Assembly (NCBI GenBank): GCA_040880365.1
Contig: JBBDIO010000059.1
Span: 1 to 43,826 of the forward strand
DNA length: 43,826 bases
Direction of reading: 5' to 3'
Source of the DNA: Litorilinea sp.
GTDB taxonomy: Bacteria; Chloroflexota; Anaerolineae; Caldilineales; Caldilineaceae
The position numbers and the translations under genes are program-made. The notes under the pieces are model-generated. The model had not been told where the DNA came from and made no database searches. It worked only from the letters and a program-made list of their open reading frames with translations. Below, one piece after another: positions 1 to 43,826 of the stretch (positions are counted from its first letter, which is position 1; each line of letters starts with the position of its first letter).

Positions 1-2
1 TG

Positions 3-407
3 GAGATCGAAGCACCCGATCCCCGTGAAATGCTGGAATTTATGCAGACCTATGGCGGTTTCCCTGTGATCGACGGCGAACGGATCGAAGTCAACTTCCG
101 GTCTTCGGCCAATGTGGAGATGAAGTTTGACGACGACAAACTGGAAATCAAAGCCCAACAGGTGGTGTTGCGGATCATGGTGGTAGGACCGTCGGGCATT
201 GTGGCGCAACGGAGCGTGACACTGGATCCCGACAGCCCGCCGCCCGGCTGGGAACGGGGGCGCGGTCCCGAAAATAATCCCGTAGGCAACGGACCTCCGA
301 CCTGGGCCAACAATCGACACGACCGTGATGATGACGATGACGAACGCGGCAACCGGGGTGACCGCCGCGACCGGGATGATGATGATGACGATGACGATGA
401 CGACTAG
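3..407 (+). CDS. hypothetical protein, 5'-truncated at window edge, Asp/Arg-rich C-terminal tail
   Basis: The frame is open from the first bases of the window (EIEAPDPREMLEF...) and stops at 405-407. The last ~35 aa are nearly pure D/R, ending DDDDDDDDDD. I recognise no family. Confidence 0.45.
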   Translation, partial: EIEAPDPREMLEFMQTYGGFPVIDGERIEVNFRSSANVEMKFDDDKLEIKAQQVVLRIMVVGPSGIVAQRSVTLDPDSPPPGWERGRGPENNPVGNGPPTWANNRHDRDDDDDERGNRGDRRDRDDDDDDDDDD

Positions 408-630
408 CGGGTGATTGGGGACGACTGACCGCCCCGGATACGCTCCCAGAGCCGCGCGCCCTGCTGCCCCTGAACAAGTCTAATCCACCCGCTTGTTAAC
501 TTATCCAAGACTTGCTATTCTGACGTCCAACCGGGCGTCAGATGCGCGTCTGGCCTCGCGTCTCGCGCATCGCGCCCGCCGCCCAAGTACCAATCACCCT
601 GGCATACCAGCCTGGCAAGGAAGATTTCCT

Positions 631-675
631 ATGTCTGATTCTACTATGTCTGATTCTACTATGTCTGATTCTACG
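631..675 (+). repeat. 15-bp x3 tandem repeat (ATGTCTGATTCTACT) encoding MSDST-MSDST-MSDST at the N-terminus
   Basis: Copies at 631-645 and 646-660 are identical. The copy at 661-675 differs only at its last base. Each copy starts with an in-frame ATG. Confidence 0.95.
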
Positions 676-1512
676 CCCAAAGCGTTGTTCGAAGATATGA
701 CCTGGCCCGAAGCGCGCCGCGCCGCCGATGACGGTGGGCGCGTTGTGCTTTTGCCCGTGGGCGCAATCGAACAACATGCGCCCCATTTGCCCATCGATGT
801 GGATAACCGCATTGTGGTCTGGCTCTGCAACGAAGCCGCCAAGGCCCGCCCGGATCTGATTTTGAGCGCGCCGCCCATTCACTATGGCTTCAACGCGCAC
901 AATATGGGCTTTCCCGGCACCATTTCGGTGGAAGTGACGAACTTCATCAACTATGTCTACGACGTGTGTAACAGCTTTGTGCGCCAGGGCCACACGCGCA
1001 TCATTCTGCTCAACGGGCACGGCTCCAATGGCATGCCCTGTGCGCTGGTGGCGCGCCAGATTATCAACCGCAGCGCCGACGCGCTGGCCGCCGCCATCAA
1101 TCACTGGGATCTGGCGCGCTCGCTCGCGCCCCAGATCCGCGAAACACCCCTGGGCGGCGCGGCCCACGCCTGTGAATATGAAACGTCGTGGTATCTGCAT
1201 CTGAACCCCGACGGCGCGAAGATGGAATATGCCGCCCCCGACATGATGCCCAAGACCGATTTTCACTGGGGCGATCTGCTGGCAGGCTATGGCCCGGTGC
1301 AGTTTACCGATGACTGGTCGCGCCGCTCCAACGGTTCGGGCGTGGAGGGCGACCCCACCTCTGCCACCGCGGAAAAGGGGCAGCGGTTTGCCGAGGAGGA
1401 ACTGCACAATCTGATACGTTTCTGCGCAGAGTTCAAGGCGCTGCCCCTGCGCCCGCGCCGCGACTATACCGCACGCGGCGAGGATATTAACCCCTATGCC
1501 GACCAACTCTAG
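631..1512 (+). CDS. creatininase-family amidohydrolase
   Basis: Family-typical motifs are present: LLPVGAIEQHAPHLPIDVDN, LLNGHGSN, AHACEYETS. I chose the start at the first ATG of a triple ATG repeat (631/646/661). The ORF-track start at 493 adds a basic, non-conserved leader. The start is therefore uncertain by 15-30 nt. Confidence 0.85.
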   Translation: MSDSTMSDSTMSDSTPKALFEDMTWPEARRAADDGGRVVLLPVGAIEQHAPHLPIDVDNRIVVWLCNEAAKARPDLILSAPPIHYGFNAHNMGFPGTISVEVTNFINYVYDVCNSFVRQGHTRIILLNGHGSNGMPCALVARQIINRSADALAAAINHWDLARSLAPQIRETPLGGAAHACEYETSWYLHLNPDGAKMEYAAPDMMPKTDFHWGDLLAGYGPVQFTDDWSRRSNGSGVEGDPTSATAEKGQRFAEEELHNLIRFCAEFKALPLRPRRDYTARGEDINPYADQL

Positions 1513-2503
1513 ACCGTGGGAAGGGCTGGCGCGGGGTGAGCGTTGGCAGGGACATGTGAATACCGGAGTGGCCGATTTGCCGCCGGTGCCGGTGCTGGCC
1601 GCGCGCGGCCGGCTGGATGGCCCCCGCATTACAGTATTCGGCGCGGTGCACGGCGACGAATATGAAGGCACTGCCGCCATCCACGCGCTGTTCGACGCGC
1701 TGGAACCTGCCGATCTGGATGAGTTGGGCGGGCTGTTGATTGGCGTGCCCGTGGCAAACGGCGCGGCCTGGCAGGCGCGCAGCCGGACCACGCCGCACGA
1801 TGGGCAAGACCTGAACCGCGCCTTTTCCGGTTCGTCTGATGCCATCGGTTCCGCCGATCCCGCCGATCGCCATGCAACGCCCACATCGCAACTGGCCCAC
1901 TTTCTGTTCCAGACCTTTATCGCACCCACCGATGTGATCATCGATCTGCACAGCGGCGGCCTGCGGTTGGTGCATCTGCCCCTGATTGGCTGGGGCACAG
2001 ACCCCCAGGGCACTGCTCCAGACGGGCGGGCCGAGGCATTGGCGCGCATCTTCGGACTGGATTTCTATCCCTGGCAGGTGGGCACGACTGCGGGAGTTTT
2101 GACCCACGAAGCCACGCGCGCGGGCAAAATTGCCATCGGCGCAGAGTGGGGCGGCGGCGCCAGCCTCGATGTGGCAGGGATGGGCGCCTATGCCCACGGG
2201 CTGCGCCGCATCTGGCAGGTTCTCGGCCCCAACGGACCCTGGGAATATGAGAGCGATCCGCGTCCGCCGCTGATTGGCGGCTATGCCACCGCGCCGGTCA
2301 GCGGCATCTTTCACCCTACGGTCACATTGGGCCAGACGGTGACGGCAGGCGCCACGCTGGGCGTGGTCGTGGATGATCTGGGCGCAGAACAGGCCACGCT
2401 CACCAGCGCGCGCGCCGGGCTGGTTGCCGGTCTGGCGCATGTGGGGTATATCGCGGCAGGCGATCCCTATGTATATGTGGGCGCGCAGGAGATAGTGGAA
2501 TAA
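1496..2503 (+). CDS. succinylglutamate desuccinylase/aspartoacylase (AstE/AspA) family zinc deacylase
   Basis: Motifs GAVHGDEYEG, DLNRAF and DLHSGG are present. It overlaps the upstream creatininase-family gene by 17 nt, which suggests translational coupling. Confidence 0.85.
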   Translation: MPTNSRPWEGLARGERWQGHVNTGVADLPPVPVLAARGRLDGPRITVFGAVHGDEYEGTAAIHALFDALEPADLDELGGLLIGVPVANGAAWQARSRTTPHDGQDLNRAFSGSSDAIGSADPADRHATPTSQLAHFLFQTFIAPTDVIIDLHSGGLRLVHLPLIGWGTDPQGTAPDGRAEALARIFGLDFYPWQVGTTAGVLTHEATRAGKIAIGAEWGGGASLDVAGMGAYAHGLRRIWQVLGPNGPWEYESDPRPPLIGGYATAPVSGIFHPTVTLGQTVTAGATLGVVVDDLGAEQATLTSARAGLVAGLAHVGYIAAGDPYVYVGAQEIVE

Positions 2504-2612
2504 CGGGGGATGTGTGACGGGTGACAGGAGTCAATCATGCTGCCCTACACCACCCTCCGCCAAATAACAGAAAAACAACCGTGAAACAATCGCGTATAGA
2601 GGAGATAATCTT

Positions 2613-3266
2613 ATGACCCAGACGTTGACCTTTCTACACACCGCGCCGTCGAATGTGGAGCCGTTTACCCGGCTCGCAGCCGAACTCGCGCCCCATGTGC
2701 AAGTGCGCCACATTGTCGATGAGAGTTTGCTCAACGATGCGCGCGCCCAGGGCGTTACTCCCGAACTGCAAGCGCGTGTAGATGCACAGGTGCAGACCGC
2801 CCTGGACGCAGGCGCAGATCTGGTGCTCTGCACCTGTTCTTCGATTGGCGGGTGCGCCGAGATCAGCGCCACCCACCAGTCTCGCCCCGTGTTGCGCGTG
2901 GATCGGGCGATGGCCCGCGCCGCGGTCGAACAGGGCGAACGCATTTTGGTCTTTGCCACGCTTGCCAGCACATTGGCCCCTACCAAGGCGTTGATTCTGG
3001 ATGAGGCCCAGCGCGCGGGAAAATCCGTCACCCTGACCGATGTCATCTGTGATGCAGCGTGGGCGCGTCTGGAAGCGGGCGATCAGGAAGGCTATCTGGA
3101 TGAGGTGGCCGCGGCGTTGCAGCGCCACGCGGGCGAAGGCGATGTGCTGGTGCTGGCCCAGGCGTCGATGGCGCAAGCCGCAGCCCGCGCCGGGGAGCTG
3201 CCCGTGCCGGTCCTCACCAGCCCCAGCCTGGGTCTCCACGATGCGCTGGCGCGGCTTGCCGTCTAA
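2613..3266 (+). CDS. Asp/Glu/hydantoin-racemase superfamily protein (EutA/arylmalonate-decarboxylase-like)
   Basis: It is about 217 aa with a two-lobed pattern and an LVLCTCSSIGG Cys motif typical of this superfamily. A GGAG Shine-Dalgarno site lies about 9 nt upstream of the ATG. The family assignment is by eye only. Confidence 0.5.
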   Translation: MTQTLTFLHTAPSNVEPFTRLAAELAPHVQVRHIVDESLLNDARAQGVTPELQARVDAQVQTALDAGADLVLCTCSSIGGCAEISATHQSRPVLRVDRAMARAAVEQGERILVFATLASTLAPTKALILDEAQRAGKSVTLTDVICDAAWARLEAGDQEGYLDEVAAALQRHAGEGDVLVLAQASMAQAAARAGELPVPVLTSPSLGLHDALARLAV

Positions 3267-3267
3267 C

Positions 3268-3314
3268 AAAAAAGACAGGCTGCCAGGACATCATGCATCC
3301 TGGCAGCCTGTTTA
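3268..3314. terminator. bidirectional intrinsic terminator between convergent genes
   Basis: A perfect 14-bp stem pairs acaggctgccagga (3275-3288) with tcctggcagcctgt (3298-3311) around a 9-nt loop. It is flanked by an A-run upstream and Ts downstream. Confidence 0.7.
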
Positions 3315-3338
3315 CCTTGTCAGAACCTTGTCAGCTTT

Positions 3339-5363
3339 CTACTTTTCCGCGATGGGAATGTGTAGACGCGTGGGGTCTGGGTCTGGGTCCGGATCTGGGT
3401 CCGGGTCTGGATCGGGATCCGGGTCCGGGTCTGGGTCTGGATCGGGATCCGGGTCCGGGTCCTCCGCCGGTTCAATTTCAATGGTCTCGGTCTCGGTGAT
3501 GCTACCCAGATCATTGCTCACGGTCACGGTCAGCGTCTTGGTGCCGGGCGTGGGCCAAGTGAGCGAGCCTGTCACCCGATAGCTATCCGTGTCGTTAACC
3601 GTAGCAGGGTTCTGGCCCGTGGCTTCGATGAGATAGTCCAGGGGCACGGTCGCGCCCTGAGGCCCGACGTTCACCGTCACCGAGACGGGAACGCCTGCCA
3701 GCGCAGTCATGGGCAGCGTCACCGAGATGATATCCAGCTCCATATACAGCTTGGAGTTGGGGCTGGTGGTGCTCGATCCCAGGTTGCCAATCACATTGGG
3801 ATTTTGCGCAGTGCTCATGGTGCGCAGGCCAAAGCCCGGCTCCAATGGCGCATCGAGTGTGAAGGTAAAATTGCCCGAACTATCGGCGGTGGTTTCGCCC
3901 AGATATTCAAACGCTTCATCGATATCGTCGCTATTATCGAGATAGAAATCGATTAGACAGTTGGGACATTCGCTCACGATAAGCTGACCGGCAAAGGTGC
4001 GCTCGCCATTGGTGCCGGTCACGGTCACGCCGTCGATGCCGGTGATCCGCCCCGGATCAAACAGGCGCAAAGCCTCGCCAGTCTGACCGATATAGTCATA
4101 AATCCGCCCCGGGCCGGTTTCCACCAGGTTGCGACGCACGGTAATGCCCGATGTCGTGCCGCTGAATCCCATCGCCGTGGGGTTGTCATCTTCGAAACTC
4201 ACACCGCTACCGTAGATCACATTGTCCAGCACATCGGTACCCGTGTTGCTAATCTTGATGGCAGAGCCACAGACACCCACTTTGTTATCGGCGTTGTCGA
4301 TGCCGATGATGTTGTCGCGGATCTCGTGATTGTTGCCAAAGCTCTCAATCGCGGTGGGACCTGAATCATTGGGTTGACGCACCAGATCCAGCCCGGCAAT
4401 GCGGTTGCCAATCGCCTGATTATTGCTGCCCGAAAGCGAAATGCCATCGCCGCCAAACCAGAAAGTCTCATCAAAGGTGCCGCCGCTGCACACGAACGGC
4501 GTGGGCACGGTGCCGTCGGCGCGCATCCCGATCAGATTGTTTTCGATGAGGTTGTTGCTGGCGCCGCCTGGCCCGCTATTGATGTTGATGGCGCGCGGTT
4601 GATTGGCGCCCACAATCACATTGTTGCGCACAATGTTGTTATCGCTGCCGAACACAATGATGCCGCCGCCCGCCATGCGGTTGGGTTGCGCCGGCGTGCG
4701 GAAGACCACGGCATCGCCGTCGGCGTTCAGGCCCATCCAGATATTTTCTACAATCGCATCGTGCCCGGCGATAATATCATTGGGATTGCCGTTGTCCTGA
4801 ATGGTCAGGTTGCCGCCACCAAAAAAGCCCAGATTGCGGACTTCCACATCGGGCACAGTAATCACAAAGCTCTCATCGTTGGTATCGATCATCACCTTGG
4901 GGCCGTCGGCAGAATCGCGGCCACCGGGCTGGGTGTCGCCATCCAGAATCACCGAGCCGCCGTCAATGCTGATATCCTTGCGGAAAAGCTCCAATGTTTC
5001 GCTTTGAATCTCGATGGTCCACACGCCATCCACGGCTTCGTCGGCGGGCAAGTTAAATTCGATGGTAATAGGGCGGTCGGCATCGGGCCGTGCCGAAGCC
5101 TCGCGCAATGCGCGCCGCAGCGTACAATCGCCATCGGGCGCGGGATTAAAGAATGCGCCTTCGGAAAAGGTACAGGTTTGGCTGGAGCTGGCAGGGTCGG
5201 GGTCCTGGGTGCTATCCACCACAATGGTGATTTGCGCCTGGGCAACGCTGTAGCCCGCCAGACTGACCGCCACCGCCAGCCCCAGGGCCAACAGCGGCAG
5301 ACAGATGGCCTTATACAGCCAATGTGGTCCAAAAACAGTTCCCGGATTGGGTGGGTGAAGCAT
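3339..5363 (-). CDS. secreted right-handed beta-helix repeat protein with Ig-like domain, (PD)15 linker and short C-terminal tail
   Basis: N-terminal signal/TM segment LPLLALGLAVAVSLAGYSVAQA. A CTLRRALREA motif resembles the CSLREA N-terminal domain. Repeated NNxVxNNxI and xNxIxG coils occur (NNIVRNNVIVG, NNLIENNLIG, NQAIGNRIAG, HEIRDNIIG). The C-terminus reads (DP)n-TRLHIPIAEK. Confidence 0.85.
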   Translation of the reverse strand: MLHPPNPGTVFGPHWLYKAICLPLLALGLAVAVSLAGYSVAQAQITIVVDSTQDPDPASSSQTCTFSEGAFFNPAPDGDCTLRRALREASARPDADRPITIEFNLPADEAVDGVWTIEIQSETLELFRKDISIDGGSVILDGDTQPGGRDSADGPKVMIDTNDESFVITVPDVEVRNLGFFGGGNLTIQDNGNPNDIIAGHDAIVENIWMGLNADGDAVVFRTPAQPNRMAGGGIIVFGSDNNIVRNNVIVGANQPRAININSGPGGASNNLIENNLIGMRADGTVPTPFVCSGGTFDETFWFGGDGISLSGSNNQAIGNRIAGLDLVRQPNDSGPTAIESFGNNHEIRDNIIGIDNADNKVGVCGSAIKISNTGTDVLDNVIYGSGVSFEDDNPTAMGFSGTTSGITVRRNLVETGPGRIYDYIGQTGEALRLFDPGRITGIDGVTVTGTNGERTFAGQLIVSECPNCLIDFYLDNSDDIDEAFEYLGETTADSSGNFTFTLDAPLEPGFGLRTMSTAQNPNVIGNLGSSTTSPNSKLYMELDIISVTLPMTALAGVPVSVTVNVGPQGATVPLDYLIEATGQNPATVNDTDSYRVTGSLTWPTPGTKTLTVTVSNDLGSITETETIEIEPAEDPDPDPDPDPDPDPDPDPDPDPDPDPDPDPTRLHIPIAEK
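3373..3462 (-). repeat. hexanucleotide coding microsatellite (GGKTCY)n encoding about 15 Pro-Asp dipeptides
   Basis: An uninterrupted run of 6-bp units is visible at about 3373-3462. It contains a nested ~30-bp higher-order repeat (gtctggatcgggatccgggtccgg occurs twice). Confidence 0.9.
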
Positions 5364-5385
5364 AAAATTCTCCTAAAATTCTCCT
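5364..5385 (-). promoter_or_regulatory. tandemly duplicated Shine-Dalgarno region (AGGAGAATTTT x2) directly upstream of the ATG at 5363
   Basis: On the plus strand, aaaattctcct occurs at 5364-5374 and again at 5375-5385. On the coding strand this reads AGGAGAATTTT-AGGAGAATTTT-ATG. Confidence 0.8.
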
Positions 5386-5480
5386 GATTGATCTGAATGT
5401 GAATCGAGCCGCGGGACAGTGTGCCCGGCAGTGGGTCAGACAATATACCATACAGTATGAATCTGCACCGTATGAAGCTG

Positions 5481-5506
5481 GGTTAACCTTGCTCGGTTAA
5501 CCTTGC
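5481..5506. promoter_or_regulatory. direct repeat of GGTTAACCTTGC (each copy holds the 8-bp palindrome GGTTAACC); candidate operator
   Basis: Copies lie at 5481-5492 and 5495-5506, about 120-140 nt upstream of the beta-helix gene start. Confidence 0.4.
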
Positions 5507-5557
5507 GGCCTGAATCCACTGTGTGCGCAGTAGCCGCGACACAGAATAAGCGCATAA

Positions 5558-5575
5558 CGTTTAGAAAACGCTCAC
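5558..5575. promoter_or_regulatory. 18-bp element CGTTTAGAAAACGCTCAC, copy 1 (contains palindrome CGTTT-AGA-AAACG)
   Basis: It is an exact 18/18 match to 8069-8086. It lies 195 nt upstream of the start at 5363 and 33 nt downstream of the stop of the 104-aa ORF. Confidence 0.5.
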
Positions 5576-5607
5576 AGCCCCGGAACAAAACCTGGTAAAC
5601 GCGCAGT

Positions 5608-5922
5608 TTATGGCCCACGGTCGAGCGTGGGCAGGAATATGGAGGGCGCGCCGGGATCCACTGCGGCACGCAACGGCGCAAAGAAGCCGCCATAGAGCCG
5701 ATAGCCGCCGCCCAGATGAAGCCCCGCATCGGGTTGACCTGTCACCCCGCGCAGGATATAGCTGCTGCTCTGCCCGCGGCCCCCACCCCCGTCGATGGTA
5801 TAGCTCACAACCCGATAGCCCTGGGCCAGTGCCGGAGTCGCGCCCCCGTGCGCAAGCGCCAGCAGGATTGCCACGCCCAGCGCCATCCAACCCCGTGTGC
5901 GCCTTTCAGATGTGTTTTGCAT
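5608..5922 (-). CDS. small secreted protein (104 aa) with duplicated S-Y-x-L-x-G ... GGFF module and IFLPTLDRGP tail
   Basis: Signal peptide WMALGVAILLALAHGGATPALAQG. GAGGAG Shine-Dalgarno site 3-5 nt upstream. It lies 47 nt downstream of the collagen-like gene on the same strand. Its C-terminal tail matches three other secreted proteins in the window. Competing overlapping ORFs have no such features. Confidence 0.7.
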   Translation of the reverse strand: MQNTSERRTRGWMALGVAILLALAHGGATPALAQGYRVVSYTIDGGGGRGQSSSYILRGVTGQPDAGLHLGGGYRLYGGFFAPLRAAVDPGAPSIFLPTLDRGP

Positions 5923-5969
5923 AAACTCCTCACTCTCTGCGGATTAGGTCGCCCAGAAGATCCTGCCCG

Positions 5970-7958
5970 CTACTGGCAATCGGCATCCAGATAGGCAAAA
6001 GCCGCGCTATAAACGTTCAGGCAGGTATAGCCAGCCGCCGTGCCCACGATGGGGCCATCGGCCAGGCTATGGGCAATGCGTATGGGCGAAGTATCCGCCG
6101 CCAGATAGAGACTGCCGGTACTGCCCGTGAAGGTTGAATTGTGGATATTCGAAGTGGATACCGACGCGTTGTAGAGACCATAGTTGAGCGCGCCATCCGC
6201 GCCGTCTGCGCGCACAGCATCGAGGTAGGCAGTGCTCGACTGATTGAAAATCGCATAATTGTCGCTATCGACACCCGAGGCCGACGCCCGTACATCGAGC
6301 AGAGTGGGCGTCGCGGTCACGTTGGATAGGCCGCGATTTGTGCTATCCGCGCCGGTGGCAGTCGCCACGACATGGCTCATCACCACCGAGCCGGGCTGGG
6401 TATGGATGCCATAATTGGTCGCATTGTCGCCCACGGCCGTGGCGGTCACGTCTACCATTTCGAATGAACTACTGCTATTGCTGACGCCACGATTGCTCCC
6501 CCCATCGCCAAACGCCAACGCGGTGACGCCATGCATTAGCGGGGCCGCGGATGTATTGTGCACAGCATAATGGGTGCCCGTCGCACCCGAAGCCGTGGCA
6601 GACACCTGGCGCATCTCTGGGGAACTCTCCTGGTTATAGACGGCATAGGCTACATTGGCAATGGCCGTCGCCGCCACATGGTGCATGACTGTGTGATTCG
6701 TGCCTACGGTATGCACCGCGTAGCTGGATTCAGAACCTTGGGCGCGGGCGGTGACGTGCAGCAACGTGGGCGACGCATTCAGGGTGTAGATGCCATAGGT
6801 GGTATTACTGGCCCCCTGGCCGCGGGCCGTCACATGCAAAAAACGCAAGGTGGCGGGCGGTGTATCCTGCACATGAATTGCGCCCACGTAGCCCACGTCT
6901 GTGCCCAGAGCTTCGACCGTCAGAAACCGCACTTCGGCAGTGATGGCGCCGGTGGCGCGCAGGGTGGCGCTGCTGTTGTCGATGGCAGGCTGCGTCGCGC
7001 TGCCGCTGACACTGCGCAAAGTGGTGACATCTGTGCCGCTGCCCTCGATATCTACATAGGCTTTGAGATCCACCGTTTCCGTATAGACACCTGGCCCGAT
7101 TCTGATGAGATAGCGATTTTCGGCGGTGGCATCAGTGATAGAACTCAGCGCGTCGGTCACACTGGTAAAATCTGCGCCGCTTTCCGATACCCAAATCACC
7201 CGTGCGGGTTGGGGTGCCGGTTCGCCCGGTTCCCCTTGTTCACCTTGCGTCCCCTGCTCCCCTTGTGGTCCCTGCGCACCCTGTAATCCCGGCGCGCCCT
7301 GGGGACCCTGTTCACCCTGTGGACCCTGTGGTCCTTGCGGGCCGGGAGGTCCGGTGCTGGCATCGACGCAGACCCACGCCGTGCCGTTCCACAGGAGCAT
7401 TTGATTTTCGGTGCACGTATCCGCCAGCATGACCAATCCGGCGGGCATGTTGGTGATCTGCGCCCAATCCACGCGCAAGGCCGTCGCCGCGGTGCCTGCA
7501 TAGAGCGCATAGGGCGTGGCAGTCAGCGGTTGGCGCGGCGCGAGCCGGCGATAACTCTCGGCATCCGTACCATCGTCGGCACAGCGCACCCCGATTTCCA
7601 GCCAGCGCGCCGCGCCATCAAAGGCACTCGCGCCAAAGTCCAGCGTGACCGTGAACAAGCCATCGCGCACGGTCACACCGGGGGTTTCGATGGGCGCACC
7701 CACCACGGCCCCGGCCCCCAGCGCGTCGTACAATTCAAAACGAAAGTCACAAATACCCGCCACCGGGCCGTCGGCATTGGTCAGCTGTCCCTGATAGGTG
7801 AAACGACTGCCCAGATTTTGGGCATGACCACTGGCAGCCTGCACATCGACGGTGCCCATGCTCACGAAAATGCCCCACACGAGCAAAATCAGCGCGCGTC
7901 TCCACACCAAGCCGTTGCCCGATAGTTTTCTCCATGTCCGGTCCCTTGCTTTCAACAT
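5970..7958 (-). CDS. secreted collagen-like triple-helix repeat protein with C-terminal beta-helix (pectin-lyase-fold-like) domain
   Basis: Signal/TM segment [20 protein letters not shown]. The N-domain (FTYQGQL...FRFELYDA...LFTVTLDFG...RWLEIGVR) resembles N-domains I recall from fibre-like proteins. Fifteen uninterrupted G-X-Y triplets follow. Then comes [11 protein letters not shown]...[14 protein letters not shown] and about 10 coils of a ~23-aa repeat (V-T-A-x-A-x-G-x-x-x-x-N-Y-G/A-I/V-x-N). Confidence 0.85.
7218..7352 (-). repeat. collagen-like (G-X-Y)15 coding repeat
   Basis: Residues 203-247 read [45 protein letters not shown]. Confidence 0.9.
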
Positions 7959-8068
7959 ATTTTTTCCTTTATAAAACCTGTATAAGCACGGGTAGCAGCA
8001 AGATATTTATTTCAAGCACAGCCCCCAGGGCAGAAAGGCGCAGCTAAATCAGAAGGCTATCCCCGGGC

Positions 8069-8086
8069 CGTTTAGAAAACGCTCAC
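8069..8086. promoter_or_regulatory. 18-bp element CGTTTAGAAAACGCTCAC, copy 2
   Basis: It is an exact match to 5558-5575 and lies 111 nt upstream of the collagen-like gene start at 7958. Confidence 0.5.
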
Positions 8087-8102
8087 GCCGCGTAGCGGCC
8101 CA

Positions 8103-8146
8103 CAGGGCAGCAAACCAGGCTTCGGCCTGACTCGATTCCTGCCCTG
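8103..8146 (-). terminator. nested GC-rich hairpin downstream of icd (possible terminator, no clear U-tract)
   Basis: The outer stem pairs cagggcag (8103-8110) with ctgccctg (8139-8146). The inner hairpin is caggc-ttcg-gcctg (8116-8129). Confidence 0.35.
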
Positions 8147-8168
8147 AATATATGCCCTGTAATCCTAA

Positions 8169-9644
8169 CTATTCGCCCTGTCCCAATGAATAGCCCAGTT
8201 GCCCGTCGAACGTGTAGAGATGTTCCGTCTTGATCACCTCATAGCCGCCGGCATGAATCGCGCCCAGCAATTCCAGCACCGCGGGAAACGTGGTAGGGCC
8301 TTCGGCACGCGGTAGAAAACGACAGCGCCAGTGGTCGGTATGATACGTTTCGGGCAATCCGCGCGGATAGACCATAATGCCCCGATTGGAGATCATCACC
8401 AGCCGCCACCCGGCAGGCGTAGCCGCTTCCAGGCCCTGTCCCAACACATCCGCATTGCGCTCGGCCTCGTCCCAATCCAGAAAAACATCGATGCCCACCA
8501 GCTTTTTCTCGGCATAGGGCGATTCGGTGGGCGGGACGGTAATTCTGCCCGACCGATATTGGACGGGCTTCAGATAGGCAGGCTGTTCGCCCAGCCGTTC
8601 GATCACCCCATCGGTAAATCCATCGGTGCCCACTTCGCGCGTGCTCAGGCCGGGACGATACATATCCGCGGTGTGAATGCCATCTTCCAGGGTGCGCAGC
8701 CAGGCATTATTGATGCGCTCGGCAACTTCGCCCTGCCCCACATGCACCAGCATTTGGGTGGCCGCCATGAGCAGCCCCGACGGATTCGCCACCCGTTTGC
8801 CTGCGATATCCGGCGCGGAGCCGTGGACGGCTTCGAACATTGCCACATTGGGGCCAATATTCGCCGAACCTGCCAACCCCACCGAGCCTGCTACCTGCGA
8901 GGCAATGTCCGACAGAATATCGCCATAGAGATTGAGTGTCACAATCACATCGAAGCGTTCGGGCAAGGCCGCCAGCCGCGCCGCGCCGATGTCGATAATC
9001 TGGTGCTCGCTCTCCAGTTCGGGATATTCCTGGGCAATCTCATCGAAAATCTGGTGAAACAGCCCATCGCCCAGCTTCATAATGTTGTCTTTGGTCATAC
9101 AGGTCACTTTGCGCCGCCCATAGATGCGGGCATATTCAAACGCATAGCGGATGATGCGCGCCGAACCCGGATAGGTGATGAGCTTGAGCGTTTGCACCAC
9201 ATCCTGGGTTTGGCGATGTTCGATGCCCGCATAGAGGTCTTCTTCGTTTTCCCGGATAATCGTGAGATTCATACCCGGATGCTGGGATGCTACAAAAGGC
9301 GCATAAGAAATCGACGGGCGCACATTGGCATAGAGATTGAGTCCCTTGCGGATGGTCACATTCAGGCTCTTATAGCCTTTGCCCTGGGGCGTGGTAATCG
9401 GCGCTTTGAGCATGACCCCGTTGTTGCGGATACTTGTCCAGGCTTCGGGCGCAATCCCCGACGAGTGGCCCGCTTTGTAGATATGCTCGCCGATTTCGAT
9501 GGTGTCATAGCGGAGCCGCGCATCGGCAGCTTCTAAAATGCGCAATACCGCTTCCATGATCTCGGGGCCAATGCCATCACCGTGGGCAACTGTCACAGGG
9601 GTTAATTGAGCTTGGTCATGCATTGGAGCGCCGCTAACGGTCAT
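8169..9644 (-). CDS. icd: isocitrate dehydrogenase (isocitrate/isopropylmalate dehydrogenase family) with ~140-aa C-terminal extension
   Basis: Motifs present: GDGIGPEI, KSLNVTIRK, RENEEDLYAG, DNIMK, NLYGDILSD, HGSAPDIAGK. The AAGGAG Shine-Dalgarno site abuts the first ATG (9650), so the second ATG (9644, 6-nt spacing) is the more likely start. Confidence 0.9.
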   Translation of the reverse strand: MTVSGAPMHDQAQLTPVTVAHGDGIGPEIMEAVLRILEAADARLRYDTIEIGEHIYKAGHSSGIAPEAWTSIRNNGVMLKAPITTPQGKGYKSLNVTIRKGLNLYANVRPSISYAPFVASQHPGMNLTIIRENEEDLYAGIEHRQTQDVVQTLKLITYPGSARIIRYAFEYARIYGRRKVTCMTKDNIMKLGDGLFHQIFDEIAQEYPELESEHQIIDIGAARLAALPERFDVIVTLNLYGDILSDIASQVAGSVGLAGSANIGPNVAMFEAVHGSAPDIAGKRVANPSGLLMAATQMLVHVGQGEVAERINNAWLRTLEDGIHTADMYRPGLSTREVGTDGFTDGVIERLGEQPAYLKPVQYRSGRITVPPTESPYAEKKLVGIDVFLDWDEAERNADVLGQGLEAATPAGWRLVMISNRGIMVYPRGLPETYHTDHWRCRFLPRAEGPTTFPAVLELLGAIHAGGYEVIKTEHLYTFDGQLGYSLGQGE

Positions 9645-9890
9645 ATCCATCTCCTTAATAAAATGGCAATTAGAAAATTTTTTGCGAAAATGCGATGCCT
9701 ACGCGCGTGTATCGAGTGTGCCCGGCCTGGCTGACGGGTTGGGCGCGCCGGCGTTTCACCTGCGTTTCCCCCGCGCGGACGACAGGAACCCCTGCAATTC
9801 TACTATGCAACGGAGATGGTCTCAACCAATCGCCAACACCGAAAGGGCGAGCGGCGAGGCGTGTAAACCGCGCGCCCGATTAAACGCGGA

Positions 9891-9919
9891 TTGACAGAGT
9901 GCCGGGTAATTGGTAGGAT
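9891..9919 (+). promoter_or_regulatory. candidate sigma70-type promoter (TTGACA - 17 nt - TAGGAT)
   Basis: The -35 TTGACA is at 9891-9896, followed by a 17-nt spacer and the -10 TAGGAT at 9914-9919. It would give a ~700-nt leader before the ABC operon. Confidence 0.35.
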
Positions 9920-9965
9920 GGTTATCGTTCTGCGTACAATCTGTTCCCACACTCTACCTTTCAAT

Positions 9966-9995
9966 TTGGCAAAGTATCAGTTGGCAAAGTACCAG
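9966..9995. repeat. 15-bp x2 tandem duplication (TTGGCAAAGTAYCAG)
   Basis: 9966-9980 and 9981-9995 are 14/15 identical. The region is non-coding. Confidence 0.9.
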
Positions 9996-10334
9996 CCAAA
10001 TGTTTAACCGCTGCGCTCTTGTCAATCTTCGCCAGGCAAACGCGGCAAGGTGTGTTACTGGCATATTCTTATTACCTGCTGTGCAAGGCTTTTATCTGAA
10101 GGCAGTGAACTGACGAGTGATATTACCCCAAACCCGCGCCAGTGTGCACAATGCGCACACAATGCATTTCCGCATTCGCCACGCATCGGATTGTCCCAAC
10201 GCACATTTGCAATTTGCCATAGAGCCTCAAATCCAAATTCTATTGTAAAAATTCATTGCAGCAGGTGACAGGCATAACGAGTTTTGGCGCAGATATCCTG
10301 GCGCAAGGATGACGGGATTCCCCTTCAAACATCG

Positions 10335-10386
10335 ATAGTTATATCAATAGTTATATCAATAGTTATATCAATCGGTAGTTATATCA
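10335..10386. repeat. 12-bp tandem repeat ATAGTTATATCA x3 plus a fourth copy after a 5-nt spacer
   Basis: Perfect copies lie at 10335-10346, 10347-10358 and 10359-10370, with tagttatatca at 10376-10386. It is AT-rich and sits ~236 nt upstream of the binding-protein start codon. Confidence 0.9.
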
Positions 10387-10621
10387 GCGGTTTATAAAGT
10401 TAGAATCGGTGATTTTTAGTCGCTGTGGGTCAAACAGGCAAGTCTCCCTGACCCATGCCATAGTGACGTTTAGCAGGTACCAGTTCGCCAGCATTATGTG
10501 TCGCACTTTCGGTGCACATATGTGTCTCAACTCTGTCAGGATCATACGCTGCCATGCAGATGGCAACGGATGGATCGGGCAGAGCGAATCCCAATTCAGG
10601 AACCCATCAGGAGGAAATGCA

Positions 10622-12745
10622 ATGCAACAACTACGACGTTGGATGATTTTGCCGCTCGCGCTGGTCGCGGTCATGATTCTGGCCGCATGTGGCGGCGGAT
10701 CGGGCCAGGAACCGGCACCACCGAGTGGTGATACAGATACACCCGCAGCCGAAGAACAACCGGCCGGCGAAGAACCCGCGGCAGCCCCTGGCGGGTCGTC
10801 GGCCAATGATGAATATCTGGCGGCGCGCGAAGCCTGCACCTGGGACAATCGCTGCTGGCCCGAAATCATCGACACGATTCCGGAGTCCTTCAACGAAGCG
10901 CCCATGCTGGCGGAAATGGTCGCCAATGGCGATCTCCCGCCCGTCGAAGAGCGCCTGCCCGCCGAACCGCTGGTCATCGAACCGGCGGAAATGATCGGTG
11001 AATATAGCGGCACCCTGCGCCGCGCCTTCACCGGCCCTGGCGACCGCCAGAACGGCGAACGCTGGGTCAACGACTACACCATCTTCTGGGATCCCAGCGG
11101 CACCGTAGTTGTGCCCCGCCTTGCCAAAGACTGGGAATCTAACGAAGACGCCAGCGAGTGGACCTTCTATCTGCGTGAAGGCAGCCGATGGTCGGATGGT
11201 GAACCTTTCACCGCCGACGATTATATGTTCTGGTATGAACATATTCTGCTCAACGAAGATCTGACCACTGCGGTCCCCAGCTATCTCAACTGGGGTGGCG
11301 ATCTGGCTGTGATGGAAAAGATCGACGACTACGCCTTCAAGATCACCTTTGCCGCACCCTTCCCGTCGTGGCCCACCCAGATGGCTTCGTCCAACGTAGG
11401 TGGACATCTGCACAAGGGCCAGGCCGGTGGTAATGGCGGCAATCTCTATGCGCCCGCCCACTATCTGGAACAGTTCCACCCCGACTTCATTGGTCAGGAA
11501 GAGGCCGACCGCCTTTCCACAGAAGCCGAGTATGAAAGCTGGAACCTGCATTTCCTCTTCCGCAACGACCCGCAGATGAACATGGAAGTACCGGTCATGT
11601 CGCCGTGGAAACCCATCTCGCGCATTGCTTCGGATGAGTATACGCTGGAACGCAACCCCTATTTCATCGGTGTGGACAGCGCAGGCAACCAGTTGCCCTA
11701 CTATGACCGCATCTCCATGGAATTGGTAGAAGAGCTGGAAGTGCTGAACCTGCGCGCGATTGCGGGTAACTACACCATCCAGGGTCGCCACATCAACTTC
11801 GGCTCCCTGCCCGTCATTCGTGAAAATGAAGAAGCAGGCAACTACTTCGTCGATTTCTGGAGCAGCACAACCCGCCATCCTGTCAAGGTTGCCTTTAGCG
11901 TAGACTGGAACGAAGATCCCGAAATTGCCGAATATACCGTAGGCAGCCTGGACTTCCGCAAGGCGCTTTCGCTGGCAATTGAACGCGAAGAGATCAATGA
12001 AACCTTCTTCCTGGGTGTGGGCCGCCCCGCCTCGTTCTGCCCCGCCGGCGTGCTGCCCTACTTCAACAGCGACCGCTGGGACGAAGAATTTGGCCGCTTC
12101 GACCCCGAAGAAGCCAATGCTCTGCTCGATTCGATTGGGCTGGAAGAGCGTGACAGCGAAGGCTACCGCCTGCTGCCCAGCGGCGACCGCCTGGTCTTGC
12201 GCGCCGATGCCGTGAGTGGTTCGTTCCTCGACTATCCCGCGATTGGTGAACGCATTTCCCAGATGTGGCGGGAAAATGTGGGCGTCCAGTTGCAGATCAA
12301 CCCCGTGGAACGCAGCCTGTGGATTGAACGCAACCAGGCCAATCAGTCGATGATGAATATCTTCGAGACGGGTGAATTCAACCCCGCCGTAGTCGACCGT
12401 CTGATTCCCAGCGAACGCTGGGGACCGGTGGCCGATGTCTGGGGCGCTACGCCGAACCCGGACCCGGCAGACTATGACGGCCCGCAGTGGGTGAAGGATA
12501 TGGTCGCCAAGCATTGGGAAGCCATGCAGGAACCGGATCCGGATCGTGCCCTGGAGCTGTTCATCGAAGGTACCGAAATCATGTGCGACAACAGTGCGCG
12601 CATCGGTATCGTGGTCGATATTCCTGTCTATACCACGCTGATCAAGAAGAACGTGCGTAACGTGACCAAGCCCATGGAATGGATTGTCTATTCCCAGACG
12701 CCTGGCAACGGTATGCCCGAACAGTTCTTCGAAGTTTCGGAATAA
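10622..12745 (+). CDS. ABC transporter substrate-binding lipoprotein, family 5 (peptide/oligosaccharide/nickel type)
   Basis: I chose the start at the ATG at 10622, with an AGGAGG Shine-Dalgarno site at 10609-10614. Signal peptide with lipobox: MQQLRRWMILPLALVAVMILAAC. Ser/Pro/Glu-rich linker. The remaining sequence has the typical length and composition of a family-5 SBP body. The ORF-track start at 10409 is rejected. Confidence 0.9.
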   Translation: MQQLRRWMILPLALVAVMILAACGGGSGQEPAPPSGDTDTPAAEEQPAGEEPAAAPGGSSANDEYLAAREACTWDNRCWPEIIDTIPESFNEAPMLAEMVANGDLPPVEERLPAEPLVIEPAEMIGEYSGTLRRAFTGPGDRQNGERWVNDYTIFWDPSGTVVVPRLAKDWESNEDASEWTFYLREGSRWSDGEPFTADDYMFWYEHILLNEDLTTAVPSYLNWGGDLAVMEKIDDYAFKITFAAPFPSWPTQMASSNVGGHLHKGQAGGNGGNLYAPAHYLEQFHPDFIGQEEADRLSTEAEYESWNLHFLFRNDPQMNMEVPVMSPWKPISRIASDEYTLERNPYFIGVDSAGNQLPYYDRISMELVEELEVLNLRAIAGNYTIQGRHINFGSLPVIRENEEAGNYFVDFWSSTTRHPVKVAFSVDWNEDPEIAEYTVGSLDFRKALSLAIEREEINETFFLGVGRPASFCPAGVLPYFNSDRWDEEFGRFDPEEANALLDSIGLEERDSEGYRLLPSGDRLVLRADAVSGSFLDYPAIGERISQMWRENVGVQLQINPVERSLWIERNQANQSMMNIFETGEFNPAVVDRLIPSERWGPVADVWGATPNPDPADYDGPQWVKDMVAKHWEAMQEPDPDRALELFIEGTEIMCDNSARIGIVVDIPVYTTLIKKNVRNVTKPMEWIVYSQTPGNGMPEQFFEVSE

Positions 12746-12813
12746 CGGGTTGACCCGTTCAACTCTACCGTTATCCAGTTTTAGGTAAGTTTGTCATGTA
12801 AGCAGGTGTGCGA

Positions 12814-12866
12814 GGGCGCAGTCAATCCCAGGTCATGTGCAGTGTAACCGGGTATTGGCTGCGCCC
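12814..12866 (+). terminator. intrinsic terminator/attenuator hairpin after the binding-protein gene
   Basis: gggcgcag (12814-12821) pairs with ctgcgccc (12859-12866). The stem extends inward with bulges and is followed by the T-rich tgcatttttctatttt. Confidence 0.6.
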
Positions 12867-12897
12867 TGCATTTTTCTATTTTGCGACGATTGTATTT

Positions 12898-12946
12898 CTG
12901 CGGCAGAATCGGATGCTCGCCGGGCGAACGTCCGATTCTGCCGCAG
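12898..12946 (+). promoter_or_regulatory. perfect 16-bp intercistronic stem-loop 25 nt upstream of the permease start
   Basis: ctgcggcagaatcgga (12898-12913) pairs with tccgattctgccgcag (12931-12946) around a 17-nt loop. There is no U-tract. Confidence 0.6.
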
Positions 12947-12970
12947 ATGCGCCCAATGAGGACGTAAACA

Positions 12971-13954
12971 ATGCTGGGTTATTTAGTCAAACGTGTGTGG
13001 TATGGAATCATCGCCATCTTTGCGGTTTCCATCCTCTCTTTTGTGATTATCCAATTGCCCCCCGGTGACTATGTCACCTCGTATATCGCCAACCTGGAAA
13101 CGCAGGGGGTCCAGGTGCGCGCCGACGAAGCCGCGGCCATCCGCGCTCAATATGGCCTGGGACAACCTATGTACGTCCAATATGGCCGGTGGATGAGCCA
13201 GATTGCCAATGGCAATCTGGGCATGTCGTTCCAATATCGTATTCCCGTCACCGAAGTCATCGGCGAACGGCTCCTGCTCACCATCGTGCTGGCATTGGGC
13301 AGCGTGATATTCATCTGGATCACCGCCATCCCCATCGGGATCTTTTCGGCAGTGCGCCAGTATTCAATTCAAGACTATGTCGCCACAACAATCGGTTTTA
13401 TTGGCCTGGCCGTGCCCGATTTCCTGTTGGCTTTGGTCCTTATGTATTTCGCCTGGGACTGGTTCAATTTCAGCGTGGGTGGGCTGTTTTCCGCAGAATA
13501 TGCCGTTGCGCCCTGGAGTTGGGGGCGCATTGTAGACCTGGTGCAACACATGATTATTCCGATCATCGTGTTGGGCACATCGGGCACGGCCTCGCTGATT
13601 CGCATTACGCGGGCCAATTTGCTGGATGAACTGCGCAAGCCCTACGTGGTAACCGCCCGCGCCAAAGGCATGTCGGAATGGCGCCTGATTATGAAATATC
13701 CGGTGCGTCTCGCGCTCAACCCCATCATCAGCCTCACGGCCTACATTCTGCCCTTCATCGTTTCGGGCAGTATTATCGTTTCGGTCGTGCTGAGCTTGCC
13801 CACCCTCGGCCCTGTGCTCTTGCGTTCTCTCCTTTCGCAAGACATGTTTTTGGCAGGGTCCATCATTCTCATGATTGGGGTCATGACCGTCATTGGCACA
13901 TTGCTTTCCGATATCCTCCTAGCCATTGTCGATCCTCGAGTCCGGCTGCAATAA
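12971..13954 (+). CDS. ABC transporter permease (DppB/OppB-type)
   Basis: Typical N-terminus MLGYLVKRVWYGIIAIFAVSILSFVIIQLPPGDY, multiple TM segments, and the EAA-like loop region ITRANLLDELRKPYVVTARAKG. Confidence 0.9.
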   Translation: MLGYLVKRVWYGIIAIFAVSILSFVIIQLPPGDYVTSYIANLETQGVQVRADEAAAIRAQYGLGQPMYVQYGRWMSQIANGNLGMSFQYRIPVTEVIGERLLLTIVLALGSVIFIWITAIPIGIFSAVRQYSIQDYVATTIGFIGLAVPDFLLALVLMYFAWDWFNFSVGGLFSAEYAVAPWSWGRIVDLVQHMIIPIIVLGTSGTASLIRITRANLLDELRKPYVVTARAKGMSEWRLIMKYPVRLALNPIISLTAYILPFIVSGSIIVSVVLSLPTLGPVLLRSLLSQDMFLAGSIILMIGVMTVIGTLLSDILLAIVDPRVRLQ

Positions 13955-13998
13955 CGGTCCTCTATCACAAGATGCGACACAGATAACGGTCAACAAGA

Positions 13999-15144
13999 AT
14001 GAATCACGAAACGGAAGAAAAAAACAGCTCGGTGGGGGCAACGGAAGATCGCTTGAGCGTCGCCTCGCAACGCCAGTTGATCTGGTGGCGTTTCAAACGC
14101 CATCGATTGGCACTCATCTCGCTGATTATTGTTGGGCTTTTCTACTTTTCCGCGGCAACAGCCGAATTTCTGGCAATCAGCGACCCGCGCGAAGGACGTT
14201 CGGCCCGTGCACTGGTGCCACCCCAGCCCATTCAATTTTTTGATGAGGGAACATTTCGCCCCCACGTCTGTGGGATCGAAGGCAGTCGCGATCCCTATAC
14301 GCTGGAACGCACCTATGAACGGGATTGCTCGCAAAAAACGGATATTCGGTTCTTTGCCGAAGGATTCGAATACACGCTCTGGGGCATCATTCCCAGCAAC
14401 CGGCATCTGATCGGCGTAGCCGACCCGGAAAACAGCCGCGCCGAAGAGACAATCTTCATACTGGGGACAGATGCGCAGGGGCGTGACCTCCATTCGCGCA
14501 TCCTCTATGGCACGCGCACCTCGCTCACGATTGGTCTCATCGGCGTAACCATGAGCCTGGCGCTGGGCATTGTGCTGGGGGGCATCTCGGGCTTCTTTGG
14601 CGGCATTCTCGACAACATCATCCAGCGCACCATCGAAATCATTCGCTCGGTGCCCACCATTCCGCTGTGGATGGGGTTGGCCGCGGCCATGCCCGATGGC
14701 TGGACGATTGTCCAGATCTACTTTGCCATTACCATTATCATTTCGCTCTTCGCCTGGACCGATCTGGCGCGCGTGGTGCGCGGCCGTTTCCTTGCCATGC
14801 GCGAAGAAGATTTTGTCACCGCCGCCGTGATTGCCGGCGCCAGTTGGAGCGGAATCATCTTCCGCCATATGGTTCCCTCCTTCTATAGCCATCTCATCGC
14901 CTCGGCGACGTTGGCAGTGCCGTTCATGATCATCAGCGAAACCGCACTCAGCTTTTTGGGTCTGGGGATGCGCCCACCCGCCATCAGCTGGGGCGTACTT
15001 TTGCAGGCCACCCAGAATGTACAGGCGATTGCCCTGACCCCCTGGTTGATGATTCCGGCAGTTCCGGTCATTGTCGTCATCCTGGCCCTGAACTTTATGG
15101 GCGACGGGTTGCGCGATGCGGCGGACCCGTATAGCGGCCACTAG
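13999..15144 (+). CDS. ABC transporter permease (DppC/OppC-type)
   Basis: N-terminal cytoplasmic segment plus TM, an extended periplasmic loop, GTDAQGRDLHSRILYGTRTSL, and a permease core including the RVVRGRFLAMREEDFVTAA motif. Confidence 0.9.
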   Translation: MNHETEEKNSSVGATEDRLSVASQRQLIWWRFKRHRLALISLIIVGLFYFSAATAEFLAISDPREGRSARALVPPQPIQFFDEGTFRPHVCGIEGSRDPYTLERTYERDCSQKTDIRFFAEGFEYTLWGIIPSNRHLIGVADPENSRAEETIFILGTDAQGRDLHSRILYGTRTSLTIGLIGVTMSLALGIVLGGISGFFGGILDNIIQRTIEIIRSVPTIPLWMGLAAAMPDGWTIVQIYFAITIIISLFAWTDLARVVRGRFLAMREEDFVTAAVIAGASWSGIIFRHMVPSFYSHLIASATLAVPFMIISETALSFLGLGMRPPAISWGVLLQATQNVQAIALTPWLMIPAVPVIVVILALNFMGDGLRDAADPYSGH

Positions 15145-15166
15145 ACCCAATTCATAGGGAAGCCAA

Positions 15167-16243
15167 ATGGAACGCGTAGAACAAACTCAAGCAGTACCCC
15201 AAAATAAAGCGTCTACCGACGACTATATGCACGGCCAGAATCCGCTGCTGGAAGTGGAAGATCTGCAAACGCATTTCTTCACCCAGGAAGGCATTGTCAA
15301 GGCCGTAGACGGGGCCAGCTTCAAAGTACACCCCGGCAAAACCCTGGGCATCGTGGGCGAAAGCGGTTGCGGCAAGAGTATTGCCTCCAAGTCGATTTTG
15401 CAGATTGTGGATAAACCGGGGCGGATTGTGGGCGGCAAAGCGACCTATCATCTGCGCGAAGGCTCAGGACAATCGAGCCACGTGGATCTCCTGAGCCTGC
15501 CGGCGGATAGCTCCGAAATGCGCGATATTCGCGGCGGCGAAATCTCTATGATTTTCCAGGAACCCATGTCGTCATTCAGCCCGGTGCATACCATCGGCAA
15601 TCAGTTGATCGAAGCGATCCGCCTGCACACCAACCAAAGCGCAACCGCCGCGCGCGAAACTGCGCTGGAATGGTTGCGGCGGGTGGGCATCTCTAACCCC
15701 GAACAGCGCATGGCAGAATATCCCTATCGGCTGAGCGGTGGGCAATGTCAGCGTGCCATGATCGCCATGGCGCTTTCGACCAACCCGCGCATCCTCATCG
15801 CCGATGAGCCGACCACCGCGCTGGATGTGACCACCCAGGCGCAGATTCTGAATCTGTTGCAGGACCTCCAGACCGAACAGGGGATGAGCATGATCTTCAT
15901 CACCCACGATCTGGGCGTAATTGCCGAAGTGGCCGACGAAGTGGTCGTCATGTATCTGGGTCGCGTAGTAGAGCGTGCGCCGGTGGAGCAGTTGTTTACC
16001 GATCCCAAGCACCCATATACCAAGGCGCTGCTCACCTCGATTCCGACTATCGATGCCAAACCGCGCGAACGTCTGCCCTCGATCACAGGTTCGATTCCCA
16101 ACCCCCTGAATCGGCCCACGGGCTGCCCGTTCCATCCCCGATGCCCCGCGTTTATGGCCGGCACATGTGATGTTAAGGAGCCGCAGCTTACATCTGTAGG
16201 CCCCAACCAGGAAGCAAGCTGCTTCCTCTATCCAGGATCTTAG
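15167..16243 (+). CDS. ABC transporter ATP-binding protein (DppD/OppD-type)
   Basis: Walker A GESGCGKS, signature LSGGQCQR, Walker B ILIADEPTTALD. The C-terminal oligopeptide-type extension contains GCPFHPRCP. Confidence 0.95.
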   Translation: MERVEQTQAVPQNKASTDDYMHGQNPLLEVEDLQTHFFTQEGIVKAVDGASFKVHPGKTLGIVGESGCGKSIASKSILQIVDKPGRIVGGKATYHLREGSGQSSHVDLLSLPADSSEMRDIRGGEISMIFQEPMSSFSPVHTIGNQLIEAIRLHTNQSATAARETALEWLRRVGISNPEQRMAEYPYRLSGGQCQRAMIAMALSTNPRILIADEPTTALDVTTQAQILNLLQDLQTEQGMSMIFITHDLGVIAEVADEVVVMYLGRVVERAPVEQLFTDPKHPYTKALLTSIPTIDAKPRERLPSITGSIPNPLNRPTGCPFHPRCPAFMAGTCDVKEPQLTSVGPNQEASCFLYPGS

Positions 16244-16245
16244 CT

Positions 16246-17316
16246 ATGGCAATCTCCAAACCCAGCGTGAACACGCAAGCAGCAGCGGACAGGACGGCAG
16301 CCAGCGACCTCGTACCACAAGACGCCGTGCTCACCGTCAACAATCTGAAGAAATACTATCCTCTGGAAGCCGGTTTCCTGCGCCGCCAGGTAGGCGTGGT
16401 GAAGGCGGTGGATGACGTCAGTTTCACCATCCACGCCGGCAAAACCGTGAGCCTGGTGGGCGAAAGCGGTTGTGGCAAGACCACGACCGCGCGCTGCATT
16501 GTGCGCGCCATCGAGCCGACGGCAGGCGAGATTCTCTATCGCACCCACGCAGGCAAGGTGGTCGATCTGGCAAAAATGAGCCAGTCCGAAATCCGCCCCC
16601 TGCGCCAGGGCATCCAGATGGTTTTTCAGGACCCCTTTTCCTCGCTCAACCCGCGCATGACCATCTACGACATCATCAGCGAACCGCTGCTGGTCAATCG
16701 TATCGGCTCGCGCAGCGAACGCGAAGATCGGGTCGCCGATCTCCTGCGCAAAGTCGGGCTGCGCGCCGAATATATGCAGCGCTTCCCCCATGCCTTCAGC
16801 GGTGGACAGCGACAACGCATCGGCATTGCGCGGGCGATGGCAGCCAACCCGCGCCTGATCGTGGCCGATGAGCCGGTATCGGCGCTGGATGTGTCGGTGC
16901 AGGCCCAGGTGTTGAACCTGATGATGGATTTGCAGGATGAACTGGATCTGACCTATCTCTTTGTCTCCCACGATCTGAGCGTGGTCAACCAGATCAGTGA
17001 TACGGTGGTGGTGATGTATGTGGGGCGGGTGGTTGAAATTGCCGATCCCCAGTCGCTGTTTGCCTCGCCCAAACATCCCTATACGGCCGCGCTGATATCC
17101 TCGCTGCCCAAGCCCGACCCGCTGGAAAAGCGCGAGCGTACCGTCCCCAAGGGCGAAGTGGCGAATCCGGCCAACCCGCCGTCGGGCTGCTACTTCCATC
17201 CCCGCTGTCCCTTTGCCGTGGATCACTGCAAAGAGGTGACACCCCCCCTGGAAGAAATTGAACCGGGGCGTATGGTCGCCTGTCACCGGGCACGCGAGAT
17301 CGAGCTAATCGTATAG
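16246..17316 (+). CDS. ABC transporter ATP-binding protein (DppF/OppF-type)
   Basis: Walker [10 protein letters not shown], signature FSGGQRQR, Walker [13 protein letters not shown], and C-terminal GCYFHPRCP. Confidence 0.95.
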
Positions 17317-17377
17317 ACAGCCGATCTAGACAGCCGGTGTAGGGCGGTGAGGGGACGCAGCCGCACAATTTATGTAA

Positions 17378-17432
17378 AGAGCGACGGAGAGTGTGATGCA
17401 TGTGCATCGCATTTACCCGTCGCTCTTTTTTG
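17378..17432 (+). terminator. intrinsic terminator of the ABC operon
   Basis: The stem pairs agagcgacgg (17378-17387) with ccgtcgctct (17417-17426), followed by TTTTTT (17427-17432). The loop holds a small inner hairpin. Confidence 0.75.
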
Positions 17433-17473
17433 GTGCTCTATTTTGCCCCCTGCTCTGGGGCACAGCCTTATCC

Positions 17474-18316
17474 CTACACAGTCTCATCGCTGAAAGTGAT
17501 ATAGGGGAACACTTCGGGCACATGTGAATCCCACACACCGTGCGGACTCCACGCCCACGCGCCGGAATCCTGGGCAGGTGGGGCCGCTTTATACTGGTTG
17601 AAGCGCGAGAAATCCATGCGCCACACATCACCGGGCGCAGGCGGCAGGGTCTGGCCCCGCGCCGGCAAGGTCAATCCCTGCCACGGCACGGCGATCTCCA
17701 CCGTCCACCCGCGATCGCGCACCGCGCCATCATTCACCACACCATCTACCCAGACACCCCACTGCAAACCCGGCAGATCCCAACCAAAAAACCCGTGGCG
17801 CGGGCCACGCGGATGGGGCTGGAACCCCACGCCCACCCACGGACGATAGCCGAGCACATCCTGCTGGAGTTCGGGGATTTCCGCGAATCCCTGGACCACA
17901 TAGGCATCATCCCACACAAAAAAGGCTTCGTAGATGGTGCCCAGCGCGTTGATCTCCAATTCGTAATAGGCATGGGGACCGGCAATGAACAGCTCGATGT
18001 CATTATCTTCGTAGATGGGCGCATCGCGCTGGGTGTGGCGCGCCGCCACAACCGGCTCTTCTATCCAATAGCCCACATAGAGAAAATCGGCATCCCACAA
18101 GACTGCGGCCTGGGTATTGTGTCGGGCCGGCGTGCCGTGCACCAGATCGCGAAAGCGCGGCGAACGGGGCACAGCCTGCCAGGCCGGTTTATCCAACCGT
18201 CCGTCAATCGTCAGCGGTTGGGGCGTGCGATAGGCAGTATACCGGGCAATTTCGGCTGCGGGCCAGGGCCACGGTGCGGTCGCATGTTCACCGCCCGCGC
18301 CACTCTCCGCCGCCAC
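17474..18316 (-). CDS. carbohydrate-binding family 9 (CBM9/DOMON-like) domain protein
   Basis: PLTIDGRLDKPAWQ...AAVLWDADFLYVGYWIEEP...IYEDNDIELFIAG...YYELEINALG matches the CBM9-like pattern. There is no signal peptide. Its start lies 4 nt downstream of the msrB stop. Confidence 0.7.
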   Translation of the reverse strand: MAAESGAGGEHATAPWPWPAAEIARYTAYRTPQPLTIDGRLDKPAWQAVPRSPRFRDLVHGTPARHNTQAAVLWDADFLYVGYWIEEPVVAARHTQRDAPIYEDNDIELFIAGPHAYYELEINALGTIYEAFFVWDDAYVVQGFAEIPELQQDVLGYRPWVGVGFQPHPRGPRHGFFGWDLPGLQWGVWVDGVVNDGAVRDRGWTVEIAVPWQGLTLPARGQTLPPAPGDVWRMDFSRFNQYKAAPPAQDSGAWAWSPHGVWDSHVPEVFPYITFSDETV

Positions 18317-18320
18317 GGTT

Positions 18321-18773
18321 CTATTTGCCTACTTTTTCTTCAAACAGGGCACGATATTCGCCGTAGCCTTCGGCTTCCAGGCGATCTACCGGAATGAAGC
18401 GCAACGCGGCCGAATTCATGCAATAGCGCTGACCCGTGGGCGCAGGTCCATCGTTGAACAGATGGCCCAAATGGCAATCGCCCTGGGCCGAGCGCACTTC
18501 GGTGCGTTCCATCCACAGCTTGCGGTCGGTGCGGATAATGACATTGGCCGCGTCGATAGGCTGGGTGAAGCTGGGCCAGCCGGTGCCCGAATCGTATTTA
18601 TTGCGCGAGCTGAACAGCGGTTCGCCCGAAACCACATCCACATAGATGCCTTCTTCATGATTATCCCAATAGGCATTGTGAAACGGGGCTTCGGTCCCCT
18701 CTTCCTGGGTCACTTTATATTGTTCGGGCGTCAGGCGTTGGCGCAGTTCTTCTTTATCTGTTTTGGCACTCAT
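18321..18773 (-). CDS. msrB: peptide-methionine (R)-S-oxide reductase
   Basis: [28 protein letters not shown] and [24 protein letters not shown] are present. The AAGGAG Shine-Dalgarno site at 18780-18785 sits 6 nt before the ATG at 18773, so I prefer that start over the GTG at 18788. Confidence 0.95.
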
Positions 18774-18791
18774 ACAAATCTCCTTCACTCA

Positions 18792-18836
18792 ATGACAAAT
18801 TATTCTATGACAAAGTACTCAGTGACAAATTATTCA
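18792..18836. repeat. 15-bp x3 imperfect tandem repeat (RTGACAAANTAYTCW) just upstream of msrB
   Basis: Units: 18792-18806 atgacaaattattct, 18807-18821 atgacaaagtactca, 18822-18836 gtgacaaattattca. Confidence 0.9.
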
Positions 18837-18952
18837 TGGACGGACTCGGCGCGGGGTCTGGCGAGCAAAAACGACACTTCAGACAGTCATCGCCAGCCCC
18901 AAACCGGCGCGCCTCGTGTATTCTATGCATGTATTCCAGGCGCAGGTTCATT

Positions 18953-18966
18953 GCATGAATTCATGC
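18953..18966. promoter_or_regulatory. perfect 14-bp palindrome GCATGAATTCATGC in the msrB/LysM divergent intergenic region
   Basis: Seen directly in the sequence. It is a candidate dimeric-regulator site with no assigned function. Confidence 0.3.
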
Positions 18967-19179
18967 TAGCACAGGGAGTAAATATCGGGATGTGAGCAAT
19001 CGCCAAATTGGGCCTGCCACAGTGCAACATTTTGGCAACCGCTTGCGTCTTGGAATTGAAATGATGGATATAAAAACCAAAGCAAACCCAAAAACCGATT
19101 TGGCACGTATTTTAACAGATGTAATCGCACAATATTCAGCAAAAAACTGACTTCAATACTGACCAGAGGAAGAACAGAA

Positions 19180-20082
19180 ATGACAATCCAGGTGTACAAT
19201 CCACATCGACATGTACAGGCCCGGTTTGGTATGGCGACCCTCCGGCGCACGCTGTTGGCTCTCATCGCCGGTGTGCTGCTGTGGGCGGGCTTCGCAGCCA
19301 CAGTACAGGCCGCCACCAGCCAGGCTGCCACAGTAGCTGGCAACCAGTGTGCCCAAACCCATGTGGTACAGCGGGGCGAAAATCTCTATCGCATTGGTCT
19401 GCGCTACAACGTACCCTTGCGCACGTTGCAAGGGTGGAACCAGATATCCAATGCCAATCGGATCTTTGTGGGGCAACGCTTGTGCGTGCAACTGCGCCCC
19501 GCCACGCCTCCCCAGCCCGATGCCCAGCCCACCGATGCAGAGCTGATCGAAGCGTTGCGCAACGTCAACATTCGGCGCGGTCCGGGTCTCGACCATGCTG
19601 TTATCGGATGGATGCGGACAGGCACGCAGGCACGGGTCACAGGCATCAGCCGCAATGGTCAATGGTGGCGCATCCTCTGCCCCGACGACAGCGAAAGCAG
19701 CTGTTGGGTCACTGCGTTGCCCTATCTGACCCAGGCCATACCCGAACCGGGACACGGACCGGGTGGCGACGGTTCCGACTGGGACAATAGTGCCGCGATT
19801 GTGGAAAGCATTGCCGTGCAGGTGCGCGAATCCTATCCGGTGCAGGTGGTGGCCGTGGTGCGCGGCTATCTGCCCAATAGTTGCACCTACATCGACCGTT
19901 TCCGCCAGCTGCGCGAAGGCAATACCATCCGCATCCAGATGACAACGGGCCAAAATCCTGGCGCGTGCGCCCAGGTGTTGATGCCTTTTACACAGACGAT
20001 TACGCTCGACGTGCACGACTGGCAGACGGGGCTGTATCGGGTAGCGCTGGATAATGTGGGCACCGATTTCTATCTGCCCTAG
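19180..20082 (+). CDS. secreted LysM and SH3b domain protein
   Basis: Signal peptide LLALIAGVLLWAGFAATVQA. LysM: HVVQRGENLYRIGLRYNVPLRTLQGWNQI. SH3b-like: NVNIRRGPGLDHAVIGWMRTGTQARVTGISRNGQWWRI. The C-terminal domain is Cys-containing and beta-rich. Confidence 0.8.
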   Translation: MTIQVYNPHRHVQARFGMATLRRTLLALIAGVLLWAGFAATVQAATSQAATVAGNQCAQTHVVQRGENLYRIGLRYNVPLRTLQGWNQISNANRIFVGQRLCVQLRPATPPQPDAQPTDAELIEALRNVNIRRGPGLDHAVIGWMRTGTQARVTGISRNGQWWRILCPDDSESSCWVTALPYLTQAIPEPGHGPGGDGSDWDNSAAIVESIAVQVRESYPVQVVAVVRGYLPNSCTYIDRFRQLREGNTIRIQMTTGQNPGACAQVLMPFTQTITLDVHDWQTGLYRVALDNVGTDFYLP

Positions 20083-20103
20083 GTAAAGCCAGGTATAGCA
20101 CTG

Positions 20104-20153
20104 AAAATAAAAAGACACCGGATTGTTTGTCGCAATCCGGTGTCTTTTTATTT
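20104..20153. terminator. bidirectional intrinsic terminator between convergent genes
   Basis: A perfect 13-bp stem pairs agacaccggattg (20113-20125) with caatccggtgtct (20133-20145). It has an A-run upstream and tttttattt downstream. Confidence 0.85.
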
Positions 20154-20179
20154 GGCGCGTAGGGCATCACGCCTGAAGG

Positions 20180-20911
20180 CTAATCTTCTTCTTCTGTTGC
20201 TTCTTCTTCTGTTGCTTCTTCTTCTGTCGCTTCAGACTCTGTCGCTTCAGACTCTGCGGCTTCGCGCACGACATCTTCATCAATGGCATACCAGATATCG
20301 GCCAAAAAGCCCTGGGCATCCACCGCGCTGATGGTCTCGCCCACCTGGGGTTCGCCATCGGCACACGACCACTGATAGACTGTGGCCCGGCCTGTCACCA
20401 CCATCGGGATGAAATCGCTAGTGGGGTTTTCCTCACAATAGGTCACAATCGCGTCGGAAGGTTCCGTGCTGAGGTCGGCCTTTTCGCTACAGGGCAAATT
20501 GGCGCCCACACTACAGGCATAGACCAACCCGTCCATACAGCGCCACACCGTAGAATCCTGGAAGAAACTCAGGGGTGTTTCGGGCGTATCAAATTCGACG
20601 CGCAACCCCACGGCAATCGATTCGGGCACATCTGGCCCGGTATAGTCGGCATCGGGCGCGTCGATGGTTTGCACCGCCGCGCAATAGGCAAAGGGATCGG
20701 CATAGCCTGCGGCGGGTTGCGCCAAAGGGCTATCCACCGCCAGCGGCGATTCCGGCTGCGCAACGGGGGTTGGTTCCGAAGTCGGTTCAGCCGTGGGCGT
20801 GGGGGGTGCGGTCGGTTCGGGTGTGGCCGTCGGTTCCGGAGCGCCCCCACCACAGGCTGCAATCAGCAACAAGGCAAATACCAGACTTTGTAATTTGAAT
20901 ACTGTCTTCAT
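20180..20911 (-). CDS. lipoprotein, Pro/Thr/Glu-rich linker, Cys-rich core, acidic (EATEE)n tail
   Basis: I chose the start at the ATG at 20911 with an AGGAG Shine-Dalgarno site. Lipobox: MKTVFKLQSLVFALLLIAAC. The core contains 8 Cys. The C-terminus reads ESEATESEATEEEATEEEATEEED. Confidence 0.75.
   Translation of the reverse strand: MKTVFKLQSLVFALLLIAACGGGAPEPTATPEPTAPPTPTAEPTSEPTPVAQPESPLAVDSPLAQPAAGYADPFAYCAAVQTIDAPDADYTGPDVPESIAVGLRVEFDTPETPLSFFQDSTVWRCMDGLVYACSVGANLPCSEKADLSTEPSDAIVTYCEENPTSDFIPMVVTGRATVYQWSCADGEPQVGETISAVDAQGFLADIWYAIDEDVVREAAESEATESEATEEEATEEEATEEED
20186..20260 (-). repeat. 15-bp x5 tandem coding repeat (EATEE/EATES units)
   Basis: ttcttcttctgttgc at 20186-20200 and 20201-20215 are identical. 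20216-20230 has one mismatch. 20231-20245 and 20246-20260 are a diverged variant (ttcagactctgtcgc). Confidence 0.9.
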
Positions 20912-21072
20912 AAAACAACTCCTGCGGATGGATGATTCCTGTACGGACGCATTGATGCGGCTCTGTGTGACTGGATGCAATGCTGTGCGACGTAGGCAAG
21001 AATCGGATTGTGGATTGGTTTTTAGATTAGCGGATGATTTCAATGCTGGGCACAACTTCACTTCTATATAAA

Positions 21073-21104
21073 TCTGAACGCTAGTACATAAGTCTGAACG
21101 CTAG
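21073..21104. promoter_or_regulatory. direct repeat TCTGAACGCTAG x2 with 20-bp periodicity in a divergent promoter region
   Basis: Copies lie at 21073-21084 and 21093-21104, between the lipoprotein start (20911) and the start of the 551-aa secreted protein (21287). Confidence 0.4.
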
Positions 21105-21170
21105 ATCCAACGTTGGCATCTGGTTACAGGTTCCCTGTGCGATTGGCCCTGTATCATGTGTGTGGTGTTG

Positions 21171-21201
21171 TTGACCCTGTGTTGACACGCGACTCTATAA
21201 T
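21171..21201 (+). promoter_or_regulatory. candidate promoter (TTGACC - 19 nt - TATAAT)
   Basis: The -35 is at 21171-21176 and a perfect -10 TATAAT at 21196-21201. The spacer is slightly long. It lies ~85 nt upstream of the ATG at 21287. Confidence 0.35.
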
Positions 21202-21286
21202 AACACCAAGACACTTGCCTCATGGATGCAGAGATTGCAAAGGGTGCGCAAGGTTTTGAAAACAGCCTAACAGGACAGGAGATTCT

Positions 21287-22942
21287 ATGCAACATTTTGT
21301 CACCTATTTACTTGCGTTCTGGTTGGCGGTGGGCGTCGCGCTGAGTCCGCTCACAGATCCCATTCCCGCGGCACAGGCGCAACCCCCGGATGATCAGTTG
21401 GGCGAATCGCTGGGCTTTGTCATCCTGTTTCCCCAACTGCGCACATTGCCGCCGCCCGCCTGGTTTCAACCCGGTGTGCGCGTTTCATATGATGTGATTA
21501 GCGCCAACTTTCAGGGCGGGGGCGCCGGGGGTGGCGTGGCCCAATACGACGTGCTGGGCCTGAATGCAGGTTGGGCCGTGGTTTCGGCACAAAGTTTCAT
21601 CGACAACGGCGCGGGCGCGTTGATTCCCACAGGGCCTGCACCCAAAGTAGGTCTGCCCGCGGTGGGTGAAATCTGGATTAACCCCCAGGTGCTGACGAAT
21701 GCCGAAGCCGTCGCCAACCAGAATCTGAGCGTTACTCGCATCAACAAGACGTATCTGGGGCAAGTCCGTCAGGTTGTCCGCTTTGAATCGATCACACAAG
21801 GCCAATCTGGCATCGCGCGCACCGTCTGGGAATTTAACAGCGCCAGCGGTCTGCTCCTCTTCTATAGCCAGTCGCTGGATGGCGTAACGGCCAGCCAGTT
21901 GCTAGTCCGCAACTTCCGCACGCTGAACATGGTGCACATGGGCACGCGTGCGCCCAACTGGGTACGCCCTGGCGCACAGCTGGATTTTACCGGCACCCAG
22001 AGCCAGCAGATTGCCAACGCCGGCAATTTCGTAATGCCCTTTGCCATCAGCAACCAGATCGCCGGCGCGACACCCACCTGGAGCATCCAGGGGCAGAATC
22101 TTTTCCTCAATAACAGCTTCAGCGGCAGCGCATCGACCGCCACCGGCATTGGGCAGGTATTTGGCGGGCTGTGGCTGCCCAGCGATGCCCTGGCGCGGAT
22201 TCCGGGCAACACCACCATCATCGACAACGACCCGGACACCGGCGCACAACTCCGCATTGGTCGCGCCGACAATGGCGAGATTTTTCTGCGCGAGATCAAT
22301 CAGGCCTATAATACAATTCTCTTCTATGATCCCAATCTGGGAGCATTGAATGGAATTTTGCAATCTATCACCATGCTCACCAGCATCACAAACATAGATG
22401 TGCGGCGCACGGGCGGCAGCAATCTGCCCCAGCTCAACACCTTGCCGCCCCTGGCAAGCGATCCCGACCCCACTGGCCCCGAAGACAATCTGCAACCCGA
22501 TCTCAGCCAGTCCCAGACCTTCACCATCGACCTGCCCACCACCACATTGCGTCTGGAAACGCCCGCCAACTTTGTGGCACAGCCGGCGGATCTCACGGTC
22601 AACATCGTCTTGGGACCGCCGCCCCCACCCCCAGACCAGACGCCGGTGGGCGATGCGTTTATTCTGAATGTCAGCACGCGCGCCGATGGCGACCCGCTGC
22701 TGGCATTCGACAAGCCGGTCACGCTGCGGATCACGCTGCCCACCCTGGCTTCTGCGTCGGCCCATACACCCGCGCTGTATCACCGCACGGCAGAAGGGTG
22801 GCAGCCGCTGACCAGCACCTACGATCCGGACGACGGCACGGTGACGGCAAGCCACGACCGGGCGGGACTATATGGCGTCTTCCAGGCGGATCGCGACAAC
22901 GACATACCAGGGCGCATCTTTCTGCCCACCTTACGCCGCTAA
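21287..22942 (+). CDS. secreted hypothetical protein (551 aa) ending in RIFLPTLRR
   Basis: AGGAG Shine-Dalgarno site 6 nt upstream. Signal peptide MQHFVTYLLAFWLAVGVALSPLTDPIPAAQAQ. The Pro-rich linker includes GPPPPPPDQ, and the C-terminal part looks beta-sandwich-like. I recognise no family. Confidence 0.75.
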   Translation: MQHFVTYLLAFWLAVGVALSPLTDPIPAAQAQPPDDQLGESLGFVILFPQLRTLPPPAWFQPGVRVSYDVISANFQGGGAGGGVAQYDVLGLNAGWAVVSAQSFIDNGAGALIPTGPAPKVGLPAVGEIWINPQVLTNAEAVANQNLSVTRINKTYLGQVRQVVRFESITQGQSGIARTVWEFNSASGLLLFYSQSLDGVTASQLLVRNFRTLNMVHMGTRAPNWVRPGAQLDFTGTQSQQIANAGNFVMPFAISNQIAGATPTWSIQGQNLFLNNSFSGSASTATGIGQVFGGLWLPSDALARIPGNTTIIDNDPDTGAQLRIGRADNGEIFLREINQAYNTILFYDPNLGALNGILQSITMLTSITNIDVRRTGGSNLPQLNTLPPLASDPDPTGPEDNLQPDLSQSQTFTIDLPTTTLRLETPANFVAQPADLTVNIVLGPPPPPPDQTPVGDAFILNVSTRADGDPLLAFDKPVTLRITLPTLASASAHTPALYHRTAEGWQPLTSTYDPDDGTVTASHDRAGLYGVFQADRDNDIPGRIFLPTLRR

Positions 22943-22963
22943 TGCCAGCGCCGCTAATGCCAG
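22934..22963 (+). repeat. exact 15-bp x2 tandem duplication (CGCCGCTAATGCCAG) spanning the stop codon
   Basis: 22934-22948 equals 22949-22963. The TAA stop at 22940-22942 is repeated at 22955-22957. Confidence 0.95.
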
Positions 22964-23077
22964 TCCTGCGACCCTGTGAGCGGTGCGCCAGCTTCCGCTG
23001 CCGGTTCCCCATGTCGTCTTTGTGCAGAGCCTTTTTTGGGCCGAAGCAGCGCGACATCCCGCCCGGCATCGTTTGAG

Positions 23078-23108
23078 TGCGGTCGAATGGGAAGACCATT
23101 CGACCGCA
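23078..23108 (+). terminator. perfect 13-bp hairpin downstream of the 551-aa gene (weak U-tract)
   Basis: tgcggtcgaatgg (23078-23090) pairs with ccattcgaccgca (23096-23108) around a 5-nt loop. Confidence 0.45.
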
Positions 23109-23275
23109 ACTCTTCTCTACAGCCGGTATGCGGCTTCTGCTCACGCTGAATCTGCCACAATCTAACCGCCCTTCTATCCCTGTTCCCGATCCTTATCTCT
23201 GGTTTAGAGGATAATTTATTGCTTTAATCGCACAGAGGGAAGTTGTGCAGAATATCTATAGCGGAGGAGTATAAA

Positions 23276-23815
23276 ATGAGTATCCAAGGCATGAAGATTG
23301 CAATTCTGGTAGAAGATGTCTATGAAACACTGGAACTCTGGTATCCTTACTATCGCCTGATAGAAGCGGGCGCCCAGGTCACGCTGGTGGGGCCAGAACA
23401 GAAGAGCTACGCCAGTAAAGAGGGCTATCCTGCCCAGGCCGATGTCGCGGCCGAGGCGGTCAGTGCAGACGATTTCGATGGCATTGTGGTGCCCGGTGGC
23501 TTTGCGCCCGACAAGCTGCGCCGCTATCCTGCCGTGCTCGATCTGGTGCGCGGGATCGACGCCAAACGCGGGCTGGTGGCGGCCATCTGCCATGCGGGCT
23601 GGGTGCCCATTTCGGCAGGCATCTTGCGCGGCAAACGCATGACCTGTGTTGCCGCCATTAAAGACGATGCCATCAATGCCGGGGCCAACTATGTAGACGA
23701 AGAAGTGGTGGTAGATGGCAACCTGGTCACTTCGCGCACGCCCGCAGATTTGCCCGCTTTTATGCCGGCAATTTTGCGTGTGCTGGAAGAAAGCCGCACG
23801 CCCGTGCGCGCCTGA
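23276..23815 (+). CDS. DJ-1/PfpI family protein (type 1 glutamine amidotransferase-like)
   Basis: KIAILVEDVYETLELWYPYYRL, VVPGGFAPDKLR and the nucleophile elbow AAICHAGW are present. The GGAGGA Shine-Dalgarno site at 23263-23268 supports the ATG at 23276. Confidence 0.9.
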   Translation: MSIQGMKIAILVEDVYETLELWYPYYRLIEAGAQVTLVGPEQKSYASKEGYPAQADVAAEAVSADDFDGIVVPGGFAPDKLRRYPAVLDLVRGIDAKRGLVAAICHAGWVPISAGILRGKRMTCVAAIKDDAINAGANYVDEEVVVDGNLVTSRTPADLPAFMPAILRVLEESRTPVRA

Positions 23816-24098
23816 ACCAGTGTATGCGGAGCAAAAGAGTGCCACAAAACGATGCGGTAAAATACAATATGCTCAATTGGGGGAGTCGGTACGCCGGCTT
23901 CTCCAATTTTGATTTTACGGTTTGACCGTATGATGAGCGTTTATGGTGACGCGCCTGCCCAATCCGGTCCTTTGACCTAGACCATTCAAGACATATGGCG
24001 CACCTGTTCTGACAAGCCGCGCGCCTATACTCTGAAGTGGCTCAATGAAAGCGGCTTAAGGCACGTTTTCATTGACTTGCCAAGAAGTAAGTTAACCG

Positions 24099-26825
24099 AT
24101 GAAAATAGAAAATATTATGATGGATTATACAGCCGTCTTTCAAGCCTACTCCGATCCCGCCACCCTCATCGATCCATCGGGTCTGATTCTGGATATCAAT
24201 CAAGCATTTATCGACTATGCTCATGAATCGGGCGTTGCGCTGACGCGCGCCGACCGCGTGGGAAAAAATGTCTTCGATTTTAGCGACGCGGACGGCAGCG
24301 AACGCCTGCGCACCCTGATCGAAGAAACCGTGCAATATGGGCACGGCACCTACTATCAACGCCGCCGACAACGGGGCAACGAGCCGCTGGTGTTAATAGA
24401 AGTCAACGGCCATGCCATCTACGAACAGGCCATCTATGAACCTGATATGGCTGCACGCCCCGACAGCAACGAATTACCCGACTCCAAAGCCGCCGATCCG
24501 CAAATCAGCACAGTGATGGATGCAGAGACGGGTGCAGAGACAAGTGCAGAAGATGGCGCAGAAAGCAGCCACACCCAGGGCAAAATCCGGGGCATCCTGC
24601 TTTTGCGGCGGTTGGTCACAGAACAGGCATTGGAAGAAACGCGCCGGCGGGTGATGGGTCGGCTGCGCGATGCAATCTGGGCCATGACCCACAGCAACGA
24701 CATGCGCCTGGTGATGATCAATGTGCGCAAGGGGTTACGTGAATTGGCAGTGCCCTTTCGTGCCTTCAGCGTGAACATGGTGGATGAAAGCTACGATCCG
24801 CCCCATGTTATTTTCTATTTCGACCGCGGCGACGCCAGTAGCCAGATATTCGCCGAGCAGGATGACCCCGACGTGCCCATCCTGCTGGAGATCTGGCGCA
24901 AACAGGCGGTCGCCTATCGGCCAGATCTGCAAACCGAAGATCGCTATAACGAACGCTCCAATATCAATGCCATTTCGGGAGCTTTCTCCATTCGTTCGGT
25001 GCTGGATGTGCCATTCTCCTTTGGTACGCTGGCGATCAACAGCGAAAAGCCCCATGCGTTCGACAAAATTGATGTCGATTTTCTACGCGAGATGGCAAGC
25101 ACCCTGGACGAAGGGTTTCGTCGGCGTCTGGACTTGTTGCGCCTGGAAATGGCAGTCGAACGCGCCAACGAACTGGCGCAACATGCCGAAAGCGCCAACA
25201 TTGCCAAAAGCCGCTTTTTAGCCAACATGAGCCACGAAATTCGTACCCCCATGAATGGGGTAATCGGAATGGCCGCGCTGCTTCTGGATACCGGGCTGAC
25301 CACCGCACAACGCGAATATGTGGAGATCATGCGGCGCAGCGGTGAACATCTGCTCGCGGTCATCGATGATATTCTCGACTTTTCCAAAATCGAAGCCGAC
25401 CGGCTAGAACTGGATCGGGTGGCGTTTGATCCTGCCGAAGTGCTGGAAACAGTCTGCGACAGTTTGGCCGCCACCGCTCAAAACAAGGGGCTGGAGCTGG
25501 CCTATGTGGCAACCCAGCGCGTTGTGCGCCGCTTTACAGGCGACCCCAGCCGTCTGCGCCAGATTCTCCTCAATCTGGTGGGCAATGCCATTAAATTCAC
25601 CGAAGAAGGCGAAGTCGTCGTTGAAGCCACCATTGAGAACGAGACCCAGACCGGGGATGAGACCCAGATCGAGGCCGCGGTCCAGATGCGGTTTAGTGTG
25701 CGCGACACCGGCGTAGGCATCGATCCCAGCCGGTTTGAAGTGCTATTTCAACCCTTCACCCAGGCCGATTCTTCCAGCAGCCGGCGGTTTGGGGGTACGG
25801 GTCTGGGGCTGGTCATTTCCAAAAAGCTGGTCGAATTGATGGGCGGCGAAATCGGAGTCGAGAACAACGACCAGGGGGGCACCACCTTCTGGTTCACCGC
25901 GTGCTTTGGGCGCGCCGAAGAGCCGGGCGAATTGATTGACGCAAATGCCTCTGCCAATCTGCGCGGGCGCCGGATATTGGTAGCCGACGACAGCCCGGCC
26001 GCGCGTGCGGCGGCGGCGGCCCATCTGACGCGCTGGCAGTGCCAGTTCACCCTGGTCGATAACGCCGCCGACGCGCTGGCCCATCTGCATCGCGCCGTGC
26101 GCGCCCGCGCGCCCTACGATGCCGCCATTGTGGAATACGATCTGCGCCACGCATCGGGCGCCGAGCTTGCCAAGCTCATCTACATCGACCCCACGCTCAA
26201 GGCAACCGCGCTGGTGGTGATGACAGTCATCACCGACCGCATCGAACGCTCGCGGCTCTTTAGCGCAGGCTATGCACACATCCTTGCCAAGCCCGTCAAA
26301 CGGGTAGAATTTCGGCGACGTCTCCAGGCCGCCTTGCATCTGGAGACCGGCAGTTCCGGCGTGCCCCTCGCGCCGCCGCCCGTCCCCGCGCAAACACTCC
26401 AATCGCCCCCCGCGCTGGCGGCGCCCCCGCCCATACACCATGCAGTCGCGCGGGTTTTGCTGGTCGAAGACAATCTGGTCAATCAACGCGTCGGCCTGGC
26501 TATGCTCAAAAAGCTGGGCTATCACGCCGATACGGCCGGCAACGGGCGCGAAGCAGTGACCGCGCTGGAAGCCGAAGACTATGATGCTGTGCTTATGGAT
26601 ATTCAGATGCCCGAAATGGATGGGTTTGAAGCCACCGGCGTGATTCGCGATACAAACTCCGACGTGCGCAATCACAGCATTCCCATCATCGCCATGACCG
26701 CCCATGCCCTGGAAAGCGATCGCACGGCGTGTCTGGCCGCGGGCATGAATGATTTTGTCTCCAAACCCGTTCGACCCCAGGAACTGGCGGCAGTCCTCGA
26801 ACGCTGGTTGGAACCGCGGCCCTAG
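24099..26825 (+). CDS. hybrid sensor histidine kinase/response regulator (PAS-GAF-HisKA-HATPase-REC-like-REC)
   Basis: H-box [10 protein letters not shown] (His codon 25233-25235). N, G1 and G2 boxes: LLNLVGNAIKFT, DTGVGI, GGTGLGL. C-terminal receiver: LLVEDNLVNQRV...[14 protein letters not shown]...IIAMTAHA...SKPV. An upstream receiver-like domain (ILVADDS...) appears diverged. Confidence 0.9.
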   Translation: MKIENIMMDYTAVFQAYSDPATLIDPSGLILDINQAFIDYAHESGVALTRADRVGKNVFDFSDADGSERLRTLIEETVQYGHGTYYQRRRQRGNEPLVLIEVNGHAIYEQAIYEPDMAARPDSNELPDSKAADPQISTVMDAETGAETSAEDGAESSHTQGKIRGILLLRRLVTEQALEETRRRVMGRLRDAIWAMTHSNDMRLVMINVRKGLRELAVPFRAFSVNMVDESYDPPHVIFYFDRGDASSQIFAEQDDPDVPILLEIWRKQAVAYRPDLQTEDRYNERSNINAISGAFSIRSVLDVPFSFGTLAINSEKPHAFDKIDVDFLREMASTLDEGFRRRLDLLRLEMAVERANELAQHAESANIAKSRFLANMSHEIRTPMNGVIGMAALLLDTGLTTAQREYVEIMRRSGEHLLAVIDDILDFSKIEADRLELDRVAFDPAEVLETVCDSLAATAQNKGLELAYVATQRVVRRFTGDPSRLRQILLNLVGNAIKFTEEGEVVVEATIENETQTGDETQIEAAVQMRFSVRDTGVGIDPSRFEVLFQPFTQADSSSSRRFGGTGLGLVISKKLVELMGGEIGVENNDQGGTTFWFTACFGRAEEPGELIDANASANLRGRRILVADDSPAARAAAAAHLTRWQCQFTLVDNAADALAHLHRAVRARAPYDAAIVEYDLRHASGAELAKLIYIDPTLKATALVVMTVITDRIERSRLFSAGYAHILAKPVKRVEFRRRLQAALHLETGSSGVPLAPPPVPAQTLQSPPALAAPPPIHHAVARVLLVEDNLVNQRVGLAMLKKLGYHADTAGNGREAVTALEAEDYDAVLMDIQMPEMDGFEATGVIRDTNSDVRNHSIPIIAMTAHALESDRTACLAAGMNDFVSKPVRPQELAAVLERWLEPRP

Positions 26826-26959
26826 CCCAGAATACGGAAGGGAAAGACAGGCAGCCACTCGCCTGTAGAAGTGCCCACGGACTGACTTGTCCACAAAAAT
26901 CGGGGTCCTGCTCCGAAAATTGCCTGGCTTGTATCGCGCCCCACTTACAAAATGCCCCC

Positions 26960-26988
26960 TATACAAGCGCACAAAAGCGCAGTATAAT
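26960..26988 (+). promoter_or_regulatory. candidate promoter (TATACA - 17 nt - TATAAT)
   Basis: A perfect -10 TATAAT lies at 26983-26988 and a 4/6 -35 at 26960-26965. It is ~270 nt upstream of the large secreted protein gene. Confidence 0.3.
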
Positions 26989-27258
26989 CGCGCCCAGGAC
27001 ACAGTTAACCTGTGTATCCGCGCATACCGCCCACAGCGCCAGACCCGATCCGGCTGGTCAAACGAACTGATCGCTTACCAACCGGCAACGCAGCACAGGT
27101 TGCCGTCTATCTTTGCGTCCATCAATTCCATTCTGCAGACAGGGATTCAGTTGACACGGTGCCTACGCAGCCCGATGGACATAATTCCTTTGACGATTTC
27201 TTTAACGATTCCGGCAATTTTATAACGCTCAGGTTCGATCCTCTGGGGGAGGCAAGTG

Positions 27259-30200
27259 ATGGCAAGACGGGTGATTCACACACTATTACTTCTGCTCATG
27301 TTGTGGATTGGCGCAGTCTCTACCGCGCAAACGGCGCGCGCAGAGACCGACGCTACCTATCAAACACCGCAAACCGTAGTCAACGAACAGCTTAACGAGT
27401 GGACACTCTCTTCGGGGATGCTCTATTGGGCCTACCGCTGCTACGGCGGCGTGGAGTTTTCGTGGCCGGGCTTTCTCCGGCGCAAGCCCGTCAATGGCAC
27501 CACCATCCGCACCCTGTCGACCACCACAGCGGCGGATTGTGTCACATTTCTGAACATGAACGCCGATGCCGAGGGTCTTTATTACTATAATGCGGCTGCC
27601 GTGGGCGATGTCGTGCGGGGGATTTATTTCCGACCTTCGGGCGATCCCTACGATCCGCCCATCCTGCTCTATGCCACAGGCTCCGATTTTCCGAGTTCGG
27701 GGTCGCGCCTCTTCCCCGCGGGCGAGTGGGTCTATTGGATCACCGGCACCGAGATTCGGCGAGTGAACAAAGACGGCGGCGGCGGCATTCAAATCGCGGC
27801 CAACACCGCAGCCAATCCCACGGATATTCTGGTGCTGGGATCGACGCTCTACTGGCTGGATGACGCGGGACTGCGCAGCGCATCTGTTACGTGCGACGTC
27901 CTGCCCTGTCCTGTCACGCTCCTGGTGAATGACACGCGCGGCAACTATCTGCGCCTGGTGCCCGTTACCACCGGACTGATTATAAACCGGGGCACGCGCA
28001 TTATGTGGGTCGAGACTAATAGCGGCGACCAGAAAATTCGCAGCCTCGTCTGCTCATTTATCACGCCGGGCTGTTCTACCCGCACCATATACACCGTGCC
28101 CGAAGGCTCGCCCTGGGAAATCGGGCGATTCAGCAGCCACGGCGACCTCTTGTTCTTTGTAGAAGGCTTTGAAAATCAGAATCATCGTGTGCGCCGGGCA
28201 ACCATTTCCATAGATACAGATGAGGATGCCACCATCCAGGAATTGGGCGCCGGCGGCGCGGGGGCTGCCTTCACCGACAACGCCTGGGTCTATTACTATG
28301 ACGGCGACGCCCTAAATTCCTTCGCCAGCCCCGGGCTGAAACGCCTGCCCTTTGATACTGCTGCCATCACCCGCGATCTGGCGGCGGCGCAGATCGAAGT
28401 GACACAGGGGATCCAGAATCTGAACAACGCCGCGCCGCTGGCAGGTGATAAACCGACCTTTGTGCGGGCCTATGCCAATCACAATATGGGGCCATCGGCC
28501 AATGGCGTGGAAGCGCGTCTACATGCCACCCGCGGCGGTTCGCCCCTGCCCGGCTCGCCGTTGACGCCCCTCAACGGCACGCGCCCCCTGCAAACCGGCG
28601 CGCCCATCGACCGCACGCAAACCACCAACAACTGGCTATTCCAGCTCCCCGGCAGCTGGGACAATCCCGGCACCGTAGAGTTCCGGCTGGAGATCGACCC
28701 GCGCCAGCTCTATGACGACCCCAATCGCGACAACAACTCGCTGACACGCGCAGTCAGCTTTGCCAACAAAGCGCCGATCTGTCAGGTCTTTGTGCCGGTA
28801 CGCACCCATGCGCCCACGGCATCCACCGATCTTTCCATCTTCTGGCCTATGGTCGACATGACCAAACGCCTGTTGCCCACCTCGGATATCTGGGCCTATA
28901 AACAAAACAGCGACGTGGCCGAATTGCAGGTCTGCTGGAAAGGCCCCTTCCCCTATCCCTGCTTTGGGCCTTATGAAATCCCCGATGACGACTGGAAGAT
29001 CATGGCGAGCCTGTGGATTCGCGACCAGTTTTCAGACGATCCCGACGCGTGCGACGACGTCAACGCGCGCACCCACTACACGGGCCTCATGCACCCCAGC
29101 ACCAGCACAGGGGGGCTGAACGGCATGGCCGGCTTGGGGTTCGACCAGCTCTTTGTGCATATGCCGCCGCTCAGCGCCGCGCCTCTCGACTGGCGCAGCT
29201 CATCCCGCGTGGCGACGCTGGCCCATGAACTGGGCCACAACTATGACCGCAACCACATCAACTGCGGAGGACCGGCAGACCCGGATCTGGGCTATCCCTA
29301 CACCAATCCCAATTCCTGCCGCATCGACGACCGCCCACTGGACAATGTGGCGACCTATTTCGGCTTCGATCTGCAAGCCCGCCAGCCGATTCCACCCGCG
29401 TCGGGCGGAATCCGCGACCTCATGGCCTATGGCACGGTGCGCTGGCCCAGCGACTATACCTGGCGCGCCATCTTCAACGGCATCGATAACCGCACAGGCA
29501 TTGCCGGCGAAATCCTCAGCGAAGAGGTAGACACCAGCCCGACTGCGGCCCAGATTGCCGCCATCGACCTGGTTTCCAGCCACGGCACAGTGTTGATTAC
29601 CGGCGGCATTACCCCCACCCTGGAACAAGGCGAACTGGACTACGCCTGGGTGATCCCGCCCGGCGCGGCCAGCACGGGGATGCTGCGCAAGTGGCAACGC
29701 TTCGCAGCGGGCGGGATCTATGGGCAGGATGATAATACAGCCCTGGCCGCCGGTCTCCAGGCCGACGCCTACTTTGTGCGGCTCATCGGTGAAGGCGATG
29801 CAGTGCTGGGCGAACCGCACGAAGTGACGCTCTTCATTCTGGAGGATGCGGACAATGAGCGGGTCGCCTTTGGCGCGACTTTCCCCGCGCCCGAAGCAAC
29901 GGTGATCCGCGTGGAACTGCTGGCCGATGATACGGTGATTGCCACGCTGGCCCCCGGACCGGCGCAACCGCAGGTAGAAGTAAATCTGCCCGCGGGCGGC
30001 GAAATCATCGACGCCGGGCTGACCGTCTCCTGGACGGCAACCGATGCCAATGCCGAAGATGTGCTGAAATTCATGGTGCAATATAGCCACGACAGCGGCA
30101 CAAGCTGGCGCACGCTGGTTTCCAACTATGCCGCGCCCGCAGGCGACGAGACCGTGACCATCAGCCTCACCAATGTGCTGGACATTCCTGCCAGCAATGG

Positions 30201-31719
30201 CCCCAATGCCCTGATTCGGGTGCTCGCCAGCGATGGCTATAACACCGGGCTGGATGTATCGGCCCCGTTCACAGTGGTCAACCGCAAGCCCGAACCCTAC
30301 ATTATTGCCCCCACCGATGGCGCAGTCTACCCGGTGGATGAGGCGATTTTGTTGAACGGCGGCGGCTTCGATGTGGAAGACGGCGGGCTGCCCGATGCCG
30401 CGCTGGACTGGACGCTCACCGGGCCACAGGGCAACAGCGCACTGGGCACGGGCGCTAATCTCAACGTCTATGGCCTGACAACCGGCTTCTATACCGCCAC
30501 GCTGACCGCCGAAGACAGTGAAGGCGCGACGGACGCGACCGCGGCAGGCTTCCAGGTCGCGCCCATGCTGATCCCCAGCGGCGGCGCGCCCACCATCGAC
30601 GGGCTGTGTGAAGACAGCGTCTATGCCAACGCAGTACAGGTGCAGCTGGCGCCCTATGATGCAGAAAGCCAGGGAACTGTTCTGCTCACCCAGACCGGCA
30701 GCAGCCTCTACGCCTGTTTCGTGGGGCTGAAACAAGGCACATTCCAACTGCCGGATGACAATCCCAGCGCCATCAAGAGTTCGTTCGCCGGCGTGCGCAT
30801 CGACCCCAACCTGAGCCGCGAGGCCAGCGCCCAGAGCGATGACTATGGCTTCTTCATCGACTATGACGGCGGCATCTTCACCTATGCCGGTGATGGCGCC
30901 GGCGGCTTCGACCAGGCCGGTCCTGGGGGTCTGGTGGGGCAGCTCTTCGTGGGCGCGCAGACCTGGTCGGCAGAGCTGCAAATCAGTCTCGCCACGATTG
31001 GCGGGGCAGATCACCCGCTGGGCATCAAAGTCGGTCACTATTGGGTAGACGCACAGGGCAATGACTATGGCTGGCCCTATGCAGCAGGCTGGAATGCGCC
31101 CAACACATGGGCCGAAACCGCCGTGGGTGTGAAGCCTGTCATCACGGCCCATACGCCTATGTCTGCCACCATCCCCAGCGGGGATATTACGCTGGTTGTG
31201 CAAGGCACCGGCTTTGTAGATGGCGCGACAGTGCGCTGGGGCAACGTGGATCTCACCACTGCATTCAGCGCCACCACGTCGCTCACCGCCACCGTGCCCA
31301 ATGGGCTGCTGGCAACACCCGGCACGACCGCCATCACCGTACGCAATCCTGCCGGTGCGGGGCTGGTCTCCAATGCCGTCAGCTTCGTGCTCCTGGGGCC
31401 GGCGCCGGTCATCACCTCGCTCACCCCGCCCAATACCGGGGCCGAGGGAGAGACTCTCACGCTCCAGGTGAGTGGCGAGAACTTCATCCCCAACGCAACG
31501 GTCTACTGGAACGGCGAAGCGCGGCCGACACTCTTTATGAACAACAATCGGCTGGATGTGCAGGTGCCCGCGGCCGATCTGGAAATTGCTCAACTGGTAG
31601 GGGTAACGGTACTCAACCCCGAACCCGACGGCCAGGCGTCGAATACGCTGATCTTCACCATCGACCCGACCAATCCATCTAACCCGTTCATCTTCATTCC
31701 CAACGTGCAGCGCGACTAG
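27259..31719 (+). CDS. giant secreted protein: beta-propeller-like N-region, metzincin-like zinc motif, Ig-like/IPT-TIG repeats, FIFIPNVQRD tail
   Basis: GGAGG Shine-Dalgarno site at 27248-27252. The ATG at 27259 is preferred; a GTG at 27256 is also possible. Signal peptide LLLLLMLWIGAVSTAQTARA. Recurrent LYW/VYW/IMW blade-like motifs occur in residues ~50-350. HELGHNYDRNH lies at 29224-29256. Two IPT/TIG-like domains lie near the C-terminus (ITLVVQGTGF..., LTLQVSGENF...). Confidence 0.85.
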   Translation: MARRVIHTLLLLLMLWIGAVSTAQTARAETDATYQTPQTVVNEQLNEWTLSSGMLYWAYRCYGGVEFSWPGFLRRKPVNGTTIRTLSTTTAADCVTFLNMNADAEGLYYYNAAAVGDVVRGIYFRPSGDPYDPPILLYATGSDFPSSGSRLFPAGEWVYWITGTEIRRVNKDGGGGIQIAANTAANPTDILVLGSTLYWLDDAGLRSASVTCDVLPCPVTLLVNDTRGNYLRLVPVTTGLIINRGTRIMWVETNSGDQKIRSLVCSFITPGCSTRTIYTVPEGSPWEIGRFSSHGDLLFFVEGFENQNHRVRRATISIDTDEDATIQELGAGGAGAAFTDNAWVYYYDGDALNSFASPGLKRLPFDTAAITRDLAAAQIEVTQGIQNLNNAAPLAGDKPTFVRAYANHNMGPSANGVEARLHATRGGSPLPGSPLTPLNGTRPLQTGAPIDRTQTTNNWLFQLPGSWDNPGTVEFRLEIDPRQLYDDPNRDNNSLTRAVSFANKAPICQVFVPVRTHAPTASTDLSIFWPMVDMTKRLLPTSDIWAYKQNSDVAELQVCWKGPFPYPCFGPYEIPDDDWKIMASLWIRDQFSDDPDACDDVNARTHYTGLMHPSTSTGGLNGMAGLGFDQLFVHMPPLSAAPLDWRSSSRVATLAHELGHNYDRNHINCGGPADPDLGYPYTNPNSCRIDDRPLDNVATYFGFDLQARQPIPPASGGIRDLMAYGTVRWPSDYTWRAIFNGIDNRTGIAGEILSEEVDTSPTAAQIAAIDLVSSHGTVLITGGITPTLEQGELDYAWVIPPGAASTGMLRKWQRFAAGGIYGQDDNTALAAGLQADAYFVRLIGEGDAVLGEPHEVTLFILEDADNERVAFGATFPAPEATVIRVELLADDTVIATLAPGPAQPQVEVNLPAGGEIIDAGLTVSWTATDANAEDVLKFMVQYSHDSGTSWRTLVSNYAAPAGDETVTISLTNVLDIPASNGPNALIRVLASDGYNTGLDVSAPFTVVNRKPEPYIIAPTDGAVYPVDEAILLNGGGFDVEDGGLPDAALDWTLTGPQGNSALGTGANLNVYGLTTGFYTATLTAEDSEGATDATAAGFQVAPMLIPSGGAPTIDGLCEDSVYANAVQVQLAPYDAESQGTVLLTQTGSSLYACFVGLKQGTFQLPDDNPSAIKSSFAGVRIDPNLSREASAQSDDYGFFIDYDGGIFTYAGDGAGGFDQAGPGGLVGQLFVGAQTWSAELQISLATIGGADHPLGIKVGHYWVDAQGNDYGWPYAAGWNAPNTWAETAVGVKPVITAHTPMSATIPSGDITLVVQGTGFVDGATVRWGNVDLTTAFSATTSLTATVPNGLLATPGTTAITVRNPAGAGLVSNAVSFVLLGPAPVITSLTPPNTGAEGETLTLQVSGENFIPNATVYWNGEARPTLFMNNNRLDVQVPAADLEIAQLVGVTVLNPEPDGQASNTLIFTIDPTNPSNPFIFIPNVQRD

Positions 31720-31738
31720 ACAGGCACGCACAGCTATC

Positions 31739-31768
31739 GCCGCCGTGTTCACCTTTGAACACGGCGGC
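31739..31768. terminator. perfect 13-bp hairpin between convergent genes (no U-tract)
   Basis: gccgccgtgttca (31739-31751) pairs with tgaacacggcggc (31756-31768) around a 4-nt loop. Confidence 0.45.
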
Positions 31769-31773
31769 TATGG

Positions 31774-31809
31774 CTCTATCTGTGGTTCTATCTGTGGTTC
31801 TATCTGGAT
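31774..31809. repeat. 12-bp x3 tandem repeat (YTCTATCTGTGG)
   Basis: Units: 31774-31785 ctctatctgtgg, 31786-31797 ttctatctgtgg, 31798-31809 ttctatctggat. Confidence 0.9.
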
Positions 31810-31815
31810 CAGAAT

Positions 31816-34800
31816 CTAGAACAGAGAAAGTTGTTGGCCCTCTGCCCTGGATTGAATCATCGGGCGGGGGGCCATTTGTTGCACGGCCTTGAGCGCGGCT
31901 TCAATATCGTCTACAAAGCGCGAGAGGTGGGGTTCTGTGGTGCGCCCAAACAGGCGACGGCGGCGGGCGTGGGTCAGAATCAAACGCGCCTGGGCACGCG
32001 TCATGCCCACATAGAACAGCCGTCGCTCCTCCTCAATGGCAGCATCTGAAACTGCCATATCTGCCTCAATCGTGCCATCTTCTGCCCGTGCATCCTCTGT
32101 AGTGCCCTCTGGCGCGACAGGTGCAGTTGCCGCGCGGGCAGCAGAGACAGGCGGGACATAGGGCAGCAAGCCCTCCTCGCACCCGGCCAGAAAGACTACG
32201 GGAAATTCCAGACCCTTGGCCGCGTGCAGCGTCATCAGCGTCACCCGGTCGGCGCGGGGATCATAGCCATCGGCAGGCCGCGTCAGGGCCAGCGCCTCTA
32301 AAAAGGCCGCCCACTGCGCGCCAAAAGACTGGGCGCGCGCGTGCAAGTCAGCAAAACGCGTGGCGTGCAGCGGCGGAAAATGCCCAGCGTGTTCGGACAG
32401 AAAGGCCCCCAGACGCGTTAGCGCACTTTGCACAGGGGCAGCAGACAGCGCCTCCCCGTCGGCGGGAGCGAGCAGCGTGGGCCAAAAGCGGGCCAGCAAT
32501 TGGGCGCGCGTGCTCAATTCTGCCGCCGCCCTGCCATCCTGCGCCACAGCGCTATCGCCCGCGGCCAAATCCGTTACCAATTGCTGCAACACCTGCCCAG
32601 CATCACACGCTGTGGCATCACACGCCGCGGGATCACAGTCTGCGGGCAGATGGGCATCCAGCCAGGTTGACAGGTCGCGCTGGAGTTGCGCCAGTTCGTG
32701 GGGCGCGGCATCCCAGGCCAGCAGCCGCAAGAGGGCAACGTGGGTGGTGGGCGTCTGTGCCCATTGCAACGCGGCGATCAGCCAGCGCATATCGGCATGG
32801 GCATAGGGGGCAGGCCCGCCCACTACCTGATAGGGAATGCCCGAACGGTCCAGCGCTTCGACCAGCGGCGCGGCCTGGGCGTGCAGACGAAACAACACGG
32901 CGAAATCGCCAAATGTGCGCGGCGCATCTTCGGGGCTGGCGGCTACATTTGGGGCGTCCAAGAGCCTGTTCGCGTCGGGATTGCCACCCGCGCCGCCATC
33001 CACGCGCCCCGAATCCAGCGAAAAATGGCTGATGCCGCCCACCATCTGTTCGATGCGATGCACGATAGACTCGGCTTCGGCGCGGTCGGTGGCAGCAGCA
33101 CAGACATCCAACTGCACCATTTCGGCAAAGTCGGACCAGAGTTCCACGGCCATGCGGTCAGGGTTTTTGGCGATGACCTGGCGCGCCGCGGTGAGCAGCG
33201 ATTGGGGCGACCGATAGTTGCGCTGGAGTGTAAAAATGGTGGCATTGGGAAAATCTTCGGCGAAGGCGAAAAAGTGGCGATAGTCGGCCCCGCGAAAGCC
33301 ATAGATGGCCTGATCCGGGTCGCCAATCGCACAAATATTCGTGGCAGGACCGACCAGTTGGCGCAGAAAACGCACCTGTGCCGCGTTCACATCCTGATAT
33401 TCATCCACCGAAATCCAGCGAAAGCGCGCCTGCACTGCCGCCCGCACCGCGGGCACTTCTTCCAGCAGACGCACACTCAACGCGATGAGGTCATCATAGT
33501 CTACCAGACTGTTGGCGCGCAGTTGCGCATCATAGGCGGCAAGCGTCTGGGCAAAATCGGCAAAATCGCCCTCATCTGGCCCAGACGCAGACGGGATTGC
33601 ATCTACATCCGGCAGATCCAACCGATTTTTGGCGTCGCTAATGCGATCACGCAGGCGGGCGCGGTCGCGCACGCCCAGGTCGGGTGTGGCCGCCGCCAGC
33701 AGCGCATCCTGGGTTTCCCCATCGGCAATGCCAAAGGTGGGCGACAGTTCGATGCCCAACGGTGCGAGCGCGTCGCCATAGTCGCGCAGAAGCCGTGCAC
33801 CCAGGGCGTGAAAGGTCTGCACCGTTAGGCGGCGGCCCACGGTGTCGCCCAGACGCGTACGGAGGCGCGTCGCCAGCTCTTCGGCGGCTTTGTTGGTGAA
33901 GGTAATCGCGAGAATAGATTCCGGGGCAGCCTGGCGCCCCTGCACCAGCCACGCAATGCGCGTGGTGAGGGTGTGCGTCTTGCCTGTGCCCGGTCCGGCG
34001 ACAATTAACAGCGGGCGGTCGGTACATTGCACCGCCGCGGCCTGTTCGGCGTTGAGCTGTGCCCACGGCGCGCGTTCGCCTTCGGGCGCGTCTTCACCAT
34101 TGCCCACCGGCCCACCCATCCGCACGCCCACCGGCGCAGGGGGCAGCGACGGCAGCGTTCCATCGTCAAACAGGGGCAGGGGTTGCCAGCCATCTGGATC
34201 GGCAAAAGTGGGTGGATCTGCAAGCGTGGGTGCGGGGGGCGGTGTGCCATTCACGGCAACCGCAGTTTCAGATTCAGAAGCGGGATCTGGCACAGGATCG
34301 GACACTGGCGCAGCTTCCTCGCCAAACAGGCCCAATTGAGGAATTGCGCTGTTCGCCAGGCCCAGTTCGGGGGCCAGAACTTTAATCGTGCCATATTCCC
34401 CATCATAGCCGCCTTGCACCAGCACATTGCCGGCGCGCATACGCGCAATGCCTTCGGCCAGGGGTTCGCCGCCCACCTGGGCAATCTCCGCCGTGGGCAC
34501 ATGGCGCAAAATCGCCAGCTCGGACCCCAGCAAAGCGAGCAGACGATGATAATCCTGTTGCACACGGCGGCTTTGGGGGCCGACGCCATGCACCTCGGAC
34601 AAAATTTCGGGCAGGGGGATCAGGCTGACAAAGGGATGCACGCGCGCCGGTTTGCCGCCCGGTGGCCGATCTGCCAGCCGTTCGACGCGATGAGAAACCC
34701 CCACCGTTACCGGCTTGCCGCACACAGGGCAAATGCCGCGCTGCGCCAGTGTTTCCAGCGGTGTCCACGCGATACCGCATTTGCGGTGGCCGTCGTGGTG

Positions 34801-35721
34801 ATATTTGCCCTCTTCGGGGAAAAACTCCAGCGTGCCACCAAAGTGGGCAGGATCCCCGCTGCGCAGCGCGTCAAAAATGGCGGCATAGCTCAGTTCGCCA
34901 TAGAAAATCGTGGCTTCGCGCGCCAATTTCGGGGGCGAATGGGCATCGGAATTGGAGACAAGCGTATAGCCATCGAGATTGGAGACGCGCCAGTTCATGG
35001 GCGGGTCGGAGGATAGGCCGGTTTCCAGGGCAAAGATGTGCGAGGTGAGATCACCAAAGCAGGCTTCGACCGAATCAAAGCCCGATTTGGAGCCGAGCAT
35101 AGAAAACCAGGGCGTCCAGATATGCGCGGGAATCAGCGCGCACGCATCATCCGCGGCCAAAACCAGTTCCAGCAGATCGCGCGAATCCAGGCCCAGAATT
35201 GGCCGGCCATCGGCGCGGATATTGCCGATCTTCTCCAGCGCGATCTGGATGGATTCCACAGCCTGCAACGTGGGCGCAAAAATCAGATTGTGGACTTTGC
35301 GCACATCGCTGCGCCCCGGCTCCGCCGTGCGGGCCTGGGGATCCGGGCGTTTGTAGATGTTGCTGATTTCGCCGGCCAGCAGAAAACGCACCTCTGCCCG
35401 ACACGCCGCGGGGACCTGGGCCTGGACGGCCGCGGCAAGTTCGGGCTTCAGACGGAAGAGACCCGGCTCTGCGGGTTCCAGCTTATCCCGGATTTCCTGC
35501 AACCACCCCGGATGCGAAATATCGCCCGTGCCCACAATCTGCACGCCCTTTAGCTGTGCCCATTGGGTAAGGTGCTCAAAATCCAGATTTTTGCTGGTGG
35601 CGCGGGAATAGTGAGAATGGATGTGCAGATCGGCGATGCGTTCATGGCGGCGACCTGGGGCGTGACCTGTGGGGCAACCTGCATTTGTTTCTGGCTGGGG
35701 CACGGGCGTCTGGGTTGACAT
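31816..35721 (-). CDS. fusion protein: EndoQ-like (TIGR00375-type) PHP-domain nuclease + UvrD/PcrA/Rep-type SF1 helicase
   Basis: The N-part (about 34318-35721) has DLHIHSHYSRATS, GLSSDPPMNWRVS, LVSNSDAHSP and EEGKYHHDGHRKC...CPVCGKPVTVGVSHRVERL (zinc-finger-like). A ~85-aa Pro-rich linker follows. The helicase part (about 31816-34062) has motifs I GPGTGKT, Ia AITFTNKAA, II VDEYQD, III GDPDQAIYGFRGA, IV RNYRS, V TLHAAKGLEFPVVF and VI RRLFYVGMTRA. I chose the start at the ATG at 35721 (MSTQTPVPQ...). Confidence 0.85.
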   Translation of the reverse strand: MSTQTPVPQPETNAGCPTGHAPGRRHERIADLHIHSHYSRATSKNLDFEHLTQWAQLKGVQIVGTGDISHPGWLQEIRDKLEPAEPGLFRLKPELAAAVQAQVPAACRAEVRFLLAGEISNIYKRPDPQARTAEPGRSDVRKVHNLIFAPTLQAVESIQIALEKIGNIRADGRPILGLDSRDLLELVLAADDACALIPAHIWTPWFSMLGSKSGFDSVEACFGDLTSHIFALETGLSSDPPMNWRVSNLDGYTLVSNSDAHSPPKLAREATIFYGELSYAAIFDALRSGDPAHFGGTLEFFPEEGKYHHDGHRKCGIAWTPLETLAQRGICPVCGKPVTVGVSHRVERLADRPPGGKPARVHPFVSLIPLPEILSEVHGVGPQSRRVQQDYHRLLALLGSELAILRHVPTAEIAQVGGEPLAEGIARMRAGNVLVQGGYDGEYGTIKVLAPELGLANSAIPQLGLFGEEAAPVSDPVPDPASESETAVAVNGTPPPAPTLADPPTFADPDGWQPLPLFDDGTLPSLPPAPVGVRMGGPVGNGEDAPEGERAPWAQLNAEQAAAVQCTDRPLLIVAGPGTGKTHTLTTRIAWLVQGRQAAPESILAITFTNKAAEELATRLRTRLGDTVGRRLTVQTFHALGARLLRDYGDALAPLGIELSPTFGIADGETQDALLAAATPDLGVRDRARLRDRISDAKNRLDLPDVDAIPSASGPDEGDFADFAQTLAAYDAQLRANSLVDYDDLIALSVRLLEEVPAVRAAVQARFRWISVDEYQDVNAAQVRFLRQLVGPATNICAIGDPDQAIYGFRGADYRHFFAFAEDFPNATIFTLQRNYRSPQSLLTAARQVIAKNPDRMAVELWSDFAEMVQLDVCAAATDRAEAESIVHRIEQMVGGISHFSLDSGRVDGGAGGNPDANRLLDAPNVAASPEDAPRTFGDFAVLFRLHAQAAPLVEALDRSGIPYQVVGGPAPYAHADMRWLIAALQWAQTPTTHVALLRLLAWDAAPHELAQLQRDLSTWLDAHLPADCDPAACDATACDAGQVLQQLVTDLAAGDSAVAQDGRAAAELSTRAQLLARFWPTLLAPADGEALSAAPVQSALTRLGAFLSEHAGHFPPLHATRFADLHARAQSFGAQWAAFLEALALTRPADGYDPRADRVTLMTLHAAKGLEFPVVFLAGCEEGLLPYVPPVSAARAATAPVAPEGTTEDARAEDGTIEADMAVSDAAIEEERRLFYVGMTRAQARLILTHARRRRLFGRTTEPHLSRFVDDIEAALKAVQQMAPRPMIQSRAEGQQLSLF

Positions 35722-36030
35722 GGCAAAAATCGCGGCTGGTGCGCAAAGATACGCAAATCTATACGCAAACATAAATGTGCAGAATTTTGCCCCATTATAC
35801 CCCCTTTGGGCTGGCATCCCCATCCTGCGCGCACCGAGACACCACACCGGATAACGCGGCGGGAAATGGGGATAGCATATCGACCCCTACCCTAATCTAT
35901 ACCCTCAATTTAGATGAATCTACACAGACAGCGCACCGCGCGAGGGCTATAGTGGCAAGATGAACAGGCAGACCAAGCCAACCAATCCGGGTGTGCGCAC
36001 AGGAACCTCACCAGATTAGCCCAGACCGGA

Positions 36031-36070
36031 TTAGCATAGAGATGCACGGGTTAGCATAAAAATGCATGAA
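36031..36070 (+). repeat. ~20-bp x2 tandem duplication (TTAGCATARARATGCAYG..) overlapping the annotated ATG at 36066
   Basis: Compare 36031-36050 ttagcatagagatgcacggg with 36051-36070 ttagcataaaaatgcatgaa. Confidence 0.7.
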
Positions 36071-36512
36071 AAGGAGCAGAACCTTGGAAGAAAAATCATT
36101 TGAATTGCAGGCCGCAGACAATCATGTCATCGGCATTGCCGCCACCCCCGAAATCCGCGATGCCATCCTGGAAGGATTGGTAGCCGAAGGCTATCAACGC
36201 GACGCCGATGTGAATGTATTGCACGGTGAAGAAGGGATGCGCGTCATCGATCCCGATGGCGAATATAGCGGACCGTTTGGCAAGCTGTTGCGCGCGTTTC
36301 AGAAGTTTACAACGGGCGTGGATGAGCGCACGCTGGAAGCCATGAAGCAAGCCTTGTTGACGGATCAATATATCCTCACCGTGGATATGGACGACAATGA
36401 TGAAACCCGTGAGGAAATCCGCGATGAGATCCACGCGATTATGCGCCGCAACGGGGCCACAAATATCTTTTTCAATGCGCCCTCATACATTGAACTGTTG
36501 AGCGGGTGGTAG
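36066..36512 (+). CDS. hypothetical acidic protein (about 142-148 aa)
   Basis: It is an uninterrupted ORF with plausible codon usage. An AAGGAG Shine-Dalgarno site at 36071-36076 lies 7 nt before a TTG at 36084, so the real start may be 36084 rather than the ATG at 36066. I recognise no family. Confidence 0.55.
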   Translation: MKRSRTLEEKSFELQAADNHVIGIAATPEIRDAILEGLVAEGYQRDADVNVLHGEEGMRVIDPDGEYSGPFGKLLRAFQKFTTGVDERTLEAMKQALLTDQYILTVDMDDNDETREEIRDEIHAIMRRNGATNIFFNAPSYIELLSGW

Positions 36513-36523
36513 ACGCGCCCAGA

Positions 36524-36564
36524 CTATACGTCCATGCTATACACGTTCATGCTATACGCCCAAG
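36524..36564. repeat. imperfect 13-15-bp x3 tandem repeat (CTATAC..CATG)
   Basis: Units: ctatacgtccatg, ctatacacgttcatg, ctatacgcccaag. The repeat starts about 10 nt downstream of the stop at 36512. Confidence 0.7.
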
Positions 36565-36637
36565 CCATATACCCCGAACCATAAATAGGCCGCGCAAGCC
36601 GCGACGAAGTCCTGCGCAAATCATAGTCCCCCATTTT

Positions 36638-36675
36638 GCACCCGGCGCGCACAGATACCTGCACGCGCCGGGTGC
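36638..36675 (+). terminator. perfect 12-bp GC-rich hairpin (possible terminator of the 148-aa ORF, no U-tract)
   Basis: gcacccggcgcg (36638-36649) pairs with cgcgccgggtgc (36664-36675) around a 14-nt loop. Confidence 0.4.
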
Positions 36676-36892
36676 GTGCGCGTTCTTCACAAAATCAGAC
36701 AAAAGACAGTTGACGCCCACAAGGCATTGGGGCATAGTAACGTCGTATCGCGATTATGCGAGCAATTGTGCGCAAATGCGTTCCCGCGCTGCCGCGCCCG
36801 GCGTGGTTGGGAAGACTCCGATCAAAATGAATGCACAAACCGTAATACGGCAATTTGTGATTTTAAGCACTTAGACGCACAGCCCGTTTCTA

Positions 36893-39800
36893 ATGGATTA
36901 TGCTCTTTTCGCCAGTGGTCTGGCCTTCGCATTATTGGCAGTAGTAAGCTTTGGGTTGGCAAGCCAAAAAGATCGCTTGCCGTGGCAATGGTTGGCCCTG
37001 TTCGGCGTGTGCATGGCCGCGCATCAATGGGCGACACTGCTCTTTTTTCTCACGACCCCGCTTGCTCAAAACTGGATAAGCACCGGCATTGCGCTGATAG
37101 GTTTTGGCGCGCTCTGGATTTTTGGCGCGCGGGGAGCGCAAGAGTCGGCAACCGCCCGCCACGATGGCCGTCCACTCTATAGTCATCCACTTTATAGCCA
37201 ACTCCTCTATTTCGGCGCACCTCTTCATTTCGGCATACCGCTTCTGTTGGCAGGGGCGGTCTATTTTTTTCTGAGTCCGGCAACTGCGTTGCTCGTCGCG
37301 CTGGGCGGGACAGGACTGGTTGCCGCTGCCCGCACCCTGCGCACCCTGCACAGCATCACATCGGGCCACGCATCCGGCATGGTATCTGGCAGCACACCCG
37401 CCGGCGCGCCTGTCGCCCCCACACGGTTGCGAGACGTCTTGCTGGTGAGCGCGGGCCTGAGTCTGGCGAGCGCGGTAGCGTGGGCATGTGTAGTTGCCCT
37501 GGGCGCCATCGATTGGCGCTGGACAAAGATCTGGTCGGCGTGGGGGGGCACCGAATTGACCGCGCTGGCCGCGTTCAGCCTGTGCGTCTGGGCACTGAGC
37601 CTCTGGTGGATCAAACGCCGTCAAAGTACAGACACAAGGCCACTCGCCACAGAGTCAACCGATAGCCGCTTGCCGACCACCCCCGTGCCTGCCACGCCGG
37701 TACCCGGCACCCTGCGCACCCTGTTGCGCACATGGGACGAATGGCTGTTGATGAGTCTGCTGATCGAGATTATGCTGTTGGGCTGGTTTGGTCTGCTCTA
37801 TTTTGATCGCAATCACCGCGCCGATCTCAACGGCGAACTTTTGCAGGCCGCGGCCAACATCGCCACGGGACTGGCGCCCCACGAAATCAGCCACCTCACC
37901 TTTTCGGCCCAGGATGAAAACGATCCGGTTTACAGTCGTCTCCAGAATCAGTTCGCCGCCCTGCTGCGCCTCTATCCCGATATCGAACGCATTTATCTGA
38001 CGGTGGCAAGCGAAGACGGTTTTCGGCTGGGAATCGTGCAAAACGCCACTGGCGCAGCGTTGCGCCCCACCTGGCAGACAGGCGCAACGCTGCCCGGTCC
38101 GCAACCGACGCTGCAACGCGTCTATGAAACCCGCCGCCCCCAATCGACCTATACCGATTCCAACAACATCAATTCTACCTATCTGAATTTCGGCCCCAAT
38201 TTTGTGGCGCGCCCGGAATCATCTGGCCTGGATGTCATCGCGGCCTATGCCCCTATCCTTGCCGCCGACAGCAGCCAGGTCGGCGCAGTGTTGGGATTGG
38301 AGATGCACGAAAACACATGGTATCACGTGCTACGCCAGCGGCGCGCGCTCTATATCGTCGCCGCCAGCCTTTTGGCGCTGGTCTTTCTGCTGGCGATCGC
38401 GCTGACACTCTATCGGGGGACATATCTCAAAATCGCCCCGATCTGGTTGCTGCACCCCGAACCCCTATTGATTTTTTTGTTCACGCTGGCCCTGGCGACG
38501 GGCAGCAGCTATTGGATGCATCATCGGATTCTGCGCACCAGCCAGGGCGAATTTCTGCGCGCCGCAGGTGTGCAAACCCGCACATTGGCCGATGCCCTTA
38601 TCTATCTGAATTCGGAAGTCAATGGCATTGCCCGCTTTTTCAGCGGATCCAACTATGTAGACCGCCAGGAATTCCGTGAATTTGTTGCGCCCATCCTGCG
38701 CGATACACCGGCGGCCCGCACCTTTGAATGGATTCCCGCGCTGACCGGCTACAATGCGCTGCGCGCCGCCACCGCCCAGGCCCACCGCACAGGTGTAGAA
38801 GATTTCCAGGTGTTTGGGCTAGACGCAGCCAATGCGCCCTATCCCATCTTCCCCCCAAACACCCCCACCGCTACCAACACAGACACAGACACAGACACAG
38901 ACACAGACACAGACACAGACACAGACATAAAGGAAACCGCCAACGTTCGCTATCTGCCCATCTACTATCTGGAATCTCTGGATACAGACGCAGCCGCCCG
39001 CCTGGGGCTGGATCTGGCAAGCTTGCCAGAAACGCGCAAACGCATGGAAGAAGCCGCGCTCGCCAGACTGACCACCGCCAGCCGCGCGCTCATGCTGCCC
39101 AACTCAGCTGGGGGCCAGATGGCGGATCTGCGGGTCGTGCGGGCTGTATTCCACAATCGTGGCGCGGACTCGACGACCGACGACCCATCTCTGCGCGGTT
39201 TTGTGGCAGGCGAATTGAGTCTGACCCCGGTAATGGTCGGCGCAATGGCAAGCACCTTTGAAACGCTGGATTTATTCTTTCATGTGGTCGATGTATCTGA
39301 CCCGGATGCGATACACGAAATATCTGCCTATCCCACCGAGCATAGCACATTGGAATCGCACACATGGGAATCCAGTTTTCACCCCGCCACACCGTGGAAC
39401 TACACGCCTTCGCAAATGCTGCCGCTATTGCTTTTCGGGCGCACCATCGCCATCATTGCCGAACAGCCCAATGCCGCCTACATACAACCGGCGCTGCGAC
39501 TGCCGTTGGCGGCGCTGGTGTTGATGACCATCACCGGCGCCAGCCTGGCCGGATGGGTATATTTGCTGCGCCGTTCGCAATGGCGCGCCGAAGAAATGGT
39601 TGTGCAACGCACCGCCGAGCTGCGCCACACCTCCGAGGAACTGGCGTTGCTTTCCGACAACATCGATACCCAAATCTGGTATCTGCGCACGCCCGACACC
39701 TATGGCGCAGTCAATCGCGCCCATGCCCGGTTTTTGGGACAGGAAAAAGCCGCGCTGGAAAATCGCCCGCTGTCGGAACTGTTGCCCGCGCCCGAAGCCC

Positions 39801-42451
39801 GGCGCGCCATCCAGACCAATCAGATTGCCTTTGTCCAGGCCCAGCAGATTCGCGCCGAAGAATGGCTCGTGTCCGCCACCGGCGAACCCCGTCTGCTGGC
39901 AGTCACGCGCACACCCAAGATCAACGGCGCAGGCCAGGTGGAGTATGTAGTCTGTTCTGCGACCGATATTACCGAGCAGAAACGCAATGCAGAACATCTG
40001 CAACAGCGCGCCGAACAAATGACCACGCTCTATCAGGTAGGCATGGCGATCACATCCGGGCTGGAACTGGAAAATGTCCTCCAGTCGCTGTATGAATATT
40101 GCCGCTTGATTGCCCGCACTGAAGCATTTAATGTGGCACTCTATGACGACCAGAGCGATACGATCTACTTCCCTATCTACATCGATCAGGGGAAGCGGCT
40201 AGAGATGCAGCCGCTGCGGCGGGATTCGCCCCTGGGGTTGACCACGTATATTGCCCGCACCCGCGAAATGCTCTACATCCGCGATTCCTTGGATCCGCCG
40301 GCGGCTGTCCGGGCGCGTATTATTCGCGCCGGGGGCGCGCCCACCCGTTCCTATCTGGGCATCCCTCTCCTCTGGGGCGAACGGCTGATTGGCGTCTTTT
40401 CCATCCAGGCCTACACGCCTGACGCCTATACCGACGACCAGATTTATCTGATTCGCACCATTGCGCAACAGGCCGCGGCGTCTCTCGAAAACGCCCGACT
40501 CTTTGCCGCCATGCAAGAAGCGCGCGATATGGCACAGGTTGCCAACCAGGCCAAAAGCGAATTTCTCGCCAATATGTCACACGAAATTCGCACCCCTATG
40601 AACGGTATCATCGGCATGACCGACCTGCTGATGGAAACCGGATTGGACGCGGAGCAGCGCGACTATGCCCAGATCGTGCAGAGCAGTAGCCGGCATCTGC
40701 TGACGCTGATCAACGATGTATTGGATTCGGCAAAAATCGAAGCAGGCCGCCTGGAGCTGGATGTTACCGACTTTGACCTGCGCGCCCTGGTCGAAGAAGC
40801 CGTCGACGCCACAGCTCTGCGCGCCGCGCAAAAGGGGCTGGAATTCGTTTATCTGCTGCCCGCCGATGTGCCCACCCAATTGCGGGGCGATCCGGATCGA
40901 TTGCGCCAGGTGTTGTTGAATCTGATTAGCAATGCCATCAAATTCACCGAATCCGGCCATGTAGTCATCACCGTTAAAGATGTCACAGGTCAAAATGCAG
41001 ACACACCTGCCGCTACATTGCCCCCGCGCGCCGATTTGGCGCAGATGGCCGAAATCTATTTTTCCGTCCGCGATACGGGAATCGGCATTCCGGATACCAG
41101 CCAGACGGATCTTTTCACCCCCTTCACCCAGGTAGATTCTTCCATTTCGCGGCGCTATGGCGGCACAGGGTTGGGGCTTGCCATTTCCCAGCGCATTGTC
41201 CAGATGATGCACGGCAAAATTTCTGTGACCAGTGAAATCGGCAGCGGATCGACATTCGCCTTCACGGTCCGCCTGGGCCGTGCGCGCCAGGTCGCCCCGG
41301 TCTATACACCCGTCCTGGCGCTTGCCCCGCTGCGCCAGGCGGCAGCCGTTCTCATCGTGGCGCGTTCCCCCCTAAACCAGTTTTTCGAGCTGACGCTGGC
41401 AGGGTGGCAAGTGCCCTATGCGATTGTTGATGAAATGGAGGCAGATGAAGTCCCCGCAGATGAAGTCCAGGCAAATAAGGAGCATACAGGTGGGGGCGAT
41501 ATCGATCCGGTTGATCAGGCCGATCAGATCGATAGATTGGCCGCCGCATGGGATACGCTGCGCCAATCCGCCCCACCAGAAGCACCCCACAAAACTCGGC
41601 ACCTGATTCTGATTACCGATACGGAATTTACCGACCCGGTCGCGTCATGGTTGCAAACGCATCCAGTCTATGGGCGCGAATTGGCGCAGGGAGCGTGGAT
41701 CAATCTGCTGCAATTGGGCAACCGCCCCCAAACCACAGACATTGCAACAGAGACAGAAGCAGACACAGACACTGTCACACCCCTCGGCAACCACGTTGCC
41801 GGCAGTGTAACGGCGCGGGAAATGTACAAGCCGCTGAAACAATCCACGCTGCTGGAACTCCTGGTGCAGATCACCAGCACGGCTGCCGGCAGAGAAGATA
41901 TCGATGGCGCGGCGCACGCACAAGCGTCCTCGGCAAATCCTGGGTCGGTCGCGTCGGCAGTCACCGAAACCGCCTACCCCGACCCCACAGAGTCATCTAC
42001 AGAGTCATCCGCAGAGTCATCAAGCGCATCGTCTGCCGCCCAATCGTCTGCGGTCCAGCCGTCCCCCGCCGACGGCTCGCACCAGATATTGCTGGTGGAA
42101 GACAATCTCACCAACCAAAAGGTCGCGCTCGCGATTCTGGGCAAGCTGGGCTATCACACCGAGGCAGTAGACGATGGCTTTGCAGCGCTGGCGCGGCTGG
42201 AACAAACCCCCGCCGACCTGGTCCTCATGGATATCCAAATGCCGGGACTCAACGGTTATGAAACGGCCCAGGCCATGCGCGCCGCGGGCATTTCCAATCG
42301 CCGCGGCGCGCCGTTGCCCATCATTGCCATGACGGCCCACGCCATGACAGGCGAACGCGAGCGATGTCTGGCCGCGGGCATGGACGACTATATTTCCAAG
42401 CCGGTGAAGCCCGCCCAACTGGCAGAGATACTGGCAAAATGGCTGAGCTAG
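36893..42451 (+). CDS. giant multi-sensor hybrid histidine kinase/response regulator (polytopic N-domain, Cache-like, CHASE, PAS, GAF, HisKA-HATPase, REC)
   Basis: About 8 N-terminal TM helices. The CHASE-type region runs [36 protein letters not shown]...YLPIYYLES...GLDLAS. Then PAS ([16 protein letters not shown]...) and GAF. H-box [10 protein letters not shown] (His codon 40580-40582), plus [18 protein letters not shown] and GGTGLGL. C-terminal receiver: [13 protein letters not shown]...[14 protein letters not shown]...IIAMTAHA...SKPV. Confidence 0.9.
37172..37201 (+). repeat. imperfect in-frame 15-bp x2 duplication inside the kinase N-terminal membrane region ([10 protein letters not shown])
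   Basis: ccactctatagtcat (37172-37186) and ccactttatagccaa (37187-37201) are 12/15 identical. Confidence 0.7.
38879..38926 (+). repeat. hexanucleotide coding microsatellite (ACAGAC)8 encoding (Thr-Asp)8 inside the CHASE domain
   Basis: Eight perfect ACAGAC units lie at 38879-38926. Confidence 0.95.
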
Positions 42452-42509
42452 CCCGACACGCGGCTAACCTGACAGGCGAGTAGTCTGCGACACGCCATAA
42501 GGCCATAGG

Positions 42510-43364
42510 CTAGAGCGAGGGATAGAAAAGCGGCGCGCCCTGCAATCCAGTCTGGCGATTGATGCCCAAATGCCAGCGTCCCAGATTGGCCCACAGCAGG
42601 CTTGTCAGGTTTTCGCCGCCAAAGCAGACATTGGTCGGCGCGCCCAGCAATGTGCCCTCATAATCTTCCATCACCACCCCCACATCGCCGGCGGGAGTCA
42701 CACGGAAAATGACATCGGGGCGATAGCACGCCACCAACACACTGCCATCGGCGCAAAATGCCAACCCGTCGGGCACGGTGCCCGGCAGACTGACCACTTC
42801 TTCCACAGCCCCCACCTTTTGCCCCGCGCGAATGGGAAAACGCACCACCCGCGGATGGTTGAGGGAGATGGCAATATAAAGATAGCTGCCATCGGGACTC
42901 ACCGCACAGCCATTGGGAAACTGGCAACTTTCGGTGTCGAGGAGCGCCGTTTCCCCGCCCGGCGCAATTGACCAGATGCAGCCATTATCCGCTTTCCACG
43001 CGCCCGAATCGGCCACATATAAAAAGCCCGCGGCATCGAAGGCAGGATAGTTGGGCGTTTGCATGGCGCGCGCGGCGGTGCCCCGGCTATAAACGCTCAC
43101 CGTGCCGTCGGGCGTCACCCTATTCACCACTTGTTTGCCCGCATTGCAGACGTAGAGATTGGCGGCAGCATCGGCAGCCAACCCCAGATTCAGCCCACCC
43201 GTCTGGGCAAACTGGTGGGCACTGCCCGCGGCCAAATCCACGCGATAGACCTGTCCATCCTCGCCCCCGGCATAAATATAACCATCGGGAGCATAGGTAA
43301 TGCCTTCGGGATGATCCAATCCTTCGACCAGCATTTCGGCATGGGCAAGCTGTATTAAAGGCAT
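42510..43364 (-). CDS. SMP-30/gluconolactonase/LRE-like beta-propeller protein
   Basis: GLDHPEGITYAPDGYIYAGGEDGQVYRVDL is followed by repeated blade motifs (PDG..Y, ADSG, PNG.AVSPDGSYLY, PDGLAFCADGSVLV). AGGAG Shine-Dalgarno site upstream. Confidence 0.85.
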   Translation of the reverse strand: MPLIQLAHAEMLVEGLDHPEGITYAPDGYIYAGGEDGQVYRVDLAAGSAHQFAQTGGLNLGLAADAAANLYVCNAGKQVVNRVTPDGTVSVYSRGTAARAMQTPNYPAFDAAGFLYVADSGAWKADNGCIWSIAPGGETALLDTESCQFPNGCAVSPDGSYLYIAISLNHPRVVRFPIRAGQKVGAVEEVVSLPGTVPDGLAFCADGSVLVACYRPDVIFRVTPAGDVGVVMEDYEGTLLGAPTNVCFGGENLTSLLWANLGRWHLGINRQTGLQGAPLFYPSL

Positions 43365-43415
43365 ATGCGTTTCTCCTGGAAAGCCTGGTAGTGTGGTGGA
43401 TACAATTTGTATGGG

Positions 43416-43826
43416 TCAGGGCCAATGCACATGGCGCGGGCCGGTTGCGCCATAGACAGGATCGGTGGCGGGCAGCGGCACGGCCTGGATATTCGTCAAC
43501 ACCTGCGGGCGTTCGCCCGGCGCGCCGCGACACAGATCCCACATTTGGCCGGGGGGATAGGCGCCCACCACCAGCAGATCGGCACTCGCGCCCAGATTCT
43601 TATGGCCTACGCCTGCCGGAATCAACACCACATCGCCGGCGCGCACCGGCACGATTTCGCCCTGTTCGCCGCCAAACTGCACGCGCGCGTGGCCGCGGGC
43701 AATCGCCAACACTTCGTGCGCCGTGCTGTGATAGTGGTGATAGGCAAATATGCCGTTGCGCCACCAGTTTGTCCAGCCCGCACGCCCAAAGACGGCTTCG
43801 CACTGTGCGGCAGACTGTGCGGCAGA
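43416..43826 (-). CDS. cupin-domain protein (YjlB-like), 5'-truncated at window edge
   Basis: The frame stays open to the window end: ...WWRNGIFAYHHYHSTAHEVLAIARGHARVQFGGEQGEIVPVRAGDVVLIPAGVGH. The ORF-track start at 43712 is an internal GTG. Confidence 0.8.
   Translation of the reverse strand, partial: SAAQSAAQCEAVFGRAGWTNWWRNGIFAYHHYHSTAHEVLAIARGHARVQFGGEQGEIVPVRAGDVVLIPAGVGHKNLGASADLLVVGAYPPGQMWDLCRGAPGERPQVLTNIQAVPLPATDPVYGATGPRHVHWP

Follow-up and report, generated by a model that had tools for sequence, protein, structure and literature searches.

Four exported proteins encoded in a single 43,826-nucleotide stretch of Litorilinea sp. DNA (the window) share one short C-terminal tail, raising the question of what this tail is and what it does. 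The first-pass annotation of the window had proposed an undescribed sorting or anchoring tag carried by four signal-peptide proteins with unrelated bodies. The translations of all four open reading frames (ORFs) agree with the shared tail, which reads h-[F/H]-[L/I]-P-x-h-x-[R/K] followed by 0-2 residues, and by inspection all four N-termini have an n-region, an h-region and an AxA-type site. The proteins and their tails are:

3339-5363, minus strand: 674-aa secreted protein (from translation; signal peptide by inspection) with a long (PD)n linker and the C-terminal tag
3342-3368, minus strand: its tail RLHIPIAEK, which diverges most among the tag variants, with H at the aromatic position and an I-P core
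5608-5922, minus strand: 104-aa secreted protein, placed by profile search in a large small-protein family (GQPDAG...YxLxGGFW) with YLP-box ends
5611-5640, minus strand: its tail IFLPTLDRGP, the tag plus two extra residues (7.6 bits on the position matrix described below)
21287-22942, plus strand: 551-aa secreted, tagged protein of an uncharacterised family (translation and homolog searches)
22916-22939, plus strand: its tail IFLPTLRR (matrix 14.2 bits)
27256-31719, plus strand: 1487-aa secreted protein with a zinc-protease motif (HELGH) and, immediately before the tag, two choice-of-anchor Z / IPT repeats
31690-31716, plus strand: its tail IFIPNVQRD (matrix 6.8 bits)

In the order of the list the products end in DPDPTRLHIPIAEK, PSIFLPTLDRGP, GRIFLPTLRR and NPFIFIPNVQRD, each then reaching its stop codon. 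That stop lies 0, 1, 0 and 2 residues past the basic residue among the four (0-3 across the family), making a transmembrane helix after the tail impossible. The bodies are indeed unrelated, the best pair in an all-against-all blastp of the four-sequence database being no better than E=0.012. The 674-aa protein has weak similarity to Pfam Beta_helix and PKD, both under the curated cut-offs, whilst the 1487-aa protein matches NCBIfam NF058597 CoaZ_rpt_PGGG at 159.9 bits and also Pfam TIG. The family of the 551-aa protein matches nothing in Pfam, NCBIfam or the PDB, the last searched by sequence with its profile; the small-family profile likewise found nothing in the PDB.

The four tails are not equally typical. 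IFLPTLRR and IFLPTLDR fit the consensus h-[YF]-L-P-x-[IVL]-x-[KR], in which F in place of Y is common (17 of 65 unique tails). IFIPNVQR and LHIPIAEK match only the skeleton h-x-[LI]-P-x-h-x-basic, with matrix scores of 6.8 and below 4 bits. The weakest is RLHIPIAEK, which does not reach the threshold of the small-family matrix; its LHIP/LHLP type nonetheless recurs at the C-termini of a homolog of the 551-aa protein (P0011, RLHIPLVAS) and of a beta-helix protein of locus L134 (WLHLPLIAR).

A motif this short and degenerate could have arisen by chance, reflect mere composition or belong to a repeat in the DNA at the ends of genes. Scanned across metagenomes without regard to stop codons, the DNA pattern for IFLPT[L/F]RR (its YTN codon also admits Phe) hit at least 120 loci, almost all of them chance matches in non-coding frames; in viral contigs it had one match, also by chance. 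Among the loci listed, only L029 is a true tagged gene, with a second tagged gene (KVFLPFALK) adjoining it, and the remainder serve as a rough negative control. At the protein level the picture is quite different. The homologs of the 104-aa protein, and no other sequences, served to train a position matrix, whose internal match rate supplied the expectations. Across 168 independent ORFs of at least 100 aa from 12 related loci, it gave 7 C-terminal matches at 8 bits or more against 0.054 expected (Poisson p=3e-13), and 10 against 0.22 expected at 4 bits or more. All 7 matches at the higher threshold have signal-peptide-like N-termini. The association between tag and signal-peptide-like N-terminus was 14 versus 0 at 8 bits or more among 177 ORFs of at least 100 aa (Fisher p=2e-6), in gene calls and signal-peptide assignments made by crude heuristics (inspection and a hydrophobic-run test) and in loci that are enriched for surface-protein neighborhoods because they were reached through tagged genes. 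The enrichment over internal occurrences and the correlation with signal peptides, both proposed as checks at first pass, were found in these loci. The tail codons, moreover, vary synonymously (ATA TTC CTG CCC ACG CTC versus ATC TTT CTG CCC ACC TTA) and the DNA downstream of the four tails has nothing in common, so that conservation is at the level of the protein and not of a DNA repeat. With the tail also conserved in more than 100 homologs behind variable linkers, we regard chance, artefact and DNA repeat as refuted, leaving such explanations a vanishingly small probability; the tag is evidently kept by selection at the protein level.

Within the window itself, a loose h-h-h-P test of the last 14 residues picked 7 of 356 stop-to-stop ORFs of at least 60 aa in six frames. 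These were the four claimed genes, two short ORFs and one real secreted gene, encoding a LysM/SH3 protein (19180-20082) that ends FYLP:

20068-20082, plus strand: C-terminal FYLP of the LysM/SH3 protein followed by TAG, possibly a shortened YLP-box

Read-through of this TAG continues FYLP, stop, VKPGIALKIKRHR..., and the FYLP end may be a YLP-box truncated by a stop at the variable position.

The tag is not undescribed, as had been supposed. NCBIfam release 20.0 contains two ultrashort models for it under the name 'YLP-box putative sorting motif-containing protein': NF050076.1 (sort_motif_YLP), with a curated cut-off of 15 bits, and NF053834.1 (ultrashort_CTERM), with one of 10 bits. Against these models the tail TVYLPLITR of a homolog of the 104-aa protein scores 19.6 and 18.9 bits, the whole protein P0002 scores 15.8 and 15.2 bits, and P0224 (LFLPLITR) scores 12.9 bits against the cut-off of 10. 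In locus L146 the models also align to large proteins that are unrelated, over the final 10 residues. The window tails and the curated YLP-box share their position in the last 8-11 residues, a hydrophobic-aromatic-L-P-x-I/V/L-x-K/R core and similar carriers. They differ from the canonical h-Y-L-P-L-[IV]-x-[RK] in having F or H for Y, T, N or I after the proline, and L or A for I/V. Neither the four window proteins nor their isolated tails matched either model at E<=10, in searches where the HMMER speed filters may hide weak matches, and the Y-type tails IYLPTLRQ and VYLPAVRN of the 551-aa family likewise gave no match. Because the curated models do not match the window tails, their membership is argued from orthology and from our own matrix; on this sequence basis we class the four tails as new, divergent members of the known, curated YLP-box class of putative function. 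The class itself had therefore already been noticed and curated, and the window adds divergent members to it. Its entries call the function 'putative' and name neither mechanism nor enzyme, and literature searches on the motif, the YLP-box and Chloroflexi sorting returned no paper on the tag, only temporins and unrelated 'YLP motif' papers.

Two of the four window proteins have homologs with Y-type tails. A profile search with the 104-aa protein gave 1398 matches at E<=0.01, and about 105 of the 116 best new homologs end in [VIL][YF]LP[LMVT][IVL]x[RK] plus 0-3 residues. A relationship of this family to PamT, a CPR pilus tip protein, was considered and rejected, the NCBIfam scores being only 17-21 bits against a cut-off of 240 and maybe partly due to the signal peptide (10.64898/2026.03.03.709456). 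The closer homologs of the 551-aa protein keep the tail in 13 of 13 cases (P0006-P0018) in the form [FYHN][LI]P[TALM][LV]x[RKQ..], behind linkers that are hypervariable in length and composition, and include Y-type tails (P0016 IYLPTLRQ, P0007 NYLPALQR, P0018 VYLPAVRN). Relatives of the 1487-aa protein with CoaZ repeats also end in tags (P0084, RVMLPLITR; P0102, QLFLPLILK). A genome scan with a 12-sequence alignment reached 7 loci only. Further carriers in other loci are CSLREA-domain, NosD/beta-helix, FG-GAP and TIG-repeat proteins, all with signal-peptide-like N-termini, and in the sampled loci the tag is found only on proteins with such N-termini. The YLP-box is modular, stands behind variable low-complexity linkers and is confined to the extreme C-terminus. 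It is predicted to occur on a large number of unrelated surface-type proteins exported by Sec in Chloroflexota-type bacteria (Anaerolineae and relatives).

What takes the place of the tag in homologs bears on its role. The distant relatives of the 551-aa protein in Myxococcota MAGs end in Cys, a transmembrane segment and a basic tail, and one of them, P0019, exceeds the MYXO-CTERM cut-offs with 20.4 and 17.3 bits. In the small-protein family, P0267 has a GC-type dockerin (27.2 bits, just under the cut-off of 29) in the same C-terminal slot, a folded domain of about 60 residues as opposed to an 8-residue peptide. Among the tagged proteins themselves, choice-of-anchor Z repeats are present in both the 1487-aa giant and P0084, a beta-helix protein in L140 has a weak choice-of-anchor Q match (21 bits against a cut-off of 25), and a tagged L008 protein resembles rhombotarget A. 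That homologs carry MYXO-CTERM or a GC-type dockerin, and tagged proteins choice-of-anchor domains, indirectly supports a sorting or anchoring role.

The tail nevertheless differs in design from the established sorting signals. LPXTG/sortase, PEP-CTERM/exosortase, GlyGly-CTERM/rhombosortase, MYXO-CTERM and IPTL-CTERM signals are likewise C-terminal on Sec-exported surface proteins, have a basic residue at the end, and often stand behind low-complexity linkers and choice-of-anchor domains; such signals swap with the YLP-box on homologous passenger domains. In those signals, however, some 20 residues of transmembrane helix separate the signature from the basic cluster, whereas the window tails stop soon after one basic residue. 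The NCBIfam models for these five signals gave no match to the four window proteins at E<=1, and the tail leaves no room for the helix, as the first-pass annotation had correctly recognised. Two further candidates were rejected. The resemblance of 'LPTL' to a sortase substrate dissolves in the general consensus LPL[IV], which has no conserved Thr or Gly, and a T9SS C-terminal domain needs about 80-100 folded residues and gave no HMM match; what precedes the window tails is disordered linker or IPT repeat. The Braun lipoprotein also has a C-terminus that lacks a transmembrane segment and ends in a basic residue, and is attached through the epsilon-amine of its terminal Lys by L,D-transpeptidases. 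In YLP-box tails R predominates and extra residues may follow, so this chemistry cannot apply. Either K or R can serve as the basic residue and as many as three residues may follow it, which suggests that charge and nearness to the chain end are recognised, not a specific terminal carboxylate or a lysine nucleophile.

We consider the most satisfactory account to be that the tails are divergent YLP-boxes, h-[Y/F/H]-[L/I]-P-x-[I/V/L]-x-[R/K] plus 0-3 residues, that probably serve to retain their carriers at the cell surface. The sorting role is putative, as NCBIfam's own name says, and the mechanism is one that we infer. The protein would first be exported by the Sec route and lose its signal peptide. 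A lineage-specific factor encoded outside the window would then recognise the short hydrophobic-Pro-hydrophobic-basic tail and, as the tail has no membrane-spanning segment, would presumably do so on a soluble or transiently membrane-associated C-terminus. The recognised protein would be retained at the surface either by cleavage and covalent attachment or by non-covalent docking of the tag, in a role paralleling that of MYXO-CTERM, GlyGly-CTERM, LPXTG or dockerin modules on homologous passenger domains in other phyla. Of the original proposal of a recognition tag, what stands is a modular C-terminal tag on exported proteins for which sorting or anchoring fits the anchor swaps seen in homologs; its novelty does not. 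Several points run against this account: a membrane-bound sorting enzyme would not usually act on eight residues that lack a membrane anchor, RLHIPIAEK scores poorly even on our matrix, and no candidate sorting enzyme recurs in 15 loci.

Anchoring need not involve a sorting enzyme at all. The tail could be an uncleaved docking or assembly peptide, a short strand that binds an envelope receptor or scaffold (S-layer, sheath or dedicated receptor), for example by beta-strand addition, and having no transmembrane segment to hold the substrate at a membrane enzyme would suit such a role. The gene context of the small tagged protein is pertinent here. It has a conserved upstream partner:

5970-7958, minus strand: 662-aa secreted collagen-repeat protein, untagged, with a Pfam Collagen match and a sub-threshold Pectinesterase match

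Small-family genes in L134, L140, L146, L154, L157 and L160 have, immediately upstream, a gene whose product is homologous to the N-terminal ~150 aa of this protein. In every case the small tagged protein, of about 65 residues when mature, has a large fibre-like protein for a partner, as an adaptor might. AlphaFold models the lone 104-aa protein, using 87 homologs, as disordered (mean pLDDT 61, about 50 in the mature part), which is uninformative on the conformation of the tail and fits folding on a partner. The dockerin of P0267, moreover, is a non-covalent module. Against docking, the central invariant proline would be unfavorable in a regular donor strand, the energy to be had from binding eight residues is small, the analysis brought up no candidate receptor, and simple docking gives no obvious reason for the tag to stay within 3 residues of the chain end. 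We therefore judge docking without a sorting enzyme to be a minority possibility, at perhaps one chance in several.

Clustering all ORFs of 14 loci in search of the partner enzyme gave no recurrent candidate, and neither did 15 loci; none is visible in the window, as had been stated at first pass. Recurrence in the 14 loci is limited to the tagged families, to the fibre-like protein that partners the small one, and to ABC and two-component genes of a generic kind. We treat as leads, and no more, an ICMT/PEMT methyltransferase and radical SAM/SPASM genes (2 loci each) and a PDZ-S41 protease (1 locus). The last of these touches on a further reading, in which an extracytoplasmic protease that processes C-termini, of the PDZ-S41 Ctp/Tsp or similar type, would read the tail as a signal for maturation or turnover, leading to trimming, activation or degradation in place of anchoring. 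PDZ proteases do read short hydrophobic C-termini, and the gene next downstream of the tagged TIG protein P0084 in L153 encodes a Tricorn_C1-PDZ-Peptidase_S41 protein. This is, however, one neighborhood case only. PDZ domains prefer a hydrophobic terminal residue and a fixed carboxylate register, whereas tagged chains end in K/R or in 1-3 variable residues, and proteolysis leaves unexplained the replacement of the tag by the bona fide anchors MYXO-CTERM and dockerin in homologs. Such a signal seems to us distinctly unlikely.

Returning to surface retention, we suggest, quite tentatively, that the YLP-box could be the signal of a new mechanistic type of sorting, in which a transpeptidase, ligase or receptor would act on an 8-residue tail, lacking any transmembrane segment, of exported proteins in single-membrane Chloroflexota. 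The tail would be the leaving group or the docking strand, and the FLPTL and HIP variants would mark a lineage with a co-diverged recognition factor.

The curated models miss the FLPTL, FIPNV, HIPI/HLPL, LLPLV and MLPLI variants, and so currently give too small a cargo set. The tag defines this set, in which large proteins of adhesin-like, beta-helix, FG-GAP and protease type are numerous. This set would let the partner be found by phylogenetic profiling, and the tag could become a compact surface-display tag. It offers a direct way into the question of protein display on the unusual envelope of Chloroflexota.

Four proteins encoded in the window end in the same kind of tail, h-[F/H]-[L/I]-P-x-h-x-[R/K], and our translations of these reading frames agree exactly with those of the first-pass annotation:

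3339-5363, minus strand, 674-aa protein, C-terminus (PD)n-TRLHIPIAEK
5608-5922, minus strand, 104-aa protein, C-terminus PSIFLPTLDRGP
21287-22942, plus strand, 551-aa protein, C-terminus GRIFLPTLRR
27256-31719, plus strand, 1487-aa protein, C-terminus NPFIFIPNVQRD

By inspection, every N-terminus shows a positive n-region and hydrophobic h-region followed by an AxA-type site. The bodies of the proteins are unrelated, as had been noted from sequence, the best pairwise blastp match being no better than E=0.012. Beta-helix and PKD similarity in the 674-aa protein is weak and below threshold; the 1487-aa protein carries a HELGH motif and two IPT repeats, which NCBIfam classes as 'choice-of-anchor Z' (159.9 bits), and the 551-aa and 104-aa proteins match no family in Pfam or NCBIfam. 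The four tails use different synonymous codons and share no flanking DNA, and it is thus the peptide that is conserved. The stop codon lies 0-2 residues past the basic residue in all four, making a membrane-spanning segment after the tail impossible and bearing out the earlier remark that no hydrophobic helix follows the motif.

The tail is retained among homologs of both proteins that lack a family match. Each of the 13 closer homologs found for the 551-aa protein (P0006-P0018, 42-65% identical) ends in [FYHN]-[LI]-P-[TALM]-[LV]-x-[RKQ..], behind linkers that agree in neither length nor composition and may be acidic repeats, PT-rich stretches or all but missing. The closest genome-resolved relative (53% identity) is in L001, from an 'uncultured Chloroflexia bacterium' MAG. 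At E ≤ 0.01, a profile of the small family, comprising the 104-aa protein and its homologs, retrieved 1398 proteins. Of the 116 best new matches among these, about 105 end in [VIL]-[YF]-L-P-[LMVT]-[IVL]-x-[RK] plus 0-3 residues, and the named members come from 'Anaerolineae bacterium' MAGs.

Chance resemblance between such short tails can be weighed against their frequency at internal positions. A 9-position matrix trained on the small family only was scored on the ORFs of 12 loci reached via tagged genes (the window, L001, L002, L008, L009, L134, L140, L146, L153, L154, L157 and L160; ~233 kb in total). With seed genes and all small-family members removed, the remaining 168 ORFs of at least 100 aa yielded 7 C-terminal matches scoring at least 8 bits, where the internal match rate of 4 in 61,950 positions predicts 0.054 (Poisson p=3e-13). 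All seven have a signal-peptide-like N-terminus, and across all 177 ORFs the tag occurs 14 times with such an N-terminus and never without one (Fisher p=2e-6); in these loci, both the enrichment over internal occurrences and the correlation with signal-peptide-like N-termini are borne out, checks of the kind proposed earlier. The weakest window tail, RLHIPIAEK of the 674-aa protein, falls below the matrix threshold and fits a recurring LHIP/LHLP variant (RLHIPLVAS in P0011, WLHLPLIAR in L134). The independent carriers are of many kinds. They comprise a rhombotarget-A-like protein with a CSLREA domain (SVLLPLVIR), NosD/beta-helix proteins (WLHLPLIAR, QAYLPVILREVP), an FG-GAP protein (YVYLPLVLR), a TIG-repeat protein (RVMLPLITR), two further proteins of 773 and 783 aa and, found later, a 528-aa protein in L163 (YYFLPLVRR). 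The C-terminal tag is confirmed as real and statistically solid, and was seen correctly in the first-pass annotation.

The tag is not, as had been proposed, undescribed. When isolated tails were scanned against NCBIfam at a permissive E-value, two curated ultrashort models matched, both named 'YLP-box putative sorting motif-containing protein': NF050076.1 ('sort_motif_YLP', 11 positions, cut-off 15 bits) and NF053834.1 ('ultrashort_CTERM', 10 positions, cut-off 10 bits). On these models, respectively, the 104-aa homolog tails TVYLPLITR and EIYLPLIQK scored 19.6 and 18.9 bits and 14.9 and 17.1 bits, and the whole homologous protein P0002 15.8 and 15.2 bits; P0224, an F variant (LFLPLITR), reached 12.9 bits. 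The models also align, below cut-off, to the final ten residues of two unrelated large L146 proteins. These matches to homolog tails place the tag in a known, database-curated motif class, of canonical form h-Y-L-P-L-[IV]-x-[RK]; our literature search found no paper mentioning it. None of the four window tails matched either model in the permissive scan, nor did RIYLPTLRQ, SVLLPLVIR, RVMLPLITR, QLFLPLILK or LVYLPAVRN, but HMMER filters may hide sub-threshold alignments, so that the window tails miss the curated test without being proven a different motif. Judged by homology and position, they are divergent YLP-boxes, with F/H for Y and T/N/I after P.

Other endings were also seen. A LysM/SH3 secreted protein (19180-20082) ends in TDFYLP before a TAG codon, and translation past it (20068-20130, plus strand) reads FYLP, stop, VKPGIALKIKRHR; this looks like a YLP-box interrupted at its variable position, for which decay of the tag, a sequencing error or read-through might account. 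A 293-aa ORF (20180-21061, minus strand) matches no family and has an acidic-repeat ending, (ATEEE)n ...EATEEEATEEED. Five distant small-family relatives of 147-158 aa (P0261, P0276, P0277, P0278 and P0283) are without a YLP-box and have an extra ~60-aa domain with a different recurring ending, [FY]YRL-x-x-P. Among the matches listed, seven unrelated metagenome contigs (L018, L024, L037, L046, L074, L098 and L128) share a conserved stretch giving a short ORF that ends in PLPGPLSGRWIFLPTFRR; the conservation probably reflects a non-coding or other-frame element matched fortuitously at the DNA level.

A sorting or anchoring function is plausible. The tag is modular and sits no more than three residues from the chain end; in the sampled loci, all its carriers have signal-peptide-like N-termini. 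In distant 551-aa homologs from Myxococcota MAGs it is replaced by a Cys, a transmembrane helix and a basic tail, P0019 scoring above cut-off on both MYXO-CTERM models, and in one small-family homolog its slot holds a GC-type dockerin, which at 27.2 bits narrowly misses the cut-off of 29. A tagged L008 protein is similar to the rhombosortase target RbtA. Going by their name, NCBI's 'choice-of-anchor' domains precede alternative anchors; choice-of-anchor Z repeats occur in the 1487-aa protein and in the tagged TIG-repeat protein P0084, and a beta-helix protein of L140 gives a weak match to choice-of-anchor Q (21 bits, cut-off 25). Given this substitution by other anchors, we take the tag as a putative surface-retention signal: the protein would be exported via Sec, and a lineage-specific factor would then read the tag, leading either to cleavage with covalent attachment or to plain docking. 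The interchange of K and R and the tolerance of 0-3 trailing residues argue against lysine cross-linking of the Braun-lipoprotein kind and against PDZ-type reading of a fixed carboxylate. Less probably, the tail is a non-covalent docking strand, or marks the protein for processing or degradation by a PDZ-S41 protease.

Clustering of all ORFs from 14 loci yielded no recurrent candidate enzyme. A Tricorn_C1-PDZ-Peptidase_S41 gene, of the C-terminal processing protease type, lies directly downstream of P0084 (L153, 12712-14163; a single case). Two homologous membrane methyltransferases of the ICMT/PEMT family (L008, 18589-19266; L157, 96-806), from unrelated loci, are each encoded no more than 10 kb from a tagged gene. 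Radical SAM/SPASM genes are found beside the small tagged gene of L157 and in the vicinity of the 551-family gene of L009. We regard these neighbors as leads to a partner, not as evidence.

The small YLP-box gene directly follows that of a large secreted fiber-like protein (5970-7958, 662 aa, collagen repeats) in a cassette spanning 5608-7958 on the minus strand. The same cassette is found in L134, L140, L146, L154, L157 and L160, where the N-terminal ~150 residues of the large partner are homologous to those of the 662-aa protein; L163 resembles these in gene order and in its partner's C-terminal tail, which is like that of L146. The large partners carry collagen repeats, beta-helix, LVIVD or Peptidase_S74 modules, and the start and stop codons of the two genes often overlap. 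None of these partners has the YLP-box; their C-termini consist of either a transmembrane segment followed by an RR tail or a different short hydrophobic tail (GxGLIQMLVMAQ, GTGTITLLVMMR). The small protein alone is disordered in its AlphaFold model, and we speculate that it may be an adaptor lending its YLP-box to the untagged fiber. The motif class itself is not new; what the window adds is divergent YLP-box members that the curated models miss.
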